Origin: a virus
Virus record (IMG/VR): IMGVR_UViG_3300025876_000006
Location: 1 to 64,000 of that record
DNA: 64,000 nt
Reading direction: 5' to 3' (one strand)
The notes under the pieces were generated by a model. That model was not told the origin of the DNA. It did no database searches and worked only from the letters and a program-made list of their open reading frames with translations. The translations under genes were made by a program, and so were the position numbers. How positions within the stretch are numbered: position 1 is the stretch's first letter; every line of letters begins with the position of its first letter. Of the stretch, positions 1-64,000 are shown one piece after another.

Positions 1-60
1 AAAAAGAAATCTACTAAAAAGAAATCTACTAAAAAGAAATCTACTAAAAAGAAATCTACT
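1..60 (+). repeat. 15-bp tandem repeat aaaaagaaatctact x4 (coding, KKKST x4)
   Basis: Four exact consecutive copies are visible at the window start. Confidence 0.95.
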
Positions 61-123
61 ACTAAAAAAGCCGCGGCTGAAAATAAAGTAGTTAAAAAGA
101 AAACCCCTAAAATGAATTTTTAA
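1..123 (+). CDS. 3' end of a lysine-rich (histone-H1-like composition) protein, 5'-truncated by the window
   Basis: Frame 1 reads (KKKST)x4 TKKAAAENKVVKKKTPKMNF then TAA at 121-123. A terminator hairpin follows. Confidence 0.5.
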   Translation, partial: KKKSTKKKSTKKKSTKKKSTTKKAAAENKVVKKKTPKMNF

Positions 124-146
124 TAGTTTTAGTAAATCTTTATTTT

Positions 147-178
147 AAATGCGGTGTAATAACCGCATTTTTTTGTTT
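147..178 (+). terminator. Rho-independent terminator
   Basis: 9-bp stem AAATGCGGT / ACCGCATTT with loop GTAATA, followed by TTTTGTTT. Confidence 0.8.
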
Positions 179-205
179 AAAAATTAAAGTTATATAAATA
201 ATTTT

Positions 206-583
206 ATGAGTGAAGCATCTGATACCGCTAAAAAGAATGCTAATTATATTAGTTTTGGTACTATTACATTTTTGATTGGTATATTAGTAGCATCTCTTAC
301 GATGTATACTTTTATGGAAGGACGAATCGCAAAAGAAGTTCAAGAGTCAATGAGACTAGCTCAGCTTGAGCAACAAGTTAAATCTGAGAATGAAGCCTCC
401 GCTGAAAGAAATAAAGCTCTGAAAGATCAAATCTGGGTAAGCGATCAAAATGTTAAAAGCCAACTATTGGATTTTTCAAATAGAATATCAACCTTAGAAG
501 CAAGAGTTTCATCATTCCCACAAGGAGCATTAGGATCTCCAATGCTTAAAAGCTTTAATGTTAAAGAAACTACTGACAAATGA
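206..583 (+). CDS. membrane-anchored coiled-coil protein, function unknown
   Basis: N-terminal TM segment ISFGTITFLIGILVASLTMYTF followed by a charged heptad-like region. Confidence 0.6.
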   Translation: MSEASDTAKKNANYISFGTITFLIGILVASLTMYTFMEGRIAKEVQESMRLAQLEQQVKSENEASAERNKALKDQIWVSDQNVKSQLLDFSNRISTLEARVSSFPQGALGSPMLKSFNVKETTDK

Positions 584-825
584 AATCATTTTTAATACTA
601 ATTTCTATACTATGTTTCGGTTTCATATTAACAGATACAGTACATGGTTATTACAATACTTTTAATAGTAATGGTCAAAATGTAAATATAAAGCTAGTTG
701 GGTATGACCCAGTTTGTAGATGTCCGATATATATTAAGTGGACCTTAGTCGGATATGACTATTATGGAAGACCTCTTTTTGCATGGCGCACGATGCCAAT
801 TATACATAAATGCCGTCGTCGGTAA
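580..825 (+). CDS. small secreted Cys/Tyr-rich protein
   Basis: ATGA overlap with the upstream gene. Signal-peptide-like FLILISILCFGFILT, several Cys, basic C-terminus. Confidence 0.55.
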   Translation: MKSFLILISILCFGFILTDTVHGYYNTFNSNGQNVNIKLVGYDPVCRCPIYIKWTLVGYDYYGRPLFAWRTMPIIHKCRRR

Positions 826-895
826 GTATAATATTCTGCTAAATATGCACAGATGCGTATTTTAGCCTAAAAATCTCTGTTTTTGGAGAGTTTGA

Positions 896-984
896 AACCC
901 TATATTCTACGGGGGTTCCAGAACAAAATGTGCATTTTGTGAATTATTTTATTTACAAATGCGCTATTTTATGGTATAATATAT
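896..984 (+). repeat. 89-bp promoter/operator-like cassette, copy 1 of 3
   Basis: Aligns without indels to 26638-26726 and 30715-30803. Order of elements: AACCCTATATTCTACGGGGGTT, inverted repeat ACAAAATG-TG-CATTTTGT (923-940), A/T tract, TTTACA, 17-nt spacer, TGGTATAAT. Confidence 0.9.
952..980 (+). promoter_or_regulatory. sigma70-type promoter TTTACA-17-TATAAT with TGn extended -10
   Basis: TTTACA at 952-957, TATAAT at 975-980, preceded by TGG. Confidence 0.75.
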
Positions 985-1024
985 CTACAAGGAAGGCACG
1001 AAACAAGCCAACCGCCACTACATT

Positions 1025-1222
1025 ATGATAAATCCAACTATTACATTTACCGCAACCGACTTCAAATTTGCTGAACAGCACGGTCTTACTCTCGATGATT
1101 TGGCCGCCTTTAAAGCGGAAATGCTGATTGAAGATGAACTGGAGCGCGAATTTATTTTGAAAAAGGAACGTGAAAAAATGGAAGAAAGCTTTTCGACAAT
1201 GGCCGTTTATCCCGCTTGGTAA
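1025..1222 (+). CDS. hypothetical small acidic protein (early-type)
   Basis: First ORF after cassette 1, behind a CA-rich leader with no SD. Confidence 0.6.
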   Translation: MINPTITFTATDFKFAEQHGLTLDDLAAFKAEMLIEDELEREFILKKEREKMEESFSTMAVYPAW

Positions 1223-1250
1223 TTACTAAAAATTTTAAAACTATTATATT

Positions 1251-1619
1251 ATGAAAAACGAAGACATTAATAAAGGTGACGCAGTTCGCCACATCGAGAC
1301 AGGTATGATTTATAAAGCTGAGTACTTCATTGCCGAAGTAAAGATATGGGTTGGGCACGAAGACAACGAATACGAAGCAGACGTGTTTTTCGAAGCTGCA
1401 GACGTTGAGCGCGTAAGTCACAATTTGAATGTAAGTGATAAAGTTCATTATGAAATTCCTGAAGAAGTTATGGATATTGTTGAAGGCCATATCATTACAA
1501 ATAAGCAATTGAAATGCCAACATAATCGCGAAATCCTTGATGAGATTATTGAAGACCTAATTCAATATAGGCTGACTCTGCCGACCGTTAATGATTTGGA
1601 AAGTGTAAATGTTCTCTAA
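1251..1619 (+). CDS. hypothetical protein
   Basis: ORF in a co-directional tight array. The antisense 1152-1523 ORF is judged a shadow. Confidence 0.6.
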   Translation: MKNEDINKGDAVRHIETGMIYKAEYFIAEVKIWVGHEDNEYEADVFFEAADVERVSHNLNVSDKVHYEIPEEVMDIVEGHIITNKQLKCQHNREILDEIIEDLIQYRLTLPTVNDLESVNVL

Positions 1620-1639
1620 ATTAACTAAACTAATATATT

Positions 1640-1921
1640 ATGAAAGTACTAATTGAAACGCAATACAAAGAATGGTATGGTTGTGAAGACCATGTAGGTG
1701 TCGAAGGCCATGGCCGATATAAGAATAAAGGTGGCATGGATTTTGTTGCCGAAGTAGACGAGCATGTTTTTTATTATGCCGATGAGTCTATTAGAGAAGC
1801 ATTTCACGCTAAGTATAATAAAGAAGGCAGTTGGAATCTTTGCGAGATTATTGATATCGTCCCTTTTTATCGCGAACCTGAGTTTATTACTCTTGATATT
1901 AAATCAAAAATTACAAACTAA
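1640..1921 (+). CDS. hypothetical protein
   Basis: ORF with ATG 20 nt after the upstream stop. Confidence 0.6.
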   Translation: MKVLIETQYKEWYGCEDHVGVEGHGRYKNKGGMDFVAEVDEHVFYYADESIREAFHAKYNKEGSWNLCEIIDIVPFYREPEFITLDIKSKITN

Positions 1922-1924
1922 ATT

Positions 1925-2131
1925 ATGACAATGGATATAAGTGAGCTGGTTAGCTTTAAAATTGATGTGGAAAAAATCAATATCGAAGAAGTAATGAAAC
2001 ATCGGTATAAGATTCTAAAAGCACGAAAGCTCACGCATGAGAAAATCGATTTAGAAGATTGGGATGATAAAGAAATGTGGGATGCCTTTAAAAAGAATCA
2101 GGCAAATAGTATATTACAAATTGAACTTTAA
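1925..2131 (+). CDS. hypothetical protein
   Basis: ORF packed 3 nt after the upstream stop. Confidence 0.55.
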   Translation: MTMDISELVSFKIDVEKINIEEVMKHRYKILKARKLTHEKIDLEDWDDKEMWDAFKKNQANSILQIEL

Positions 2132-2137
2132 ATTATT

Positions 2138-2485
2138 ATGGGATTAGATCAAACAGGATACACAAAGGATAAAGACGGCAATGAAATTGAATTGCAATAT
2201 TGGCGAAAGCATAATGCTCTTGAAGGCTGGATGGCTTCAATCTATGTTAATCATAAAGGTGGTAAGGAAAGTTTTAATTGTGTGGAAATTGAACTTATTG
2301 AAGATGAGATTGATATGCTGGAAGAAGCCGTTCTACTAAAGGAACTACCAGTCACCGCAGGTTTCTTTTTTGGATCCGATACATCACGAGATGAATATAA
2401 TTTTAGACAGGATTTAGAATTTATAGATAAAGCTCGTAAAGAGTTTAAAAAAGGTAATAAAATATACTATTCATCAAGCTGGTAA
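2138..2485 (+). CDS. hypothetical protein (N-terminus MGLDQTGY..WRKHNALEGWM)
   Basis: ORF only. The N-terminal motif looks like a recurrent phage family, but I cannot name it. Confidence 0.6.
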   Translation: MGLDQTGYTKDKDGNEIELQYWRKHNALEGWMASIYVNHKGGKESFNCVEIELIEDEIDMLEEAVLLKELPVTAGFFFGSDTSRDEYNFRQDLEFIDKARKEFKKGNKIYYSSSW

Positions 2486-2497
2486 AAATTTCGAACG

Positions 2498-2582
2498 TAA
2501 AGGCTACTACGTTACTGTAGTCTGTGGCTGGCTCCGGCTAAGAGTGATAGCGTAAGCAATGATTCACAGGGCAAACCTTTTA
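2498..2582 (+). ncRNA. candidate structured RNA in a G+C-rich intergenic patch
   Basis: Non-coding stretch visibly richer in G+C than its flanks. Possible closing helix TAAAGG/CCTTTA, internal helices ACTAC/GTAGT and GCTA/TAGC. No known class recognised. Confidence 0.2.
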
Positions 2583-2593
2583 AATAAAACACT

Positions 2594-2731
2594 ATGACAA
2601 CTTTACAAATTTTAATAACTTTAGGTTCTTGCCTAGTTTCTATATGGATTATCAGCTTAATTTGGTTTTTTATCGCTTTAGCATATGATATGTTAAAGGC
2701 TCAAGACGAAGATTATATTGATAAACCTTAA
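2594..2731 (+). CDS. 45-aa single-pass membrane protein
   Basis: Below the ORF-track cutoff. Translates to MTTLQILITLGSCLVSIWIISLIWFFIALAYDMLKAQDEDYIDKP. Confidence 0.45.
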   Translation: MTTLQILITLGSCLVSIWIISLIWFFIALAYDMLKAQDEDYIDKP

Positions 2732-2734
2732 CGT

Positions 2735-3163
2735 ATGAATCATATAGAAATAAATGGATCATCAAAAGATCGCAGAGAAATTGCTCAAAAGACGGTGGAT
2801 TGGTTTTTAAAGAAATATTTACCTCGTTATAAAACGTTAGATATTACTGTTGATATTATTGATTGCTATAAAACATCAAAAGCTTATGGCTATTGTGTAG
2901 CGATGGATGACAAACATCGGGAATTTAATATTGAGGTTGATAAAAGATTGCGTTTGTTTGATTTTGTGACTTCTCTTTGTCATGAATTGGTACATCTTAA
3001 ACAATACGCTAAATTTGAAATTAAAGATGTTTCTTTAAATAAAATTAAATGGAAAAAAACCATATTTAAAGATACAGTTAAATATGATGATATGCCTTGG
3101 GAAAAAGAAGCATATAAACTCGAAACCCAATTAGCCATTCAATGCTTTGAAGATTGTTTATAA
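2735..3163 (+). CDS. putative Zn-metallopeptidase-like protein (HExxH)
   Basis: HELVH motif in SLCHELVHLKQY. Family not identified. Confidence 0.5.
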   Translation: MNHIEINGSSKDRREIAQKTVDWFLKKYLPRYKTLDITVDIIDCYKTSKAYGYCVAMDDKHREFNIEVDKRLRLFDFVTSLCHELVHLKQYAKFEIKDVSLNKIKWKKTIFKDTVKYDDMPWEKEAYKLETQLAIQCFEDCL

Positions 3164-3180
3164 ATAGTTTTATATAAATA
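3159..3180 (+). promoter_or_regulatory. two tandem T4-type late promoter motifs TATAAATA inside a duplicated TATAAATAGTTTTATA unit
   Basis: TATAAATA at 3159-3166 and 3173-3180. The direct repeat is visible. Confidence 0.55.
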
Positions 3181-3243
3181 GTTTTATATTCGTTATGTTA
3201 CGACGGATATAAAACTAATAATAAACAATAATATATAAGCATA

Positions 3244-3582
3244 ATGAGCATATTAGAAAATCAAAGAAGTCCTGTTTTATCAAATGGGGAACGTTCTGCA
3301 AGGCAAGTTAAACGCGCCACTTCGCAGATGGCGTATCAATTAATTAGATCTTGGCATCACGGTTGGGACCTCGTTTGGTCTGCTGAAGATCCAGCGGCAG
3401 TTTTAGCCGAGATTGGAACTGACGCCGCCGAAATTTTTGAACTCAATGAAGAGCTGATTACATTTTTTGGTACCGCATTAGCCGGTCGTCGTCAAGAAGA
3501 CCTTGATGAGATTATGGCTAAAGTTGCATTAAAGCCGGCTACAGAAACCGCCGAAGATGGTTCTGTAACTATCGTAGAATAA
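3244..3582 (+). CDS. hypothetical protein (late-promoter driven, G+C-richer)
   Basis: ORF downstream of the tandem late motifs. Followed by hairpin GATAATGGG/CCCATTATC (3592-3625). Confidence 0.6.
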   Translation: MSILENQRSPVLSNGERSARQVKRATSQMAYQLIRSWHHGWDLVWSAEDPAAVLAEIGTDAAEIFELNEELITFFGTALAGRRQEDLDEIMAKVALKPATETAEDGSVTIVE

Positions 3583-3635
3583 ATATTATTTGATAATGGG
3601 CAGTATTATATACTATCCCATTATCATGCTTTAAT

Positions 3636-3989
3636 ATGCTTGATCAAATTTACCACTATAAGGCACACGTTGTTTATGTGTATGACGGAGATTCTGTTAC
3701 CGTTGATATTGACTTAGGGTTTAATACATGGATGAGAAATCAGAAGATTCGATTTTATGGAATTGACACGCCTGAACTTCGTGGTGAAGAAAGACAAGAT
3801 GGTTTAATAGCGCGCGATCGTTTGCGAGATTTAATTGATGATAAGGAAATTATTATTAAATCTTATAAAGATAAATCTGGAAAATATGGACGTTGGTTAG
3901 CAACAATATTCATTCAAAACGAAAACGGAGATTATACTAATATAAATGATCTACTATTAAATGAGGGCTTAGCTACAGTATATAAATAA
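3636..3989 (+). CDS. staphylococcal-nuclease-like (SNase/thermonuclease) domain protein
   Basis: VYDGDSVTVD...IRFYGIDTPELRGE...GRW matches the SNase catalytic pattern (D, D-x-P-E, R). Confidence 0.75.
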   Translation: MLDQIYHYKAHVVYVYDGDSVTVDIDLGFNTWMRNQKIRFYGIDTPELRGEERQDGLIARDRLRDLIDDKEIIIKSYKDKSGKYGRWLATIFIQNENGDYTNINDLLLNEGLATVYK

Positions 3990-4000
3990 ATATATAAATA
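3981..4000 (+). promoter_or_regulatory. two T4-type late promoter motifs TATAAATA
   Basis: TATAAATA at 3981-3988 and 3993-4000, just upstream of the ATG at 4010. Confidence 0.55.
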
Positions 4001-4009
4001 ATAATTAAT

Positions 4010-4312
4010 ATGGCAACACAAACAGTTACAGGTACAGGCGCAGATATTGAATCTGATGTTTATGGATATAGATCAGCAGAGTCAACTTTTGCTTTTTATG
4101 GAGATTTTGGTGGAGGCACTTTAACGGTAGAAGCTTCTTTTAATGGTACAGACACAATTCCGGTTTATATCACATTGAAAAAAGGTGATGGTACTATTTT
4201 AGAAATTACTGAAGATGAAATTCACACGCTTTCTTTGGGTAAATGCTTAATACGATATAGAGTAACTGGAGCAACGGCGGCAGTTGCCGTTAATATAGTA
4301 ATAAAAGATTAA
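4010..4312 (+). CDS. small beta-rich structural-type protein, first gene of fibre module
   Basis: ORF after the late motifs. G/T/V-rich composition. Confidence 0.55.
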   Translation: MATQTVTGTGADIESDVYGYRSAESTFAFYGDFGGGTLTVEASFNGTDTIPVYITLKKGDGTILEITEDEIHTLSLGKCLIRYRVTGATAAVAVNIVIKD

Positions 4313-4317
4313 TAATT

Positions 4318-4497
4318 ATGGTTAATAAACCAACAGTTTCTAGTGCTGTATCTGTATCTGCAGTAAAAGCCGTGGTAACATCGGTTGTAGATCATCTTCC
4401 AGCAGTATCACCAGTATTAATAAACGATGAATATCGTTCGCCAACTGGCTTTAAATATTTACAACCCGATGGAATTTCCATATACAAACAACCTTAA
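4318..4497 (+). CDS. 59-aa protein in fibre module
   Basis: Below the ORF-track cutoff. ATG 4318, TAA 4495-4497. Begins MVNKPTVSSAVSVSAVKAVVTSVV. Confidence 0.4.
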   Translation: MVNKPTVSSAVSVSAVKAVVTSVVDHLPAVSPVLINDEYRSPTGFKYLQPDGISIYKQP

Positions 4498-4510
4498 CAA
4501 ATAAAATATC

Positions 4511-6322
4511 ATGGCAAATGTAACCGTAACCACAGACATAGACAACCTTTTAAAGAGTGCTGACAATGCAGCAGCAAGGACAAACCTAGGAATTATTGAC
4601 CCGACTCTCGAATCAGTCACAACAAACGGAGCAACCACGCTAAACGATATTACTGTTGGCAAAATTGCCACAGCGCATCCAACTAATCCAGCAAACACCA
4701 ATATCGCCTCTGGTAGTAGCAGTGCGTCTATTGGAGGCACAGGTAACGTAGCAGCGGGAAATAGATCTGGAACTTTTGGGGGTAGAATAAACCAAGCAAA
4801 TGGAGTCGAATCTTCAGCCTTTGGAGGGACAAATCAAATTGTCCGAGGAAACGAGTCAGAAGGATTTGGAGGAACAAATATTACCCTAAACACAAAGTTC
4901 ACTAACACAGTAGGGGGAGCTAATCATGTGGTAGGTCTTGCATCCTCACTTGCTACTGACTCAGTAGCAAAGCACAGCCTTACATTAGGTGGGGAATCCT
5001 CAATAATTGAAAACGCAACCCATTCAGCTATTGTGGGGGGACAGTCAAATACAATTCAGACAGGGCATGATCGCTCTGTGATTTTAGGAGGCACGGGCAT
5101 CACAACCGATGCAGCGGATACGGCATACGTTTCCAAATTAAATATCAAGACAGAATTCAAATTGCCAACAGGAGCAACCGATGATTACGTCCTCACATCA
5201 GATGCAACTGGTGTAGGCACATGGCAATCAAAAACGAAAATTCAAGGTGTACAAACAACATCGGGCGTTCTTTCTTTTGACTATACAGCGGGAGAGATCG
5301 TAAAGACGATATTGACTGAAAGCGTAACTTCTATTGCAATCACAAATGCAGCAGAGGGAGATTCGGGGATGATAATTTTTTCGACTGACGGATCGGCTAC
5401 TTATTCCATGACAGTCGGCTCTCCTAACATAGTTATAAGTGGAGACCCTATTGACTTTGACAGCCTCACAGTCGGTGACGTCATAACTATGAAGTATTAT
5501 TACACTGGCACAGCTTTGTTACTTTATATTAGCGGTGACCAAGACCTTTCTGGACTGCAAGTGAAACCCGCTGAGGGAGCATTTGTTGATGGCGACAAAA
5601 CAGCACTTGACTCAGCTTTACAACCAGCAGACCCGACTCTTGATTCCGTTACAACTAACGGAGCGACCACGCTAAACAATATTAGTGTAGGCAGGATTGT
5701 AACTTTGCACCCTACTAATCCAGTCAACAACAACGTTGCCACGGGCAATCAAGCTTGCTCTATTGGAGGAGTTGTAAACGTAGTAAGCGGCAATCGCTCG
5801 GTAAATTATGGAGGGCGTGAAAATCAAGTCACTGGCAACGATAGCTCTGCGATTGGAGGCTTCGGTCAAATTGTGATTGGGCAAGAATCTGAAGGACTTG
5901 GGTCTACAGCCACAACTCTTAACACGAAATATACGAGTGCTGTTGGAACAATCAACAGCGTTGTAGGATTAGCCGGAGCGGGAACGGCATCAACAGCAAC
6001 AGCGCATTCATCGGTTCTTGGAGGCAATACAAACATAATCGAAAGCGCAACTGGAGCGGTCATAATTGGGGGAACTACAAACACAATTCAGACTGGGCAT
6101 GATCGCTCTGTAATATTAGGAGGCACGGGCACCGTAACCGATGCAGCGGATACAGCTTTTGCTCCAAGTCTGGATGTTCAGGGAACTGTATACATAAAAC
6201 AACGTGCAGCAGCAGACGTTAATAAGGCAGGAAAGTGCCAGTTATGGGTAGAAAATACCACCGGCGATTTATACCTAACACTACCTGACGGCACTAGTAA
6301 ACAAATCGCGTTTGTTGTATAA
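4511..6322 (+). CDS. tail-fibre/adhesin-like protein with internally duplicated ~190-aa module of Gly/Asn/Ser short repeats
   Basis: Module at about 4595-5150 recurs at about 5628-6185 (DPTL(E/D)SVTTNGATTLN...TGHDRSVILGGTG..TDAADTA). The GG.N....G..S repeats resemble YadA-head/fibre beta-structures. Confidence 0.65.
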   Translation: MANVTVTTDIDNLLKSADNAAARTNLGIIDPTLESVTTNGATTLNDITVGKIATAHPTNPANTNIASGSSSASIGGTGNVAAGNRSGTFGGRINQANGVESSAFGGTNQIVRGNESEGFGGTNITLNTKFTNTVGGANHVVGLASSLATDSVAKHSLTLGGESSIIENATHSAIVGGQSNTIQTGHDRSVILGGTGITTDAADTAYVSKLNIKTEFKLPTGATDDYVLTSDATGVGTWQSKTKIQGVQTTSGVLSFDYTAGEIVKTILTESVTSIAITNAAEGDSGMIIFSTDGSATYSMTVGSPNIVISGDPIDFDSLTVGDVITMKYYYTGTALLLYISGDQDLSGLQVKPAEGAFVDGDKTALDSALQPADPTLDSVTTNGATTLNNISVGRIVTLHPTNPVNNNVATGNQACSIGGVVNVVSGNRSVNYGGRENQVTGNDSSAIGGFGQIVIGQESEGLGSTATTLNTKYTSAVGTINSVVGLAGAGTASTATAHSSVLGGNTNIIESATGAVIIGGTTNTIQTGHDRSVILGGTGTVTDAADTAFAPSLDVQGTVYIKQRAAADVNKAGKCQLWVENTTGDLYLTLPDGTSKQIAFVV

Positions 6323-6441
6323 CGTTATTCAAGAGTGTTGCAATTCAATGTTGAATTGCTGATAGCGGTTCGAATTTAGTTCCAGTATATGGGATGTTTA
6401 TATTATGAACTATAATTAAGCAGATATATAATATATCGGTT

Positions 6442-6723
6442 ATGGAAACGGTAAATGTTTATTTAGATTGGAGTTGCGGAGGATGCGACGACTATTTAGA
6501 TGAAATTCAAAAGGGTTGTAAAGCTTTTCAATATGAATATACATTAACAACTTGTGATGTTGATCCTATCTTAGTTTTTAAAGAAGTTAGAAGACTAAGA
6601 GAAAAAGGAAACAATATTGAGCATTTACCAATCTTAGTAACAAAAAACAAATATGAAATGGAAAATGTATACGTTGGTATACTAGATATAACATCAATAC
6701 AAAACATACTAAAAGAATTATGA
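6442..6723 (+). CDS. thioredoxin/glutaredoxin-fold-like small protein (CxxC)
   Basis: WSCGGC motif near the N-terminus after a beta-strand-like VNVYL. About 90 aa, similar in size to phage NrdC/NrdH-type proteins. Confidence 0.45.
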   Translation: METVNVYLDWSCGGCDDYLDEIQKGCKAFQYEYTLTTCDVDPILVFKEVRRLREKGNNIEHLPILVTKNKYEMENVYVGILDITSIQNILKEL

Positions 6724-6992
6724 GTGAAGAAATAGTAAATAATTTTGCTACATTTGAAGATTTTGGTTTTACTGCGGTAAACGAAGAAGAATTGGATATT
6801 GTGACAAAAGCAACAACTGAAGCCAGCAGTGCACAGGAGCGTTTAGATAAAATGTTTGCTGCAATTAAACCTTTATTAGAAAATCTAGAAAAAGATAGCA
6901 GTAAGGATTACATTTATTGGCCAAACCGAATTGAAAAAATTAATCAATTCCAAGCATTCCTTGATAATATTTACAACGGAACATCTCAGTAA
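6720..6992 (+). CDS. hypothetical acidic protein
   Basis: ATGA overlap with the upstream gene. Confidence 0.55.
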   Translation: MSEEIVNNFATFEDFGFTAVNEEELDIVTKATTEASSAQERLDKMFAAIKPLLENLEKDSSKDYIYWPNRIEKINQFQAFLDNIYNGTSQ

Positions 6993-6994
6993 TT

Positions 6995-8131
6995 ATGAGA
7001 TTCCATTTATTGGGTATACCACATACGGTTACCAATGATGAATATACGGCCTGTGCATATACCGCCAAAGTATTAAAATTTGGTAAAATGTTTACCGGGC
7101 AACCCGGTGTTGAAGTATTTCATTATGGCCATGAAGATAGTAATGTTTGTTGTGATGAACATATTACTGTTACAACCAATGATGATTTACAAAAAGCATA
7201 TGGCTCTCATGATTGGAGAAAAGAATTTTTTAAGTTTAATAATAATGATCATGCTTATACAACCTTCTATGAAAATACTCTTCGTGAATTAAATAAAAGA
7301 TTAAAAAAGAATGACTTTGTTTTAGCTTTTTGGGGATCTGGAGTTAGATCTGTTTGTGGTTTAATTGAAAAAGAAAAGAAAGCTATTGTTGTAGAACCTG
7401 GGATTGGTTATGGTGAAGGCCATTTCGCTAAATGGAAGGTGTGGGAGTCTTATGCTATAATGCACGCCTGTGGCGGTAATAAAATGGTTTTAAATTGTAA
7501 CCCTAATTGGTATGATGTTGTCATACCAAATTATTTTGATGAAACACAATTTGAATATAAAGAAAAAAAGGAAGATTACTTTCTTTATCTTGGTAGAGTA
7601 TATGATGGCAAGGGTGTAAAAATTGCAATTGAAGCAAGCAAAAGAGCTGGAGTAAAATTAGTAATAGCAGGCCAAAAAGAAAAAGGATATAAACTACCAG
7701 ATGACGTTGAGTATATTGGGTATGCTGGAGTTGATAAAAGAAAAGAATTAATGGCAAATGCAAAAGGTTCTTTTTTACCATCAATGTATTATGAACCATT
7801 TGGTGGAGTACAAATTGAAAACTTATTTAGTGGCACTCCAACAATAACTACAGATTGGGGAGCTTTTTCTGAAAACAATTTACATGGAGTAACTGGTTAT
7901 AGATGTAGAACAATGAGCGATTTTGTTGAAGCGGTTCATAATGTTAATGATGGCAAAATTAAAAGCGGCGATTGTAGAAAATGGGCAAATAATTTTAGTA
8001 TAGATAATATACGGCCAAGGTACAAAAAATACTTTGACGATGTTCTTAATGTATATACTGGAAAAGGATGGTATGAAAACAAATCCAAAGAAAGTATTTC
8101 AATTGAACAATTAAAGATGGAATATCCATAG
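6995..8131 (+). CDS. GT-B fold glycosyltransferase (GT4-like)
   Basis: C-terminal half has the GRV..KG...AIEA...KLVIAG ... EPFGGVQIE....G.P.I.TD.GAF.E pattern typical of GT1/GT4 enzymes. Confidence 0.75.
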   Translation: MRFHLLGIPHTVTNDEYTACAYTAKVLKFGKMFTGQPGVEVFHYGHEDSNVCCDEHITVTTNDDLQKAYGSHDWRKEFFKFNNNDHAYTTFYENTLRELNKRLKKNDFVLAFWGSGVRSVCGLIEKEKKAIVVEPGIGYGEGHFAKWKVWESYAIMHACGGNKMVLNCNPNWYDVVIPNYFDETQFEYKEKKEDYFLYLGRVYDGKGVKIAIEASKRAGVKLVIAGQKEKGYKLPDDVEYIGYAGVDKRKELMANAKGSFLPSMYYEPFGGVQIENLFSGTPTITTDWGAFSENNLHGVTGYRCRTMSDFVEAVHNVNDGKIKSGDCRKWANNFSIDNIRPRYKKYFDDVLNVYTGKGWYENKSKESISIEQLKMEYP

Positions 8132-8160
8132 TAATTCACCCTTCAGAGAAAACGTAAACA

Positions 8161-8168
8161 TATAAATA
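8161..8168 (+). promoter_or_regulatory. T4-type late promoter motif TATAAATA
   Basis: Exact TATAAATA 9 nt upstream of the ATG at 8177. Confidence 0.5.
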
Positions 8169-8176
8169 AAAATACT

Positions 8177-8830
8177 ATGAAAACAACTTCATATAAAGTC
8201 TTATTAAGACTAATGATCGTCAGTTCATTAACACTGATAATGACGTCTTGTGCTCTTTTTAAACAAACAGAACAAGGCGACCCTGGAAAAGGCGGAGCAA
8301 TAGATATTGGTGGAGCAACAGAGAGCTTAGGTGCTGCAACTGGTTTTTCCTTCACTGCTCAACAAGCCGTCACCACCGCACAGGCAGAAATAGTGAAAGC
8401 AAAGATACATGCTAAAGAGATTGAATCTTTGGTTGAAGTAATGAGACGTAAGAAGTCTGAATTTGCTGAAAACATTGAAAACTTAAGGCAGATATATGTT
8501 CAGCATATTGTTGTACTTGATAGAGAATTAACCATAACTGGTATTGCACTAAGGAAACAGTTAGTTGCTCTTAAGAATACAGAAGCAGAACTTATTAAAG
8601 CAAAAGCTCAGATAGCAGCACAAGAACAACATAAAGCTGCCATGCTTGCTCATAACAAATCTTTACAAAAAAAGTTAAAAGAAGCTGAAGGCTATAAAGA
8701 CAAGTATCATAAGCTAACCAAGTATAAGTGGATTGTTTGGGGATTGGGCGGATGGATATTAGTTAAGTTCTTAGGCGGACTTGGTATGTGGTCTCCTCAA
8801 GGAAGAATCGCTAAAGCTCTTATTGGATAA
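8177..8830 (+). CDS. lipoprotein with coiled coil and C-terminal TM segment (unimolecular-spanin-like architecture)
   Basis: Lipobox-like LIMTSC at the N-terminus, long K/E/A-rich helical region, C-terminal WIVWGLGGWILVKFLGGLGMW. Confidence 0.5.
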   Translation: MKTTSYKVLLRLMIVSSLTLIMTSCALFKQTEQGDPGKGGAIDIGGATESLGAATGFSFTAQQAVTTAQAEIVKAKIHAKEIESLVEVMRRKKSEFAENIENLRQIYVQHIVVLDRELTITGIALRKQLVALKNTEAELIKAKAQIAAQEQHKAAMLAHNKSLQKKLKEAEGYKDKYHKLTKYKWIVWGLGGWILVKFLGGLGMWSPQGRIAKALIG

Positions 8831-8903
8831 TTTTTATATCTCAATCATTTAATATGGTTGATGATATTAGGGCCGAGTGGCTCATTTAAACAAACAAACA
8901 AAT

Positions 8904-9275
8904 ATGAATACATTACTAAAATTAATTAGTCCGTTATTAACCGGATTTTGGAATAAAACAAAATCGGTTGTTCAGTTACTATGGAGTAAAGGCGTCGCCA
9001 TTATTCTACTGGTTATGCTGATTTTAAAGTACACAGGCCTGAGCGATGCACCTTTTGCTGAACTCATTTATGCCGGTGTTCTTACGAGTGCAGTTATCGT
9101 TATTGCGCCGATTATTCGTTTCCTCGTTTTCAATGAGGCGGCGGCTCTCGCCGAGAGTGGAAAAGTTAAAGAGTTACTGAAATTAAAAACAGCAACGCCT
9201 GAGCTTTTACATTATTGGTTTGCAACATTCGTATCTTACGCTGTTACACTACTATGCGTTTCTTCATTACTTTAA
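8904..9275 (+). CDS. multi-pass membrane protein (holin candidate)
   Basis: ATG at 8904 preferred over the GTG at 8877. Three to four hydrophobic segments. Confidence 0.45.
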   Translation: MNTLLKLISPLLTGFWNKTKSVVQLLWSKGVAIILLVMLILKYTGLSDAPFAELIYAGVLTSAVIVIAPIIRFLVFNEAAALAESGKVKELLKLKTATPELLHYWFATFVSYAVTLLCVSSLL

Positions 9276-9889
9276 TTGTACTGACTTTACTAACTGGGTC
9301 CCTTCCTGCTTTCGAGCAGGGAGCGGACTTGCGTGTACAGCGTTTTCTTAATGCAGAAGTTAAGAAGCAATATATACCACAAGTTGATAAAGTTGTTAGA
9401 CGCATTTTATTAAATCAAAAACTATATAAGTGTGTTGATAGTAGAACAGATGTTCCTTGGTATGTTATTGCCAGCCTTCATAATATGGAAAGTGGTGGAT
9501 CATTTAAACACCATTTACATGAAGGGTCTCCATTATATGGTAGAACTCGTTGGGTACCAAAAGGTAGACCTAAAACCAGCGCTCCGCCATTTACGTGGGT
9601 AGAAAGTGCGCAGGACGCATTAAGCTATGATAAGATGGGTCAAAAACGTTGGGCATACTTATTTGATACTCTTTGGGCAGTTGAAGGTTATAATGGAACT
9701 GGCTATTGGAGGTACCATAGATCTACACCTTCGCCATATCTTTATGCTAAGACTTCTATTGAAAAGCCTGGGAAATATGTCTCAGATGGAAAGTGGAGCA
9801 GCACAGCTCGTTCTAAACAAATTGGAGTTGCCGCGATTTGGAAAAGAATGGAAGATAAAAAGATTTTAAACTTTAAGTATTTAAAATAA
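9254..9889 (+). CDS. secreted lysozyme-family protein (COG5526-like)
   Basis: Start at MRFFITLIVLTLLTGSLPAFEQG (signal peptide). Motifs WYVIASLHNMES, GRP, EGYNGTGY, SPYLY recall the 'lysozyme family protein' group common in Alphaproteobacteria. Confidence 0.5.
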   Translation: MRFFITLIVLTLLTGSLPAFEQGADLRVQRFLNAEVKKQYIPQVDKVVRRILLNQKLYKCVDSRTDVPWYVIASLHNMESGGSFKHHLHEGSPLYGRTRWVPKGRPKTSAPPFTWVESAQDALSYDKMGQKRWAYLFDTLWAVEGYNGTGYWRYHRSTPSPYLYAKTSIEKPGKYVSDGKWSSTARSKQIGVAAIWKRMEDKKILNFKYLK

Positions 9890-9902
9890 TTACATTTTTT
9901 TA

Positions 9903-9931
9903 TTTACATAATTCTATTCTTAGTGTATAAT
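9903..9931 (+). promoter_or_regulatory. sigma70-type promoter TTTACA-17-TATAAT
   Basis: TTTACA at 9903-9908, TATAAT at 9926-9931. Followed by a ~90-nt leader with small hairpins. Confidence 0.65.
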
Positions 9932-10023
9932 ATAACTATGAGTTATTAAAGAAACCATAAAGGTTTAAAAACTAAACCCCGAAGGTTCCCGAAGGGATCT
10001 TAAATAACAATAAATATATCATT

Positions 10024-10212
10024 ATGAAAACATCATTAAAAGATTTAAGGATAGATCTAGAAGACCATAAAAAACGATTAAAAGAATTAAGTAATAAAAA
10101 GACTGCGAAAGAATTAGATGAAAAGTTTGGAGTAAAGGCTCTTTATTTAATTCCTACTTATAAAAAGATTATTGGTAGTATAGAAAAAGAAATTATAGAG
10201 CGTACTAAATAA
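10024..10212 (+). CDS. small coiled-coil protein
   Basis: K/E-rich 62-aa ORF. Confidence 0.5.
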   Translation: MKTSLKDLRIDLEDHKKRLKELSNKKTAKELDEKFGVKALYLIPTYKKIIGSIEKEIIERTK

Positions 10213-10216
10213 AGTT

Positions 10217-10795
10217 ATGAACAAACCTAGACGTAAATTTTTAAAGTTATTTGGTTTAACAAGTTCAAGTTTATTTATTAGTAATTTACCAGTAGGTAGT
10301 GCTTTTATTCGTCATGAAGATTACAATAAAAAAGTAAAAGGAATTCCTGATGAATGGTTTATTTTAAATAATGATGTTTATAGATATGCGAATTATATTT
10401 TAAAATTAAACTTAAAAAATATAACTCCAAGAATGGTAATTGCTCCACACTTTAAAACGCGCGGTAGAGTTAGAAATTCTATACCACCAAAGAAGTTATG
10501 GAAGAAGGTTGGCCCAACACTTAAGGTTATTGATAAGTTATGTAATGAGGTTGGATTACCGGTTAAAGAGATAGTCTCAGCATATAGAAGTCCCGAATAT
10601 AACAAAGCAGTTCATGGTAATATAGGATCATACCATATGACGAATCAAGCCGTTGATGTTGTATTTAATAAAAGCTCTTGGCGAGTTGCTAAAGCCGCTA
10701 GAGTACTAAGAGATAACAAAACGTTTAAAGGCGGCATAGGAACTTATCGAGGGTTTGTACATATAGACACTCGTGGAAAAAACGCAGATTGGTAA
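10217..10795 (+). CDS. Tat-exported peptidase M15A / DUF882 (YcbK/MepK-like) peptidoglycan peptidase
   Basis: Twin-arginine signal PRRKFLKLFGL. SAYRSPEYN....G...SYHM...AVDV and GGIGTY..FVHIDTRG match the DUF882/M15 zinc-site pattern. Confidence 0.8.
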   Translation: MNKPRRKFLKLFGLTSSSLFISNLPVGSAFIRHEDYNKKVKGIPDEWFILNNDVYRYANYILKLNLKNITPRMVIAPHFKTRGRVRNSIPPKKLWKKVGPTLKVIDKLCNEVGLPVKEIVSAYRSPEYNKAVHGNIGSYHMTNQAVDVVFNKSSWRVAKAARVLRDNKTFKGGIGTYRGFVHIDTRGKNADW

Positions 10796-11115
10796 TGGAA
10801 ATCTCAATTGATAAACTAAGCGTTATAATGACGAGCGAGGAATATCCCTATTCGATTATTTCATATTTTCCTAGAGATTGTTCTAGTTTTGAATCATATG
10901 ACTTTTGGGAATGTAAAAGAAAAATTAATTCAATAAAGGAAAAACTAAAAGAGGTCATTGTTAATCAATATCTATTATCTTTTTCTGAGAATCCAAAGAC
11001 TGGAGATATTATTGAAATCGAATGTGATGGAGATACCGATAACGTTATTAGTTGGTTACGATGGAAAGACAATTGGTATATTTCCGATATTAAAAACGAG
11101 CCTGTCAAAGTGTAG
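10795..11115 (+). CDS. hypothetical protein
   Basis: ATG at 10795 (TAATG overlap) preferred over the TTG at 10789. Confidence 0.5.
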   Translation: MEISIDKLSVIMTSEEYPYSIISYFPRDCSSFESYDFWECKRKINSIKEKLKEVIVNQYLLSFSENPKTGDIIEIECDGDTDNVISWLRWKDNWYISDIKNEPVKV

Positions 11116-11151
11116 AACTACATTATGTTTATTATTAATTAACATTTTTAA

Positions 11152-11823
11152 TTAGTTATACTTATAATTGAATTTATCTATTACCCATTTTTCTTTCTCT
11201 GCAACCATGTCTATTAACTCTTGAGTGTAATATTCAGTATGTGGTTTTTTATATGAGCTTTTATTAGAGTGTTTAAGTTTTGGGATTGAAGTTATACCAA
11301 CCGCATCACAGAATTTATAAAAATGATTATTATAATCTTCAAGGTTGCCAAGAAAATCTATAGCGATCTCATCGTTACTATCTAAAACATAATTGTCTTG
11401 ACTTGGGTTTGTTTTTATGATAAACTTTAAAAACTCTACTTCATTTCTATTGAAGTTATCAAATACTCTGCCACATTCTTTACCCTGAAGTCTTTTTAGA
11501 GGTTTCCAATTTTTAAGCTCTTCTTCCGTGGCGTTTTTATATTCATTGCCTTTGTTTATTTTATACATAAGGAAAGATACATATCTTTCCCAAGGATTTC
11601 TTAGAGTCGAAAAGGTGGTATATTGATTAAAATCCCAACCGCGTTTTTTAAATCCTCTTTCACAAGCATTCACTGTGCTATGCTGATAAAAATCATCAAG
11701 ATAATCGCCAGGATTACCAATAACATCAATAGGAATAACAGGTAAAAATGTCTCCCTTAGAGTTTTGGTTCCTGTCTTGGGTATGTCAATTGTTATGAAT
11801 TTGTGTTTATGTGATATGAGCAT
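11152..11823 (-). CDS. sulfotransferase-family protein (PAPS-dependent, Sulfotransfer_2-like)
   Basis: 5'-PSB-like IDIPKTGTKTL near the N-terminus and 3'-PB-like LRNPWERYVSF. Confidence 0.65.
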   Translation of the reverse strand: MLISHKHKFITIDIPKTGTKTLRETFLPVIPIDVIGNPGDYLDDFYQHSTVNACERGFKKRGWDFNQYTTFSTLRNPWERYVSFLMYKINKGNEYKNATEEELKNWKPLKRLQGKECGRVFDNFNRNEVEFLKFIIKTNPSQDNYVLDSNDEIAIDFLGNLEDYNNHFYKFCDAVGITSIPKLKHSNKSSYKKPHTEYYTQELIDMVAEKEKWVIDKFNYKYN

Positions 11824-12515
11824 CTCTTAAATAAAATAGATTTGTAAAGTCTTGGAGTTCCATCAAACATTGGTTTGACTATTGTAACTTTTTCCATTTG
11901 AAATCCAATATCAAACATTATTTTTTCAATATCTTCTTGACATAGCATCCACCATGTTTTTCCGTTGTGGTTTTTGTATATAGTCGGTTTCTCATTTTGA
12001 AATGGATTTATTAGGATAGCATGATCCTTAACTCTAAGAAGTATATTCATTAAGGTTAAAATTGGATCTCGTACATGAGAAAGCATGGTTCCAAAAACGG
12101 CCACATCAAAATAACCAATCTCATCAGGGAGCTGTTCGTAAATATTGGCTCTAAATATTTTGTTTTTAGATGAAAGTTTTTCATGAATATATTCATAACT
12201 ATTAAAAAGACTTTCTGATGGTTTTGATTTAGGTTTATTATAGCCTGGATATATTAAGTGATCCCAATAACTACCATCTGGCATATCGAAAGAAACAACA
12301 TCAGCGCCTTTCTTCTCCATTTCAAAAGATAAGTAACCCGAAGCAGATCCAATATCAATTACGCGCTTTCCTTTAAAATCAAAATTACTAAGGTAATCGT
12401 CTATACAGTTTGTAAGATCCCATTTCGCATTGATTTTGTCTTTACCATCAAAGTTAAATGTATGGTAAAATCGACAATCATTTATGTCTATATTTTTTTT
12501 AGGTGTTATGTACAT
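11793..12515 (-). CDS. class I SAM-dependent methyltransferase
   Basis: Motif I VIDIGSASGYLS, acidic loop VVSFD, later DVAVFGTMLSHVRDP. Confidence 0.65.
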   Translation of the reverse strand: MYITPKKNIDINDCRFYHTFNFDGKDKINAKWDLTNCIDDYLSNFDFKGKRVIDIGSASGYLSFEMEKKGADVVSFDMPDGSYWDHLIYPGYNKPKSKPSESLFNSYEYIHEKLSSKNKIFRANIYEQLPDEIGYFDVAVFGTMLSHVRDPILTLMNILLRVKDHAILINPFQNEKPTIYKNHNGKTWWMLCQEDIEKIMFDIGFQMEKVTIVKPMFDGTPRLYKSILFKRCSYHINTNS

Positions 12516-12519
12516 TGTT

Positions 12520-13356
12520 TTATATTTTTTTATATTTGTTAAATAATAATTGATCCCACTTTGTTTGGTTGTTGAAGTTGTCTTTAGTTTCCTCGCTCAA
12601 ACAATTAAAATCATACGTAATCTTTTCCTTTGTTTTATTTGAAAAAGGTTTTATAACATTTTGTAATCGTTGGGGTAAGCTGCAATCCTTAACGTTTAAA
12701 CATGTATATAACACTTTGGAAATAAGTTTATCTACACCTGTGATATCATCAATTAAAAACCCGTCTAGTATTTCGCAGGTTTTTTCGAAATCGTTACTAG
12801 TTATCGGTATTTTATTAGGTATATGTAGTAAAGTCCTAATAAGCCAAGAACCCTCTAAATAAGGAGAGTTTAAATATTCAACAAATGTCATGTCGCCAAA
12901 AATACCGTGCTTGGATTCGTGGGAGGATTGTGAGGATTTTAAATAACTAAATAGCGACAAAACCCTTTCATATGGATCTCTTAAAACCAAGAACTCATAA
13001 AATTTTGTATTTTTGTCTAGTTTTTTGTATATGTCTTCTTTGTATATACCAAAACTAAGATCGCATACCACTATAAAATAAACAGTTAAATCATTAAAAT
13101 CTAGATCTTCATAGTCAACACTTTTATCAATCCAACAACCTGCGTCTTTATATTTGTCATTCAGCTCTTTTTTTGCAGAGCAAACTATACGGTATACAGT
13201 TTTGCCTTCTCTTTTGACTGCTAAGTTGTATGTTGTTAGATCTTTTGTGTTTAATAATCTAATCACATGAAAGGCTTTATTATATACATACGTTCCTGCG
13301 TTCTTAGGTATGTGAAAAAACACTGGAATTTTTTCTATAGTATTTTTTTTAATCAT
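12520..13356 (-). CDS. sulfotransferase-family protein (second copy, divergent)
   Basis: FFHIPKNAGTYV and VLRDPYERVLSLFSY motifs. Confidence 0.65.
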   Translation of the reverse strand: MIKKNTIEKIPVFFHIPKNAGTYVYNKAFHVIRLLNTKDLTTYNLAVKREGKTVYRIVCSAKKELNDKYKDAGCWIDKSVDYEDLDFNDLTVYFIVVCDLSFGIYKEDIYKKLDKNTKFYEFLVLRDPYERVLSLFSYLKSSQSSHESKHGIFGDMTFVEYLNSPYLEGSWLIRTLLHIPNKIPITSNDFEKTCEILDGFLIDDITGVDKLISKVLYTCLNVKDCSLPQRLQNVIKPFSNKTKEKITYDFNCLSEETKDNFNNQTKWDQLLFNKYKKI

Positions 13357-13398
13357 GTAACTTTAAATATATAGTATATATAACGGTAGTTAATTTTA

Positions 13399-13427
13399 TT
13401 TACATCTATGTATAAATAATATATAAT
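13399..13427 (+). promoter_or_regulatory. sigma70-type promoter TTTACA-17-TATAAT, with an embedded TATAAATA (13411-13418)
   Basis: The -10 element ends 7 nt before the ligase ATG (13434), so the mRNA would be leaderless or nearly so. Confidence 0.6.
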
Positions 13428-13433
13428 AATACT

Positions 13434-14564
13434 ATGAAGTTAGATACATTATATTCCAGAGCAACAACTGGAGCTCTTCGCGAATGGACTGTTGAATATG
13501 AAGAAGGAAAATTCCGAACTCATTCTGGTCAAATTGGCGGTAAGATTACAACATCAAAATGGTATTCTGTAACTGCAATGAATGTTGGTAGATCAAATGA
13601 GAGAGGCTTACTTGAACAATCTAAATTCCAAGCAGAAGCTAAATGGAAAAAGAAAGTTGATGGCGGTTATACTCCAGATTTAAAATCTGTTGATGTTAGT
13701 ACTCTTTTTATTAAAGCAATGCTAGCAAAGAAGTGGGAAGATCGAAAAGATAAAATTGAATATCCAGTTTATACTCAACCAAAACTCGATGGTATGAGAG
13801 CTATTATTACAAAGGATGGAGCAAAGTCTCGTAATGGAAAACCATGGGTTACTATTCCACATATTTTAAAATCATTAGAACCAATATTTAAAGTTTACCC
13901 AAATCTTGTATTGGATGGCGAACTATATAATCATGAGTATAAAGAAGACTTTAATACAATCAGTTCATTAGCTAAAAAGACAAAACCAACTGAACAAGAT
14001 CTAAAAGATTCTGCTGATAAACTTCAGTTCTGGTGGTATGATATTATTCCAGTTGACGGATTTTGTGAAGAAGATACTATCTTTTCTGATAGGTTTAAAG
14101 AAATGGTAAATCTTAGTAATGAATATAAACTAAGTGGTATTATATTAGTTCCAACTTATTATCACGATTCTGAAGAAGACCTTAATAACAATTACAAAGA
14201 CTTTATTGAACTTGGATATGAAGGAGGCATGGTTCGCCTTAATTCAAAATATGATCGTAAGCGAAGTAACTCTCTTTTAAAGCGCAAAGACTTTACTGAT
14301 TCAGAATATAAGATTGTTTCTATTGAAGAAGGGAAAGGCAATAAAACAAATATGGCAGGATTTATGGTTCTTGAGAAAAGTGATGGAACTCAATTTCATT
14401 CAAACATTAAAGGTAATCATGAGTTTCTAAAAAACCTGCTAGTTGAAAAGGAAACTTATATTGGATCATATGCGACTTGTACTTATTTTAACTTAACTCC
14501 AGATGGAATTCCAAGATTTCCTTATGTCACTCGTCTGCGAGATGGCGAAGGTGTTGACAATTAA
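13434..14564 (+). CDS. ATP-dependent DNA ligase
   Basis: Adenylation motif I KLDGMR (QPKLDGMRAI), later EG.MV and LLKRK motifs. About 375 aa, T7/T3-ligase-like size. Confidence 0.85.
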   Translation: MKLDTLYSRATTGALREWTVEYEEGKFRTHSGQIGGKITTSKWYSVTAMNVGRSNERGLLEQSKFQAEAKWKKKVDGGYTPDLKSVDVSTLFIKAMLAKKWEDRKDKIEYPVYTQPKLDGMRAIITKDGAKSRNGKPWVTIPHILKSLEPIFKVYPNLVLDGELYNHEYKEDFNTISSLAKKTKPTEQDLKDSADKLQFWWYDIIPVDGFCEEDTIFSDRFKEMVNLSNEYKLSGIILVPTYYHDSEEDLNNNYKDFIELGYEGGMVRLNSKYDRKRSNSLLKRKDFTDSEYKIVSIEEGKGNKTNMAGFMVLEKSDGTQFHSNIKGNHEFLKNLLVEKETYIGSYATCTYFNLTPDGIPRFPYVTRLRDGEGVDN

Positions 14565-14568
14565 ATTT

Positions 14569-14576
14569 TATAAATA
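14569..14576 (+). promoter_or_regulatory. T4-type late promoter motif TATAAATA
   Basis: Exact motif 10 nt upstream of the ATG at 14586. Confidence 0.5.
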
Positions 14577-14585
14577 ACTATTAAT

Positions 14586-16460
14586 ATGGCTATTAATTTT
14601 CCACCCCCAACAACTATTGGGGAAATATATACAGATCCCGCAAGTTCCAGAACATGGAAATGGAACGGTAAAGCATGGGAAGGCCTTACTAGTTCTCTGG
14701 CGAAATCAGTGGCTTACACAGCAGCAGGCACGGGAGCGGTAGACAGGGACGTAGAAACCAAGCTACGTGAGACTTTTAGCGTAACAGATTACGGTACTGT
14801 GGGTGACGGTGTTGCGGATGATCGTGCTGCAATACAGGACGCTATTGACGCCGCTGAATTACTACTTCCTGGTCCTACAGCCGGTACTATCGTCACTCGC
14901 CGCGCATGCGCTGTAGTCGACCTTGCTGGTGGTTTGTATCGTATAACTGACACATTGTTAATAAGCAGACCAATCATCTTCCAGAACGGAACGCTAATAG
15001 CTACAACGGCAATGGCTGGCGATACCACTCCGGGAGCCGGGGCAACCTATATGTTGTATTGCAATGCAAACGCAGATCATGTGACAGTCAGAAACATCAA
15101 TATTGATGGAGGAACTGACGGAGATGAGGCAACAGCTACGGCTAACCTTAACGACTTAATTTTATCATTGGCAATGGGTGCTACTTACGACAACGTTAAC
15201 TTTTCTCACTATAACGATATTGGCATATACATTGGGAACGGAGCTGGTCAGATTGTCAAGGACTGCACTTTTCAGAAATGGGATTTGGTGAATACTACTG
15301 CAATCGGTGATGATTTATATTGGGCAGGCGTCGCAGTTAAAATTCAAATTGCAAGATCCCGAGTTGAGTCATGTCTCTTCCGTAGCTGTGCAACTTGCGT
15401 AGAAACAAATAGTAAAACTTGTTTGATTTCAAATTGCATGTTTAATGCTAACCAATACGGTACGCCAATTAATGGCAGCGGGGCTCCGAGATTAGGAGTA
15501 AACATAACCGCGTCTGCTACTTCCTCAATCACAAACAATATATTTTCTGGCTGTATAGCGTCCCTGTTCACCCATAATCATTCAATAATAGGTAATAACT
15601 TCGTTGCTTATGACTCAAGTCTTTCTGGTGGTGCTATACGTATGACCACGGGAACAGTAGGAGAAAAACTTGAGACTATTGTAGCAAATAATAAGTTCGC
15701 CACTTCTTATACTGACATCATAGACTTCCAGACAACTGGTAGTGGATCTTATGTCGATGACCTCGACCTAGAAATACAGTGGGCAGGAAACTTAAAAGAG
15801 GACGGTTCAACCGCTTGGTATGATGCTAAGTTCGGTGCTGGTAATATAATTAGCAATGGTAAGTTTGTAGAACCATCAGTCACAGGCACAGCAACCTTTA
15901 CCAACTCAACCAACACGATAGCACTAAATGGTGTCGGTCTACTAGAAGGACTGGCTGTCGGTGATGTCATTGAGGTGACGGGATCAACCTCTGGCAATAA
16001 CGACAAGGCGTTTACCGTAACCAACATTGTCAGTGGCGCTCTTGTCGAAGTTAATGACGCTCACGCTAACAAGACATGGACTGCTGCAAACAAGACTCTT
16101 GAAGAGCAGCCTAATGTCAGTGGTGTCACAGTAACACTAGCCTGTAAGGCTAGAAACGCTCCACTAGGATACGGGCAGGGGTGGGTGGATGTTCTTTCTG
16201 CTCGCAGTCCCTTTACCAATTATAATAACTTTACTGGGCGAACCATTGTAGCAGCCATCAGAGGCACTGCGAGCGCACAATTTGGCGCTTTAGATCTACG
16301 CTTTGATGGGCTGATAATAGACAATTCAGTGGCTTCATCAATTAGCGAAATCATTAGCGTTCAAGCTGTAATACCTACCACTCCTGCACTGGTCTACTAC
16401 AGGAGCGAAGCTGCGAATATAATATTTGGCACTTTAGGGACTTGGCACGAACTAAGATAG
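14586..16460 (+). CDS. tailspike/depolymerase-like protein with pectin-lyase-fold (right-handed beta-helix) signature
   Basis: FSVTDYGTVGDGVADDRAAIQDAIDAA is the classic N-terminal motif of the Pectate_lyase_3 / tailspike family. Gly/Asn/Thr-rich beta-helix-like body. G+C-richer than the flanks. Confidence 0.7.
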   Translation: MAINFPPPTTIGEIYTDPASSRTWKWNGKAWEGLTSSLAKSVAYTAAGTGAVDRDVETKLRETFSVTDYGTVGDGVADDRAAIQDAIDAAELLLPGPTAGTIVTRRACAVVDLAGGLYRITDTLLISRPIIFQNGTLIATTAMAGDTTPGAGATYMLYCNANADHVTVRNINIDGGTDGDEATATANLNDLILSLAMGATYDNVNFSHYNDIGIYIGNGAGQIVKDCTFQKWDLVNTTAIGDDLYWAGVAVKIQIARSRVESCLFRSCATCVETNSKTCLISNCMFNANQYGTPINGSGAPRLGVNITASATSSITNNIFSGCIASLFTHNHSIIGNNFVAYDSSLSGGAIRMTTGTVGEKLETIVANNKFATSYTDIIDFQTTGSGSYVDDLDLEIQWAGNLKEDGSTAWYDAKFGAGNIISNGKFVEPSVTGTATFTNSTNTIALNGVGLLEGLAVGDVIEVTGSTSGNNDKAFTVTNIVSGALVEVNDAHANKTWTAANKTLEEQPNVSGVTVTLACKARNAPLGYGQGWVDVLSARSPFTNYNNFTGRTIVAAIRGTASAQFGALDLRFDGLIIDNSVASSISEIISVQAVIPTTPALVYYRSEAANIIFGTLGTWHELR

Positions 16461-16467
16461 AAACATA

Positions 16468-16914
16468 ATGAAAACTACCGTAACCATGATTCCCAAAATA
16501 TACATAGATCCTCAAGGAGAAAGATTCGCAGTTGATGATTCTCGCCCAGAACTCATCCAAAATGACTGGTCGCTATGCGTTCGTAAAGACGATGGCACGT
16601 ATGCCGACAACTATAACGTAGATGGCACACCAGCGCCAGATGATCCAATAGATCCAAGTGCAGTTAAGAGTGAAGCGGGTCGTAGAATAGTAGCCATCTG
16701 CCCAGAATGGAAACAGCGGAACCATATCGCAACCGATTTAACTTACACTAAGATTATTCAAAGCGGGGGAACACTTACTACTGAACAAGAATCTGATAGA
16801 GCAGAGATGGAAGCAGTATGGACAACAATTCAAGGTATTCGTACTAAGTCTGATGAGATTGAAGCTATGTCTCCTATTCCTGCAGATTATAAAGATGACT
16901 CTTATTGGGTTTAA
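16468..16914 (+). CDS. hypothetical protein downstream of tailspike (possible fibre accessory)
   Basis: Tight spacing and similar composition. No motif recognised. Confidence 0.5.
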   Translation: MKTTVTMIPKIYIDPQGERFAVDDSRPELIQNDWSLCVRKDDGTYADNYNVDGTPAPDDPIDPSAVKSEAGRRIVAICPEWKQRNHIATDLTYTKIIQSGGTLTTEQESDRAEMEAVWTTIQGIRTKSDEIEAMSPIPADYKDDSYWV

Positions 16915-16933
16915 TAAATAAATAAATGAGTAT

Positions 16934-17386
16934 ATGAAACATTTAATTAACGCGGCAGCTAAAATGCTATTTGAAAAAACATTAGGATCTGAAGAGAACG
17001 ATTTTTATGATATTGAAGTTGATCAAAAGACTGGTAATATTATTAGTGTAGTTCCAAAGGAGTCTAATACAAATCCCGAAGCAAAAAAGATTGCTGCTGA
17101 AATTTTAAAAGGATTGGCAAAACAAAAAACTCAAAGAGAAGATATTCAAGAACAAGTGCGCGTTAAAGCAAAAACCAAAACGGTTCAACGTATAATGGAT
17201 CAATATATCGGTATTTCTGATGCTGAAGTAATTGAAGATCTACTTTCAACTCTTGCAAAGTATCAAGAAGAGACCGCAAAGGAAATCGCAGATCAATCTG
17301 GTAAAGAGTTTGCAACCGCATTCTTTAAATCCGCTCAGGCATTAAAACTTGCTGCTAAAGAATTATCAAAAAGACAAGGAAACTAA
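16934..17386 (+). CDS. hypothetical helical K/E/A-rich protein
   Basis: ORF only. Confidence 0.55.
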   Translation: MKHLINAAAKMLFEKTLGSEENDFYDIEVDQKTGNIISVVPKESNTNPEAKKIAAEILKGLAKQKTQREDIQEQVRVKAKTKTVQRIMDQYIGISDAEVIEDLLSTLAKYQEETAKEIADQSGKEFATAFFKSAQALKLAAKELSKRQGN

Positions 17387-17387
17387 T

Positions 17388-18818
17388 ATGAAAAACGGAA
17401 AAATTAAAGTAGGGTCAATTGTAAAAGCATTGGCGGGGCCGCACAAAGGAGAAGATCATACGGTGATTGCGATGACAGGAAATGGCGTTTATAATATTAC
17501 ACCAGTTAATAGAAAAAATGTAAAGTATCGTCTTGGAGCTGCAGGTGCAAAGGAAAAAGATTTAGAACTTGTAAAAGAAGAGTCTGACTATATACCAGAA
17601 GAAACTTTAAACGAATCAACCGAGGTTTATAATAAAAAGGGTGTTGTTATTACTCGATGGAATATGGGATTTGATTCTCCTTTAAAGGGCAGAAACACGG
17701 CCTTTCAAATCGGTGCAGGAACTCTTGGAAAAAGAAGTGTGAGAGATAACTATGTTCACTTGACTGCTGATCAAATGACACAACTTAGTAAAGACATCAA
17801 GAGTATAAAGCTTAATGAAGATACAGATATATCAGAAGCAAGTAAAATCAATTATCCATTTGCATATGGTTATCTTGATTCTGTCATGAAAGATTTTATA
17901 CCTCTTGCTAAAAGAGAAAAACTTAATCTTGATCCAGCACAATTAAAAGAAGTTCAAAAATTTATTGATAAACTTCGTAAAGAAGCTTATGTTAAAGCAG
18001 AAAAAGCATATAAAGATTTTAAGAGGAATGAAGAGGTTGAAGTTGGCGAAGACGCTGAATTGAATGAAGGCTTACGTCATATAAAGACTGCTAACTTTAA
18101 AAAAGGAACTAAACTTTTTAATGATATCATGGGTCATTTTAAACTTGGAGGTCGTTTAAATAAAGAACTTGACGATGCTTCAGATGGAGAACTTAATAAA
18201 AAGTACGATGAAATGTATAAGCATCTTCGTATGGCCGGTGAAATTTTTGATGATCTTGAAGCAGATACTAAAATGATTGAGAGCGTTGATCTTGTAGAAT
18301 TGGATTTATCAATTGATAAGTTTGTTGCTGTCGCTAAAGGAACTAAAACAAAAAATAAGTTCTTTGTATTTAATAATAAAGGACAAGTTTATCATACGGC
18401 TCCAACTCTTGATAAAGCTAAAAAACTCAGCGCTGAATATAAAAAGAACCCAGAAGAAATGGGAACGGCCACTATACTTGATTTAACTAAAGGAAAGATT
18501 GTTGAGAGCGTTGAGCTTGAAGAGAATGCTGAAGTTGCTCGTATTACTAAACTTGCTCTAAGTATGAAGGTTGGTGATAAAACTAACTTTGGAGTAATTA
18601 AGAAAATGGGTAAAGATTATATTACAGTAAAAGCAAAGGATACTCCTGAAACTAAACTCAAGTTTAATCAACGTAAGAGCGGAGGTCGATATGTTCTTTC
18701 ATTGCTTTCTCTAATGGAAGACATCATTGTAAATGAAAACGTGCCGCATATAAAATATCGTAATGATTCTTTGGTTAATGCTGCTAATAAGATTTTAAAT
18801 CAAAAAAATGATAAATGA
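17388..18818 (+). CDS. hypothetical 476-aa lysine-rich protein
   Basis: ATG at 17388, 1 nt after the upstream TAA, preferred over the 17349 extension. Confidence 0.6.
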   Translation: MKNGKIKVGSIVKALAGPHKGEDHTVIAMTGNGVYNITPVNRKNVKYRLGAAGAKEKDLELVKEESDYIPEETLNESTEVYNKKGVVITRWNMGFDSPLKGRNTAFQIGAGTLGKRSVRDNYVHLTADQMTQLSKDIKSIKLNEDTDISEASKINYPFAYGYLDSVMKDFIPLAKREKLNLDPAQLKEVQKFIDKLRKEAYVKAEKAYKDFKRNEEVEVGEDAELNEGLRHIKTANFKKGTKLFNDIMGHFKLGGRLNKELDDASDGELNKKYDEMYKHLRMAGEIFDDLEADTKMIESVDLVELDLSIDKFVAVAKGTKTKNKFFVFNNKGQVYHTAPTLDKAKKLSAEYKKNPEEMGTATILDLTKGKIVESVELEENAEVARITKLALSMKVGDKTNFGVIKKMGKDYITVKAKDTPETKLKFNQRKSGGRYVLSLLSLMEDIIVNENVPHIKYRNDSLVNAANKILNQKNDK

Positions 18819-18965
18819 TTTTATCGTTTAAAGAATATATTATTGAAAATAAATTAAGCAAGGCTTATGGTAAAGGCCTTGCTAAATCTACTCAAGATAA
18901 GCAAAAAGCTTAGTTTAAAAAACAAATGAAACGTGTTGCTGGACACGAATTTGGAGGATAAAAAT

Positions 18966-19196
18966 ATGAGTGAAGAAACAAAAGAAGAAATAAAAGAGCC
19001 AACAACTGTTGTTGTATGTAAGCATAGTTTTTTTAATGATGACGTTATGGTAAGGCTAAAACAAGAAAGTACATGGCGTGGTCTTATTACTGTTGCTACT
19101 TTATTAGGGTGGCGCCTTGCTCCAGACCAAGCAGAAGCTATTATTACAGCAGGAGCATCTTTAGTAGGTACTATTAATATCCTGAAAAAGGATTAA
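18966..19196 (+). CDS. small protein with C-terminal hydrophobic segment
   Basis: One of the few genes here with a clear SD (GGAGGA, 8 nt upstream). Confidence 0.55.
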   Translation: MSEETKEEIKEPTTVVVCKHSFFNDDVMVRLKQESTWRGLITVATLLGWRLAPDQAEAIITAGASLVGTINILKKD

Positions 19197-19214
19197 ATAT
19201 TAGTTATTTTTTGA

Positions 19215-19243
19215 TTTACTTTATACCAAATTTGTGGTATAAT
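19215..19243 (+). promoter_or_regulatory. sigma70-type promoter TTTACT-17-TATAAT with TGG extended -10
   Basis: The -10 element ends 8 nt before the ATG at 19251. Confidence 0.55.
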
Positions 19244-19250
19244 AAATCTA

Positions 19251-19850
19251 ATGAAAATAATTGGTATCTCAGGTAACGCTACTGTTGGTAAAGATTCTTT
19301 TTGTAACGCTCTAATAGAACTTCTAAAAGAGCGCAACATTAAAGCAAAACGCTTCGCTTTTGCTGATGAATTAAAATATGAAACCGACGAGTTTCTTAAA
19401 TCATCTCTAGGCATTAGTGCCTTTACAACTGATAAAGAAGAAAAGAAATTAATTCGCCCATTCTTAGTTTGGTGGGGAACTGACTTTAGAAGAGTCATCG
19501 ACGATTCGCATTGGATTAATAAAGTTAGCGATAAGTTATCAAACGAAGATATTGTTTATATTATTACTGATGTAAGATATCAAAATGAGTTTGAATGGTT
19601 AAAGAATAATGATGGTTTATCGTTATTTTTGGATCGTGCTATTAGCGGAGTTGGCTTTGATGGGCTGCCTAATATTGTTCAGCCTTGCAATGATTATGAA
19701 AGGGAAAACAACAAGTGGTTAAAAGCAGAAGCCGATATTAATACAACTTGGCAAACTATTAAAGATCCTGCATATAGAGAAAGGTTTATTTTAAGAAACG
19801 TATTTCCTGAAATATTATCATATATAGAAGGAGAAGAATCTGATGCTTAA
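19251..19850 (+). CDS. deoxynucleoside monophosphate kinase (T4 gp1-like)
   Basis: P-loop GISGNATVGKDS. WWGTDFRRVIDDSHWINKV and YIITDVRYQNE parallel T4 gp1 ALGTD..R....WV and YIVPDTRQDHE. Confidence 0.6.
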   Translation: MKIIGISGNATVGKDSFCNALIELLKERNIKAKRFAFADELKYETDEFLKSSLGISAFTTDKEEKKLIRPFLVWWGTDFRRVIDDSHWINKVSDKLSNEDIVYIITDVRYQNEFEWLKNNDGLSLFLDRAISGVGFDGLPNIVQPCNDYERENNKWLKAEADINTTWQTIKDPAYRERFILRNVFPEILSYIEGEESDA

Positions 19851-19998
19851 TCTTGAAAATTGTATTGTTGGAATGTGTATGCTTGGGTATGTAATAGTAG
19901 GAATATCTTACATACTAAAAGGCGATTATCCATGGGCTTTAATATGGATGAGTTATGGAACCGCCAATATTGGCTTAATATGGGCCGCAAGTTCATAG
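19843..19998 (+). CDS. 51-aa two-TM membrane protein
   Basis: Below the track cutoff. Overlaps the upstream stop. SD-like AAGGAG upstream. Confidence 0.45.
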   Translation: MLNLENCIVGMCMLGYVIVGISYILKGDYPWALIWMSYGTANIGLIWAASS

Positions 19999-20019
19999 TA
20001 AAATATATTCATTTTTTTA

Positions 20020-20048
20020 TTTACAAATAGCCTTTTTTGTGATAGAAT
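20020..20048 (+). promoter_or_regulatory. sigma70-type promoter TTTACA-17-TAGAAT with TGn
   Basis: TTTACA at 20020-20025, TGATAGAAT ending at 20048. Confidence 0.6.
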
Positions 20049-20113
20049 AGATACAGATGGTTGGAAAAGGAATACATTTTTCTTTACAGTATCTAAACAC
20101 AAATTGATTAAAT

Positions 20114-20620
20114 ATGAATATACAAAACTATATGACAATGGAAACACTCCTATCATTTTTGGTAGTAGGTGCAATGGCGCTAATTTACATTAGCTTTAGA
20201 CTAACTGGTCGTTTACATAATAATAATTCACACTCTGAATTTATTGAAGAAGCACCAGTTTTAACTCGTCCTAATTCAGGGCAGTTGTGGTATACTAGGA
20301 CAGGCCAATGGCAACCTTTTATTAATGAAGCAGAAGAGCCTGTAAAAATTCTTGAGTATAGAGCAAATGAATTTGATGAATGGGTTCGATATGAACAGGG
20401 CGATATTATTAAAATTGAATCAATGAATGATTTTTTCGCGGCCTATATGCCAGATGAATTTTCAGATCTTGTAAAACCATCTGAAGAAACCTTTGCTGAC
20501 AGTAAAGAGGAATTACTTGATCTTGTTATTGAATTTGAAGAAGAAGCTCCTCAGCCATCAATACCAAGCAAAAATATCATTAATATTGACGGTAAGGATT
20601 ATATACTAGCTCCTGTGTAA
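20114..20620 (+). CDS. membrane-anchored acidic protein
   Basis: N-terminal TM segment LLSFLVVGAMALIYISF. Confidence 0.55.
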   Translation: MNIQNYMTMETLLSFLVVGAMALIYISFRLTGRLHNNNSHSEFIEEAPVLTRPNSGQLWYTRTGQWQPFINEAEEPVKILEYRANEFDEWVRYEQGDIIKIESMNDFFAAYMPDEFSDLVKPSEETFADSKEELLDLVIEFEEEAPQPSIPSKNIINIDGKDYILAPV

Positions 20621-20660
20621 TATCTCAATCGCCCTTTATATGATGAATCTTAAAAATTAA

Positions 20661-21260
20661 ATGAGCAAATATAACCATAAACTATGTTTTGTCGATCTTG
20701 AAACAACAGGTCTTGATCGCAATAAATGTGATATATTCCAATTGGCTACAATTATTACTGACCCAACAGGTGAACATATTTTGGATGAAATGACTCTATC
20801 ATTCAGGCCCTTTCAGACACAAACTTTTGAACAAGGCGCATTGGATAAAACTGGAGCATCTCTTGAATATTTAAATTCATTAGAACTTGGATCTTTGGAA
20901 GCTCGTCAACTGTTTATAGACCTTTGTAAAACTCACGTAGACGCATATAATAAAAAAGATAAGATGCACTTCATTGCGTATAACGCGCAGTTTGATTCTG
21001 AGTTTATGAGGGAGTGGTGGAAAAAAGCGGATGATCCTTACTTTGGTTCTCTCTTTTGGAATCCCCCGATTTGTGTAATGCAAGCTGCTGCATGGTTTGT
21101 TCAACGAGTTCGAGGAGCTTTGCCTAATTTCCAACTTGGTACTGTTTGCGAAAGCGCTGGAGTTGGTTGGGACGAATCAAAAGCTCACAATGCGGAATAT
21201 GATATTCAGAAAACGCATGAACTTTATAAGTATCTATCTAGGAATGTACCAACACTATGA
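20661..21260 (+). CDS. DEDDh 3'-5' exonuclease (DnaQ/RNase T superfamily)
   Basis: Exo I FVDLETTG, Exo II FIAYNAQFDSEF, Exo III HNAEYD. Confidence 0.85.
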   Translation: MSKYNHKLCFVDLETTGLDRNKCDIFQLATIITDPTGEHILDEMTLSFRPFQTQTFEQGALDKTGASLEYLNSLELGSLEARQLFIDLCKTHVDAYNKKDKMHFIAYNAQFDSEFMREWWKKADDPYFGSLFWNPPICVMQAAAWFVQRVRGALPNFQLGTVCESAGVGWDESKAHNAEYDIQKTHELYKYLSRNVPTL

Positions 21261-21529
21261 AAATTTACTTAGCAATACTAACACTACTTTTTACATCTTG
21301 TTCAGCTGGATCTGATAACAGCGCTCCTGCCGGTTTCTTTATTGGATTCTTACAAGGTTTTATAGTTTTTATTGCTTGGTTAATCTCTTTGTTTAATGAT
21401 AACATTTTAATTTATGAGCCGTATAATAATGGAGGATGGTATGACTTTGGATTCATACTTGGATTAGCGACTTTAGTATCAAATCTTAAAAAAGAAAAAG
21501 TAATATTAATACCAGTACAAAACAAATGA
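21257..21529 (+). CDS. small lipoprotein with membrane segments
   Basis: ATGA overlap with the upstream gene. Lipobox LLFTSC. Confidence 0.55.
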   Translation: MKIYLAILTLLFTSCSAGSDNSAPAGFFIGFLQGFIVFIAWLISLFNDNILIYEPYNNGGWYDFGFILGLATLVSNLKKEKVILIPVQNK

Positions 21530-21879
21530 AAACAATAAAATACGCGCTACTACCTTTGATTTGTATAACTATATGTAGTTGTGTTACATCATACGATAGA
21601 TATGGCCGCCCTATTCAAACCGTTGATCCTGTAGTAGCTACTGTTGGAGCAGTTGCTGTTGGAGCATTAGCGTATAATGCAGGGCAGAATAATAGTTACT
21701 ATAATAATCGTTATTATGGTTCCAATAGATATAATGGAAGATGCGATCGACCAGCATCCTTTTATACAACTGGGCACAGATTCTATCACGCTCCCAATGT
21801 TTATAGAGTAAGAGGAAATCATCATATCTATAATAGTACAAGACCAAGTTGTGGTGTATCACCATATCGACGTTATTGA
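21526..21879 (+). CDS. small lipoprotein, Tyr/Asn/Arg-rich
   Basis: ATGA overlap with the upstream gene. Lipobox-like ITICSC. Y/N/R-rich mature part. Confidence 0.55.
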   Translation: MKTIKYALLPLICITICSCVTSYDRYGRPIQTVDPVVATVGAVAVGALAYNAGQNNSYYNNRYYGSNRYNGRCDRPASFYTTGHRFYHAPNVYRVRGNHHIYNSTRPSCGVSPYRRY

Positions 21880-21898
21880 AAATAATTGTATTATTTTA

Positions 21899-21927
21899 TT
21901 TACATTTCTTATTATACGTGATATAAT
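21899..21927 (+). promoter_or_regulatory. sigma70-type promoter TTTACA-17-TATAAT with TGn
   Basis: The -10 element ends 7 nt before the ATG at 21934 (leaderless candidate). Confidence 0.6.
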
Positions 21928-21933
21928 ATATAC

Positions 21934-22131
21934 ATGATAAAAAATTATAATGAAACACAACGTGATACCCTATTGGAAAAAGAATGTTTTAGACTTGCGG
22001 AAGAGCATGCATTACTATTAGATTTTATTCACTTGGCGGTAGCATCTAAAAAGACGAACGGAACATTTAGTAATTCGAGAGAAAGTCTGCATCAAAAAGC
22101 CAGAGTTGTATTGGACAAAATAAATCGTTAA
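21934..22131 (+). CDS. hypothetical protein
   Basis: ORF directly after the promoter. Confidence 0.55.
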   Translation: MIKNYNETQRDTLLEKECFRLAEEHALLLDFIHLAVASKKTNGTFSNSRESLHQKARVVLDKINR

Positions 22132-22140
22132 AATAATAAT

Positions 22141-22320
22141 ATGAGCGAAGATAAAAAAATACCAAGTCCAGGTTCAGATGAAGCGATTGCGCTTGGGTGT
22201 AGTTGTCCTGTAATGGATAACGAATATGGGAAAGGCTATATGGGAATGGAAAACACTTTTATATATAGTACAGCCTGCCCACTACATGGAGGATCACTCC
22301 CTAAAGAAAATGACGATTGA
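22141..22320 (+). CDS. 59-aa Cys-rich protein (GCSCP...ACPLHG)
   Basis: Below the track cutoff. ATG 22141, TGA 22318-22320. Four Cys in two pairs suggest metal binding. Confidence 0.45.
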   Translation: MSEDKKIPSPGSDEAIALGCSCPVMDNEYGKGYMGMENTFIYSTACPLHGGSLPKENDD

Positions 22321-22891
22321 ACAACATTTATATAATTGGAAAGGGAACGAAAAACTTCAAGGGATTGATAAAACTTTAGATGTTTTATTCCAAGAATATT
22401 TTAATACAAATACTTTCTTTGAGCATATCTTAATTAAAGTATGCACGCTAAACAGTTTATATAGTACTCAAATTTTTGATACTTATTCCGTTGCTAAACA
22501 TATTTACGAATTAGAAGTTGATGAAGATTTATTAACTGGTGATTTAAGTTTAGTTAATAGAATAGCAAAATGTGAGATTAGCGGTAAATCTAAAAACTTT
22601 TATTCTTTCGCTAGTAAATATTGCGCGCACCATAAACCAGAGACATATTCAATATATGATTCATTTGTTGAGAAAGCGCTGTTTACCTTTAATGAGAATG
22701 ACCCATTTGATACCTTTAAGAAACCAGAACTAAGAGATTATCCAACATTCATGAGAGTGATGGATAATTTTATACAAAAGAATCATTTACACGAATATTC
22801 TTTAGCAGAAGTTGATAAGTATTTGTGGTTAGCTGGTAAAGAATTTAAATCAAAGGGAAATGAAAAAAGAATTAGAACTAAAGCTCGTTGA
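22310..22891 (+). CDS. hypothetical protein
   Basis: Internal ATG at 22310 preferred because the 22226 start would overlap 22141-22320. Confidence 0.55.
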   Translation: MTIEQHLYNWKGNEKLQGIDKTLDVLFQEYFNTNTFFEHILIKVCTLNSLYSTQIFDTYSVAKHIYELEVDEDLLTGDLSLVNRIAKCEISGKSKNFYSFASKYCAHHKPETYSIYDSFVEKALFTFNENDPFDTFKKPELRDYPTFMRVMDNFIQKNHLHEYSLAEVDKYLWLAGKEFKSKGNEKRIRTKAR

Positions 22892-23333
22892 GAAATATCC
22901 TCGGCTTCTAAAGGATTACGGTGGTGATCCTAGAGTTACATGTTTAGCATGGGGAATGGAGTGCGGAGATGGTTGGTATGATGTTATTGATGAAGCATTA
23001 CATATGATTAATCAGGTGTGTATTAAATTTGGTTATGAGGATATTGTTGTCGCTCAAATTAAAGAGAAGTTCGGTCAATTGAGAATCTATATGACCTATG
23101 GCGAATGCGACACTGTTGTTTTAAAAATCATTGAATGTATAACTGAGGCAGCATTACAAAAATCACGTAGTTGTTGTGAGCTTACAGGTAACTACGGTGT
23201 GTTGTGCAAGCGCGGATCGTGGGTTAAAACATTATCTTTCGAAGCCGTTCAAGATGCAAGCCACGAGTATGAGCCTGTTAACGAGTATGATAAGGACGCG
23301 TGGGAGCAAAGGAAGAAAAAATTACAAGTATGA
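22860..23333 (+). CDS. hypothetical protein (GMECGDGW motif)
   Basis: ORF only. G+C-richer than the early region. Confidence 0.55.
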   Translation: MKKELELKLVEKYPRLLKDYGGDPRVTCLAWGMECGDGWYDVIDEALHMINQVCIKFGYEDIVVAQIKEKFGQLRIYMTYGECDTVVLKIIECITEAALQKSRSCCELTGNYGVLCKRGSWVKTLSFEAVQDASHEYEPVNEYDKDAWEQRKKKLQV

Positions 23334-23875
23334 AAATAAAATTACTATTCAACAGCCACTACTGGTGGGACCTACAGTATAAGATCAAATGCTTCTTCCA
23401 CCCAAAGCAAGAGTGGTTGACTAATGTTATACCTGATACATATTGTGATAAGGTTGAACTTATTCCGCGGATGTTATTTAAGTGCCTTGAGCATCATGTA
23501 GAGGTTGAACGCAAAGTTAACTGGGTACACGACATTGGTTATGATTGGGCTGAAGAAGTTAAGCTTAAGTTTGTAAGTCAGTCCTATGCTGATGAGCAGA
23601 TGAAGGTTGACAAAGAGCTAATGAAGGCCTATAACTGGATTAAGACTGGTCGTAGTGATATAGATGAGCAGATAGATGCTGCATACCCACCACGAGAGCC
23701 ACTTGAGACACTATTCAGCAAGAGTGAAACCGTTGATGGACATTATGAGATAACCGTTTCACCTGAGCAAACAGCGTGTTATAAAGAGGTAGGCAGACTT
23801 GAAGCTATAAAACTTAAGAAGGATAAGGATTGTATGAGAGCCATTATTAAGCACCATCATAGACTATGGACATGA
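23330..23875 (+). CDS. hypothetical protein
   Basis: ATGA overlap start at 23330 preferred over 23300. Confidence 0.55.
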   Translation: MKIKLLFNSHYWWDLQYKIKCFFHPKQEWLTNVIPDTYCDKVELIPRMLFKCLEHHVEVERKVNWVHDIGYDWAEEVKLKFVSQSYADEQMKVDKELMKAYNWIKTGRSDIDEQIDAAYPPREPLETLFSKSETVDGHYEITVSPEQTACYKEVGRLEAIKLKKDKDCMRAIIKHHHRLWT

Positions 23876-24141
23876 ATATAAACTTACGAGATATAACCCG
23901 TGATTGGGTCAATGGCGTCAGAGAGTATTATAAAGATACTGACAATCTAACACAGGTGTTTGCGCGAGGTTATTTCGCAGGAATGTCAGAGAGGGAGGTT
24001 AAGGAATTCGCGGATAAGCTATATGAGACTAATAGGCTTTGTGAGATGAGAGAATCCAGAGAGCAGCATAAGCTAACCACATTTGAAGAGGCAAAGAAAC
24101 AGGCAGCAGAGTTTGATAAAGTGCAACCAGAGGAACATTGA
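23866..24141 (+). CDS. hypothetical protein
   Basis: Alternative ATGA-coupled start at 23872. Confidence 0.55.
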   Translation: MDMNINLRDITRDWVNGVREYYKDTDNLTQVFARGYFAGMSEREVKEFADKLYETNRLCEMRESREQHKLTTFEEAKKQAAEFDKVQPEEH

Positions 24142-24159
24142 TATAATTAGTAAAACAAG

Positions 24160-24399
24160 ATGAACGATAAACCAACAATAGCACTAGTAAGGAAAGCACC
24201 ACAAATACGACTAAGAAAAGAGACAGTGCGAGTAAATGTAACCCCAGCTGTAGATATAGTACAAACAACAAACAAGCATATAACACTATCGTCACTACTA
24301 CTAGCATCAGCCGTACTATTACTAACAGTAAACGTTATAATGGTTACAATGTGGGCAAAGGATGTTGAGGGTATGATAAACGTAGAACTTAAGCACTAA
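24160..24399 (+). CDS. small single-pass membrane protein
   Basis: TM segment LSSLLLASAVLLLTVNVIMVTMW. TAATG-coupled to the next gene. Confidence 0.55.
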   Translation: MNDKPTIALVRKAPQIRLRKETVRVNVTPAVDIVQTTNKHITLSSLLLASAVLLLTVNVIMVTMWAKDVEGMINVELKH

Positions 24400-25058
24400 T
24401 GAATAAACCAGGATACACTCTAATTGAGCTACTCATCGTCATTAGCATTATGGCAACGTTGATGACAATTGGATCGTTCGGCATTTCAAACTTCAGTAAG
24501 GCTAGAGGAGTGTCAACAGGAGTAACGTTAGCACAGCAATATACACAGGCCGCAAAAGAAACGGCACTGACAAGACCATCGCGATCACGGCTGCTTATTC
24601 ATGGTACTAATGATCCAACCAACACTCTTCATAGAGAGCGCTATCTAAGGTATATGGTTATACAAGTACTAAACGCAGGGCCAGATGAGCAATTGAACAC
24701 AGACGATGACTTTTGGGAAATAGCACAGAAGGGAAAGTATCTACCAAATAGAGCATGGTTCATTCCAAGCTTAAGCAATCAAACAGACTTAATTATACCA
24801 ACAGTCGATGCAAGGCTCCCAGGACAACCGGCGGGAGAAACGTCCACATGCTTCTATTACGAGTTCAATACACAAGGCCTATTAACAGATCCAAAGCCAG
24901 GAGTACTGGCACCGCGCTTTATTATTAGCGGAGGATCATTACCACCAGGAACCGTAGAACCAATAAGAAGCGATGATGATAGAAACGTTGGAGGCTTTGT
25001 AATATGGAAGAAAGGTACTACATCGCGCATTAAACATCCAGATCAAATAGGATTATGA
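24399..25058 (+). CDS. prepilin-type (type IV pilin / T2SS pseudopilin-like) protein
   Basis: Class III signal: MNKPG|YTLIELLIVISIMATLMTIG, with Gly at -1 and Glu at +5. ~195-aa globular domain. Confidence 0.75.
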   Translation: MNKPGYTLIELLIVISIMATLMTIGSFGISNFSKARGVSTGVTLAQQYTQAAKETALTRPSRSRLLIHGTNDPTNTLHRERYLRYMVIQVLNAGPDEQLNTDDDFWEIAQKGKYLPNRAWFIPSLSNQTDLIIPTVDARLPGQPAGETSTCFYYEFNTQGLLTDPKPGVLAPRFIISGGSLPPGTVEPIRSDDDRNVGGFVIWKKGTTSRIKHPDQIGL

Positions 25059-25630
25059 AAACGGCAGTATTAAATAAGACAAGAACATACCTGATTGGTC
25101 CAATGCAATATGCAGAAGGACGATATTGGAGAGAGGATTTTTCAGAATTTCTAAATGAAATTAACGTAACGATCTTTGATCCTTATAAGAAACCATTTAT
25201 TAATGCTCCTGAAGAAGATGAGAAAACTCATGAATGGATGGAGAGCTTAATGAAAAAGGGCGAGACACATCTTGATTATTGGAGTAAAGACACTGGGTAT
25301 GATACTGTTGCTAAACATATGAAGAAGGTTCGTAACTTTGATCTTTCAATGGTTGACGCTGCAGACTTTATCATTTGTTATCTTAACGCAGAGGTACCAA
25401 CGTTTGGAACTATGGAAGAACTTAGTTGGGCCGCTAGGTGTAAGAAGCCAACCTTTATTATTATGGAAGGCGGTAAAGAAAAGACTCCGTTCTGGGTAAT
25501 GGGTATGTTCCCTCACAAATACATTTACAATTCATTTGATGAAGTTAAGGAAATCATTACCAAGATTAATGATGGAACTGTTAAAGCTGACTCTGATCGA
25601 TGGAGATTATTTAAACAAGAATTAAGGTAA
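25055..25630 (+). CDS. nucleoside 2-deoxyribosyltransferase-like superfamily protein
   Basis: ATGA-coupled to the pilin-like gene. TYLIGPM parallels the YFAGPLF motif and TFGTMEELSWAA..KKP parallels D.G...E.G.A...G.P. Confidence 0.5.
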   Translation: MKTAVLNKTRTYLIGPMQYAEGRYWREDFSEFLNEINVTIFDPYKKPFINAPEEDEKTHEWMESLMKKGETHLDYWSKDTGYDTVAKHMKKVRNFDLSMVDAADFIICYLNAEVPTFGTMEELSWAARCKKPTFIIMEGGKEKTPFWVMGMFPHKYIYNSFDEVKEIITKINDGTVKADSDRWRLFKQELR

Positions 25631-25637
25631 TTTGTTA

Positions 25638-25665
25638 TTTACAAATCAACATTTTAATATATAAT
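25638..25665 (+). promoter_or_regulatory. sigma70-type promoter TTTACA-16-TATAAT
   Basis: TTTACA at 25638-25643, TATAAT at 25660-25665. Confidence 0.5.
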
Positions 25666-25688
25666 TAATAATGTAACAAACAAACAAT

Positions 25689-25820
25689 ATGGCAAAGAAT
25701 ACACAAACCGGACCAAGCACGAAAAGAATTAAACGTAAAGGCATTCATGCTAAGACGCAAGCTTCAAAACTGAAACAGAGTAAAAACTATTTGAAGCGTT
25801 ATAGAGGGCAGGGTAAATAA
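25689..25820 (+). CDS. 43-aa highly basic protein
   Basis: Below the track cutoff. Translates to MAKNTQTGPSTKRIKRKGIHAKTQASKLKQSKNYLKRYRGQGK. Confidence 0.45.
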   Translation: MAKNTQTGPSTKRIKRKGIHAKTQASKLKQSKNYLKRYRGQGK

Positions 25821-25987
25821 TGAAAATTATATTAGCTTATATTTTATTCTGGCTCGGTGATATTATTAGTTATACTTTACACTGTAATTTCTTGGTTAAA
25901 CCATTTTATCCTGTTTACCAAAAGCTAATGTTATGGAGTAGTAACTTGGATGTTCACGGTAAGATTTGGAAAGATGTTGGTAAATAA
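25820..25987 (+). CDS. 55-aa hydrophobic protein
   Basis: TAATG-coupled. Begins MKIILAYILFWLGDIISY. Confidence 0.4.
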   Translation: MKIILAYILFWLGDIISYTLHCNFLVKPFYPVYQKLMLWSSNLDVHGKIWKDVGK

Positions 25988-25999
25988 ATAATTAAACAT

Positions 26000-26085
26000 G
26001 CGGGAGTGGTGAAATTGGTAAACACGCCTGATTTAAGCTCAGGTGGATGGTAACGTCCTTGCGGGTTCGATTCCCGCCTTCCGTA
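26000..26085 (+). tRNA. trnL(UAA): tRNA-Leu (anticodon UAA), type II with long variable arm
   Basis: Acceptor GCGGGAG/CTTCCGT (with G-U pairs), anticodon arm CCTGA-TTTAAGC-TCAGG, T arm GCGGG-TTCGATT-CCCGC, discriminator A. No encoded CCA. Confidence 0.9.
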
Positions 26086-26093
26086 CTTTAAAA

Positions 26094-26372
26094 ATGATTA
26101 CACTTATGAAATCAAAAGAACCAACCAACCGAAAAGAATTATTAAAAGCTGATATTTTAAATGAATTAAATAAGGTATCCGATAAACATTTTAAAACTTT
26201 GCGAGGACTGCTTGCAAAACGTGAGCATTTTTCGAACTTAACCTTTGACAAATTTACTCAAGAAGACCATACAGAATCATCTGAAACTAATAGTAAAATT
26301 ATGGAAGTTGAAAAATTAATCGAGGATTTAAAAATCACAATTGATGTTGTAGAAAACCTTTGGCAATCTTAA
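26094..26372 (+). CDS. hypothetical protein
   Basis: ATG at 26094 used because the track start 26043 lies inside tRNA-Leu. Confidence 0.5.
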   Translation: MITLMKSKEPTNRKELLKADILNELNKVSDKHFKTLRGLLAKREHFSNLTFDKFTQEDHTESSETNSKIMEVEKLIEDLKITIDVVENLWQS

Positions 26373-26381
26373 AGAACTAAT

Positions 26382-26591
26382 ATGGAACATTATGCAATAA
26401 AAGGAATTATTAGTAGGCATAACGATGATGCTTACACGATTCCTAATACACCTCGTTTTTCTAATGTAGAATCCGCAGTTGATTTTTATAATAGAAATAA
26501 AGAATGTGAATCATCATACAACTGGTTAAAGTTTAGAAAGATTGGCGTATATAAAATAACTGTTTCTGAAGAAATATGTAAATATCTGTAA
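26382..26591 (+). CDS. hypothetical protein
   Basis: ORF only. Confidence 0.5.
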   Translation: MEHYAIKGIISRHNDDAYTIPNTPRFSNVESAVDFYNRNKECESSYNWLKFRKIGVYKITVSEEICKYL

Positions 26592-26637
26592 AACGATAAG
26601 CATTTTACGCGTATTTCTCAATATTTTAATGAGCCTC

Positions 26638-26726
26638 AACCCTATATTCTACGGGGGTTGTAGAGCAAAATGCACATTTCGTGAATTATTTTATTTACAA
26701 ATGTGCATTTTTATGGTATAATATAA
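26638..26726 (+). repeat. 89-bp promoter/operator-like cassette, copy 2 of 3
   Basis: Collinear with 896-984 and 30715-30803. Confidence 0.9.
26694..26722 (+). promoter_or_regulatory. sigma70-type promoter TTTACA-17-TATAAT with TGG
   Basis: TTTACA at 26694-26699, TATAAT at 26717-26722. The spacer contains AAATGTGCATTTTT. Confidence 0.75.
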
Positions 26727-26809
26727 TCATAATAAGGGAACGGCAAAACAAACCTAAGAGTTCCTAAGATCCCCGTAAGGCGGGGATCACCACCACAACC
26801 AACTATATT

Positions 26810-27004
26810 ATGAAATCAGAATTCGCCACACCAGAGCCCGCAACTAAATGGGTAATTTATACTCTTGAAGATATCATTGAACTTGCTGAAGACGATGATG
26901 TAATTATAACGACTGAGCCCGAGGCATTAAATTACCTTAAAAATCGCAAAGACAATTATATTAAGGTTATTGGGCATGGTATATATGATATCCTTTTTGC
27001 ATAA
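26810..27004 (+). CDS. hypothetical small acidic protein
   Basis: First ORF after cassette 2. The leader contains hairpin GATCCCCG-TAAGG-CGGGGATC. Confidence 0.55.
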   Translation: MKSEFATPEPATKWVIYTLEDIIELAEDDDVIITTEPEALNYLKNRKDNYIKVIGHGIYDILFA

Positions 27005-27022
27005 TTAAAACTCTAATATAAT

Positions 27023-27247
27023 ATGAAAAAAGAAAACAAACCATATATGGACATTCTCGTTGATAAGCATCTGAAAAAGATTCAAGAAATACTTGTTATT
27101 AATAACACCGCCGTTGGTCATTCTGAAGATGGCGATATGCCAGTGAAATATGTCGGAAACGGTGAAGATTGGATTAACCCACATTATAAAAATCAGCCAG
27201 GCCAATTTAAGACTTTTGCCACTAAGCTCTGGATTCAATTTGGATAA
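27023..27247 (+). CDS. hypothetical protein
   Basis: ORF only. Confidence 0.5.
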   Translation: MKKENKPYMDILVDKHLKKIQEILVINNTAVGHSEDGDMPVKYVGNGEDWINPHYKNQPGQFKTFATKLWIQFG

Positions 27248-27263
27248 ACTATATAATTTTATT

Positions 27264-27473
27264 ATGAAAAACAAAAAAACTGAATATACCGACGAAGGTA
27301 AGAATGGAAACACTGCTCCTTATTGGGTAGAACAAGGTTACATTCATGGGCGTGATGAAGCTCCTGATGGTAAGAAATGGATTCAAAACATTATGTCAGA
27401 ATATTGGATTCTTGAAGAGGAAGAAACTCCATTTACACAATCCGTAGCAAGTGAAACTTATTGGTGCAGTTAA
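27264..27473 (+). CDS. hypothetical protein
   Basis: Internal ATG at 27264 avoids overlapping 27023-27247. Confidence 0.5.
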   Translation: MKNKKTEYTDEGKNGNTAPYWVEQGYIHGRDEAPDGKKWIQNIMSEYWILEEEETPFTQSVASETYWCS

Positions 27474-27492
27474 TTAAAAACTTTATTATATT

Positions 27493-27708
27493 ATGAATAA
27501 TAGATTTTCAGATCGTGATATTGTTGATTGGCGTAATTATGAACGCATTAGATTAACTGGTAAATTTAATATGTTTGATCCTCGTGCTCGTGAAATGGTC
27601 GGGTTATCAAAAGAAAGATATATCTTTATCTTAGAACATTATAGTAATATTCAAGACCAAATAGCAGAAAGCAAAATCGCTGCAAACATCAATAATATGT
27701 ATGAGTGA
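27493..27708 (+). CDS. hypothetical protein
   Basis: ORF only. Confidence 0.5.
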   Translation: MNNRFSDRDIVDWRNYERIRLTGKFNMFDPRAREMVGLSKERYIFILEHYSNIQDQIAESKIAANINNMYE

Positions 27709-27919
27709 TGAAAGAAAAATGGTTGCTTTGAGTATAATGTCATCACCTGATCTATTTAAGATTTGCGAAGGTTGTGATTCCATTTTGCAATACCACGTTA
27801 ATATATGTAGGAATTGTAAAAGCTATAGGTTTAACACGTCCACAGATGATATTATAGAACACGCTAAAACTCTTGGCAACAGAGAACAAACAACAGTAAC
27901 AGAAGACGATTTATTTTAA
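27701..27919 (+). CDS. small zinc-ribbon-like protein
   Basis: CEGC ... CRNC pairs. Confidence 0.5.
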   Translation: MSDERKMVALSIMSSPDLFKICEGCDSILQYHVNICRNCKSYRFNTSTDDIIEHAKTLGNREQTTVTEDDLF

Positions 27920-27923
27920 ACAT

Positions 27924-28205
27924 ATGAAAAAACAAAAGAAAAAAATAGTTGGCAACCTATTTAATGAAGGCGTGCTAATAGCATGTGATTCAGAAGAAGT
28001 ATGTGGTTTATATATTAAAGAAGTTGATAATAACAACCTTATTTCCAAAATGATTATGTCATGGTTACTATCTATTTCCGAAGATAATGAACTTGGTATT
28101 AATTCTTTAGAAGAAGCTAGTAAGTTTGTAATTGAAAAGTTTACAACTGAAGATGATCATACTTATGCTTATAAAAATCTAAAAGCAACAATTAACTATA
28201 TTTAA
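27924..28205 (+). CDS. hypothetical protein
   Basis: ORF only. Confidence 0.5.
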   Translation: MKKQKKKIVGNLFNEGVLIACDSEEVCGLYIKEVDNNNLISKMIMSWLLSISEDNELGINSLEEASKFVIEKFTTEDDHTYAYKNLKATINYI

Positions 28206-28206
28206 T

Positions 28207-28527
28207 ATGTTAGATTTAATAATTGCGCTATCATTACATGTAGGATTAAAAGAAGACTATAATGAAGTACATCCACATATAAGATATACACACGATGATA
28301 TTATTACTGGAGTATATTATAATAGCGAAAAAGAAATTAGCGCATATGTCGGACAACGATGGGAAAAATATAACTGTGGCATTGAAGTTGGCATAGTATC
28401 TGGATATTCAATTGCGCCTGTTGTTCCATTTGTAAGAGCAACTTATCATGACTTTTTTGTTATGCCGGCGTTTGAAGAAGAAGATAATACTATTGGAGCA
28501 GTCTTCGGATACGAATTTAAATTTTAA
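28207..28527 (+). CDS. hypothetical beta-rich protein
   Basis: ORF only. Confidence 0.5.
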   Translation: MLDLIIALSLHVGLKEDYNEVHPHIRYTHDDIITGVYYNSEKEISAYVGQRWEKYNCGIEVGIVSGYSIAPVVPFVRATYHDFFVMPAFEEEDNTIGAVFGYEFKF

Positions 28528-28540
28528 ATAGAAACACGTT

Positions 28541-28795
28541 ATGGTAATTAAAGCAACACAGGAACTAAATATAAATTTAGATAATGAGCAACAGAAAGAA
28601 GTTACTCGGGATTATCTATATAAGCAGACCGATTGGAAACCAACATACTTTGTTAATGAAGAAGATGGATGGGTATATGAAGAGAAAACCTGCCACACAA
28701 CTCATTCTTTTGAAGTGACAGATAAGGTTAGACTTGCAAACTCAGAAGATATCTTAATTGATAAGATTCTCAAAACCCACATGTTTAACTTATGA
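28541..28795 (+). CDS. hypothetical protein
   Basis: ORF only. Confidence 0.5.
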   Translation: MVIKATQELNINLDNEQQKEVTRDYLYKQTDWKPTYFVNEEDGWVYEEKTCHTTHSFEVTDKVRLANSEDILIDKILKTHMFNL

Positions 28796-28896
28796 TAGCG
28801 ACAATAATTGAATGGAATACGGTAATACCTTTGATTAGTGGTATTGCTATTGGAATGGTTCTTATTAAAATTATATCAAACTTTGAAAATAAATGA
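28792..28896 (+). CDS. 34-aa single-TM peptide
   Basis: ATGA-coupled. Translates to MIATIIEWNTVIPLISGIAIGMVLIKIISNFENK. Confidence 0.35.
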   Translation: MIATIIEWNTVIPLISGIAIGMVLIKIISNFENK

Positions 28897-29042
28897 GAGA
28901 CGAAAAAGTAAAAAACGCCGAAACACTTTTAGTTGCTTTTGCCTTTTTGGTGATATTCATTACATCAGTAGTAAATGCGGTTAAGATTAATAATTCAAAT
29001 GAACGAATAAACACCCTTGAAGAAAAATTAGAAAACAAATAA
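28893..29042 (+). CDS. 49-aa single-TM peptide
   Basis: ATGA-coupled. TM segment LLVAFAFLVIFITSVV. Confidence 0.35.
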   Translation: MRDEKVKNAETLLVAFAFLVIFITSVVNAVKINNSNERINTLEEKLENK

Positions 29043-29044
29043 AT

Positions 29045-29269
29045 ATGATAAAGATAGTAAAGTTTATAGATAAAAGCCTCGCGATTGGTAACAATGATGA
29101 TAAGTTTCAGGATTACATTAACAGCGTATTGCCTCTTCGTGGAGATTTTGCCGAGCAATTCCTTGTATGTAAGGAGGAAGTTGACGTGTATATTAAGAGC
29201 TTAATGAAAAATGAAGAAACCAAACTCCGCCGCGCTATCAATCAGTTTGCTGCCTCATTCAAAAAATAA
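29045..29269 (+). CDS. hypothetical protein
   Basis: ORF only. The antisense 28871-29158 ORF is judged a shadow. Confidence 0.5.
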   Translation: MIKIVKFIDKSLAIGNNDDKFQDYINSVLPLRGDFAEQFLVCKEEVDVYIKSLMKNEETKLRRAINQFAASFKK

Positions 29270-29289
29270 AACACAGCAAACAAAATATA

Positions 29290-29631
29290 ATGAAAACCGC
29301 TCTTGAAGCAGCTAAAGATTTAAAAGCCAAATATCTTGAGCAAATAGAAAACATTGATAAACTAATTTTGTCACTTGGCATTAAAGAACTTATTCCAGAT
29401 TTTTACGAAAACGATAAATACGAAAATATATCCATTGGCCTGCACGTTACAAAAAATCTAGAATTTTCAAAGAGGATTGCTTTTATGCCAAAGAAGGTTT
29501 TAGAAAAAAGAAGAAGCCAACATACGGTTATTATAAACAAACAAAAATTTCCAGCTAATAAAGTCCCAGATGTAATTTGGGAACATGCAATTGAAAACAC
29601 AAAAAAACAATACACAACAAATAAAATATAA
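29290..29631 (+). CDS. hypothetical protein
   Basis: ORF only. Confidence 0.5.
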   Translation: MKTALEAAKDLKAKYLEQIENIDKLILSLGIKELIPDFYENDKYENISIGLHVTKNLEFSKRIAFMPKKVLEKRRSQHTVIINKQKFPANKVPDVIWEHAIENTKKQYTTNKI

Positions 29632-29831
29632 TGAAAATGCAACTAAAGTTTAAAAATAAAAAAGCGTATGATGCCTGCCACACCTATGTCGATGGCCACA
29701 GCTTCTACTTTCGTAACCACGCTAAAGACAGAATCCTTCAATTCTGTTATGAGTATACACTACTAGATGTTGCAGAAGCATGTGATTCATTGTTAAGTTT
29801 AGAAGGTAAATACGAAATTATTACTGAATAA
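29631..29831 (+). CDS. hypothetical protein
   Basis: TAATG-coupled. Confidence 0.5.
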   Translation: MKMQLKFKNKKAYDACHTYVDGHSFYFRNHAKDRILQFCYEYTLLDVAEACDSLLSLEGKYEIITE

Positions 29832-29835
29832 TATT

Positions 29836-30066
29836 ATGAAACTCATATTAAGATCTGCTGTGGTATTAAGTGTAATTTGTTTATTACTACCCATAGCATA
29901 TATGCTTTATATGAATACACTTAATCTATTTCTTTCTCTATTGGCTGTCTTAGCATTTTGTAATTTAACGTTTACAGTTATATTACTATTATCGATTCAT
30001 ATTGAAGAAAGTACGAGACACCTTAAATTAGTAAAAGGCAAGCGTGGTAATAAGTGGATTCACTGA
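29836..30066 (+). CDS. two-TM membrane protein
   Basis: Hydrophobic segments VVLSVICLLLPIAYMLY and LLAVLAFCNLTFTVILLL. Confidence 0.5.
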   Translation: MKLILRSAVVLSVICLLLPIAYMLYMNTLNLFLSLLAVLAFCNLTFTVILLLSIHIEESTRHLKLVKGKRGNKWIH

Positions 30067-30084
30067 AACAAATAAAGGTATAAT

Positions 30085-30160
30085 TCCCGAGTAGCTCAGC
30101 GGTAGTAGCGGGTGACTGTTAATCACTAGGTCGTAGGTTCGAATCCTACCTCGGGAGCCA
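30085..30160 (+). tRNA. trnN(GUU): tRNA-Asn (anticodon GUU), CCA encoded
   Basis: Acceptor TCCCGAG/CTCGGGA, anticodon arm GGTGA-CTGTTAA-TCACT, T arm GTAGG-TTCGAAT-CCTAC, then G-CCA. Confidence 0.9.
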
Positions 30161-30179
30161 TTTTAAGTTAATAATTATT

Positions 30180-30262
30180 GGGTAGGTGGCCGAGTGGTTA
30201 AAGGCGGCAGACTGTAAATCTGCTCTCGTATGAGTACGCTGGTTCGAATCCAGCCCTGCCCA
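30180..30262 (+). tRNA. trnY(GUA): tRNA-Tyr (anticodon GUA), bacterial type with long variable arm
   Basis: Acceptor GGGTAGG/CCTGCCC, anticodon arm GCAGA-CTGTAAA-TCTGC, T arm GCTGG-TTCGAAT-CCAGC. Followed by a T-run. Confidence 0.9.
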
Positions 30263-30288
30263 CCTTTTTTTTATTATAAATTATATTA

Positions 30289-30471
30289 ATGGCAAGGCCC
30301 TTTTACAACATAACCGATAACGTTATTATTAATGTATCATTATTAGAGGAAATTATATATGAAGATGATAATACAATAACATTAAAATTTAATAGTGGCT
30401 TTAAATCATCATATGATTTAAACGAGGTTTCATTACATTTTAAAAATTTCTTATTTAGTTTACAAACCTAA
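30289..30471 (+). CDS. hypothetical protein
   Basis: ORF only. Confidence 0.45.
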   Translation: MARPFYNITDNVIINVSLLEEIIYEDDNTITLKFNSGFKSSYDLNEVSLHFKNFLFSLQT

Positions 30472-30501
30472 ATAAATATAATTAAATAAAGCCCTTACGC
30501 C

Positions 30502-30708
30502 ATGATTTTAAACCTTCTTTTCATATCAGTTTTTCTTTTCATATCATCTCTCATTTTTGATTTGAGTAATAATATAAAGATTCTACTCATGCTAATTCCT
30601 CAGATTATACTAGGAATTATGTTTATTAAATCATACATTATTAGCCGAGAAATGCACAAACATCACAAACCGCATCGAAAAAGAAAGAAAAGAGACCCAT
30701 TTAGCTAG
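30502..30708 (+). CDS. holin-like small membrane protein
   Basis: Two TM segments followed by a highly basic tail HKHHKPHRKRKKRD. Lies just upstream of the endolysin. Confidence 0.45.
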   Translation: MILNLLFISVFLFISSLIFDLSNNIKILLMLIPQIILGIMFIKSYIISREMHKHHKPHRKRKKRDPFS

Positions 30709-30714
30709 TGGGAA

Positions 30715-30803
30715 AACCCTATATTCTACGGGGGTTGTAGAGTGAAATGTGCATTTTGTGAATTATTTTATTTACAAATGTGCCTTTTTATGGTATAATA
30801 TAA
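30715..30803 (+). repeat. 89-bp promoter/operator-like cassette, copy 3 of 3
   Basis: Collinear with the other two copies. Confidence 0.9.
30771..30799 (+). promoter_or_regulatory. sigma70-type promoter TTTACA-17-TATAAT with TGG
   Basis: TTTACA at 30771-30776, TATAAT at 30794-30799. Confidence 0.75.
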
Positions 30804-30850
30804 CTACAGAGAGGGACACCAACCAACTCAATCCACCACCACCTTATATC

Positions 30851-31510
30851 ATGAAAACACTAATTACGCTAACCACCATCGTTGGAGGAAGTATTTTTAC
30901 AACCTTTAACGCCGAAGATACCGCTTCACACGTGCCAAACGAAATTTTTACTCCAATTGAAATTTCCAAGCCGATCTTAGTAAAGCCAAAACGAATTTAT
31001 GCAGTTCTGGTTAAACCGACAATCAAACGATATACCATCGAGGATTTTGAAAGAGATGAAGCCGAACGTAATGAAAACGAAGCTTGGGATAAGATGGTTG
31101 AGGGCGTAAAGTTCTTTGAAGGATTTAAACCTAAAGCTTATAAATGTGCTGCTGGAGTAACTACCATTGGATATGGGCATACTGGTAAATATGCCAAAGT
31201 TAAGAAAATCGTATCTGAAATGGAAGCCGAGGAAATGCTAATGGATGAACTTATGGAAGCACGAAGCCATGTAGAACGTATTGTAAAGGTACCTTTAACG
31301 AAAGCTCAAATGGCAGCCCTCACTTCCTTCACATTTAATGCAGGGCAAGGCAATCTGCGAATGCTAGTAAATCAACCTGGACGCTTAAACTCAGGAAATT
31401 ATGAAAGCGTAGAAAAGATGCTACCTAAGTATAATAAAGGCGGAGGTAGAACTCTCAAAGGATTAACTAAAAGAAGAAACTGGGAAACTTCACTTTGGGT
31501 AAGTAACTAA
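30851..31510 (+). CDS. GH24 phage lysozyme (endolysin) with N-terminal signal-anchor
   Basis: Start moved to 30851 because 30749 lies in the promoter cassette. EGFKPKAYKCAAGVTTIGYGHTG (catalytic E...D/C...T pattern), FNAGQGNL, GL.KRR..E. N-terminal TLITLTTIVGGSIFTTF. Confidence 0.85.
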   Translation: MKTLITLTTIVGGSIFTTFNAEDTASHVPNEIFTPIEISKPILVKPKRIYAVLVKPTIKRYTIEDFERDEAERNENEAWDKMVEGVKFFEGFKPKAYKCAAGVTTIGYGHTGKYAKVKKIVSEMEAEEMLMDELMEARSHVERIVKVPLTKAQMAALTSFTFNAGQGNLRMLVNQPGRLNSGNYESVEKMLPKYNKGGGRTLKGLTKRRNWETSLWVSN

Positions 31511-31519
31511 TATACTAAT

Positions 31520-31609
31520 ATGGAAGAATGGATAATTGATACGACAATCGCGTTTAGTATTATAATTGTAATATACACATTATTAATAACAATATCAGAA
31601 ATATTTTAA
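31520..31609 (+). CDS. 29-aa single-TM peptide downstream of endolysin
   Basis: Translates to MEEWIIDTTIAFSIIIVIYTLLITISEIF. Confidence 0.3.
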   Translation: MEEWIIDTTIAFSIIIVIYTLLITISEIF

Positions 31610-31610
31610 T

Positions 31611-32009
31611 ATGAATAAAGACGAAATAATAATAGAAAAATGGGAATCCTTTACAGAATTCCGTGGGCAACTTTTAAAAGTTAATTTGAAAAAAATGGCT
31701 GAAGATTATGAACGCCCCGATATCTTAGAAATGGATGAAGAAGACTTAAATGAATTTATATCCGACTCTGATCTTATCTGCGACTGCAAAGATACTGATT
31801 ATTTTGAAACTTATCTTGCCGTTGTAAATCAAAGTGATCCTGATTTAGAAACCAATATATTTACAAATAATAAAGAAGCTCTTGATGGAATTTCATGGCG
31901 AGGTTTTTATAGAGGAGATCCTGATGATTGGCAAGAAATGGATTGGAATGAGAAATCAAAAAGAATAGAAGCTCTTGAAAAAGAACTAAAAGAATTAAAG
32001 GGCGAGTAA
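31611..32009 (+). CDS. hypothetical acidic protein
   Basis: ORF only. Confidence 0.55.
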   Translation: MNKDEIIIEKWESFTEFRGQLLKVNLKKMAEDYERPDILEMDEEDLNEFISDSDLICDCKDTDYFETYLAVVNQSDPDLETNIFTNNKEALDGISWRGFYRGDPDDWQEMDWNEKSKRIEALEKELKELKGE

Positions 32010-32013
32010 TATT

Positions 32014-32256
32014 ATGATGCCAACAGATATAGACCTAATTGAAAATGAAAAGATTGGTGCCTTTTGGAATATGCTGCAAGATGTTTTATCAGAATGCAGT
32101 AATGACGAAAGCATCGATCCATTCACGCAGATGGATACACTCCCAGAAGAAGCTTATATGCTAGCATGTATGCCTTTAAACGAAGTGGTAAGATTTCTAG
32201 TAGAAAGAAACTTTGAGATTAATATCTCATATAATAAAACAAAACAAAACAAATAA
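32014..32256 (+). CDS. hypothetical protein
   Basis: ORF only. Confidence 0.5.
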   Translation: MMPTDIDLIENEKIGAFWNMLQDVLSECSNDESIDPFTQMDTLPEEAYMLACMPLNEVVRFLVERNFEINISYNKTKQNK

Positions 32257-32259
32257 ATT

Positions 32260-32607
32260 ATGAACAACGAAACAAGTGAATCCTTATTGGAGGAATATGA
32301 TGGGTGTAAAGAACTAATGGAATCTCGTGAAACTACTGTTATAGTAGAAAGAACAGAAACCGCTCACCTTTGCACAACATGGAGAACTGAAATTAACCTT
32401 GATGATGTTAGAACTAACAACGGAATTTCATATGAAGATATGAGTAATGTTGAACTTGCCGAAGCAATTAAAGATTGCCCTGGCGATTATATTGAAGAGC
32501 TCTGGGATGGCGATATTGTTTATGACAAAAGAAAAGAGTTTGGTACTGATGATGACGTCACATTTGAATCAGATCTTGATTGGCTTAGCGAAAACGGATT
32601 AGACTAA
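32260..32607 (+). CDS. hypothetical acidic protein
   Basis: ORF only. Confidence 0.55.
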   Translation: MNNETSESLLEEYDGCKELMESRETTVIVERTETAHLCTTWRTEINLDDVRTNNGISYEDMSNVELAEAIKDCPGDYIEELWDGDIVYDKRKEFGTDDDVTFESDLDWLSENGLD

Positions 32608-32608
32608 T

Positions 32609-32824
32609 ATGAAACTACAACTACTAATAAACTTTGTTTTTCTTGTGTGCTTGGTTACATCTATTGCTATATGTTTGGATTTGAAAAGAACTCAAATTCG
32701 AATGATTTACGCTTTGGATAACACCTTAAAAATACACAACAATTATTCAGATAAGAAAGCCGAAGTCTTAAAAAGGATTGAAGACCTTGTTATTGAAGAA
32801 GAAAATGTCAATATATCATTTTAA
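32609..32824 (+). CDS. single-TM membrane protein
   Basis: TM segment LLINFVFLVCLVTSIAICL. Confidence 0.5.
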   Translation: MKLQLLINFVFLVCLVTSIAICLDLKRTQIRMIYALDNTLKIHNNYSDKKAEVLKRIEDLVIEEENVNISF

Positions 32825-32837
32825 GGTTATTTTATCC

Positions 32838-32866
32838 TTTACATATACTTCATTTTAGATTATAAT
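32838..32866 (+). promoter_or_regulatory. sigma70-type promoter TTTACA-17-TATAAT
   Basis: TTTACA at 32838-32843, TATAAT at 32861-32866. Confidence 0.6.
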
Positions 32867-32887
32867 TATATTATACAAAATAACATT

Positions 32888-34090
32888 ATGGCAAAAACAT
32901 CACAACGACTATTTAATAAACGCGGCCGAATAATTGCACTAGATACAAAGTATACTGGTGACGAACCCGAATGGGGCGATGCATCTGAAATTGACCTTAA
33001 AGAATATAATAAACGGCTCGATCGTGGGTTAAGGTTTTATGGTTATTATTGTGATTCTAAAACAATGAAGCCGTGGGTTCTTGATTGGATGCCATCTAAT
33101 GGTTTTACCAAAGAGCAAGTTGATATTATTAAAGTGGCTCCGCCGTCCTATGTCAATGGTACGGTTGGTAAACTCATTCGTATGTTGAATATGGGAATGC
33201 CTAATAAGAGAAACATTAAGAGCTGGATTAAATCAGAGTTAAATGATTCGCTTTATGAAATTAATCGAATGATGAACGATCCAAAGCGAATCTTTGATGA
33301 AGAAGCAAAGGTAGATATTCCTAAAGTAAAACCGATATCACCTCTAAAGCGTGTAGAGAATAAAATAAATGAAGATATTATTGTTCCTCTTGAGATGCTT
33401 TTAGATGATATCATTAGTATCAAACCAGATACTGCTCCTGCAAAAATTCCAAATATGGATATTGGTAGATTACTTCGTAGTAATAATGCTGCTGGTAATG
33501 GAATTAAATATGTTGTTGAATGGATTAATAAACATCTCGATGAGTTTAACGAAGCGTATAACAAAACCGATGAATATGTTGTTGAAGGTTATTCTTGGTT
33601 ACGTCGTCCTCAACTAAATAGGATTATAAAGAACTTTGAAAAAATGCTGGATGATACTAAGATTTATTCACGAAGCAAAGTTAAGACTCGTAAACCTCGA
33701 GTTAAAAAACCAAAGGCTGTTGATAAACAAATTACTAGACTTAAGTATGCTGCTGCATCAAGCGAATATCAACTAACAAGCGTTGATCCAACGAGCTTAC
33801 CATTTTCACAGAGAGCTTACTTCTTTAATACTAAGAATCGCCAACTGTCAATTTATTATGCTAGTGGTAATGCTGGGTTTGAAGTAAAAGGAACTTCTCT
33901 AAAAGGTTTTGATGAAGAACGAAGCATTATAACAACTCTTAGAAAGCCTATGGAATTTCTACCGATATTATTATCAGCCACTCCTAAAAAGATCGATAAG
34001 GTCTTAGAAACACTTAAAACAAAACCCCGTAAAGGGAATGGCAGAATAAACGCAAACATGATTATACTACGAACACTTGATACTAAATGA
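32888..34090 (+). CDS. 400-aa protein of unknown function heading the gp33-gp59-gp32 block
   Basis: Promoter-proximal. Basic patch KVKTRKPRVKKPK. No family recognised. Confidence 0.6.
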   Translation: MAKTSQRLFNKRGRIIALDTKYTGDEPEWGDASEIDLKEYNKRLDRGLRFYGYYCDSKTMKPWVLDWMPSNGFTKEQVDIIKVAPPSYVNGTVGKLIRMLNMGMPNKRNIKSWIKSELNDSLYEINRMMNDPKRIFDEEAKVDIPKVKPISPLKRVENKINEDIIVPLEMLLDDIISIKPDTAPAKIPNMDIGRLLRSNNAAGNGIKYVVEWINKHLDEFNEAYNKTDEYVVEGYSWLRRPQLNRIIKNFEKMLDDTKIYSRSKVKTRKPRVKKPKAVDKQITRLKYAAASSEYQLTSVDPTSLPFSQRAYFFNTKNRQLSIYYASGNAGFEVKGTSLKGFDEERSIITTLRKPMEFLPILLSATPKKIDKVLETLKTKPRKGNGRINANMIILRTLDTK

Positions 34091-34338
34091 AAAAAACCGA
34101 CATTAAAAAAACAATAGGATTAGCAATAACAAAGGAAGAATTAATTTTAAAAACAGAAAGGCTAGTATTAAAAGATAAGATCGAATATGCTCACGCCGTG
34201 TGCCAGATTTGTTTAGAACTAGAACTTGACCCAGAAGATGTTGCAAAATTAATTGAAGGCCCATTGAAAACGAAACTAAAAGTTGAAGCTCAGAAAAATA
34301 ATGTTTTACCTAGATCTAATACAGCCACACTTGAATAA
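34087..34338 (+). CDS. gp33: late promoter transcription accessory protein (T4 gp33-like)
   Basis: C-terminal IEGPLKTKLKVEAQKNNVLPRSNTATLE parallels T4 gp33 IPSGIIEKIQSEAIDENLLRPS...NTLDFLL. Sits next to gp59/gp32 as in T4. Confidence 0.6.
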   Translation: MKKTDIKKTIGLAITKEELILKTERLVLKDKIEYAHAVCQICLELELDPEDVAKLIEGPLKTKLKVEAQKNNVLPRSNTATLE

Positions 34339-34496
34339 TGAAAGACTGCACAATTGAAGTAAAATATATTAATCTTGATTTAATAGAATACGTTAGTATT
34401 AAAAGTAATAATATTAAATGGTCTATGGATCAATATCAAAGGAACCGTGAGCCACTTAAATGGGCGGTAATTAAAGAAGAACCATTAAATGATTAA
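34338..34496 (+). CDS. 52-aa hypothetical protein
   Basis: TAATG-coupled and below the track cutoff. Confidence 0.35.
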   Translation: MKDCTIEVKYINLDLIEYVSIKSNNIKWSMDQYQRNREPLKWAVIKEEPLND

Positions 34497-35133
34497 CTTA
34501 AGTATAGATACTAGCACTTCACCGATGGATGCGTGGAGTACAGTGACTGCAATGTCGCTGCATTTTAATTCTGAAAGAGATTATGATGCATTTAAATTTA
34601 GTTTTAAAGGTCCTCGATGTAAAAGAGAAACCTTTGAACAAAACAAAAACCGCTTTCAATTTGAAAAGTTGGCAAGGAAATATCCATATAGAAACGATAT
34701 TATTCTATACTCATTAGCTAACCTTTTAAGTGGAGAAAAATGGATTGGCAACTTTACAGATGTCGCATATGATAGGTGGAAAGCCAAAATGCAAAACGTC
34801 GAATACACTTATAAAGAAGAGATGAAAACTCTAATTGAGCAATCTCCATATAAAACTTTTGATGAGATGATATTACCGAAAGACTTAACTGATGTTCCTT
34901 ATATATATAAAATGGTGCAAGGTGGTAATGTATCAATTGAGACTATAACTATTCTTAATATCATTTCATCTTATACATCAGATCTTCAGTCTAAGTTAAC
35001 GGACCCTCTGGGAATATCTTCTGAACTTACTTTTAAGGTTAGGAAATATACTCCTTTTCTTAGACCGATGATAGACATTAATAAGTATGCAGAAATAACT
35101 AGAACTTTATGGTTTACATCTGTAGAAAATTAG
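34489..35133 (+). CDS. gp59: helicase loading protein (T4 gp59-like)
   Basis: YDAFKFSFKG..ETFEQNKNRFQFEKLARKY...LANLLSGEKWIGNF aligns with T4 gp59 YDVIKYNW...AAYQKRRDKYFFQKLSEKY...SNLVANQDAWIGDI. 214 aa versus 217 aa. Confidence 0.8.
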   Translation: MINLSIDTSTSPMDAWSTVTAMSLHFNSERDYDAFKFSFKGPRCKRETFEQNKNRFQFEKLARKYPYRNDIILYSLANLLSGEKWIGNFTDVAYDRWKAKMQNVEYTYKEEMKTLIEQSPYKTFDEMILPKDLTDVPYIYKMVQGGNVSIETITILNIISSYTSDLQSKLTDPLGISSELTFKVRKYTPFLRPMIDINKYAEITRTLWFTSVEN

Positions 35134-35141
35134 TGTATAAT
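35113..35141 (+). promoter_or_regulatory. sigma70-type promoter TTTACA-17-TATAAT inside the 3' end of gp59, serving gp32
   Basis: TTTACA at 35113-35118, TATAAT at 35136-35141. Confidence 0.55.
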
Positions 35142-35189
35142 AATACAACGAAACAAACAAACAATACAACGCAATACAAATAAAATAAT

Positions 35190-36092
35190 ATGTCATTTGA
35201 TAAACTAAAAGCAAATCGGTCAGCCGCAATTGGGAAACTAGTCGCAGAAGCTGAAAAGGTCGGAGGTAAATCCACTAAATCTTACGGCGATGATCGTGAG
35301 TGGAAACCTACCGTGGATAAAGCAGGTAACGGTTATGCCATCATTCGTTTTCTTCCAGTAAAAGATGGAGACGATTTGCCATGGGTTCGTTATTGGGATC
35401 ATGGATTCCAAGGGCCAACAGGCAGGTGGTACATTGAGAAATCACTCACATCAATTGGTAAAGATGATCCAGTATCTGAGATTAATAGCCGACTGTGGAA
35501 TACAGGTAATGAAGCTGACAAAGATGTCGCTCGTTCACGTAAACGCCGTCTACATTATGTCTCAAATATCTTGGTGGTATCTGATCCAGCTAACCCAGAC
35601 AATGAAGGAAAGACTTTCCTTTACAAGTATGGTAAGAAGATCTTTGATAAAATTATGGATGTTATGCAGCCACAATTTCAAGATGAGAAAGCAGTTAACC
35701 CATTTGATTTTTGGGAAGGCGCTAACTTTAAGTTGAAGATCCGCACCGAACAATGGAGGAACTATGATAAGTCAGAATTTGACGGTTGTACTCCTCTCTT
35801 TGATAACGATGAAGATCGCCTTCGCGAAATTTATGATGGACTATACAGTCTATCTGAATTCACCGATGAATCTTCATATAAGTCATACGACGATCTAAAG
35901 CGCAAGCTGATTGAAGTTCTTGGTGCTGAAGAAGTTAATGGTGTACAGGTTCTCACTGAGCCTTCTGCTCCAACTTCTCCAAAGGTTCAATCAGAACCAG
36001 AAGTTACTACTGAAGAAGTATCATCAGACGTTAGCGATGACGATGATGACGACGATTCACTTAGTTACTTTGCTCAATTGGCCAAAAGCTAA
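35190..36092 (+). CDS. gp32: single-stranded DNA-binding protein (T4 gp32-like)
   Basis: DKAGNGYAIIRFLP, DHGFQG..GRWYIE, NILVVSDPANPDNEGK.F.YKYGKKIFDKI and WEGANFKLKI align with T4 gp32. Acidic tail DDDDDDDS. Confidence 0.9.
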   Translation: MSFDKLKANRSAAIGKLVAEAEKVGGKSTKSYGDDREWKPTVDKAGNGYAIIRFLPVKDGDDLPWVRYWDHGFQGPTGRWYIEKSLTSIGKDDPVSEINSRLWNTGNEADKDVARSRKRRLHYVSNILVVSDPANPDNEGKTFLYKYGKKIFDKIMDVMQPQFQDEKAVNPFDFWEGANFKLKIRTEQWRNYDKSEFDGCTPLFDNDEDRLREIYDGLYSLSEFTDESSYKSYDDLKRKLIEVLGAEEVNGVQVLTEPSAPTSPKVQSEPEVTTEEVSSDVSDDDDDDDSLSYFAQLAKS

Positions 36093-36108
36093 TTTAAAAC
36101 TAATTACA

Positions 36109-36150
36109 ATATCGCCATCTGGTTTAATTACTAGATGGCGATATTTTTTA
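36109..36150. terminator. bidirectional terminator hairpin between convergent gp32 and tape-measure genes
   Basis: 12-bp stem ATATCGCCATCT/AGATGGCGATAT, 12-nt loop, followed by TTTTTA. Confidence 0.75.
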
Positions 36151-38598
36151 TAAAGACATAGCAGACCCAGCCAGAACATTATCAGTGGATTCGGCGATAG
36201 TGTTCTGCGTGGATTGTGAACTATTATTAGTTACGTTCCCTCCGTTATTATTAACAACATTAATAACTGGAGCTGCATTCATTGCGCCAGTTTCTGATAA
36301 CGCTTCTCCAACATTATCAACCTTTGAGGGCTTTTCCATTTGATCAGGGCTAAGCTGGTTTGATGTATTAGGTTCGTTTAATAATAAATTAAGTTGCTCT
36401 CTTTTTTGTTTTAATTCTAGCCCAGCCTCATTTGACTTTCGTTGAGCTTCATCTGATTGTTGTCCAAGAGTATCTACCTTTTCGTCATTAACAAAGAAAT
36501 CATCCATTTCATCTGTTTGCTGTTTAGTTAGTTCAACAGATTGTTTTTGGAATTTTTGTTTGTCAGCTTCTAATTTTGCTATTTCTTCAGCCAATCGTTT
36601 TGCTTCGGGATTACCGCTTTCTTCTGCCGCTTTCTTATCAGATGCTACCTTTTTTGATCCTCTAGCTGCAACGCTTTCAGCTGCAGATGGTTTTGAACCC
36701 CAAACAAATTCAAGTAAAGAATCAGGCATTACCTTAAGCATTAAGGTTTCCTTACTAAACGTATCATACTTTTTATTAGGATCAGGAACTACATTTTTAA
36801 GTACTTCTCTTTGTATATTTTCAAGAGCACCATCACCAGATATAGCGCCTGAAATTAAACCAACAGGTGACATAGCAAAGAATTTTTTAACGCCATCAAC
36901 AATGAAATCCCAGACGGTTTTTACTAAAGATGTAACCCCGTTCTTTAAAAATCCTTTTATAGATGATCCAACAGATTTTATTTCTTCTCCGATATTTGAA
37001 AAGAACGAACCAATCGCGTTAAAACTATTCATTATACTTTCTCCAATAGATACAAAGAACGAACTAATCGCGTTAAAACCATCCAGTATTTCTTTGATAA
37101 TAGGTTCAAAGAACAAGCCGATTTTTTCTAAACCACCCATTATACTATCTCCAATAGATACAAAGAATCCGCCAACTCTTTTCATGTTTTCTGAGAAGTC
37201 TGAAAAGAAATCTATGATGAGTTTGGCAGGCATAGCAATAGCGTCAATTATCACACCAATATATTTGTTAATATCAAAGTCATATAACATTTCCTTGAAA
37301 TTATCAAATCCTAATAAACCACCGAGCCAGCCAATACCGTCTATCACTAGATTAATAAGTCCGCCAAAGACACCTTCAATCGCACCCTTAATAAATCCAA
37401 TAAGTCCTCCGGCGATTTTTTGAATAATATTACCTTCAGTTTCGGTAAAACCTTTAAAGGCGCCCATGACTCCAAAAACAAGACCTTCAATAATCATTAT
37501 AACTTGGCCTATAATCGGAATACTTTTGGCTAGAGTTGCTCCAATTTTAATACCTATTTTAAAAAACTTAGAGATAGCACTGAAGAATTTTGAAATTTTT
37601 CCGCCTGACCCAAGCCCTTTAATGAAATTGAATACGGGTTTTATAAAGTCAAACGCTTTGCTGAAAGTAGAAGCAGCAGAGCGAAAAGCTTTTCCAATAG
37701 CGCTAAAGAAATTCTTGACTGGTTCGAAAATTTTAAGAATTGATTTTACAATTTTAAATGATTTTATTTTTCTAATCACTTCGCCAACAAAGCCAACAAT
37801 CACTCCACCTATTAAAGATAAAGAACCTAATATATTAGTAAGCCATCCGTTATCTTTAATAAATTCTTTAACCATCTTGCCTGAACTTTGTCCTTTTTTA
37901 GCGGCTTCGGCTTCGGATTCTTTTTTATTTAAAGCCAATTTCCTAGCCATCATTTTTTCAAAACTAAAACTGTCGCTCTCAGTCTTATTAGCTTTTTTAG
38001 TTAGTAAAGATATTGATTTTAGCTCTTCTGCATTTGCATTTAAAAGCCCGTTGCCTTCGGCTATCTTTTTTAGAACTTTAAGGCCTCTGTCCTGTGCAAC
38101 AGGATCTAGTAATTTGGGCGCATTAAATAAAGAAGCCCTATCAGTAAACATTTTAGGTAGCGGCGCAGGCTTAACTATAGTTTCTTTATCATCATTATTA
38201 ACTATAGTTTCTTTATCATTATTAACTATAGTTTCTTTAATTATTGAGGGTTGGTTAACAACCTTTGATAAATTATCTATAGACCCTTGGAATTCTTCAC
38301 TTTGTTCTTTAATAGCGGCTATAGAACTTTTAGATGATGCCGATAAATCCTTTTGTAAATCCTTGATAGCATCAACATTTTTTTGATTATCACTAGCAAT
38401 GAACTCAAGTAATTTATTACCACTACTTAATAATGTATTTGTTTCAATTTTATTGGCAACACTTTTCTTTAAAGTTGCTATACCAATACCCTTTAATTCA
38501 TTAAGCCCACTTATAAATTCTTTCTGTAAAGAAGCAATTATAGGGCCTATAATAGAATTATTATTAGTATTATTATTAGTATTACTTGGCGTTTCCAT
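36148..38598 (-). CDS. tail tape measure / length-determining hub protein (T4 gp29-like role)
   Basis: 816 aa. N-terminal coiled-coil region, central Gly/Ile/Phe-rich repeated membrane-like segments (FFVSIGDSIMGG / FFVSIGESIMNS), C-terminal coiled coil. Located next to baseplate hub genes. Confidence 0.6.
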   Translation of the reverse strand: METPSNTNNNTNNNSIIGPIIASLQKEFISGLNELKGIGIATLKKSVANKIETNTLLSSGNKLLEFIASDNQKNVDAIKDLQKDLSASSKSSIAAIKEQSEEFQGSIDNLSKVVNQPSIIKETIVNNDKETIVNNDDKETIVKPAPLPKMFTDRASLFNAPKLLDPVAQDRGLKVLKKIAEGNGLLNANAEELKSISLLTKKANKTESDSFSFEKMMARKLALNKKESEAEAAKKGQSSGKMVKEFIKDNGWLTNILGSLSLIGGVIVGFVGEVIRKIKSFKIVKSILKIFEPVKNFFSAIGKAFRSAASTFSKAFDFIKPVFNFIKGLGSGGKISKFFSAISKFFKIGIKIGATLAKSIPIIGQVIMIIEGLVFGVMGAFKGFTETEGNIIQKIAGGLIGFIKGAIEGVFGGLINLVIDGIGWLGGLLGFDNFKEMLYDFDINKYIGVIIDAIAMPAKLIIDFFSDFSENMKRVGGFFVSIGDSIMGGLEKIGLFFEPIIKEILDGFNAISSFFVSIGESIMNSFNAIGSFFSNIGEEIKSVGSSIKGFLKNGVTSLVKTVWDFIVDGVKKFFAMSPVGLISGAISGDGALENIQREVLKNVVPDPNKKYDTFSKETLMLKVMPDSLLEFVWGSKPSAAESVAARGSKKVASDKKAAEESGNPEAKRLAEEIAKLEADKQKFQKQSVELTKQQTDEMDDFFVNDEKVDTLGQQSDEAQRKSNEAGLELKQKREQLNLLLNEPNTSNQLSPDQMEKPSKVDNVGEALSETGAMNAAPVINVVNNNGGNVTNNSSQSTQNTIAESTDNVLAGSAMSL
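38171..38241 (-). repeat. imperfect 24-27-nt tandem repeat (about 3 units) inside the tape-measure gene
   Basis: ttaactatagtttctttatcat... repeated. Encodes KETIVNND repeats. Confidence 0.85.
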
Positions 38599-38606
38599 CT
38601 ATATTA

Positions 38607-38614
38607 TATTTATA
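38607..38614 (-). promoter_or_regulatory. T4-type late promoter motif TATAAATA (minus strand)
   Basis: Forward-strand TATTTATA 9 nt upstream of the tape-measure start. Confidence 0.5.
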
Positions 38615-38623
38615 TAGATATCT

Positions 38624-38746
38624 TTATTGATTTTTCTGCTTTTCGTTCTCTTCTTTTATCCATTCAAGTAATAAGGAAATATAAATTTCCCTCTCCCATG
38701 GCATCATATTCTCAAGTTCTGTTAAACTATATTTATGATGTTGCAT
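38624..38746 (-). CDS. 40-aa hypothetical protein
   Basis: Below the track cutoff. Translates to MQHHKYSLTELENMMPWEREIYISLLLEWIKEENEKQKNQ. Confidence 0.3.
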   Translation of the reverse strand: MQHHKYSLTELENMMPWEREIYISLLLEWIKEENEKQKNQ

Positions 38747-38799
38747 TAAAGCAAAGTTGGTCTTATAATAATTAAACAAAGACTCATGAGAGAGGCATA

Positions 38800-39498
38800 C
38801 TAGAAAAAACTCTCTGCGCCTGAAAGAACATATGTATTATCTTTTTTACACTTAACGCATTTAAATTGTATTTCCTTTTCAAGCTTTGGCGCGCATTCAA
38901 TAATTTCTTCGATCTTGCTCATTTGCTCTCGATTAAGACTATTGATAAATTCGTCTAAATCCTCTTTACTTGTTTGCGAAATTGGATATACTTCATTCTC
39001 ATCAAAAATGCTTTCAATTACGCTTCTAATATAAAATGAAAACATATCATTAACATCATCTCCAACATCTACGCCTAAAGAGGCGGCTGAAATATAACGT
39101 GGGATAATACCAATTTTATCTGTTAGCATTACCTTATCAGGCAACGGCTCTTTTTTATTAACTTCTATTTCATCTAAGTTAATTTCAATTTCGTTAGATG
39201 CTTCACAATGTTTGCATTTGACAGAAACTTCTGCGACTTCGCCAACGCTCTTTGCTCTTAACTTAAGGAAAATATATTCAACGTCGAAGTTTGTCAGATC
39301 ATTAAAATTAATATTTCCAAATGTACAAGACCCAATAACGTCATTAATTGCCTTTGTAATTTCTGAAGTCTTTTTAGATTCCTGAGCTAGTAATAATAGC
39401 TTTTCTTCTTTAACTAAGAAAGGCCTAAATTCTATTTTTTTACCATTTGACGGAATGGTAAGAGAATATTTTGGAGTAGTTATTTTTGGTAAGTTCAT
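38800..39498 (-). CDS. baseplate hub subunit (T4 gp26-like)
   Basis: N-terminal LPKITTPKYSLTIPSNGKKIEFRPFLVKEEKLLLLA and CxxC...CxxC pairs resemble gp26-type hub proteins of distant T4-like phages, as I recall them. Confidence 0.5.
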   Translation of the reverse strand: MNLPKITTPKYSLTIPSNGKKIEFRPFLVKEEKLLLLAQESKKTSEITKAINDVIGSCTFGNINFNDLTNFDVEYIFLKLRAKSVGEVAEVSVKCKHCEASNEIEINLDEIEVNKKEPLPDKVMLTDKIGIIPRYISAASLGVDVGDDVNDMFSFYIRSVIESIFDENEVYPISQTSKEDLDEFINSLNREQMSKIEEIIECAPKLEKEIQFKCVKCKKDNTYVLSGAESFF

Positions 39499-39516
39499 AT
39501 AATTTATATATAAAGC

Positions 39517-40107
39517 TTAATTACCGCCTTTATCATGATCCCACGCTAATTTATTAACTTCAGAATAGCGCTTTTCATCCCATATGCGAATATCATTATA
39601 TGCAAATTCAACTCCGAACTTTGTTAAGTCTGCTGAAGTTTGAGAATATGAAATTCCTCTAATTGTTTTTGGGAATACTTTATCTAGTTCTAACACATAT
39701 GATTTCTTATCTTCCATATCGGTTTGAATAATATGAAGATTACATTTAAACTCTTTTTCATATTTCATTAAGTATGATTCAGAATCTACTACAAGATTTA
39801 TCCAACTATCAAATACGCGCTTAGGCATCATATCGGCTGTCATATTAAACTCAACCGAAAATCCTTCATTAACATATCCCGTTGGAACTTCAGATGTATG
39901 TCTAAACAAGTCATACCCAAAGGTTTGCAGTTGTCTCCCAGGCATAGATGCAGAATCAACTAAATAAGAAAGCTCTCTAAGATCCTCTGTTGTTGCATCT
40001 AATTTACTACTTAAAGTCGCCATTCCTGAAAAATCAAGTTTAAATCGATTAGCAAGCGCAGGACCTCTTTTATTAAAGATAGATTTTAATTTATTAATTG
40101 AAGCCAT
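39517..40107 (-). CDS. tail-tube-family baseplate protein (gp19/gp48/gp54-like)
   Basis: N-terminal GPALANRFKLDF resembles the ARPN(L/R)F.V.I signature of the T4 gp19 tube family. Confidence 0.45.
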   Translation of the reverse strand: MASINKLKSIFNKRGPALANRFKLDFSGMATLSSKLDATTEDLRELSYLVDSASMPGRQLQTFGYDLFRHTSEVPTGYVNEGFSVEFNMTADMMPKRVFDSWINLVVDSESYLMKYEKEFKCNLHIIQTDMEDKKSYVLELDKVFPKTIRGISYSQTSADLTKFGVEFAYNDIRIWDEKRYSEVNKLAWDHDKGGN

Positions 40108-40116
40108 ATTATTTTA

Positions 40117-40734
40117 TTATTTGTTTCCTCTGAATTTACGATTTGAATCTCTCCAAACCTTTCTTTTTGTTGCTTTCTGAAAATTTTCGGTTGGCATAAA
40201 CAATGCGACCTCCCAGAACTTTGGAGGAACTAACATCATAATTGTTTTTACCTGACTAAAAAGATATTTTTTATATGCAGGTTTAAAATATCTAAATTTC
40301 ATACTATCATTTAGTTTATCATATGAAACTCTAAATTTTGTTCTTACGGCAGAACCTGTTGTATTTTCATCAACCTCCTGAAGCATAAATGTTCTCATTC
40401 GATCAAACAGTTTTGCTCTATCATAAGGATGAAGGTAATGTAAATTTATTCCATAGAAGCCATCTTTAACAGTCTTCACCGGTATTACTAAAGGGAACGT
40501 ATCATAATAGGGAAGTGTTTTAGCATGCTTTGGATCATACCCATACATAAACACTCGACCAGGTATAATTTTTGGTCTTTTTAGTAAAGCGTCATCTGTA
40601 ATAATCCGCCTTGGGTTTCTAACAGCTCTGAGATATTTTAAGTTATCAAAGAACCACTTTTTGCTTTCCTTTGTATATGGGCCGATGCCAGCTGCAATAG
40701 CTTTATCATATTGTTTTTCAAAGGTGCTTGCCAT
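40117..40734 (-). CDS. DNA end protector protein (T4 gp2-like)
   Basis: YGYDPKHAKTLPYYDTFPLVIPV...GFYGINLHYLHPYDRAKL matches my recollection of the gp2 family core. Adjacent to gp4. Confidence 0.5.
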   Translation of the reverse strand: MASTFEKQYDKAIAAGIGPYTKESKKWFFDNLKYLRAVRNPRRIITDDALLKRPKIIPGRVFMYGYDPKHAKTLPYYDTFPLVIPVKTVKDGFYGINLHYLHPYDRAKLFDRMRTFMLQEVDENTTGSAVRTKFRVSYDKLNDSMKFRYFKPAYKKYLFSQVKTIMMLVPPKFWEVALFMPTENFQKATKRKVWRDSNRKFRGNK

Positions 40735-40740
40735 ATATTA

Positions 40741-40748
40741 TATTTATA
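40741..40748 (-). promoter_or_regulatory. T4-type late promoter motif TATAAATA (minus strand)
   Basis: Forward-strand TATTTATA 7 nt upstream of the start at 40734. Confidence 0.45.
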
Positions 40749-40751
40749 ATT

Positions 40752-41198
40752 TTAGGTTAAAAGCTTTATTCCTAGACCTTTAATTGTTTCCTCTGTCCAA
40801 ATCGCAAACTTATATCCACGCTTGCTACACCACTTCTCAGCAGCTTCCCATTTACTAATATTCTTAGCATATGTGGTCACTTCATTTATATACTTTTTAG
40901 TTTTACGTGATCTAACCTTTGGTTCCTCGGTTTGTTTCTTTGGTTTAATCTCAATTAAATAAGTATCGCCTGTATTAAAAGTAACTTTAAGATCTGGAAA
41001 ATATCTATGTTGTTTTCCGTCTGTTTTGCAACGATAAGGAATAATATCTTCTTCGCTGCTCCATTTTAGAACTTGAGATTGAGTGTCGCACCACTTGAAA
41101 ACCTGCATTTCCCAATGTGATCTATACTTAATCTTAGTATAGTCTCCTGCATACTTAGGAATGTTCTTTGGTCTAAATCTGCCAGAATAATACTTCAT
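40752..41198 (-). CDS. gp4: head completion protein (T4 gp4-like)
   Basis: YSGRFRPKNIPKYAGDYTKIKYRSHWE...W.SEE.IIPY...DGK.HRYFPD...IEIKP matches the gp4 family pattern. Confidence 0.65.
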   Translation of the reverse strand: MKYYSGRFRPKNIPKYAGDYTKIKYRSHWEMQVFKWCDTQSQVLKWSSEEDIIPYRCKTDGKQHRYFPDLKVTFNTGDTYLIEIKPKKQTEEPKVRSRKTKKYINEVTTYAKNISKWEAAEKWCSKRGYKFAIWTEETIKGLGIKLLT

Positions 41199-41205
41199 CT
41201 TTCCT

Positions 41206-41213
41206 TATAAATA
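41206..41213 (+). promoter_or_regulatory. T4-type late promoter motif TATAAATA
   Basis: Exact motif 17 nt upstream of the ATG at 41231. Confidence 0.5.
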
Positions 41214-41223
41214 ATAATAATAG

Positions 41224-41231
41224 TATTTATA
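41224..41231 (-). promoter_or_regulatory. T4-type late promoter motif TATAAATA (minus strand), back-to-back with 41206-41213
   Basis: Forward-strand TATTTATA. Serves the minus-strand gp4-like operon. Confidence 0.45.
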
Positions 41232-41980
41232 TGAGCTTATATTTTCCAGAAAACATTCAAGAGCAAGGCGGAAGACCAGTTATAACATTTACTTGTTTAC
41301 AAGGAGGAAGTGGCGGAGGCACAAATGGATCTGCCACTTTCCCAGGTCCTGTTGGTTTACAAATATCAGATTCTGCTAATTACGGAGGAGTTGAATTAGG
41401 AGCATTAGGTGGGACTGCGTTAAATACCTTTGAATCTTCTGGATCAGGTGAAGTTAAAGGAGCGGTTGATAAAGTTAAAAAACAATTAGGAGCGAATGTT
41501 GGGAGTCTTGAAAGCGCTGGTAATACTGCTACAGCGCTTCTTAAAGGTAGTCTGGGTAATGTTGGAAAAGCTTTTGGTATTGCACGAGGTGTAGCGGCTA
41601 ATCCTAATACAACAACAGAATTTACAGGAACTAATGTTAGAAGCTTTTCTTTTCAATATAAACTAGTTCCATTTTCTGAAGGAGAATCTCGCTCAATTAA
41701 AAGTATTATTGACTTATTTAGAATTAATTTATACCCTGAAGGCGAATTATTATATTTAAAATATCCACCAAAATGGAGTATATCATACGCAGTATTGAAT
41801 GGTAAGCAACCACCAAACCTTCCAAATTTTGGAGAATGTTATTTAACGTCTTTTTCAACAACATATAACGGCGCCGCCAACGCTTTCTTTGAAGATGGTA
41901 ACCCTGTTGAATATGATATTAATTTTACTTTTACAGAGACCAAGGCTCTAACTCGAAAAGATATTTTGGAAATTGGTTAA
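41231..41980 (+). CDS. baseplate/tail-tube junction protein (gp48/gp54-like position)
   Basis: Late promoter upstream, Gly-rich N-terminal half, neighbours are baseplate genes. No firm motif. Confidence 0.4.
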   Translation: MSLYFPENIQEQGGRPVITFTCLQGGSGGGTNGSATFPGPVGLQISDSANYGGVELGALGGTALNTFESSGSGEVKGAVDKVKKQLGANVGSLESAGNTATALLKGSLGNVGKAFGIARGVAANPNTTTEFTGTNVRSFSFQYKLVPFSEGESRSIKSIIDLFRINLYPEGELLYLKYPPKWSISYAVLNGKQPPNLPNFGECYLTSFSTTYNGAANAFFEDGNPVEYDINFTFTETKALTRKDILEIG

Positions 41981-42001
41981 TACTATTACATATAAATCAT
42001 C

Positions 42002-42994
42002 ATGGCTTTACCAAGAAAAATAAAATATTTAGATTACTTTGATACCGTCGAATACGACTTTAGCGGCAAAGGCGATTTTAATACAGTTATTGATATTACT
42101 AAAAACATTATCATTAAAGATAAATCAACTAGCGTCCGCTATTTAAAATATTCAATTAAAGATGGCGAACGGCCCGACACTGTTTCTTTAAACTTATATA
42201 ATGATCCACAATATTATTGGCTTTTCTTTTTATATAATAATTCATTGAGAAATGGTATAGAAGGTTGGCCTCTTTCTAATTCTCAATTTGATAGAATGAT
42301 TGAATCTGAATATGACGGGTATAGTTTTATTTGTCCAGAGCCGATGCCAACTATATCAAATTCTACAAGGCATTCACAGAACTATTTCTTTCAAAAGTTA
42401 CCTCTTAATAAAAAATATTACTCTTCTATTAATATATATGTAAAAGACATTAATGATGACCTTCAGAAAAGCGATTTAAAAATTAAAAATGTTGATAATA
42501 ACCGATTTGGTATTATACTTGAAAAAGGAACAAATAATTATATAACGGAATTAGGTATCGGAAATAAAATTGTTGATAATGCTTTTCAGCCTGAGTCATT
42601 AGGAATTATATATTTAGAAGCAGATAGCTCGCCTCTTGGACAAGAATGGTTAGAAATTATTGAAGAATCTACATTTAATCAAACAATAACCGAAGGTGGC
42701 AAAACTCTTATTCCTTTATATTATAACATCAGATTATCTCACGAATTTTTGAAAAACGCGTCTTATCAATATTATGATAATTTTGTACAAGGAGAAACGT
42801 TATTAAATCAAAAAATAATTTCTCATTATGATGTAGTTACTAATGCAATCTATAATCAAGAGATATCTTTTCCTCAAGAAATAACATTTATTGAATATGA
42901 AAGAATAATTAATGAGCGCAAGAAAGACATTATTGTTCCTAAGAAAGAATCTTTATCTGACTTAACATATCAATATAGAACTTTACTAACATAG
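42002..42994 (+). CDS. baseplate wedge protein (gp53-like position)
   Basis: YSIKDGERPDTVSLNLYNDPQYYWLFFLYNN resembles the LysM-like N-terminus of gp53-type proteins. Near-consensus TATAAATC at 41991-41998. Confidence 0.4.
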   Translation: MALPRKIKYLDYFDTVEYDFSGKGDFNTVIDITKNIIIKDKSTSVRYLKYSIKDGERPDTVSLNLYNDPQYYWLFFLYNNSLRNGIEGWPLSNSQFDRMIESEYDGYSFICPEPMPTISNSTRHSQNYFFQKLPLNKKYYSSINIYVKDINDDLQKSDLKIKNVDNNRFGIILEKGTNNYITELGIGNKIVDNAFQPESLGIIYLEADSSPLGQEWLEIIEESTFNQTITEGGKTLIPLYYNIRLSHEFLKNASYQYYDNFVQGETLLNQKIISHYDVVTNAIYNQEISFPQEITFIEYERIINERKKDIIVPKKESLSDLTYQYRTLLT

Positions 42995-42999
42995 TATAA

Positions 43000-44577
43000 A
43001 TGGGAATTTTAAATGTAGATAAGGATCGGCCTGAAAACCATAGTCCTAAAACGCTTGATGCTGATGGTAATTCAACAGTGCCAGCTTCATATGAAATCGT
43101 TAAAATGGTTTTAATCAATGAAGATGGTATTGAAGAAGAAAACTTCAGTAAAATTGTTTCATCTATTAAAATTATTGAAGAAATATACTCTCCTATTATT
43201 ACATGTAAAATTTCAGTGTCAGATGACGATGATTTTTTCCAAAAGTTTAAAATATCTGGAAAGGAAATTTTAAAGTTATCATTAATAAAGAAAACCGCAA
43301 ATGATCAACAATCAATTGATCTTACTTTAGTTTCTTTAGAATATCCAACATATACAAAGTCTGCTGATGGAATTCACATTCAAGAATATGATATTATCTT
43401 TATAACACCATTTGGCTATTTCAGTAAAATTCAAACGATATCTGAATCTATTGAAGGAAACATATTTGATATTGTTAAAGAATTATATGAAAGTAAATTA
43501 GGAGTTCCAAAAAGTAATATTCTTGTTAATGGGACATGCCCTCATAAAATTAAAACAGTTCTAACAAAGAAGACTCCATTACAAGCAATTTCATGGGTCC
43601 TATCAAAAGCGTTTTCTGATGAAGGCGGATCTCAATTAAAGTTTAGCCCATTCTTTATGTGGCAAACAATAAACACTCAATTTAAAGATAAGATTTTAAT
43701 TACTTCATGGGAAAAGATTCTTAACACAGTGGCTGAAGGAGAACCTTATGTTTATAAAAAGTTTTTTGAAGGAAAGCCTGGAACTGATGAATATCAAAAG
43801 GATGTATTACACACAATAATATCCTTTTCGTCATCTTTAAAATTAAATAAGCTAAAAGAAATTAGCGAAGGCGGTTATGGCAGCCAATTAAATGTTTTTG
43901 AATATGATAAGAATTACGTTGCGGCTGAAGAGGTAGACGCTAATTTGTTTATTCCTTCAGAAGAACTTAACGATCCTAAGTATTCAATGGATAAGTTTCA
44001 ATCTCAGGTTACTAAAATTTTAAAAAATAAAAAAGGAAAATATAAAGAAACTATTAATAATAAAAGTACGCTTGGTAGCACGTTTAGTTTCTCTTCTCAA
44101 AATAATAAAAAACAAAGTAACAATATATTTACAGGTATTATTTCATCTGCCACAGGAGGAATTAAAGAAGCTATCATTAATGACGCTTTTAAAGCGAAGA
44201 GCTTAGCAAAAAATAAAGATATCTTTTTACATAAGCCCGCTCCTTTATATGAAGACCTCCCGCCCGGGACGCTAACTACGATTGATATTAAAGAAATTTA
44301 TAGTCAGCGTGAAATGTTTTTTAAATCTTTATCGGAAAATATTTCTCACTCATGTACTTTATATGGAGATTTTAATTTAAATCCAGGAAGAAAAATAACA
44401 ATTAATATTCCTGCGGCAGATGGCGGTAAGTCGATAGATGGCGGTAAAGTTGGTATAACCGATTTAGATTCAAATTTATCAGGCGATTATACAATTGCAG
44501 TTGCTATTCATATATTTAAGAATGGTGAATATACAACTAAATTGAAATTAATTAAACCGCTGCAAACTAAAAAATAA
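43000..44577 (+). CDS. baseplate hub protein (gp27-like position)
   Basis: 525-aa ORF immediately upstream of the gp5-like gene. Assignment rests on synteny only. Confidence 0.4.
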   Translation: MGILNVDKDRPENHSPKTLDADGNSTVPASYEIVKMVLINEDGIEEENFSKIVSSIKIIEEIYSPIITCKISVSDDDDFFQKFKISGKEILKLSLIKKTANDQQSIDLTLVSLEYPTYTKSADGIHIQEYDIIFITPFGYFSKIQTISESIEGNIFDIVKELYESKLGVPKSNILVNGTCPHKIKTVLTKKTPLQAISWVLSKAFSDEGGSQLKFSPFFMWQTINTQFKDKILITSWEKILNTVAEGEPYVYKKFFEGKPGTDEYQKDVLHTIISFSSSLKLNKLKEISEGGYGSQLNVFEYDKNYVAAEEVDANLFIPSEELNDPKYSMDKFQSQVTKILKNKKGKYKETINNKSTLGSTFSFSSQNNKKQSNNIFTGIISSATGGIKEAIINDAFKAKSLAKNKDIFLHKPAPLYEDLPPGTLTTIDIKEIYSQREMFFKSLSENISHSCTLYGDFNLNPGRKITINIPAADGGKSIDGGKVGITDLDSNLSGDYTIAVAIHIFKNGEYTTKLKLIKPLQTKK

Positions 44578-44583
44578 ATTAAT

Positions 44584-45516
44584 ATGATAGAAGGATTTGC
44601 AACAGCCGTGGTTGAAGATGTTAACGACCCATTAAGTATGGGCCGAGTAAAAGCTCGATGCCTTGAGTATCATACAACCGATATGTTGGCGCTTCCAACC
44701 GAAGATTTACCTTGGGCTACATGTTTACTTCCAGTGGATAGTGCCGGTGTTGCTAGCGTTGGCTCTACCAATGTTCAACTAATTAAAGGATCATGGGTAA
44801 CTGGTTTTTTCAGAGACCCGGGTGATTATCAAGATTTTGTTATTATTGGAGCATACCCTAAATCCAATAGTGAAACCGGCATGGGAGTGAGTGGTGGAAC
44901 ATCTGCGGCAACAGGCGGTTTTGTTGGAGCCAATAGTGGATGGGATGGGTTCCCTGCTCCGGCGACTGTAGCTGGTAGTCCAGCAGAAAAAATAATTTCA
45001 CTTTGTAAAAGCCAATTACAAGTAAGAGAAACAAGTGGAAATAATCAAGGACCAGGGCTGCAAAAATATTGGGATTCTGTCGGATGGGATGGTTATTCTA
45101 GTCGTCAGCCATGGTGTGCAGCATTTGTAACATGGATTGTAGAACAAACAGGCGTATTAGAAGATAAAGATAGACCAAAGACCGCTAGTGCGTTTGCTTA
45201 TAGGCAATGGGCTAATAAACACCCTCACCTTGCTCAACGCAGAGTTAATCCTCAAACCGTATATGCGGGTGACATTGTTGTTTTTAAATTTTCTCATATT
45301 GGTATGGCTATTGAAAACTCAAATGGCGGATATGTGCAATGCATTGAAGGTAATACAAACGCAGCAGGATCACGTGAAGGCCATGGCGTTTATATTAAAA
45401 AACGAGCTCTAAGTTTAATTACAGATTCAATTTCAATTGCAGCATCGCCTGAGAGGGGCGGTATGGCTCCAAGTGGAACTATAGCAACTGGTCAACCCGG
45501 GACTCCAACTGCATAA
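44584..45516 (+). CDS. gp5-like baseplate hub OB-fold domain fused to a CHAP/NlpC-type cell-wall hydrolase domain
   Basis: N-terminal GFATAVVEDVNDPLSMGRVKARC...LPWA (gp5/gpV OB-fold pattern). C-terminal QPWCAAFVTW...GDIVVF.FSHIGMA...CIEGNTN (Cys/His CHAP-like). Confidence 0.65.
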   Translation: MIEGFATAVVEDVNDPLSMGRVKARCLEYHTTDMLALPTEDLPWATCLLPVDSAGVASVGSTNVQLIKGSWVTGFFRDPGDYQDFVIIGAYPKSNSETGMGVSGGTSAATGGFVGANSGWDGFPAPATVAGSPAEKIISLCKSQLQVRETSGNNQGPGLQKYWDSVGWDGYSSRQPWCAAFVTWIVEQTGVLEDKDRPKTASAFAYRQWANKHPHLAQRRVNPQTVYAGDIVVFKFSHIGMAIENSNGGYVQCIEGNTNAAGSREGHGVYIKKRALSLITDSISIAASPERGGMAPSGTIATGQPGTPTA

Positions 45517-45529
45517 ATAAATAAAGAGT

Positions 45530-46432
45530 ATGGCAGAATCTGAAAACATTTCTCCTGGGCAAATCGAATTTAATTTGCCTACGAGTATGGGCGCCTTAGA
45601 GTCTTGCTCTCAAACCGTATCATTAAGGAAGACCTTAGGTGGCCATCAGTTTGTTGAAGATAATACTTTAGCAGTTGAAAGAATTAAAAGAACTCACGCC
45701 AGCGGAACTTTTGAGGAGTTTACTCCAGAAGGTGGAAGGACTGTTGTTGTAGAAGGCGATGATTACACTGCAGTATTTAAAGATAAGACAATTGTAGTAA
45801 GTGGTAACGTTACAGTTGTTATTGGCGATTCGTGTAACTTAAATGTAACAAATGATTTAAATATTAATGTTGGAGGAAACATGAATGTTAATGTTAAAGG
45901 TAATGTTGATACTCGTGTTGATGGAAACGATTTTAAAGCAGTTACGGGTGATGTTGGTTTAAAGACTGGACAAAATTATAAATTAAATGTTCATGCTGAT
46001 GCTGAGGAAACTATTAATGGCGCTCATCGTCATAAAGTACTTGGATCAGAATTTAATTCTTACGTTGCCGGTAATAAAGTTGGATTCACTGGTATAAATG
46101 ATACGCAGGTTATTAATGGATCAAAAGTTACGGCTGTTCCTAATGGAGCAATAACACTTGCAGGACAATCCTTTGACGCTGGAATAGCAAATGGTATTAA
46201 TTTTGATTGCGGCGGCACTTTTCGTTTTTCAGGTAGTGAATTATTTGTTGAACAAAAAACATGGCTGCTTGATCAGCTTGATGTTGCTGCTGCACAACAA
46301 AACCACTCAACTCTTGAAGCAGATGGAAAAATTACCGGTTACGCAGATGTATTTGGTCCGGCTGTTTCTCTATCATCACACATCCATCCGTATGGTGGAG
46401 TTCACGGTTCTTCAACTGGAGGCCCCGCATAA
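45530..46432 (+). CDS. central spike beta-helix protein with HxH apex motif
   Basis: Repetitive VxGNxxxxV beta-helix-like segment (GNVTVVIGDSCNLNVTNDLNINVGGNMNVNVKGNVDTRVDGN). C-terminal SSHIHPYGG resembles the HxH iron-binding apex of P2 gpV / phi92 gp138 spikes. Confidence 0.6.
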   Translation: MAESENISPGQIEFNLPTSMGALESCSQTVSLRKTLGGHQFVEDNTLAVERIKRTHASGTFEEFTPEGGRTVVVEGDDYTAVFKDKTIVVSGNVTVVIGDSCNLNVTNDLNINVGGNMNVNVKGNVDTRVDGNDFKAVTGDVGLKTGQNYKLNVHADAEETINGAHRHKVLGSEFNSYVAGNKVGFTGINDTQVINGSKVTAVPNGAITLAGQSFDAGIANGINFDCGGTFRFSGSELFVEQKTWLLDQLDVAAAQQNHSTLEADGKITGYADVFGPAVSLSSHIHPYGGVHGSSTGGPA

Positions 46433-46441
46433 TTAAATAAT

Positions 46442-47977
46442 ATGGCTATTAATGTAAATGGGTTTGGAAACAAGCTAAGTGGGATAGGTTTAAATCAAGC
46501 TATCTCTCAAGTATCTTCCGCCGGCGATTGTTTTAAGGATATTGATAATCTTGTATTAGATAATGCGCAAGAGCAAGTTTTAAAAGCAATTTCGGAAATT
46601 CCAGCAGCTAAAGACTTAAGTAAAAATATTGCTAAGATGCAAGAAATGTCTGACACCGTCAAAAAGATGGGTGATGAAATAAATGAGTTAAAAGAAAAGA
46701 ACTTATCTGACTTATTAAAGCAAGCGGCTGGCGCCGGTATTCTTGAAAGGATTCCACTTATTGCGAATATACAATCAAAATTCGGAGATGCTGTTGAAGA
46801 TTTAAACAGTTTAGTAGATAACATTACATCTTTTGATCCATGTAGTATGGTTAATTTTAAAGTTGATGCAAATGGTAATGCAAAAGAAATTCCTGCACCA
46901 GGTAAATTTTTAAATGAACAGCCAAAACCCTTTCCGGCTTTTACTCCACCGGTTAATGTAAACTATGCGGCTGAAGAAGCTAAAGCCGATTATCGACAAG
47001 CGATGGCTAGAATGGGCGATGTTGTTAACGATAAAACAAACGTCTCAAAGACTGAAAGCGGAATGAGTATGATGTCAAGTTTACAATTTATTGGGCGGGA
47101 TTATCATGATTCATTAGCAGGAACAAGAGCGCCCGAGGTATTACCATATGCTACAGAACGTAGTCAAGATCCTATAACTGCTTTACAACAAGCAGCAGAT
47201 GAAGAACTGAGAAAGAATGAAAAAACATGGAGTTCAGAAGATAAGAAAGAGTTTAAAACTAGAGTTACTCAATTAACAGATCTTGGAAATAAAGATGGCT
47301 CAATAATAGGTAAACACTTTCAAATTAAAAAAGCGGAAGAAGGCCCTGAATCATGGACTGGTAATAACTTCTTTAATATTCCTGATAATATTCTTTCACC
47401 AACATCAAATAAAAAGGCGGGTGATAGTAAAATAACAAAGGGAACTGTTTCAATAGGTGCTTTAGCATCAACTGGTATAACAATCTATGGTGGTCCTGAT
47501 TGGAATTATTTAAGATTCCTTTTAATAGCTCCTGAAGATCGTCCTCAAAAACTAATTGATTATTGGATTGACGAAAGAAATAAAAATATTGAAGAAGACA
47601 CTAATAGATTAAGTAACCAATTTGGAATTAAATTGGGAACTCGTAGTTATAATTCAATGTTTATCGGCGTGTATAATCAGGAATTAAAATCTGGATATAG
47701 TGTATCAAGCACTAAGTTTAAAGGAGGAACCGTTTTACAATTAAAGAATAGAGATGGTTCTATATATGATCCTGCTGGAATAAACTCAAAGGGATTAGTT
47801 ACGGTTGTTGATGCTGCAGAAGGAATTAAAGATTTTTCATTATTAAATTTATATGTTGGAGCTGAACATGTTGAAGCATATAGTAAAACACAACTACAAA
47901 GCGTTCAAGCATACTTATATTCAAGTGGAACACAAGTATCATCATTATATACAACCGCCCAGGAAAAGTGGGGCTAA
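46442..47977 (+). CDS. baseplate-associated structural protein, unknown function
   Basis: 511-aa ORF in the baseplate operon. C-terminal GLVTVVDAAEGIKDFSLLNLYV faintly resembles a 3D/DPBB-type domain. Confidence 0.45.
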   Translation: MAINVNGFGNKLSGIGLNQAISQVSSAGDCFKDIDNLVLDNAQEQVLKAISEIPAAKDLSKNIAKMQEMSDTVKKMGDEINELKEKNLSDLLKQAAGAGILERIPLIANIQSKFGDAVEDLNSLVDNITSFDPCSMVNFKVDANGNAKEIPAPGKFLNEQPKPFPAFTPPVNVNYAAEEAKADYRQAMARMGDVVNDKTNVSKTESGMSMMSSLQFIGRDYHDSLAGTRAPEVLPYATERSQDPITALQQAADEELRKNEKTWSSEDKKEFKTRVTQLTDLGNKDGSIIGKHFQIKKAEEGPESWTGNNFFNIPDNILSPTSNKKAGDSKITKGTVSIGALASTGITIYGGPDWNYLRFLLIAPEDRPQKLIDYWIDERNKNIEEDTNRLSNQFGIKLGTRSYNSMFIGVYNQELKSGYSVSSTKFKGGTVLQLKNRDGSIYDPAGINSKGLVTVVDAAEGIKDFSLLNLYVGAEHVEAYSKTQLQSVQAYLYSSGTQVSSLYTTAQEKWG

Positions 47978-47985
47978 TTTTTTAT

Positions 47986-47993
47986 TATAAATA
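47986..47993 (+). promoter_or_regulatory. T4-type late promoter motif TATAAATA
   Basis: Exact motif 9 nt upstream of the ATG at 48002. Confidence 0.5.
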
Positions 47994-48001
47994 AATAATA
48001 T

Positions 48002-48433
48002 ATGAACACCATTCTGTCAGACTTTAACTCACCTGGTTATTCGCCAAAGGTTATTTCAGAAAGATATTATAGTGATATTAGTGATAGTTTAACTCACCCA
48101 ATTTCTGGCAGAGTTATTTTAGCAACCGATATTGACGCTATTAAAAATAGTATAAGAAATATTATTTTAACTCCAGCAGGATCACGAGCATTTAATCCTT
48201 CATTTGGGACTAAAATACAAACCCTTTTATTTGAACATCCTACTCCGGTTACGGCAATTTCTATTAGAAGCGAAATCAAAATTGCTTTATCTAGACTCGA
48301 ACCAAGAGTAAAAATAAAGAGCGTTGAAGTTTTTCAAAGACAATTTGATACAGATTACGACGTATCAATAGTATTTATAGCAGGATATGATACAGATGAA
48401 GAAGTCACATTTACATTAAACAGATTAAGATAA
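48002..48433 (+). CDS. gp25: baseplate wedge protein gp25 (GPW/gp25 family)
   Basis: ILTPAGSRAFNPSFGTKIQTLLFE is the family signature. 143 aa. Confidence 0.85.
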   Translation: MNTILSDFNSPGYSPKVISERYYSDISDSLTHPISGRVILATDIDAIKNSIRNIILTPAGSRAFNPSFGTKIQTLLFEHPTPVTAISIRSEIKIALSRLEPRVKIKSVEVFQRQFDTDYDVSIVFIAGYDTDEEVTFTLNRLR

Positions 48434-48437
48434 TTTT

Positions 48438-50360
48438 ATGGCACAAGTAGGAGAACAACTAAAAGTTTCAGAATTAGATTTTGAAACTATTAAACAAAAC
48501 ATTATTGATTATTTCAAAAATGGTGAGTCCGAATTGACTGACTGGGATTTTGAAAGTTCAAACATAAATAATCTGATTGATGTTTTAGCATATAATACTC
48601 ATTATAATGCGGTAACCGCTCACATGGCAGTTAATGAAAGCTTTATTGATAGTGCGCAAATACGATCAAGTATTGTTAGTTCTGCAAAACTTTTAGGATA
48701 TGTTCCTCGTAGTTATAGTGCGCCAATTGCTATTCTTGACGGTAAATTTCAAGCAGAAGAAGACTCTCCGATTGAATATGTTATTCCAAAGGGTAGTATA
48801 TTTTCATCTCAATTTAACCAAGAATCATTTAATTTTGTTGTTCTCGATGATATTATTCGTCTTGAAAAAATAGCAGATGACGGAAGTTTTTATTATCAAA
48901 CGACAGAGGATTCCCCGATTGTTGCAAGAGAAGGCAGCTTAATTTCAAGAACGTTTGCTGTAGATGCTAGTGACGATGGATCTAGGTATGAAATTATAGA
49001 TGAAGACGTCGATTTAAGTACTCTTATTGTTAGGGTTTATCCTACAACAAACAAAAGTGAAGGAAGCGCTGTTGTATTTAATCGTTATTCTAATATTGGC
49101 GATGTAAATGAAGATTCTACAATTTACTTTATATTTGAAAATTCATTTGGAAGATATGAAATATATTTCGGTAATGGCGTTTTTGGTAAAAACCTTACTT
49201 CTGGCCAGGTTATTGAAATTGAATATTTAACCACCCAGGGAACGGCGGCAAATGGTTTAAACTCTCCTTTTTCAGTTAACCAAATTAATGATAATAATAG
49301 TCCTATTGGAAAACCAATTTCATTAGGTATTAAAGATAACGCTCGAGTCTTTGGTGGATCTGTTAAAGAATCAAATAATGAATTAAAGATTAATTCAACC
49401 AATTCTTTTACTACTCAAAACAGAGCGGTTACTGCAGATGATTATCGAAGCTTAATTCTTTCTAAGTTTGGATATATTCAAAGCGCAAGTGTGTGGGGCG
49501 GTGAAGACAACATTCCTCCTCAATATGGTAAAATCTTCATTGCGCTTGATAGCTTTTCTAATAGCCAACAATATGAAAAGCTTAGCAATTTAAATAAAAA
49601 AGAAATAGTAGATTATCTTAATACTAAAAAAATTCTATCTATTCAACCAGAAATTGTTGATGCAAAATATATTAATATTGTTCTTGATGTATTATTTAAA
49701 TATGATACAAACATTACGAGTTTAGTAACAAATGAAATGCAGGCCGTTGTTGAAAGAGAGGTATTAATACCTTATAACAATAATGTTTTAAATAAGTTTG
49801 ATACTATCTTTAGGTATTCTCAATTTGTTGGAGCAGTTGATAATGCGTCACGTGCTATTCTTAATACTCACGTTAGGGTATTTGTACAACAAACAATTGA
49901 TATTCCTGATGATAATAGCCAAAATGTATTTAATATTGAGTTTGGTGTTCCTTTAACCGTTGATGATGGAACCGTTTTAGTACAAACATCATCAGACATT
50001 CCATGGACTGAAAATGGAGAGCTCGTATTTTTAGGAGATGAAGCAAAAATAAACTCAACTCGTGAAAGAAATATATTTCTTTATAAGAGGGGCGAGCAAA
50101 ATTCTATTACTAAGATTAGGGATGTTGGCGAATTAAATTTAGATACCGGTGTATTAAAGCTTCGTTCTATATTTGCAGATAATCCTGTTAAATTAAAAAT
50201 AATGGTGCATCCTAAATCTAATGATGTTGTTGGAACTAGAAACTTCCTTTTAAGGATTGATGAAACTTCAACGAGGATAATTGCAAATCCTGATGAAATC
50301 GCTCGAGGCGGAGTTACTCAGTCAATTGATTATAAAGCATTCCCAAGAGAAAGAAGTTAA
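48438..50360 (+). CDS. gp6: baseplate wedge protein gp6 (Baseplate_J family)
   Basis: 640 aa directly after gp25. The IDVLAYNTHYNAVTAHMAVNESFIDSAQ pattern is typical of the J/gp6 family. Confidence 0.75.
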   Translation: MAQVGEQLKVSELDFETIKQNIIDYFKNGESELTDWDFESSNINNLIDVLAYNTHYNAVTAHMAVNESFIDSAQIRSSIVSSAKLLGYVPRSYSAPIAILDGKFQAEEDSPIEYVIPKGSIFSSQFNQESFNFVVLDDIIRLEKIADDGSFYYQTTEDSPIVAREGSLISRTFAVDASDDGSRYEIIDEDVDLSTLIVRVYPTTNKSEGSAVVFNRYSNIGDVNEDSTIYFIFENSFGRYEIYFGNGVFGKNLTSGQVIEIEYLTTQGTAANGLNSPFSVNQINDNNSPIGKPISLGIKDNARVFGGSVKESNNELKINSTNSFTTQNRAVTADDYRSLILSKFGYIQSASVWGGEDNIPPQYGKIFIALDSFSNSQQYEKLSNLNKKEIVDYLNTKKILSIQPEIVDAKYINIVLDVLFKYDTNITSLVTNEMQAVVEREVLIPYNNNVLNKFDTIFRYSQFVGAVDNASRAILNTHVRVFVQQTIDIPDDNSQNVFNIEFGVPLTVDDGTVLVQTSSDIPWTENGELVFLGDEAKINSTRERNIFLYKRGEQNSITKIRDVGELNLDTGVLKLRSIFADNPVKLKIMVHPKSNDVVGTRNFLLRIDETSTRIIANPDEIARGGVTQSIDYKAFPRERS

Positions 50361-50364
50361 TTAA

Positions 50365-53300
50365 ATGATTCAAAGCGTAGCTAGTGGTAATTCAAAGGCT
50401 GTAGAAAATTATTCTGCATCAGATGTTCTTCCTGACTTTTTTGAAAGTGAGTCTAAGAAACTTATAGTCTTAATTAAAGAATATTATAAACATCTTAATA
50501 CTGAACTAGGACCCTCCTTTGAAATTTCAAATTTAATATCATCTCATGATATTGATTTAGCAAGTGAAAAATATTTAGACGCAATTGAAAGAGTTATTGC
50601 TCCGAACATTCCGCAATCTGAAACATTAGATCGGCAAAGGCTTTTTAAAATAATTGCAAACTATTATACTAATCGAGGTAGTGAAGAAAGCGTTTATACA
50701 TTCTTTAAAATATTCTATAATGAAGTTGTAACCTTAATATATCCAAAGGACTTTATTTTCGATACAAGTAATGATAAATCCGTATCATCTGATAAATTTA
50801 AATTAAGAGACAGCTATAGATATCAAGAGTTTTCATACTTAATCAGTAGTAACCGAGATGCCGCAGAATGGAAAAGCGAATTTAAAAAATTCGTTCACCC
50901 AGCCGGATTAAAGTTTTTCACAGCATTAACAATTAGTGCAATTGGTGGAGATACTGCGTTGGAAACAATGTGGAATGACGGGTGTGGAGTATTAACAAAA
51001 TATCTAAAAGATGGAGAACTGCCAGAAGATCCTTGCGATTTTTGGGAAAGTATTGATTGGGAAAAAGCGGTTGGCAAGCATAGTCCTTTATTCCAGCCAT
51101 GTATTGATTTAAGACTGGTTTATGTATTTACTGTCTTATATAATAGTAACGTACATTACATTGAATATTTAAGAAACACGATTAATTCTAAATGTTCTAA
51201 ATATAACCTAAAAGCGATTTACGCATCATATGCAATATCGCTTTTAATTACGGACGAGCCTTATGGCCAAGTAAAGCGGTGGGATGATATTTATAGAGGA
51301 ATCGGTAAATACCTAGAGCATGGCGCGTATACCGATGGATATTCAGATTATACAATTGGTGGGACTGAATTAGAGTTTAATCCTGGGAGAACTGTTGAAA
51401 ATAATAATACTAGATTTGCCGGTTGGAGTTATGATACATCGGTTGATGATTTTTCTCGTTCCTATACTTGTATTATTGATCCCAATGAAACTCCTATTGT
51501 TGATCTTAATGCTTGGGCTGATTATACAAATGAAGTGATTGATGCTGGAGATCGCAAAAAAATTACAATTGGTAATTCAATAGATACTTCTTTATCTGTT
51601 ATACATAATTTTAATACATATGATATCGTTCCTTTACTTAAGAATAATATTACAGGGGAACTTTCTGTTTATGCGCATACTGAGGTTACCGATTTAAATA
51701 CTGTTGTTTTTAATTTTGATTCAGCTCCAAATATTTCTGAATATAGCGCTTATATTTTTAAAGTTGATATAACAGAATTTACTAATGGTTACGTTGAAAG
51801 TTTTGAAGGTAGTGACACTATTGAAACCGACATTAATGGCACTTCATATTGGATTAAAGATATAAGTCATAACCTTTCGCATGATAAGTTACTTTTCTCT
51901 GTTAGAGACTTAGAAACTAACGAATTTGTTTTACCTAATGCCACTTATATTAATAATGATATATTAAGACTAACGTTTGCTGAAGAACCGGCGGCGTCTC
52001 CTGGTGGGTATTATGTTACAATATATTATAACGAAGAAAGTAACGATTTTTCTAGCCGTATTGGTAATGGCATTGATACCGAAATAATAGTTGATCATGG
52101 AATTGGTTATGCAGATGTTGCTTTTGCTCTAAAAGAAATCTCAACCGGTGACGCTGTTCAATTTGTATATGCCGAAGTTATAGATGACAATAATATTAAA
52201 TTAGAATTTAATACTCCACCTTCTTCAGAGCAATATGAAATTTATATTAAGCAAGCAAGCTCGTCTGGAATTTTAGAAAACTTTCTTTCATTTAAACTTG
52301 GAGATGGGCTTAATAGTGTCTTACCAATTACTCATAATTTAGGCACAACGAATGTTATACCAATTATTCATAATGTTATAACCGGTGAATTAAATTATAT
52401 TGTTCAATGGGAAGTTTTTAATGAAAATATAATTTCATTTATATTTTCGGAGGTTCCACAAGAAAATGAGTATTATGTTACTATTTTTAAAGCCATTAAT
52501 AATAACCAACCAGTTAATAATGGATTCACTGAAATATTTGATGGAGATGACACTATAATAAGTGGAAATGATTATGTATTAATAGAAGATATTAATAATC
52601 CATCAGATGGCAGTTATGGTTCAGTTTCATATGATTATGAAATAGCAAAATATGAAATTAAAATATCAGATATTGAATTATGGTGGGATGCACCATTGCC
52701 TATTTCAGGAGATCCTGATAGTTCACCTTTAGGTTTTAGTTTTAATCAATTTTCAAGATTTATTAATTGGTTAAATGTAAGATATGGTTATCATGAAGCA
52801 TATAACTTTACAACTTCAAATGATAACGACCCTATTGAATTATGGCCTTTAGCAGATTCATGGTCTGCTAGTAATCGGTTTAGGCATAAAGACGCAAGAT
52901 ATTTCATACCAAGCGAAGATGAATGGTATAAAGCTGCTTATTATGATCCTAATAAAAACGGAGAAGGTTTGGGCGGATATTATGAATATCCAACAGGAAG
53001 CGATACGCCACCAACTGCGGTTGCAAGTGGAACCGATGAAGGAACCGCAGTATTTGACCAAGATCCAATCAATGATACGGTGGCATCTGTTTATGAAGCA
53101 GGTGGATTAAGTTCATATGGTACTATGGGTCAGGGTGGTAATGCTTATGAATTTATTGAAGATGCCGCTAACTCAACGATAGATCTTTTAGAAGAGTTAA
53201 CGTTTGTAACTATTGGCGATGAGGGTAACGCCGCTGATACCACCGGCTATGGTGATGTATCATATGCATATGATATCAGTAAGTTTGAAATTACTGAAGG

Positions 53301-54735
53301 TAACATTGCTGAATATAATGCAGACCCCGCAAATAATCTTCAACCGATTACACTTACCTCACCTCTTCGTGGCGCTAATAAACCAGCTACAGACATAACT
53401 TGGAACGAATGTGCTCGTTATGTTAACTGGCTTAACGAAAGAGAGGGTATACAGCCAGCATATAATTTTACTGCACCTGGCAGTTCTACAAATATTGAGG
53501 TTTGGACTTCTGGCGAAGCGTGGCAAACCGACGGCGAAAATCTATTCAGACATAAAGACGCAAAATACTTTATACCGAACGAAAATGAGTGGTATAAAGC
53601 CGCTTATTATAAGAGTGGCGGTACTAACGCTGGTTATTGGTTATATCCAACAGGCAGTGATAGTGCTCCAACAGCTGTAACATCTGGAACTGTTGATGAT
53701 ACCGCGGTATTTGTCGGTGCCGGTGTAACACCTTTAAGCCCAGCTGATGTCACAGAGGCTGGTGGGCTCAGTCCTTATGGTACAATGGGACAAGGTGGTA
53801 ATGTATACGAACATACGGAGAATACTTTTGATGGCGCTAACGATAACGTGCTTGCTAATCGGGTATACCGCGGCGGTAGCTTTGGTTTATTTGCAAGCAA
53901 CTTGACAAATCCCGAGCGTGAGTTTGCCGGTGCAAATATCGGGAGCCCGTCGAAAGGTCTTCGTGTCGCAAAAGTAAATCCTGAAGCAAATAGAGTCATC
54001 CGCGGTGGATCATGGGGATATGATGTATCTAACTTAAGTAAATCAACTAGATTTCAACAAGCGCCACAACTTTTTGGCACTAATTCAACATTAAGATTGG
54101 CTCGTAATCCAAGCGCAATTAAAATTAATTCAGGAACTGCGATTGAGCCAGCAGATAATAGTATTTGGACATATAACGTTAACCATAATCTTAATAATGA
54201 AAATGTTATTTTTGCCGTTAGCGAATTAATCGCTAAACAAAATATAATGGTAAGCGGCCGAACGGTTGATTCAAATAATTTAGAACTATCGTTTAATGAA
54301 AAACCAGAGTTATCTCCAGATTCTTTAAAGGTTTCAGTATTTTATGATGCTGAGCCAAGTGATAGAATATTTAATATTGGCGATGGAATTAATAATGAAA
54401 TTGAAATTAACCACAACATTGGATCTTCAAACATTATGTATACTGCCAGAGAGATATCAACAGGCGACCTTATTTATGTTCAAGGGAAAGCAATAGATAA
54501 TAATACACTAAAATTGTTTTTTGACGAAATTCCATCAACAGCACAATATCAAATATATATTAAAAATATAGAATATATAAAAGATATTGTTGAATATGGA
54601 AGCGCTTTAGACGACTTAAATGCTAACGATGTCTTCATATCAGATTCAGATTATCTCAATTCATTAGTTTATTTTGAACCAGGTCCTGCCTCAGAATTAA
54701 TTTGTTGGTATGCAACTGAAAGTAATTCAAATTAA
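50365..54735 (+). CDS. giant baseplate wedge protein (gp7-like N-terminus) with six Ig-like repeats and tandem FGE/C-type-lectin-like domains
   Basis: Follows gp6. N-terminal YYTNRGSEESVYTFFKIFYNE. Repeats of about 65 aa at about 51560-52500 and 54150-54570. Two lectin-like copies at about 52600-54110 with W..C.R(F/Y)(I/V)NWLN, FRHKDA(R/K)YFIP.E.EWYKAAYY, YGTMGQGGN, RGGSF/RGGSW, GLRVAK/LRLAR. Confidence 0.65.
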   Translation: MIQSVASGNSKAVENYSASDVLPDFFESESKKLIVLIKEYYKHLNTELGPSFEISNLISSHDIDLASEKYLDAIERVIAPNIPQSETLDRQRLFKIIANYYTNRGSEESVYTFFKIFYNEVVTLIYPKDFIFDTSNDKSVSSDKFKLRDSYRYQEFSYLISSNRDAAEWKSEFKKFVHPAGLKFFTALTISAIGGDTALETMWNDGCGVLTKYLKDGELPEDPCDFWESIDWEKAVGKHSPLFQPCIDLRLVYVFTVLYNSNVHYIEYLRNTINSKCSKYNLKAIYASYAISLLITDEPYGQVKRWDDIYRGIGKYLEHGAYTDGYSDYTIGGTELEFNPGRTVENNNTRFAGWSYDTSVDDFSRSYTCIIDPNETPIVDLNAWADYTNEVIDAGDRKKITIGNSIDTSLSVIHNFNTYDIVPLLKNNITGELSVYAHTEVTDLNTVVFNFDSAPNISEYSAYIFKVDITEFTNGYVESFEGSDTIETDINGTSYWIKDISHNLSHDKLLFSVRDLETNEFVLPNATYINNDILRLTFAEEPAASPGGYYVTIYYNEESNDFSSRIGNGIDTEIIVDHGIGYADVAFALKEISTGDAVQFVYAEVIDDNNIKLEFNTPPSSEQYEIYIKQASSSGILENFLSFKLGDGLNSVLPITHNLGTTNVIPIIHNVITGELNYIVQWEVFNENIISFIFSEVPQENEYYVTIFKAINNNQPVNNGFTEIFDGDDTIISGNDYVLIEDINNPSDGSYGSVSYDYEIAKYEIKISDIELWWDAPLPISGDPDSSPLGFSFNQFSRFINWLNVRYGYHEAYNFTTSNDNDPIELWPLADSWSASNRFRHKDARYFIPSEDEWYKAAYYDPNKNGEGLGGYYEYPTGSDTPPTAVASGTDEGTAVFDQDPINDTVASVYEAGGLSSYGTMGQGGNAYEFIEDAANSTIDLLEELTFVTIGDEGNAADTTGYGDVSYAYDISKFEITEGNIAEYNADPANNLQPITLTSPLRGANKPATDITWNECARYVNWLNEREGIQPAYNFTAPGSSTNIEVWTSGEAWQTDGENLFRHKDAKYFIPNENEWYKAAYYKSGGTNAGYWLYPTGSDSAPTAVTSGTVDDTAVFVGAGVTPLSPADVTEAGGLSPYGTMGQGGNVYEHTENTFDGANDNVLANRVYRGGSFGLFASNLTNPEREFAGANIGSPSKGLRVAKVNPEANRVIRGGSWGYDVSNLSKSTRFQQAPQLFGTNSTLRLARNPSAIKINSGTAIEPADNSIWTYNVNHNLNNENVIFAVSELIAKQNIMVSGRTVDSNNLELSFNEKPELSPDSLKVSVFYDAEPSDRIFNIGDGINNEIEINHNIGSSNIMYTAREISTGDLIYVQGKAIDNNTLKLFFDEIPSTAQYQIYIKNIEYIKDIVEYGSALDDLNANDVFISDSDYLNSLVYFEPGPASELICWYATESNSN

Positions 54736-54760
54736 TGAATAAAAAAATAAATATTAAAAG

Positions 54761-54768
54761 TATAAATA
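54761..54768 (+). promoter_or_regulatory. T4-type late promoter motif TATAAATA
   Basis: Exact motif 7 nt upstream of the ATG at 54775. Confidence 0.5.
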
Positions 54769-54774
54769 TAAACA

Positions 54775-56424
54775 ATGGCCGCAATTATTACAGAACAATT
54801 TAGAAAGAATACGAAAAAACTTTTTTCGGACGATTTTGCAACCAATAATTATTATATAGGTATTGGTCAACAAGATCCATGGGATGACGTTTTTTCCAGT
54901 AACGACGCATCACCGTTTCCAAACGGTACATTCGGAGATGAAAGACGAACTCTTGAGCATCTTACCGGATTATTTAAAATAACAAGTAATAATATCACTA
55001 ATGTTATTCCTAAAAATCCATATGATGTATTATCTTCGTATAAAGTTTATGATCCATTTGACCCAAGTTGTTTTTATGGTTGTCCTGACACAGGGTTAAA
55101 GCCGTGTTATATTACAGTTGGTGATGATAAACTATTTTTATGTATTGGTAAAACAAGTGACGCGACCGTTGCCGGTTCCTTTGCGCCGGTCGCGGCCGAA
55201 GAGGTTAATAATTATGGATTATATACAAGTGGTGAAGGAGAATATGATTGGACTTACCTAGGAAAATATAACCAGTTTTCATCAATTAATACAAGTTCGT
55301 TCATTGCAGTTACGGATGACCAACTACCAACCATATCTTCAACGACATCTTCTGATATTACTGCTGGAGCCGTTTATGGTTTTAAAGTTATTAATGGAGG
55401 TAATATTTATCGCCACCCTTCTTTATTGAACGAAAGTACGAGTAATGATTATACTGGTACTTTGGTTGGATTAGATCTTAACGGTAATCCTAAAGAAATT
55501 ACAGTTTCATTAGAAATTACGATTGATTCGGGTGATCTTTCAGCAGATCCTGTCAATGATACTGCTAAAATTGTTAGTGTAAAATATTATAAAGAAGATA
55601 ATAATTTTCCATATGAAATTGATTACGCAGACGGTGGTGCTGGAGTAGTAAGCCAAGAAATTGCCGCATGGGGCTTTAGTAAAGCCAAGCTTGTCTTAGA
55701 TCCTCTTTTAGTTAATGAAACAAATCCAGGCGATGCCGATAATATATTACAACTTGAAAGTGACGTGCGGCCTGCTGTTAGTGAAAGACAAGAGGCTGTT
55801 ATAATTCCTCTTATTGCTCCTTTAACTGGATTCGGTGGAATTAAAAGCGAAACTCTGCCAAGCTGGTATGTTGGATTATTTGCAGACACCAGTCTTGCGC
55901 CGTTTGTTCCTAATAATACAAAGTATCATCAAATCTCTTTGGTTAAAAATCCGTTGTCATCAACAGCAGGTAATCCTATACTTAACGACGACTTTGTTAC
56001 GCCAATGCGGTTTTTCCAATTAGAAGGTGAAGGTGATCCAGTTCAACAAATAATCCCATCAATTGATAATATTGAAATTGGGCCAGGTTGGAAGATTTGG
56101 CAAAATGGAAAACAATGCGGCGTAATTGCTTATATTCAGACTGTCGATTCTAATACCACTCAATCACCATTATCGTATTTTTCATATTATTATTATACAG
56201 ATCATAAATTCGGATATACCGATATAGATCCTCTAGGAGAGCAACTAACATTTCAGTCTCCAGATAGTCAAGTCGTTGGCCAATATACAGGAACCACTAT
56301 TAAGGAACTCTTTGAGCCTTCATATGAAAGAGACTCAGGTAGTGTATTATTTTTGGATAACCGAAGTGGCATTCAAAGAGAAGAAGGCCAAAACGAAGAA
56401 TTAAAACTAATTATACAATTATAA
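54775..56424 (+). CDS. baseplate structural protein (gp8 position)
   Basis: 549-aa ORF between the gp7-like gene and the giant structural gene. Assignment rests on synteny only. Confidence 0.4.
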   Translation: MAAIITEQFRKNTKKLFSDDFATNNYYIGIGQQDPWDDVFSSNDASPFPNGTFGDERRTLEHLTGLFKITSNNITNVIPKNPYDVLSSYKVYDPFDPSCFYGCPDTGLKPCYITVGDDKLFLCIGKTSDATVAGSFAPVAAEEVNNYGLYTSGEGEYDWTYLGKYNQFSSINTSSFIAVTDDQLPTISSTTSSDITAGAVYGFKVINGGNIYRHPSLLNESTSNDYTGTLVGLDLNGNPKEITVSLEITIDSGDLSADPVNDTAKIVSVKYYKEDNNFPYEIDYADGGAGVVSQEIAAWGFSKAKLVLDPLLVNETNPGDADNILQLESDVRPAVSERQEAVIIPLIAPLTGFGGIKSETLPSWYVGLFADTSLAPFVPNNTKYHQISLVKNPLSSTAGNPILNDDFVTPMRFFQLEGEGDPVQQIIPSIDNIEIGPGWKIWQNGKQCGVIAYIQTVDSNTTQSPLSYFSYYYYTDHKFGYTDIDPLGEQLTFQSPDSQVVGQYTGTTIKELFEPSYERDSGSVLFLDNRSGIQREEGQNEELKLIIQL

Positions 56425-56425
56425 A

Positions 56426-59400
56426 ATGTCAATTACAATATATCCGGAAAATTATTATGACGACTTTAATACACCTGATGCTAATGGATTAACGCCTGAA
56501 GATAAAAATTATTTAAGAATTTTATTTAAGCCAGGCCAAAGTGTTCAAGCTAGGGAATTAAATCAGGCACAATCAATTTTGCAAAGCCAGGTTGATAAAC
56601 TTGGCCAGGGTTTGTTTCAATCTAATTCTCCTATTGTAGGAGGAGGCGCTTCATTTGATGATACTTTACGTTATATCGATGTAGAAGTACCTAGTGATTT
56701 TGTATCGACATTTGAATTATGGTCAACTGATTTAGCTAATATAGAATTACAACAGATTAATACTACGCTTACTGCTAGTATAAACAAAGTTGATATTTTA
56801 GAAGCTAATGAAGAATCAGAAAACCCTAGTAAAACATATAGGCTTTTTATTCATTATACTGCCGACACTGTTAGCGAAGATGATACAAACCTCGGTGAAT
56901 TTAGTGCGACTGATATTACAATTGAAAATAAAGAAATTGATACATCCTTTATTGCTGGAGTTATTAAGCAAGGTTTAGCAGTTGGCGCAAGTATCAGTAA
57001 TGGTATATTTTTCATAAAGGGAAATTGTGTTCCTGTTAAAGAACAAATTACAGCGATTGCATTAGATGACGATGAATTTGTATATTCCGGCTATCTTATA
57101 TTAACTGTAAGAGAAGATACCGTTAATTATAATGATGACCAAACTCTTCTTGATAACTCAAATGGGTTTCCTAACTATGCAGCGCCTGGCGCAGATCGTT
57201 ATCAAATTTCACTTAATCTAGCTCTCGTTAAAGACGAAACTCTGGATCTATCTAATATTGTTATACTTGAAATTCAAGATTCTAATATTATTTTAGAAAC
57301 AAAAGTTGAAAATAATGAAAGCCCGCTAAACGATATTTTTGCAACAAGAACATCAGAGGAATCTGGTGATTATGTTTTAGATCCATTTAGTTTAGAAGTT
57401 CGCGATATTTGGGGTGGAGATGGCGAAGATGGAAATCCTGTAGGTAGATTTAATGGATTATACAAATCATTACAAGATTTAAACGAAGCTGGATATCAAA
57501 GTGTTACTGATTCTAACGATGATTATGCTGTTACTATTCAACCGTCAACTGCTTATGTTAAAGGTTATAGAGTAGATCTACCTGAGCAGATTTCTCTTTT
57601 TGCAAGTCGTGCGCGTGAGTCATATATAGATAAAAATAATGGCGAGTTATTAAAAACTGCGATCACTGCAGATTTAGGAACATATGTTGAAGGTTACATC
57701 GATGATACATCCTTTGGTTTACCTGCACTTGATTATGCAAATGTTCAAACTTATACTATGTGGTCAACTGAAGATGTTAACGACTTTGTTAATGATGTAG
57801 GTACATGTAGAATATCAACTGTTGAGGTACTTGGTGAAAACGCCGATGGCAAAGTAAGAGCTAGACTATATCTTACCGACATTGCTCGTTCTAATAATAC
57901 CAGTCGACCATATAAAGATGTTAAACGAATCGCAGTAGCAAGTAATGTAGGGTTAACTGATATAGGAACTATGGACTTTATCGTTGAACCAAAAAACGGT
58001 AAGCGCATACATGATACAAATATTAGTTCATCATTCTTAAATCTTCCATATCAAACTGTTAAAACAGTGAGTTCTTTAAAAGGAACAGAAAAAAGAATTT
58101 TAAATGGCACAGCTCAACTTGACCCAGCTGATAATAAAGTAAAAGTAACATTTACAGCTGAAGATAATGGATTTATCGATAAGAGTAAATCCAATATGGT
58201 TGTAATGGTTGATAATGGAAACAACGTTACATATCAACATGTGCCAAACGCCGATTTTGAAATTATCGGATTGGGAACCGGTTCAGCCGATATTATAACT
58301 ATTGATTTAACAGACTTTGATAGCGGCTCTGCTAATACTAAAGAGGTTAGATTATTAGCAAGTGTTGAAACAAATATTTCTGAAAGGCTAGGAAAGAAAG
58401 TTAAAACTTCAGTTACTAATTTAGATGTAACTGCTAAAATTCCAGTCACCAACCCAGTTAGAGATCCTCTTGAGTTTAAAGTAGGAGACAGAATAACATT
58501 GGATGGTGTTTACCATTTGATTAGTGTTGATACAACTGAATGGGAACTAGTTAACGACGGCCAAAGGAAGAACAGTTATAAGGAAGCAAAAGTTCGTTGT
58601 TTAAAAGATGGAGCAACAACAATTTCATATACTCATTGGGATTTTGTTGGCAGTGGAAATTTTTATACTGTTAACAGTTATAAGTATGCAGATGATTCAC
58701 AGGTTCCTTTAGAAGAGATTCCTATTTTCCAACAAACAGGCTTACACGATGTAATAGACCTTAGGTATGTTGAAACATCAAATGGTAGGTTCTCTTTAGA
58801 TCCTTATAGTACCGTTGAAATGGAACTAGATTTTTATCTAGCTCGTAAAGATTTAATAACTGTTAGTTCAAATGGTATTTTCTCTATCTTAAAAGGTGAA
58901 GCTGATTTGAAACCAAAGTTTCCATCAGTTCCTGATGACTCGATGATTCTATTCAACTTAACACTATTTCCTTATACGTTTACTTTAGGCGGCATAATTA
59001 AAGATCGTGTAAATAATAGAAGATACACGATGCGTGATATTGGGCAACTTGATTCTAGAATTTCTAATGTTGAATATTATACTGCTCTTTCTCTTTTAGA
59101 AAAATCAGCAAAAGATAAAGGCGTCTATGGAACTGACGGCGAAGAAAGATTTAAAAACGGATTTATCGTTGATGGATTTAGAGGCCACACCGTAGGTAAT
59201 ATTTCAGAAAAATATTATAAGTGTTCGGTTAAAAGAGGGGAAGGTAAACTTTACCCATACCACTTTGGTTCCAACTTACCATTTGATATTGTTGACGAAT
59301 CTGAAATTGGTACAGATTCAGAATTTAATAAGACATGTTCAACCGGCCGCGTTATTGGTTTCCCATATAAAGAAACTAATTATGTAAACCAAAAACTTGG

Positions 59401-61972
59401 AACTCAATTTATTAGTGTTCAGCCATATGAAACAATAAACAGTTCAGGAATTATGGAGCTTAATCCAGAAGTTGATACTTGGGTTGATACTAAAACCGAT
59501 CCTGCAATTGAAACTGATCTCTTTAATGAATTAAATACTACAATATCAAACCTTGCACGTGAAGCAGGAGTTCTTGGTACCGAATGGAACTCATGGCAGA
59601 CAAACAGAAACACTTTGCTTAGTACTCAATCGGAAACAAACATATTAAGCGAAAGTTCGCTTCTTCTTGGCGATGAAAGAACTGAAGTTACTATTACCGA
59701 TTTTCAAAGGCAACCCTTTAGGCGCGGTGTCGGAATAACAGATATTACAACTCAAAGGACTGATGTTTTTGATACCTCTTTAACTACAACGCTATCAGAA
59801 ACGATTGAGTCTGAAACTAGGCGATTGGATCAAACTAGAACTGGTACCTTTACGAGATTAACAGAAGATTCTATTAATAAATCTTTAGGAACCTTCTTAA
59901 CATCGGTATCATATAAGCCATTCATGCGCTCACGCCAAGTGTGGGTTAGAGTTGAAGATCTTAAACCAAATACAAGGTATTACGCTTTCTTTGATGACGT
60001 TGATGTTACTAAATATGTAACTAGATATACGGGAGGTGCTGATGTTTTAGATTTTAATCCAAACGCTAGTACTAACCGAAGCTTTAGGTTTTATAATAGA
60101 AGATTCTTAAGAGCTAGTAATGGCAAAACTTGGAGAGGACAAAATCCGCAATTGTTAATTTCAGATTCTGATGGAACATTACAAGCGGTATTTATTGTTC
60201 CTAATACGCCATCTCTTAAATTTGCTTCTGGTGAAAAAACTCTTAAGTTTACAGATTCTCCTCGTAATTTAGAATCTGAAGAAACTAGTAGTGCAATTGC
60301 TAGATATATTTCAAATGGTTTGGGTGCGGTTCAACAAGAATCAATTGTAAGTACAAGCGTTCCAAGACTAGTAGTTAGACCGTTACGGGCAAACCGTTCT
60401 GTAGTAAGAACATCTATTACGGATGTCTCACAAAGTGTTGATTCATCTTTTGAAGAGGTACAAATTAGTTCATCTACAGCGGTGAACGTTAGAAGGTGGG
60501 ACCCTGTCGCTCAAACATTCTTTGTTAGAGATACAACCGGTATATATGCCTCAAGTGTGGATGTGTATTTCCAAAAAAGAGGGCGTAAAAATGTAAGAGC
60601 CTATCTTGTTACTGTTGAGAATGGTTACCCAACAAACAAAATTCTTCCTGGCAGTCAAAGAGTATTAAAGCCAAGCCAAATAAAGACTTCGAATAACTCT
60701 TCAATTGCAACTAAGTTTGAGTTTAAAAAACCAGTTTACCTCAATGGTAAAACCGAGTATGCTGTTGTTATATTCTCAGTTGATCCATCATATACAGTGT
60801 ATATTGCTGAAATGGGTGGAGACAAGGTTGATTTAATTACAAACCAAATTATTTCTAAGCAGCCTGCAGTTGGTTCATTCTTTACAAGTAGTAATAAACG
60901 AACATGGACCGCTGAGCAAAACCGAGACTTAAAATTCAAGTTAAGAAGAGCTACCTTTAAAACTGGTAGAGCTACAATTAAAGCTCAAGCACGAATTGGC
61001 GGATATTTAGATTCTGTTGAAATTACTAATGGAGGATCTGGTTATACTACATCAACCACAGTATTAATATCGGCTCCACAAGAACTAAATAGTGCAGGCG
61101 TTCTAGTTGATGTTCCTGATTCAACTGCGGCAGAAGCCGTCGCGGTCATTGATGCGAATACCGGTGCTATTGCAGATATTGTTATTACTAATGAAGGTGA
61201 GGGTTATATTTCTCCACCAACAATTACAATAGAAGACATTGGCGGAGGCGAAGGTGCTACTGCTGTTGGTTACTTACCAACGATAAAATTTGCAGCGGCA
61301 AACCTTAATCAAAGCGCGATGTCAATATCTGGTAAAACCTCAATCGTTAATAAGCTTACACTAAATAATAAGAAATATAATATTCAGAGTAATACTCCAA
61401 TTGAATTAAGAGATGTAAATCATAGTGTTAATGCTGGAAATGCTGAAGACACTACACTTGATATTATTATTGGAACAAGCGATAACCGAGTTACGCCAAT
61501 GCTTGAGAAGAATGGAATCGCTTTAGAAGTAAGAAGTTACTTTATTGAAGAAAAGGGCGGTTATGAAGATGAGAAAAATACTTCTCAATATTATACAAAG
61601 AAAATTGCTTTAGAAACTCCTTCAGATCAAGTTGATGTTTATGCTGCGATAAATCGTCCAACTGAAACATCAGAAATTCAATTCTTTATTAAAATGTTTG
61701 ATGATGAAGACGGCGTTAGAATAAACCCTGATATAACACCTTCTGATGATAATGACCAAAATGAATGGTGGGAAATTACTCCAACTGAACCAAAGGTTGT
61801 TCCTATTAACTCTGATGGTAAAACATATTCCGACGTATTATTTAGAAAGAACTTAGAAGAAGACACGTCTGATATTGACTTTACTTCATTCATTATAAAA
61901 GCTGTTATGTGGGGTAAAAATAATACTGATATTGTAACTGTTAAAGATCTAAGAATAATCGCAACTGCATAA
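56426..61972 (+). CDS. 1848-aa virion structural protein (baseplate periphery/fibre network)
   Basis: N-terminal YLRILFKPGQSVQARELNQAQSILQSQV resembles a conserved phage structural N-domain (possibly DUF4815, from memory). C-terminal paired NGGSGYT / NEGEGYISPPTITI motifs. Confidence 0.55.
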   Translation: MSITIYPENYYDDFNTPDANGLTPEDKNYLRILFKPGQSVQARELNQAQSILQSQVDKLGQGLFQSNSPIVGGGASFDDTLRYIDVEVPSDFVSTFELWSTDLANIELQQINTTLTASINKVDILEANEESENPSKTYRLFIHYTADTVSEDDTNLGEFSATDITIENKEIDTSFIAGVIKQGLAVGASISNGIFFIKGNCVPVKEQITAIALDDDEFVYSGYLILTVREDTVNYNDDQTLLDNSNGFPNYAAPGADRYQISLNLALVKDETLDLSNIVILEIQDSNIILETKVENNESPLNDIFATRTSEESGDYVLDPFSLEVRDIWGGDGEDGNPVGRFNGLYKSLQDLNEAGYQSVTDSNDDYAVTIQPSTAYVKGYRVDLPEQISLFASRARESYIDKNNGELLKTAITADLGTYVEGYIDDTSFGLPALDYANVQTYTMWSTEDVNDFVNDVGTCRISTVEVLGENADGKVRARLYLTDIARSNNTSRPYKDVKRIAVASNVGLTDIGTMDFIVEPKNGKRIHDTNISSSFLNLPYQTVKTVSSLKGTEKRILNGTAQLDPADNKVKVTFTAEDNGFIDKSKSNMVVMVDNGNNVTYQHVPNADFEIIGLGTGSADIITIDLTDFDSGSANTKEVRLLASVETNISERLGKKVKTSVTNLDVTAKIPVTNPVRDPLEFKVGDRITLDGVYHLISVDTTEWELVNDGQRKNSYKEAKVRCLKDGATTISYTHWDFVGSGNFYTVNSYKYADDSQVPLEEIPIFQQTGLHDVIDLRYVETSNGRFSLDPYSTVEMELDFYLARKDLITVSSNGIFSILKGEADLKPKFPSVPDDSMILFNLTLFPYTFTLGGIIKDRVNNRRYTMRDIGQLDSRISNVEYYTALSLLEKSAKDKGVYGTDGEERFKNGFIVDGFRGHTVGNISEKYYKCSVKRGEGKLYPYHFGSNLPFDIVDESEIGTDSEFNKTCSTGRVIGFPYKETNYVNQKLGTQFISVQPYETINSSGIMELNPEVDTWVDTKTDPAIETDLFNELNTTISNLAREAGVLGTEWNSWQTNRNTLLSTQSETNILSESSLLLGDERTEVTITDFQRQPFRRGVGITDITTQRTDVFDTSLTTTLSETIESETRRLDQTRTGTFTRLTEDSINKSLGTFLTSVSYKPFMRSRQVWVRVEDLKPNTRYYAFFDDVDVTKYVTRYTGGADVLDFNPNASTNRSFRFYNRRFLRASNGKTWRGQNPQLLISDSDGTLQAVFIVPNTPSLKFASGEKTLKFTDSPRNLESEETSSAIARYISNGLGAVQQESIVSTSVPRLVVRPLRANRSVVRTSITDVSQSVDSSFEEVQISSSTAVNVRRWDPVAQTFFVRDTTGIYASSVDVYFQKRGRKNVRAYLVTVENGYPTNKILPGSQRVLKPSQIKTSNNSSIATKFEFKKPVYLNGKTEYAVVIFSVDPSYTVYIAEMGGDKVDLITNQIISKQPAVGSFFTSSNKRTWTAEQNRDLKFKLRRATFKTGRATIKAQARIGGYLDSVEITNGGSGYTTSTTVLISAPQELNSAGVLVDVPDSTAAEAVAVIDANTGAIADIVITNEGEGYISPPTITIEDIGGGEGATAVGYLPTIKFAAANLNQSAMSISGKTSIVNKLTLNNKKYNIQSNTPIELRDVNHSVNAGNAEDTTLDIIIGTSDNRVTPMLEKNGIALEVRSYFIEEKGGYEDEKNTSQYYTKKIALETPSDQVDVYAAINRPTETSEIQFFIKMFDDEDGVRINPDITPSDDNDQNEWWEITPTEPKVVPINSDGKTYSDVLFRKNLEEDTSDIDFTSFIIKAVMWGKNNTDIVTVKDLRIIATA

Positions 61973-61977
61973 TATAA

Positions 61978-62193
61978 GTGGCTAGATTTAAACCATTAGA
62001 AAATGAAGCATCTTTGGTTAAAGATTACCAAAGCGGCGCTATTGTTAATACAGATAAAGATGCGTATCGATCGGCGATGGCTAAAAAGAAAAAGAACCGA
62101 GAGATTCTTAATTTAAAAAAACAAATTAAACAGCTCCATGATAGAATATCTGTTTTAGAAACTCATATTTTATCTGATATAAATAATAATTAA
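61978..62193 (+). CDS. small coiled-coil protein (GTG start)
   Basis: Contains KKKKNREILNLKKQIKQLHDRISVLE. No in-frame ATG near the start. Confidence 0.4.
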   Translation: MARFKPLENEASLVKDYQSGAIVNTDKDAYRSAMAKKKKNREILNLKKQIKQLHDRISVLETHILSDINNN

Positions 62194-62211
62194 ATAGTAT
62201 ATACTTTAAAG

Positions 62212-64000
62212 ATGCCCTTAAACAATAAAACATTTGAAACAGTAATTTCCACAGACACCTTTAAGCAATGGGCTGATAAGTGTAATGAGTTAATTGGCGA
62301 AATTAACATAACGGAAATACCAACTATTGACAGCGTCGTTGGTATATCTAACAACCAAACAATAACTGGAAACAAAACCTTTGATGGACCTAGTTCTTTT
62401 GCAAGCGCATCTTTTGCCGGACTTTTAAATTCCGTTAGTATTGCTTCAGGAAATTTAGTTATTGGCCAACTGGATCAACCAGAGGTTACATATACTAAAT
62501 TTTATGATCCAAATATTACTTTTCAAAAGTCAATATTAGATCCTGTTGTATCTCTAACATTAAAGTCGGCTTCGCCATCTACCTTATTAATTACTGATGG
62601 TAATTTAGAAATTGGAGGAAGCGGTGATTTAGTAGTTGGCGGACAACTTGAAGCAAATGGTTTCAGTGTCGATGGCGGAGGTAACTTATCGGTCGACGGT
62701 GGATTAAGTTGGGGCCCACTCGATTCTTACCTTCAAGATGGTCTTGGATTAAAAGTAAGCGGGGGTGATATTGAAACTACAGCCGGAGGATTAATTGTAA
62801 CTGATGAAATCGTTTGGGGTGGAGGAACATTATTTCAAAATGGAAATGCAACTCTTAATAACAATTTATTTATTGAAGGCGATGAAATTGAATTTAGCGA
62901 TTCAACGGCGCCTATTCTTTCATTCCCAGGCATAGGTTATGATTGGGAAATTCCTACAAGTAAGCCGCTTGAAGATTCTATTCTAAGTTGGGACATCGGC
63001 GGAGATACATTAGAATGGGTAACAAAAACAGATTTTGCAGATGATATTGAATTAGCTGTTTCAAGTAGTTTAACCGCAGCTAACTTTTCAATTCCAGTAC
63101 AATTATTACCGGTTGGAACAATCATTGCAGTTGATTCTGATGTATTAACTAATTGGGATCAAGCAGATGAAGGAAATGGCCTTGCATATGTTGAAGATGC
63201 TGAATTTTCAACATGGTTGGTTCCAGATGGAGTTAAACAAGTTTCATTTGATTCTAATGATACAACTTATGAAAAAATTGCTAAGTTAATTAATCCAGCT
63301 TTAGTTGGCCAAACCTCTGGAACAGTAACTCTCACAGATTTATTTGAAACCGCTCCAACAGGTCAAAGATATATAATGAAAGTCGCGGAGGACGCAGTTA
63401 TTAATTTCCGTTTGAGAAATAAAAATGACTTATCTGGAGGTACTGGAATTAAACTCTTCGATGCTGCTGGAGTTCAACAATCTTATCTTGATATTAATGG
63501 CGGATCTATTGCAGTAAACTACAACAGTAAAACAATAGATCTTACAAATAGTGGAAGACAACTTAATGTAAGAAGCACCTTTGATCCGTATTTTGCAGAT
63601 ACTCAAAATGGTTTCGTTGCAGGTTATACAACATCAGGCCAATTAAGAACGAAGTGGCCTGTTGCAAATGAAGATGCTGTAAGTAAAAGTTATTTAGAAA
63701 ATCAACTTGATGTTGTTAATACCACGGTTGATACTTTAGAAACCACAGTTAATACATCTCTTTCAAATACTCTTGCATCGGTTGAAGCTGAAAACCAAAT
63801 TCTTTTAGATCGAATTAATGTTTTTGAAAACGTTGGCCGTATTTGGAAATTACCTGCACGTGAAGGTAACTTGACAATATTTGAAAACGCTAACACTAGT
63901 TCAGGTAATCAGAATTCTAAGGATGAAGTATATCTAACAGGGTCAACCGGTAATAAACTTTGGGGAACCTCAATGTCAAATTTAAATCAAAATTGGATGT
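62212..64000 (+). CDS. tail-fibre-like protein, 3'-truncated by the window
   Basis: ATG at 62212. The frame stays open to the window end (checked at both ends). Gly/Asn/Thr-rich with GGGNLSVDGGL-type repeats. Absent from the ORF track because no stop is reached. Confidence 0.65.
   Translation, partial: MPLNNKTFETVISTDTFKQWADKCNELIGEINITEIPTIDSVVGISNNQTITGNKTFDGPSSFASASFAGLLNSVSIASGNLVIGQLDQPEVTYTKFYDPNITFQKSILDPVVSLTLKSASPSTLLITDGNLEIGGSGDLVVGGQLEANGFSVDGGGNLSVDGGLSWGPLDSYLQDGLGLKVSGGDIETTAGGLIVTDEIVWGGGTLFQNGNATLNNNLFIEGDEIEFSDSTAPILSFPGIGYDWEIPTSKPLEDSILSWDIGGDTLEWVTKTDFADDIELAVSSSLTAANFSIPVQLLPVGTIIAVDSDVLTNWDQADEGNGLAYVEDAEFSTWLVPDGVKQVSFDSNDTTYEKIAKLINPALVGQTSGTVTLTDLFETAPTGQRYIMKVAEDAVINFRLRNKNDLSGGTGIKLFDAAGVQQSYLDINGGSIAVNYNSKTIDLTNSGRQLNVRSTFDPYFADTQNGFVAGYTTSGQLRTKWPVANEDAVSKSYLENQLDVVNTTVDTLETTVNTSLSNTLASVEAENQILLDRINVFENVGRIWKLPAREGNLTIFENANTSSGNQNSKDEVYLTGSTGNKLWGTSMSNLNQNWM

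Follow-up and report, generated by a model that had tools for sequence, protein, structure and literature searches.

The cassette described herein is real and non-random. It recurs in the genome of an uncultured marine phage of the T4 type, and its core is well supported, at the level of sequence, as a near-consensus sigma-70-type promoter with a selected leader, heading four same-strand units. Three copies lie within the 64,000-nucleotide stretch of phage DNA that was analyzed (hereafter, the window), and a fourth lies outside it. Upstream of the promoter and leader is a module of 45 nt that changes rapidly in sequence while its length stays fixed. We favor, with a probability of about one-half, the view that the cassette is a PeSL-like (promoter-early stem-loop) early-promoter unit whose upstream module serves as a structure or boundary rather than as a sequence-specific operator. 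For a T4-like phage, a promoter of this kind is nothing unusual; what is worth attention is the sharp split between a frozen half and a fast half, together with the possibility of a dedicated regulator.

Look-ups of exact proteins matched contigs of 170-171 kb from many marine samples, and, in the assembly collection, the first of the window proteins to be queried has index entries in 215 blocks. The window and the related contigs encode T4-like proteins (gp32, a gp33-like Trans_coact late co-activator, gp13, and the neck protein gp14), together with gp53, T4_baseplate, a T4-type Phage_lysozyme, a DNA ligase, and three tRNAs. No close cultured relative was found among 50,697 phage records, either by DNA or by tail protein; gp32 alone gave matches to cultured phages, all of them distant (50-54% protein identity to cyanomyophages and to the Methylophilales phage Melnitz). 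Judging from the T4-like gene set and the gp32 matches, the window comes from an uncultured marine T4-like myovirus of ~170 kb. Its G+C content is 34%, and of the 76 gene starts in the window only 3 have a Shine-Dalgarno-like motif.

Cassette copies and their layout

Three copies had been claimed for the window, at positions 896-984, 26638-26726, and 30715-30803. All three are present on the + strand and align without gaps, with every element that had been described lying where it had been placed. A repeat finder joined them into a single family of 102 nt at 83-88% identity. The 22-mer AACCCTATATTCTACGGGGGTT occurs three times, where none is expected; the count is still three when up to three mismatches are allowed, and it was never found in 100 shuffles. 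The initial annotation drew the unit as 89 bp long. The repeat itself stands, but the similarity does not stop at 984, and instead runs on through the 5' leader to the start codon: identity amounts to 84% across 134 nt for copies 1 and 3, and to 91-95% across 129 nt for copy 3 and the fourth copy. The full repeat unit, leader included, is roughly 130 bp. Its 5' edge of similarity is sharp and falls at the same base in all copies, and every copy has the same orientation, ahead of small-ORF arrays or a T4-type lysozyme. In the window, as first described, the arrays begin at 1025 and 26810, and a Phage_lysozyme protein begins at 30851.

In copy 1, the cassette opens with an upstream dyad, H1 (896-917), of the form AACCC-TATATTCTAC-GGGGGTT, with arms of 5-6 bp and a loop of 10-12 nt; the same AACCC-TATATTCTAC-GGGGGTT is found at 26638-26659 in copy 2 and at 30715-30736 in copy 3. 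The description of this element as invariant holds within this genome but not among close relatives, which have AAACCCTTATTCTACGGGGGTT, AACCCCTTATTCTACGGGGGTT, and AAACCCTTATTCTAAGGGAGTT. A variable linker begins next (918-922); its copy 1 haplotype, CCAGAAC, spans 918-924 and extends into palindrome 1, and by sequence alignment the linker of copies 2 and 3 reads GTAGAG[CT]. Palindrome 1 (ACAAAATG-TG-CATTTTGT, 923-940) is centered at about -55.5 relative to the predicted start site; it does have the perfect 8+8 arms reported for copy 1, and is imperfect in copies 2 (26665-26682) and 3 (30742-30759).

The promoter half of the cassette was likewise found as described. It begins with the A/T tract GAATTATTTTA (941-951), which occupies the position of a proximal UP element and is invariant in all nine variants, and continues with the core promoter (952-980), made up of a -35 TTTACA at 952-957, a 17-nt spacer with a TG at 972-973, and a -10 TATAAT at 975-980. 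The -35 and -10 elements lie at 26694-26699 and 26717-26722 in copy 2, and at 30771-30776 and 30794-30799 in copy 3. A second, half-palindrome-like motif had been noted inside the spacer. This motif (palindrome 2; 957-969 in copy 1) is present, but the exact AAATGTGCATTT occurs in copy 2 only (26699-26710), so that one of the three window copies is clean and two are imperfect. The centers of palindromes 1 and 2 are 31 bp apart, or about three helical turns. Thereafter comes the predicted 5' leader, which in copy 1 (987-1024) ends at the ATG at 1025. The predicted leader of copy 2 is 81 nt long (26729-26809, with the start codon at 26810) and contains an insert, a perfect 8-bp G/C-rich hairpin of the form GATCCCCG-TAAGG-CGGGGATC (26768-26788), while that of copy 3 (30806-30850; ACTACAGAGAGGGACACCAACCAACTCAATCCACCACCACC...) is near-identical to the leader of the fourth copy.

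A search for further copies in this genome and its relatives, as had been suggested, turned up a fourth locus type but nothing beyond four. The invariant 23-mer GTGAATTATTTTATTTACAAATG was found at 16 loci in IMG/VR and at 12 in JGI metagenome contigs, as well as on one 4.4-kb contig binned into a Flavobacteriales MAG, and two promoter-core patterns returned the identical 16 IMG/VR loci. All loci found in the IMG/VR and JGI metagenome contigs belong to these four types, each in direct orientation. The fourth copy (c4) is located 3' of nrdA, nrdB, and a 65-aa ORF, and 5' of a 74-aa ORF and further small ORFs. Copies 1 and 4 share one contig in the same orientation, as do copies 2 and 3. Exact hairpin patterns of 22 and 18 nt matched only copy 1 of one relative. 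The first ORFs after the cassettes either have no recognizable family or Pfam match or code for the lysozyme. Since no cassette homologue was found in 80 distant loci recovered via gp32 (60-73% identity), the cassette appears to be specific to this phage group. Those 80 loci contain many TTTACA-N17-TATAAT promoters, often with spacer dyads such as CCAC..GTGG.

Promoter, leader, and predicted units

The sequence TTTACA-N16-18-TATAAT has nine exact matches in the window, all nine on the + strand, against an expectation of 0.34. In the cassettes the arrangement TTTACA-17-TGgTATAAT agrees with 11 of 12 consensus positions and has the TG in addition. Eight other TTTACA promoters (at 9903, 13399, 19215, 20020, 21899, 25638, 32838, and 35113) do lack the upstream element, as had been stated, so that it is carried by three of the approximately 11 early-type promoters in the window. 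That the conserved block exceeds a minimal promoter is clearly borne out. Each copy probably represents the same special class of strong sigma-70-type promoter and heads a transcription unit, with starts predicted near 987, 26729, and 30806.

Strong constraint is evident in this half of the cassette. Five pairs of orthologous copies were compared between lineages whose flanks are 92-100% identical, and only one change was found in 230 nt of A/T tract and promoter, and one in 200 nt of leader. This leader, poor in G and C/A-rich, lacks a Shine-Dalgarno motif and runs to the start codon. From this composition we infer that it may support translation independently of a Shine-Dalgarno site.

According to the mechanism we propose, a host RNA polymerase of the sigma-70 type would bind the A/T tract, the -35 TTTACA, the 17-nt spacer, and the extended -10 TGgTATAAT, and would initiate ~7 nt downstream of the -10 element. 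The transcript would begin with the conserved C/A-rich leader. In a phage that makes so little use of Shine-Dalgarno sites, this leader would drive translation of the first ORF. Since a same-strand unit, made up of small early ORFs or the lysozyme, follows every one of the four copies, the units should fire together, presumably as a strong early class; to that extent the earlier suggestion that the window units act together probably holds. Expression of the cassette-headed units is probably early. A lysozyme behind a constitutive early promoter is an odd arrangement under the early-cassette reading.

Other promoter types were also considered. The motif TATAAATA sits directly before structural genes and forms a second promoter class visible in the window; T4 late promoters are likewise located directly before structural genes. 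A Bacteroidetes-type promoter reading was dropped because its motif is not enriched in the window, and a divergent minus-strand promoter making use of TAGAAT within H1 was rejected by inspection, since neither a usable -35 nor a TGn accompanies it and the vicinity has no gene on the minus strand. No middle-mode system of the MotA/AsiA type was seen in the genome parts examined.

The fast-changing upstream module

In the same five orthologue comparisons, the upstream 45 nt (H1, linker, and palindrome 1) accumulated 24 changes in 225 nt and constitute the most variable segment. The changes are concentrated in copies 3 and 4, and in one orthologue pair the 554-nt upstream flank is identical, yet 6 of the 45 module positions differ. 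Among near-identical genomes palindrome 1 exists in five versions, namely AAAATGTGCATTTT, AAAATGCACATTT[TC], GAAATGTGCATTTT, ATATCACATATGTG, and ATTGTGCACATTTC, whereas palindrome 2 barely changes. On the other hand, no indel was found in nine variants from four loci, so that the length of the module is fixed, and four sets of columns in and around H1 (TATTCTA, GGG, GTT, and AGA) are invariant in the nine variants while the arms vary. Between lineages, copies 1 and 2 show 100% identity despite flanks that differ by 1-8%, and among paralogues the leaders diverged far more than the upstream module.

The changes themselves are of a peculiar kind. Each of the multi-base replacements makes a new perfect dyad beside an unchanged arm: the palindrome 1 version ATATCACATATGTG includes the perfect palindrome TCACATATGTGA, and version ATTGTGCACATTTC includes TGTGCACA. 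In addition, the center of palindrome 1 alternates between TG and CA among variants. Palindrome-templated (template-switch) mutation, first described in T4 rII, produces dyad-making clusters of this sort. Variants are also shared across loci. The CCAGAAC linker is found in copy 1 and in copy 4a, and GTAGAG in copies 2, 3, and 4b; hairpin variants are likewise common to different loci, and one copy-4 variant (L137) has the right half of palindrome 1 in its copy-2 form. Such sharing could reflect exchange between copies or recurrent templated mutation. As a whole, the clustered, dyad-keeping changes would fit palindrome-templated mutation, copy exchange, or both.

Evidence for larger rearrangements at the cassettes was also sought. 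Copies 2 and 3 are separated by 4.1 kb in this genome, compared with 8.2 kb or more in a 94% relative. Breakpoints with respect to relatives were located at 23329, 24403/25068, and 29032/29311, and none of them, in the few lineages available, coincides with a cassette. A chimeric copy-2/copy-3 deletion junction had no match in metagenome contigs, while a positive control on the window worked. A recombination switch at the cassettes was rejected as well: the shift in divergence near copy 3 has counterparts throughout the length of the genome, and no specific association with the cassette can therefore be claimed.

It is against this background that a functionless module has to be weighed. The upstream 45 nt might have been spread with gene-block duplication, gene conversion, and templated scrambling, with only the promoter and leader under selection. 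Being the fastest-changing segment between orthologues, the module would suit this explanation, as would the clustered changes that create the perfect dyads TCACATATGTGA and TGTGCACA and flip the center of palindrome 1, the variants common to different loci, and the lack of a thermodynamic or covariation signal (see below). It is difficult to reconcile, however, with the absence of indels from every variant of four loci, the 5' boundary at the same base in all copies, the complete identity of copies 1 and 2 amid diverging flanks, and paralogue leaders that diverged much more than the module upstream of them. The fixed length, invariant columns, and common 5' edge argue that the module is not junk, and we regard a mere passenger as quite improbable.

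Whether the module is a stem-loop in the ordinary sense was addressed by several approaches. Stems of 5-7 bp can be drawn in each cassette variant, but their fold energies are ordinary relative to shuffles (z of -0.4 to -2.2); for comparison, a real terminator abutting a promoter in a distant relative scores a z of -4.6. As RNA, H1 folds with six pairs at an energy no better than that of shuffles. Across nine variants and three candidate helices, pairing was maintained at 87%, a level that did not exceed that of shuffles, and no pair had changed on both sides. An H-type pseudoknot, formed by H1 plus pairing of TTCTAC with GTAGAG, was dropped because no loop remains to span stem 1. The constancy of the TATTCTA loop beside arms that vary is more suggestive of a protein site than of a simple hairpin.

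The possibility that the cassette is a small RNA or a canonical intrinsic terminator, and not a promoter-associated element, was considered on similar grounds. It draws on a weak match to the Rfam Qrr sRNA family (RF00378), exactly at 895-984, and on the T-rich tract after palindrome 1. The match scores 19.3 bits (E = 0.68), far below the gathering score of 50, and copies 2 and 3 give no match at all, so that it is taken to be due to chance; in the Rfam scan, only tRNAs passed the thresholds. Nor does a G/C stem with a direct T run exist at either dyad: H1 has no T run after it, and palindrome 1 does precede the T-rich tract, but its stem consists of A and U only. The terminator scan was silent at every cassette, though it called canonical terminators elsewhere in the window, at 147-170 and 36108-36145. 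In addition, no promoter precedes the element and no terminator closes it. An identity of this kind appears extremely unlikely.

In the initial annotation the two palindromes, taken to be related, looked like a paired operator on which a dedicated regulator would act. This idea is weakened by the comparison of orthologues, in that palindrome 1 varies among five versions while palindrome 2 hardly changes; the two sites thus do not co-vary. Moreover, TTTACAAATG/TTTACAAAT(G), which forms the left half of palindrome 2, is also seen in the spacers of further promoters, including those at 20020 and 25638 in this phage and some in several distant relatives, and the similarity between the two palindromes is modest (the observed score was reached by 25, 216, and 863 of 2000 shuffles for the three copies). 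An origin of palindrome 1 by tandem duplication of the core promoter was rejected, since the similarity, which is of weak significance, goes no further than the palindrome segment of 12-17 nt.

A broader version of this idea is that the cassettes constitute a regulated promoter class, in which a factor binds the H1 core, palindrome 1, and/or the spacer palindrome and switches the four units together. The fixed module length in nine variants and the invariant core in and around H1 with varying arms are what such a class might display. So too are two palindromes 31 bp apart, one of them overlapping the spacer, a module restricted to a minority of the early-type window promoters, a module better conserved among paralogues than the leaders, and the lysozyme after one copy, which argues for some control. 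The strongest of these arguments are the invariant H1 core, the fixed geometry, and the lysozyme behind copy 3. Against it stand the five versions of palindrome 1 beside an unchanged palindrome 2 in near-identical genomes, as well as a palindrome 2 that is imperfect in two of three window copies and whose left half is a generic spacer feature. The motif AAATGNNCATTT has no further instance above chance, no homologous element occurs in distant relatives, and no protein with a DNA-binding domain was recognized by Pfam and PHROG among the cassette-adjacent and other scanned window genes, a weak negative because many small ORFs have no detectable family and because the scan covered parts of a 64-kb window of a ~170-kb genome. 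Regulation in this sense is possible but doubtful. It is unlikely that the upstream module, with or without the spacer palindrome, is the site of a phage or host factor that co-switches a four-unit regulon. If it were, some early promoters that would otherwise be constitutive would come under temporal control of a new kind, and the fast, dyad-preserving turnover of palindrome 1 would represent changing specificity or escape.

On the preferred reading, that of a PeSL-like early-promoter unit, the upstream 45 nt would be the "stem-loop half" of the cassette, a length-constrained dyad pair followed by a T-rich tract. This is the weaker part of the proposal. The module would act in cis as a nucleic-acid structure that marks the unit boundary and damps read-through from the preceding unit, and it would also lengthen the homology between copies.

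Comparison with known systems

In its geometry the cassette resembles paired operators of the lambda PR/PL type and of phage early shut-off repressors, in which one dyad lies over the spacer and a related one lies upstream at a distance of about three helical turns. Unlike these, it has an upstream site that orthologues do not conserve and that shows no co-variation with the one in the spacer, and no cognate regulator was found; neither is an autoregulated regulator gene evident.

The resemblance to T4 early promoters is closer. These promoters combine UP, -35, TGn, and -10 elements with extra consensus regions (Hinton 2010, PMC2988021), and the cassette shares with them a near-consensus TTTACA, a 17-nt spacer, the TGn, an A/T-rich upstream tract, extra consensus, and early small ORFs. 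It differs from them by an extra block that reaches to about -90 with G/C-clamped dyads and that is present at only a subset of this phage's early-type promoters.

The closest parallel is provided by PeSLs, which have been described in the T4-type phages RB49/phi1, T4/PST, and KVP40/nt-1 (Arbiol et al. 2010, PMC2839356; Comeau et al. 2014, PMC4122927). A PeSL consists of an A/T-rich region, a strong sigma-70 promoter, and a stem-loop often made of G/C tracts, with ~100 bp conserved; PeSLs precede ORFs of unknown function and are located in variable regions, and roles in termination and in recombination between copies have been proposed for them (PMC2839356, PMC4122927). The only cyanophage study that we found to mention PeSLs reports no such density (PMC4503421). 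Like a PeSL, the cassette resides in a T4-like myovirus genome, joins a G/C-tract dyad and an A/T-rich region to a sigma-70-type promoter and a leader (compare TTTACW-N17-TAYWAT of T4/PST), extends its similarity over ~100 bp, occurs as dispersed direct copies before small ORFs of unknown function in variable regions, and bears signs of exchange between copies.

Several differences must be set beside these likenesses. The cassette has only four copies, which are much more alike than those of published PeSLs (83-95% identity, with no indels), and its dyads are weak and give no terminator call. It adds a second, A/T palindrome and a spacer palindrome, and its leader, although followed by a start codon, has no Shine-Dalgarno site. 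The breakpoints seen with respect to relatives all lie away from the cassettes, and the search for a deletion junction was negative. On the reading that we favor the cassette would work like a PeSL, but it is a candidate rather than a confirmed member of that family. A further departure from published PeSLs is that a hypervariable dyad half is set against a frozen promoter half.

If the reading holds, promoter/stem-loop cassettes would reach beyond the T4-type phages of enterobacteria and vibrios and into an abundant uncultured marine lineage. The cassette would then be a test case both for the shaping of regulatory DNA by palindrome-templated mutation and copy exchange, and for the translation of the first early genes in a phage nearly devoid of Shine-Dalgarno sites. 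It might also provide a ready strong promoter and leader for an unknown marine host. A constrained half joined to a fast, length-fixed dyad half may in itself represent a compact natural test of what the "stem-loop" half does.

Translation starts and leader sequences

Throughout the window, a Shine-Dalgarno-like motif is present at 3 of the 76 gene starts; AAGGAG-type motifs immediately 5' of start codons are visible in several more distant relatives. The mRNAs of DNA ligase, a 199-aa ORF, and a 65-aa ORF are probably leaderless, because at three sigma-70-type promoters (13399-13434, 19215-19251, and 21899-21934) an ATG occurs only 6-7 nt past the -10 element. The leader that follows copy 2 of the repeated promoter cassette carries a perfect 8-bp G/C-rich hairpin, GATCCCCG-TAAGG-CGGGGATC (26768-26788), an insertion absent from the leaders of the other copies. 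This hairpin, the 3' end of which lies 21 nt upstream of the start codon and which is not followed by a T run, might work as an attenuator or make the transcript more stable.

Promoters and their upstream features

The DNA ligase promoter (13399-13427) is of the early type, TTTACA-17-TATAAT, and contains a T4-late-type TATAAATA within its spacer (13411-13418); it may serve in both early and late transcription. The T4-type lysozyme gene that follows cassette copy 3 (30851-31510) has no visible late-type promoter immediately 5' of it. The N-terminal segment of this lysozyme (MKTLITLTTIVGGSIF...) is hydrophobic, which suggests a signal-anchored or exported enzyme.

Promoter-upstream features of their own kind occur in distant relatives (loci L114, L119, and L124). 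In L114 (~3080-3145) and L119 (~3480-3545), TGTTACA/TGTAACA repeats stand immediately upstream of early-type promoters and look like operators. In L124 (1125-1155), a strong terminator, with arms AAAATGCACTA/TAGTGCATTTT and a T run, is joined directly to a -35 element; its arms are similar to palindrome 1, the A/T dyad upstream of the cassette -35.

Internal repeats and exchange between lineages

Four tandem copies of a 15-nt unit, AAAAAGAAATCTACT, occupy the extreme start of the window (1-75). Two related loci, L027 and L028, may differ from the window in this region, since their alignment starts only at position 31. A 603-aa ORF (4511-6322) contains an internal duplication (4598-5124 versus 5630-6156; spacing 1032 nt, 78-80% identity), and its counterpart in one relative, L025, is split into 92-aa and 507-aa products. 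Within the tape-measure-like gene on the minus strand (36148-38598), there are three repeats of 54-nt period (36979-37167).

Two 36-nt gene-start repeats (29261-29296 and 29602-29637), 89% identical, lie on either side of the ORF at 29290-29631. Where the window has the segment 29032-29311, with its ORF at 29045-29269, a 94% relative carries unrelated DNA of at least 4.2 kb. The breakpoints of this replacement fall at gene starts, so exchange may take place at short conserved leader sequences and not at the cassette. The ORF at 24399-25058 (219 aa, with a weak N_methyl match) is precisely missing, as segment 24404-25067, from the 94% lineage (L050 and L046), and a 99.8% relative, L036, has different genes in place of all window sequence upstream of 23329.

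A possible hint of the host

A copy-4 locus of this phage (L137, CALKOP010000137.1, 4390 bp) has been binned into an 'uncultured Flavobacteriales' MAG; the assignment either hints weakly at the host or is an artefact of binning. A Flavobacteriales host would fit the missing Shine-Dalgarno sites, but not the E. coli-type promoters.

What the first reader, a model, noticed from the sequence alone, without database searches (positions are those of the whole stretch)
11152..13356. Antisense three-gene cassette: sulfotransferase, SAM-methyltransferase, sulfotransferase
This is the only minus-strand block in the first 36 kb. Both flanking genes carry PAPS-binding-type motifs: IPKTGT/IPKNAGT (5'-PSB) and RNPWERYVSF/RDPYERVLSLF (3'-PB). 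The middle gene has class I methyltransferase motifs (IDIGSASG). The genes are tightly packed, and one pair overlaps by 31 nt. Their AT-richness matches the phage, so the cassette appears long resident. Tandem sulfation plus methylation enzymes are typical of glycan or Nod-factor-type tailoring. In a phage they would suggest modification of host surface polysaccharide for superinfection exclusion or receptor masking. Alternatively they could decorate a virion or small-molecule substrate, possibly with the glycosyltransferase at 6995-8131. I do not recognise this as a described phage pathway.
Basis: partly seen in the sequence, partly recalled or inferred. Interest (0 to 1): 0.65.

Follow-up and report, generated by a model that had tools for sequence, protein, structure and literature searches.

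The report
Mobile phage sulfation-methylation gene cassette
An abundant uncultured marine T4-like phage carries a swappable three-gene block of two sulfate-adding enzymes and one methyl-adding enzyme. It most likely finishes a sugar chain tied to host recognition, and no virus enzyme of this kind has ever been tested.

Summary
Three tightly packed minus-strand genes at 11152-13356 encode a Sulfotransfer_2 protein (ST1), a class I SAM methyltransferase (MT) and a second, very divergent sulfotransferase-fold protein (ST2). Both sulfotransferases keep the PAPS-binding lysine loop and the Arg-x7-Ser motif, and their models match almost only solved sulfotransferases.

The trio is mobile cargo rather than a long-resident block. 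It sits exactly between a gene stop and the DNA ligase promoter. A near-identical phage has a single unrelated ST2-type gene in that slot, and another relative has an empty slot and also lacks the nearby glycosyltransferase. The neighbouring tailspike changes with each version.

The same trio (74-86% identity) lies inside the fibre operon of a phage with a different tail-gene set. ST2-MT fusions also exist. Related cassettes sit beside glycosyltransferases, dTDP-sugar enzymes and sugar O-methyltransferases.

The best reading is cytoplasmic sulfation and methylation of a sugar chain, using host PAPS and SAM. Whether the chain is on the phage's fibres or on the host surface is unresolved.

A DNA (hmC) target was tested and weakened. 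Viral sulfotransferases are already catalogued but uncharacterised, so interest is moderate.

The parts
11152..11823 (-). ST1: 223-aa soluble PAPS-type sulfotransferase (Sulfotransfer_2 family; phrog_3347)
   Evidence: Pfam PF03567 scores 33 bits against a cut-off of 22. phrog_3347 matches at 2.5e-10. K16 (PKTGT), H48, R75 and S83 are invariant. The AF2 model has pLDDT 93.6. All 50 listed Foldseek PDB matches are sulfotransferase-fold proteins, led by NDST1, SULT7A1 and HS6ST. BFVD matches are annotated viral sulfotransferases. There is no transmembrane segment.
11793..12515 (-). MT: 240-aa class I SAM-dependent methyltransferase. Its stop overlaps the ST1 start by 31 nt.
   Evidence: Pfam Methyltransf_23 scores 40.2 bits against 27. 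Motif I (D54, G56, S59, G60) is invariant and D77 nearly so. There are weak PDB sequence hits to METTL21B, CmoB, UbiG and WbdD. Natural ST2+MT fusion proteins P0275 and P0285 exist.
12520..13356 (-). ST2: 278-aa divergent sulfotransferase-fold protein with a beta-rich insert (about residues 42-97)
   Evidence: Pfam PF03567 reaches only 17.4 bits, below the cut-off. Relatives L004:4283-6004 (25.2 bits) and P0146 pass. H15, K18, T22, R126 and S134 are invariant. The AF2 model has pLDDT 90.9. The top Foldseek matches are heparan-sulfate 2-O-sulfotransferase 4ndz (E 3.3e-4, probability 1.0) and HS6ST. The family has 184 representatives of 50%-identity clusters at E<=1e-30.
13357..13392 (-). Cargo-side upstream region of ST2, presumed to hold the promoter. 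It has a TATACT -10-like element and no late-promoter motif.
   Evidence: The block TAGTATATATA (plus strand) is shared with the different cargo allele in L124. The scan finds a weak sigma70-like match, TTAACT-16-TATATT. There is no TATAAATA on the minus strand. The region does not match the phage's early-promoter consensus.
11116..11151 (.). Left junction of the cargo slot: a convergent 36-nt spacer after the stop of ORF 10795-11115
   Evidence: Flank similarity to L124 and L125 ends at the C-terminus of the 106-aa ORF. In L125 its stop is followed directly by the ligase promoter, which is the empty site.
13393..13433 (+). Right boundary of the slot: the DNA ligase promoter (TTTACA-17-TATAAT with an embedded TATAAATA). 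It is conserved with and without cargo.
6995..8131 (+). GT1: GT4-type glycosyltransferase. It is a candidate partner and lies downstream of the fibre gene, between the late-promoter motifs at 3981/3993 and 8161.
   Evidence: Pfam Glycos_transf_1 at 4.7e-17 and phrog_3408 at 5e-158. It is present in W and L124, which carry cargo, and absent in L125, which has the empty slot. Its S-CAM7 homologue lies among baseplate and tail-fibre genes next to a 2OG-Fe(II) oxygenase.
14586..16460 (+). Pectate-lyase-fold tailspike-like protein whose allele changes together with the slot cargo
   Evidence: Pfam Pect-lyase_RHGA_epim at 5.9e-11. It is 624 aa with the trio (22 of 22 contigs), 324 aa with only the N-terminus conserved in L124, and 325 + 371 aa in L125. 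A TATAAATA motif lies at 14569.

Best explanation
The block is an accessory, horizontally exchanged tailoring operon. It holds two soluble cytoplasmic PAPS-dependent O-sulfotransferases of very different lineages (ST2 and ST1) and a SAM-dependent methyltransferase.

The tight spacing (a 4-nt gap and a 31-nt overlap) suggests the three are made together. They would use the host's PAPS and SAM, because the phage encodes no APS kinase. They would add two sulfate groups and a methyl group to a saccharide acceptor.

That acceptor is probably a sugar chain built by glycosyltransferases: GT1 at 6995-8131 here, and other GT families in related cassettes. It belongs to the phage-host recognition interface, because the cargo changes together with the fibre and tailspike genes.

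**Shown:**
- the gene structure;
- the folds and cofactor-binding motifs;
- the slot polymorphism;
- the mobility of the trio;
- the ST2-MT fusions;
- the glycan-gene neighbourhoods.

**Inferred:**
- enzyme activity;
- a saccharide acceptor;
- which molecule carries the glycan.

My split for the carrier is about 35% a glycan on the phage's own fibre or spike proteins, about 30% a host envelope polysaccharide precursor (receptor remodelling), and the remainder something else.
For: **Enzyme identity.** Searches support the assignments. None of the three proteins has a transmembrane segment.

**Functional coupling.**
- The trio is conserved in the same order, with the same 31-nt overlap, at 74/86/82% identity in L018, a contig with lambda-type tail genes and otherwise unrelated flanks.
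- It recurs at 42/72/49% identity in L016, and in a different order in L019-21.
- ST2 and ST1 occur together in all 14 loci found by ST1 and in about two thirds of the non-redundant ST2 loci.
- P0275 and P0285 are single polypeptides that fuse ST2 and MT.

**Saccharide context.**
- L058 holds GT2, a rhamnosyltransferase, GT2, a rhamnosyl O-methyltransferase and two NDP-sugar epimerases or dehydratases directly upstream of ST1 and MT homologues.
- L019 holds RmlB-like and dTDP-sugar isomerase genes.
- Other neighbours are GT61, a GT47-like gene, FkbM methyltransferases and DxD-motif GT-like families.
- Among 150 neighbour gene families, the commonest Pfam types are sugar-type methyltransferases and NDP-sugar enzymes.
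- The closest solved folds are carbohydrate sulfotransferases.

**Recognition link.**
- The three slot alleles co-vary with the tailspike and fibre alleles and with GT1.
- In about 12 of 37 loci, cassettes sit in or beside fibre-like genes (LRR_5, DUF285, DUF4376, PTR/LamG fibres).
Against: - No activity, PAPS binding or acceptor has been shown. The Foldseek scores are modest (E 2e-3 and 3e-4, TM 0.35-0.5).
- The window's own genome has no nucleotide-sugar genes and no PAPS synthesis gene. The pathway would therefore depend entirely on an unknown host.
- Distant cellular ST1 homologues (22-27% identity) sit with Asp/Asn beta-hydroxylases and 2OG oxygenases, not with sugar genes. This points to protein or peptide acceptors in that branch.
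- The cassette lacks the TATAAATA late promoter carried by the fibre, spike and baseplate units. This fits poorly with a purely virion-directed role. In L018 and L022, however, it lies inside a fibre operon, which fits poorly with a purely early, host-directed role.
- The co-variation with GT1 rests on three haplotypes only.
Confidence: 0.6

Rival explanations
1. Sub-variant A, virion decoration. The enzymes sulfate and methylate a glycan that GT1 (and perhaps the GT-like ORF inside the distal fibre module) builds on the phage's own fibre or tailspike proteins in the cytoplasm before lysis. The particles would then carry an acidic, strain-specific sugar coat.
For: - In L018, L022, L023 and L028 the cassette lies co-directionally inside fibre operons. 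In other loci it lies next to LRR_5, DUF285 or DUF4376 fibre-module genes.
- GT1 lies directly downstream of the fibre gene, between the late-promoter motifs at 3981/3993 and 8161. Its S-CAM7 homologue lies between baseplate and tail-fibre genes.
- All the enzymes are soluble, and no flippase or polymerase gene was seen.
- The fibre proteins are 20-28% Ser+Thr.
- Virion glycosylation has a precedent in mycobacteriophages (Freeman et al. 2023, cited in PMC12801897).
Against: - The cassette in this phage is on the opposite strand and has no late-promoter motif.
- Cargo genes often collect near fibre genes simply because those regions recombine.
- I found no description of a sulfated phage virion.
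- Ser/Thr richness is common in fibres.
Confidence: 0.35
2. Sub-variant B, host-surface remodelling. The enzymes act on lipid-linked or nucleotide-linked precursors of the host's capsule or O-antigen-like polysaccharide. This changes the receptor that the pectate-lyase-type tailspike recognises. The effect would be superinfection exclusion, or protection of progeny from re-adsorbing to debris.
For: - The cargo co-varies with the tailspike allele.
- The cassette has its own non-late promoter region on the opposite strand.
- Sulfotransferases are typical of the hypervariable surface-polysaccharide islands of marine bacteria (bioRxiv 10.64898/2026.04.03.716430).
- Cell-surface-modification gene sets in T4-like cyanophages are usually read this way (PMC12801897).
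- From my own knowledge: seroconversion genes lie next to tailspike genes in epsilon15 and Sf6.
Against: - Known seroconverting enzymes (Gtr, Oac) are membrane proteins of temperate phages. These three proteins are soluble and the phage is T4-like.
- The host is unknown, so its PAPS supply and polysaccharide are unknown.
- In other phages the cassette sits inside fibre operons.
Confidence: 0.3
3. Direct protein or peptide sulfation. The sulfotransferases act on hydroxylated or tyrosine residues of a collagen-like or tail-collar-type fibre protein. This would follow hydroxylation by the phage's 2OG-Fe(II) oxygenase, as Iyer et al. proposed for bacterial loci.
For: - In Sphingopyxis the ST1-type gene lies between two Asp/Asn beta-hydroxylases, a 2OG-Fe(II) oxygenase, a TPR-Sulfotransfer_3 protein and TonB receptors. 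This matches PMC2938197.
- This phage has a P4H-type 2OG-FeII_Oxy_3 gene at genome 169274-169882 and GxY collagen-like repeats in the fibre at 154577-156733.
Against: - Those cellular homologues are only 22-27% identical.
- The closer phage homologues sit with sugar genes. No 2OG oxygenase appears among the 25 listed Pfam families of the phage neighbour families.
- The oxygenase here is about 12 kb away across the genome ends.
- The Collagen Pfam hit is below threshold.
Confidence: 0.1
4. DNA hypermodification. The phage makes 5-hydroxymethylcytosine DNA. GT1 and the trio would decorate it with a sulfated or methylated sugar, or activate the hmC hydroxyl, to evade restriction.
For: - The genome encodes a full-length T4 gp42-type dCMP hydroxymethylase (E 7e-78 to PDB 1b49).
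- The cassette abuts the DNA ligase gene, lacks a late promoter, and its products are soluble.
- Strain-variable cargo resembles the agt/bgt variability of T-even phages (my own knowledge).
Against: - None of the 30 viral records that carry ST2/ST1 genes encodes any thymidylate-synthase-family enzyme. This includes none of the 7 records that are at least 90% complete. The family therefore does not need hydroxymethyl-pyrimidine DNA.
- Related cassettes sit in fibre operons and sugar clusters.
- I know of no sulfated DNA base.
Confidence: 0.05
5. Small-molecule tailoring. The acceptor would be a metabolite, lipid or signalling molecule (as in Nod-factor or sulfolipid chemistry) rather than a polymer-bound glycan.
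For: - The combination of a sulfotransferase and a methyltransferase recalls NodH/NodS and secondary-metabolite tailoring (my own knowledge; PMC2938197).
- The MT has generic small-molecule methyltransferase relatives (UbiG, CmoB, OvoA).
Against: - No backbone-synthesis genes (NRPS, PKS, chitin-oligomer synthase) were seen in any locus.
- Co-variation with fibre and spike genes would be unexplained.
Confidence: 0.08

Closest known systems
Carbohydrate sulfotransferases of the Sulfotransfer_2 type and related types (heparan-sulfate 2-O-, 6-O- and N-sulfotransferases; PDB 4ndz, 3f5f, 5t05, 1nst, 8chs)
   Same: They share the P-loop-like alpha/beta fold. The 5'-phosphosulfate loop has an invariant Lys (PKTGT / PKNAGT). 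The 3'-phosphate motif has Arg and Ser eight residues apart. They are the best structural matches.
   Different: Sequence identity is only 11-15% and TM scores are 0.35-0.5. The phage proteins are small and soluble, with no Golgi stem or membrane anchor. ST2 has a beta-rich insert. No acceptor or regiochemistry can be inferred.
Annotated but uncharacterised viral sulfotransferases (phrog_3347; Ralstonia phage phiRSL1, Roseobacter phage SIO1 gp5.1, Prochlorococcus phage P-SSM7, pithoviruses, Megaviridae), and 'sulfotransferase AMGs' of virome surveys
   Same: They share the fold and the family label. Marine viromes list sulfotransferase together with RmlD and epimerase genes (PMC12285232). The function is stated to be unclear (PMC10580990).
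   Different: Here there is a defined three-gene operon with a second sulfotransferase lineage that Pfam rarely detects. There is also a fixed insertion slot with alternative alleles. tblastn of the three proteins found nothing in 50,697 deposited phage records.
Cell-wall and LPS synthesis or modification gene sets of large T4-like cyanomyoviruses (P-SSM2, S-SCSM1, S-SCSM2R)
   Same: These are T4-like marine phages with accessory glycosyltransferases and NDP-sugar enzymes of unknown target, usually read as host-surface modification (PMC12801897). GT1 is 60% identical to the S-CAM7/ACG-2014f glycosyltransferase.
   Different: That paper lists no sulfotransferase. This phage has no psbA and is only about 32% identical in gp6 to any isolate. 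The cargo here is a minimal tailoring set without sugar-nucleotide genes.
Virus-encoded virion glycosylation: mycobacteriophages Che8, Corndog and Myrna (Freeman et al. 2023, cited); chlorovirus PBCV-1 A064R, which caps capsid glycans with O-methyl-rhamnose (my own knowledge)
   Same: Soluble, virus-encoded glycosyltransferases and methyltransferases act in the cytoplasm on structural proteins. The genes lie next to structural genes.
   Different: No sulfation is known in those systems. Virion glycosylation is not shown here. The cassette is not in a late transcription unit in this phage.
Bacterial hydroxylase-sulfotransferase neighbourhoods (Iyer, Abhiman, de Souza and Aravind 2010, PMC2938197)
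   Same: Distant ST1 homologues in Sphingopyxis, Lysobacter and Caulobacterales lie in exactly such loci. That paper proposed tail-collar and collagen-like proteins as substrates, and this phage has a 2OG oxygenase and a collagen-like fibre.
   Different: Identity is only 22-27%. The phage cassettes sit with sugar genes, not with hydroxylases.
Rhizobial sulfation systems (NodH with NodPQ; NodS methylation; LpsS) (my own knowledge)
   Same: Sulfation and methylation of a saccharide by soluble cytoplasmic enzymes that use PAPS and SAM.
   Different: No PAPS-synthesis genes are present and there is no chitin-oligomer machinery. No sequence match to rhizobial Nod or Lps families appeared in the Pfam or NCBIfam scans.

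Membership tests
PAPS-dependent sulfotransferase superfamily (Pfam Sulfotransfer_2, PF03567) | Profile match at or above the curated threshold | tested here: met
   ST1 scores 33 bits against a cut-off of 22, and 32.1 bits in the six-frame genome search.
PAPS-dependent sulfotransferase superfamily (Pfam Sulfotransfer_2, PF03567) | Profile match at or above the curated threshold (ST2) | tested here: inconclusive
   ST2 scores 17.4 bits, below 22, and only over the 3'-PB motif. ST2-family relatives pass: L004:4283-6004 at 25.2 bits, and P0146 carries a precomputed PF03567 hit. Reciprocal weak HMM hits link the ST1 and ST2 profiles. hhalign probability is only 22%.
PAPS-dependent sulfotransferase superfamily | 5'-phosphosulfate-binding strand-loop-helix with a conserved Lys (PKxGT/S) | tested here: met
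   In ST1, IDIPKTGT has K16 invariant and lies between strand 9-11 and helix 19-26. In ST2, HIPKNAGT has K18 and T22 invariant and lies between strand 9-14 and helix 21-35.
PAPS-dependent sulfotransferase superfamily | 3'-phosphate-binding strand-helix with Arg and Ser eight residues apart | tested here: met
   ST1 has R75 and S83; ST2 has R126 and S134. All are invariant and lie at the strand-to-helix turn of the models. The spacing equals that of SULT1E1 R130/S138 and HS2ST R164/S172 (my own knowledge).
PAPS-dependent sulfotransferase superfamily | Overall fold resembling solved sulfotransferases | tested here: met
   For ST1, all 50 listed PDB matches are sulfotransferase-fold proteins (best E 2.4e-3, probability 0.97-0.99). 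For ST2, the top five are heparan-sulfate 2-O- and 6-O-sulfotransferases (E 3.3e-4, probability 1.0).
PAPS-dependent sulfotransferase superfamily | PAPS binding and sulfuryl transfer to an acceptor | not testable with these tools
Class I SAM-dependent methyltransferases (Methyltransf_23) | Profile match above threshold, with glycine-rich motif I and an acidic residue after beta-2 | tested here: met
   PF13489 scores 40.2 bits against 27. D54, G56, S59 and G60 are invariant and D77 is nearly invariant.
Phage seroconversion modules (GtrABC, Oac-type O-antigen modifiers) | Integral-membrane modifying enzymes | tested here: not met
   The maximum 19-residue hydropathy is 0.57-1.32 for the three proteins, so none has a transmembrane segment.
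Phage seroconversion modules (GtrABC, Oac-type O-antigen modifiers) | Demonstrated change of the host O-antigen or capsule | not testable with these tools
   The host is unknown and uncultured.
Self-sufficient sulfation loci (NodPQ-NodH type; phage CysDNC + sulfotransferase cassettes noted elsewhere in this scan) | PAPS-synthesis genes (APS kinase, ATP sulfurylase) encoded alongside | tested here: not met
   PF01583 (APS_kinase) has no match in the complete 170,716-bp genome, while the controls are positive. ATP sulfurylase was not searched separately.
Virus-encoded virion glycosylation systems | Glyco-enzyme genes embedded among structural genes | tested here: inconclusive
   This holds for GT1 (downstream of the fibre gene) and for the trio in L018 and L022. 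In this window the trio lies on the opposite strand between a small ORF and the ligase gene, with no late-promoter motif.
Virus-encoded virion glycosylation systems | Glycans detected on virion proteins | not testable with these tools
hmC-DNA decoration systems (T-even agt/bgt type) | dCMP hydroxymethylase in the same genome | tested here: met
   The ORF at genome 105537-106235 matches T4 gp42 over its full length, with E 7e-78.
hmC-DNA decoration systems (T-even agt/bgt type) | The modifying enzymes travel with the hydroxymethylase across genomes | tested here: not met
   None of the 30 ST-bearing viral records, including none of the 7 that are at least 90% complete, has a Thymidylat_synt-family gene.

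The most novel reading that the evidence does not exclude
The cassette, together with GT1, gives the phage's own fibres or tailspike a sulfated, O-methylated glycan. The slot alleles (trio, single ST2-type gene, empty) would then define interchangeable 'glyco-serotypes' of otherwise near-identical virions. This would be the first sulfated glycan on a bacterial virus. It would also point to a widespread, unrecognised layer of virion surface chemistry in marine phages. I speculate that it could affect host range, stickiness to marine gels or escape from decoys; nothing here bears on these effects.
Probability: 0.3. Interest if true: 0.75.

Novelty: new variant of a known kind. Interest (0 to 1): 0.45.

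Why it matters
Sulfotransferase genes are counted in marine viromes as 'sulfur-cycle AMGs', yet the papers I found give no target for them.

This case offers a concrete handle. The operon is compact and conserved, and it comes from an abundant phage: identical proteins occur on more than 100 assembled contigs. The slot also has natural alternative alleles and an empty-site control. Across phages there is genetic linkage to fibre, tailspike and glycosyltransferase genes.

The question 'what do phage sulfotransferases modify?' therefore becomes directly testable by co-expression and mass spectrometry.

If the target is the virion, it adds sulfation to the short list of phage particle modifications. 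If the target is the host surface, it is a soluble, lytic-phage counterpart of seroconversion.

It also flags the ST2 lineage. This family has hundreds of 50%-identity clusters and many fusions, and Pfam largely misses it.

Tried and rejected
**Deposited phages.**
- Megablast of 9000-16500 found no match in 50,697 phage records.
- tblastn of the three proteins against the same records also found nothing.

**Sequence searches of the PDB.** The ST1 and ST2 profiles gave only spurious hits (gbs1892, Csm2). Fold search was needed instead.

**Profile comparison of ST1 and ST2.** hhalign aligned only the 3'-PB motif, with probability 22%. I treat them as separate lineages of one fold rather than as recent paralogues.

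**Cyanophage identity.** No psbA was found. The best gp6 identity is about 32%, to cyanophages, OM43 phages and pelagiphages. The host is left open.

**Self-sufficient sulfation.** No APS kinase was found.

**Sugar-nucleotide or extra glycan genes in the genome.** tblastn with the L058, L019 and L016 cluster proteins found only the trio and one weak hit, at 153905-154327.

**hmC-DNA target.** I considered this after finding gp42. It was weakened because none of 30 ST-bearing records has a thymidylate-synthase-family gene.

**Promoters and terminators.**
- No intrinsic terminator was found.
- Sigma70-like matches were not above chance (21 found against 17 expected).
- Expression timing rests only on the absence of TATAAATA and of the phage's early consensus.

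**Library limit.** Several neighbour families therefore remain unnamed:
- the DYDV-motif family;
- the ExD family;
- the 297-aa ORF;
- the fusion partners.

Full report
**1. Context**

The window is the first 64 kb of a complete 170,716-bp IMG/VR virus record with direct terminal repeats. It is a T4-like myovirus, with a gp32-type SSB, gp6/gp7/gp5-type baseplate genes and a tape-measure-like gene. It lacks psbA. Its gp6 is only about 32% identical to that of any deposited phage; the best matches are cyanophages, OM43 phages and pelagiphages. No deposited phage matches the region at the DNA level.

The exact proteins of the three genes occur on 102-140 assembled contigs of up to 172 kb, from JGI, ENA, Logan and NCBI. 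The phage is therefore common in public metagenomes.

**2. The observation**

The three minus-strand ORFs are as described: ST1 at 11152-11823, MT at 11793-12515 and ST2 at 12520-13356. The 31-nt MT/ST1 overlap and the 4-nt ST2/MT gap are real, and the trio of L018 has the same overlap. Other minus-strand ORFs in the first 36 kb overlap plus-strand ORFs and look spurious.

Cassette GC is 30.4% against 35.0% for the genome, which is the 2nd percentile of 2.2-kb windows. GC3 and codon usage are ordinary.

**3. What the proteins are**

*ST1.*
- It passes the Pfam Sulfotransfer_2 threshold (33 against 22 bits) and matches phrog_3347.
- M1-S4, K16, H48, R75 and S83 are among the invariant residues in 38 homologues.
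- The model has pLDDT 93.6.
- All 50 listed PDB matches are sulfotransferase-fold proteins, led by NDST1, SULT7A1 and HS6ST.
- In the viral structure library it matches annotated sulfotransferases of phiRSL1, SIO1 (gp5.1), P-SSM7, pithoviruses and Megaviridae.

*MT.*
- It passes Methyltransf_23 (40.2 against 27 bits).
- SAM motif I is invariant.
- By sequence its relatives are generic: CmoB, UbiG, METTL21 and WbdD.

*ST2.*
- By sequence it is subthreshold (17.4 bits, on the 3'-PB motif only).
- H15, K18, T22, R126 and S134 are invariant.
- The model has pLDDT 90.9.
- Its top structural matches are heparan-sulfate 2-O- and 6-O-sulfotransferases (E 3.3e-4, probability 1.0).
- Relatives in its family pass the Pfam threshold.

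In both sulfotransferases the PKxGT loop follows the first strand, and the Arg-x7-Ser pair sits at a strand-helix turn. This is the classical 5'-PSB and 3'-PB arrangement.

ST1 and ST2 are only distantly related to each other (hhalign probability 22%). None of the three proteins has a hydrophobic segment.

The ST2 lineage is large. It has 184 representatives of 50%-identity clusters at E<=1e-30 and 751 at E<=1e-3. Pfam rarely detects it: only 1 of the 37 listed homologues has a precomputed Pfam hit.

**4. The three genes work together**

- The trio recurs in the same order at 74/86/82% identity in L018. That 75.6-kb contig has lambda-type tail genes (Phage_tail_L, Phage-tail_3), and almost none of its other genes are shared with this phage.
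- It recurs at 42/72/49% identity in L016 and L017, and in a different order, next to dTDP-sugar genes, in L019-21.
- An ST2 gene lies just upstream of ST1 in all 14 IMG/VR loci found with ST1. The two occur together in about two thirds of the non-redundant loci found with ST2.
- Two cluster representatives, P0275 (507 aa) and P0285 (516 aa), are natural ST2-MT fusion proteins (domain E-values 1e-58 to 1e-88). Tandem ST2-ST2 fusions are common.
- P0275 lies on a phage-like contig directly after a 379-aa gene with a DxD-type motif.

**5. It is mobile cargo in a defined slot**

L124 (the same contig as L039) is a near-identical relative. Its flanking proteins are 86-100% identical (ligase 98.7%, M15 peptidase 99.5%, GT1 96.3%). 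Between the 106-aa ORF and the ligase gene, however, it carries a single ST2-type gene that is only 31% identical. Its tailspike is a different allele of 324 aa.

L125 (ligase 94% identical) has an empty site. There the stop codon of the 106-aa ORF is followed directly by the ligase promoter, TTTTATTTACA-17-TATAAT. L125 also lacks GT1 and has different fibre and spike genes.

All 22 contigs read that carry the identical ligase have the trio together with the 624-aa spike.

The block is a stable allele of one sub-lineage, sitting in a strain-variable slot, and its state changes with the receptor-binding genes.

**6. What it acts on**

*Guilt by association in phage loci points to sugars.*
- L058 is a phage-like contig binned into a Flavobacteriales MAG. 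It holds GT2, a rhamnosyltransferase, GT2, a rhamnosyl O-methyltransferase (CmcI type) and two NDP-sugar epimerases or dehydratases, directly upstream of ST1 (36%) and MT (48%) homologues.
- L019 holds RmlB-like and dTDP-sugar isomerase genes.
- Other loci add GT61, a GT47-like gene, FkbM methyltransferases, Sulfotransfer_3 and two unnamed families with DxD-like motifs.
- Among 150 distinct neighbour families, the commonest Pfam types are FkbM (4), Methyltransf_24 (3), Methyltransf_23 (2), Epimerase (2) and RmlD (2). Single families include dTDP_sugar_isom, UDP-galactopyranose mutase, GDP-mannose dehydratase and a sulfatase.

*About a third of loci place the cassette in or beside fibre-type genes.* These are LRR_5/BspA, DUF285, DUF4376 and a family of roughly 1000-aa fibres homologous to the window's 603-aa fibre.

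*In this phage:*
- GT1 lies directly downstream of the fibre gene, between the late-promoter motifs at 3981/3993 and 8161.
- Its S-CAM7 homologue lies between baseplate and tail-fibre genes, next to a 2OG-Fe(II) oxygenase.

**7. Expression class**

The window has 17 TATAAATA motifs, no more than chance predicts. Thirteen of them, however, lie within about 90 nt upstream of a start codon on the correct strand, and eleven of those within 25 nt. The genes they precede include the fibre unit, the envelope cluster, the ligase gene, the tailspike and the baseplate genes.

None lies on the minus strand upstream of the cassette. The ligase promoter matches the phage's repeated early-promoter consensus, but the ST2 upstream region does not. 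A TATACT-containing block is shared by the trio and by the single-gene allele.

The cassette therefore does not look late-transcribed here. In L018 and L022, by contrast, it is embedded in a fibre operon. The acceptor question stays open.

**8. Rivals tested**

*DNA target.* The genome encodes a full-length T4 gp42-type dCMP hydroxymethylase, so hmC DNA is likely. However, none of the 30 ST-bearing viral records has any thymidylate-synthase-family gene, and that includes all 7 records that are at least 90% complete. The enzyme family does not depend on hmC.

*Protein hydroxyl sulfation.* Distant cellular ST1 homologues (22-27% identity) lie between Asp/Asn beta-hydroxylases, a 2OG oxygenase, a TPR-Sulfotransfer_3 protein and TonB receptors, as Iyer et al. 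described (PMC2938197). This phage has a P4H-type oxygenase and a fibre with collagen-like repeats. The closer phage homologues sit with sugar genes instead.

*Self-sufficient sulfation.* The genome has no APS kinase, so host PAPS is required.

**9. Comparison with what is known**

- Viral sulfotransferases are annotated and counted in viromes (PMC12285232, PMC13079714).
- One paper states that their function in phages is unclear (PMC10580990).
- Glycan-gene sets of T4-like cyanophages are read as host-surface modifiers without any test (PMC12801897).
- Sulfotransferases are typical of the surface-polysaccharide hypervariable regions of marine bacteria.
- Virion glycosylation is established for mycobacteriophages (Freeman et al. 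2023, cited).
- I found no description of a sulfated phage product or of this three-gene operon.

Earlier notes of this scan describe other phage sulfotransferase cassettes. I treated them as leads only.

**10. Verdict**

The enzyme assignments are well supported, and a saccharide acceptor is the best-supported inference (about 0.6). The carrier of that saccharide is unresolved, at roughly 35% virion fibres and 30% host surface.

This is a new variant of a known kind of phage accessory function. Interest is moderate, and it comes with an unusually clean set of natural alleles for experiments.

Noticed in passing
own genome 105537-106235 (outside the window; locus L201): A full-length T4 gp42-type dCMP hydroxymethylase (E 7e-78 to PDB 1b49). 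This marine T4-like phage probably has 5-hydroxymethylcytosine DNA. Which enzyme, if any, decorates the hmC is unknown; GT1 at 6995-8131 is a candidate.
   Followed up: partly
own genome 153455-154348 (outside the window): A 297-aa ORF sits inside the distal tail-fibre module. It has a VVHIRAGDH motif that recalls the HxRxxD motif of fucosyltransferase-type enzymes (from memory). It is weakly similar (26% over 163 aa) to the 399-aa gene just upstream of ST1 in L058. It has no Pfam hit.
   Followed up: partly
own genome 169274-169882 and 154577-156733 (outside the window): A P4H-type 2OG-FeII_Oxy_3 oxygenase, and a 718-aa fibre with GPQGEDGAVGATG collagen-like repeats whose C-terminal part resembles that of the tailspike at 14586-16460.
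   Followed up: partly
window, 17 TATAAATA sites (e.g. 3981, 3993, 8161, 13411, 14569, 38607-, 40741-, 41206, 47986, 54761, 62178): The count of the T4-type late-promoter motif is no higher than chance. Even so, 13 of the 17 sites lie within about 90 nt upstream of a start codon on the correct strand, 11 of them within 25 nt. Position rather than number marks them as real.
   Followed up: partly
window 13393-13433: The DNA ligase promoter matches the consensus of the phage's repeated early-promoter cassettes (ATTTTATTTACA-17-TATAAT). It also contains a TATAAATA late motif, so the ligase gene may be expressed both early and late.
   Followed up: partly
L125:3954-4018 and 6960-7001: A close relative (ligase 94% identical) lacks both GT1 and the sulfotransferase cargo, and carries different fibre and spike genes. 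It serves as a natural empty-site control.
   Followed up: yes
L002:6707-8104: A 465-aa formylglycine-type sulfatase (CSPSR motif, no signal peptide) lies directly downstream of the ST2 / GT-like / ST2-like / ST1 genes on an 11.5-kb viral contig. A sulfotransferase and a sulfatase thus sit in one block.
   Followed up: no
L046 (= L013, 213.8-kb contig), L007, L043, L049: Some large marine viral contigs carry 4-7 tandem ST1-type paralogues with several GT-like genes. These are sulfotransferase arrays far richer than the trio.
   Followed up: no
P0216 (2021 aa), P0207 (958 aa), L053:6312-8846 (844 aa): ST2 domains occur in long multidomain proteins, often as tandem ST2-ST2 with an unidentified N-terminal part of about 290 aa. 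In L044, L045, L051 and L053 they are followed by giant DUF285/LRR proteins.
   Followed up: partly
L067:3955-9245 (Sphingopyxis sp. J-6 chromosome): A conserved bacterial locus holds a TPR-Sulfotransfer_3 protein, a 2OG-Fe(II) oxygenase, two Asp/Asn beta-hydroxylases and a Sulfotransfer_2 protein, flanked by TonB-dependent receptors. The product of this hydroxylation-sulfation pathway is unknown.
   Followed up: partly
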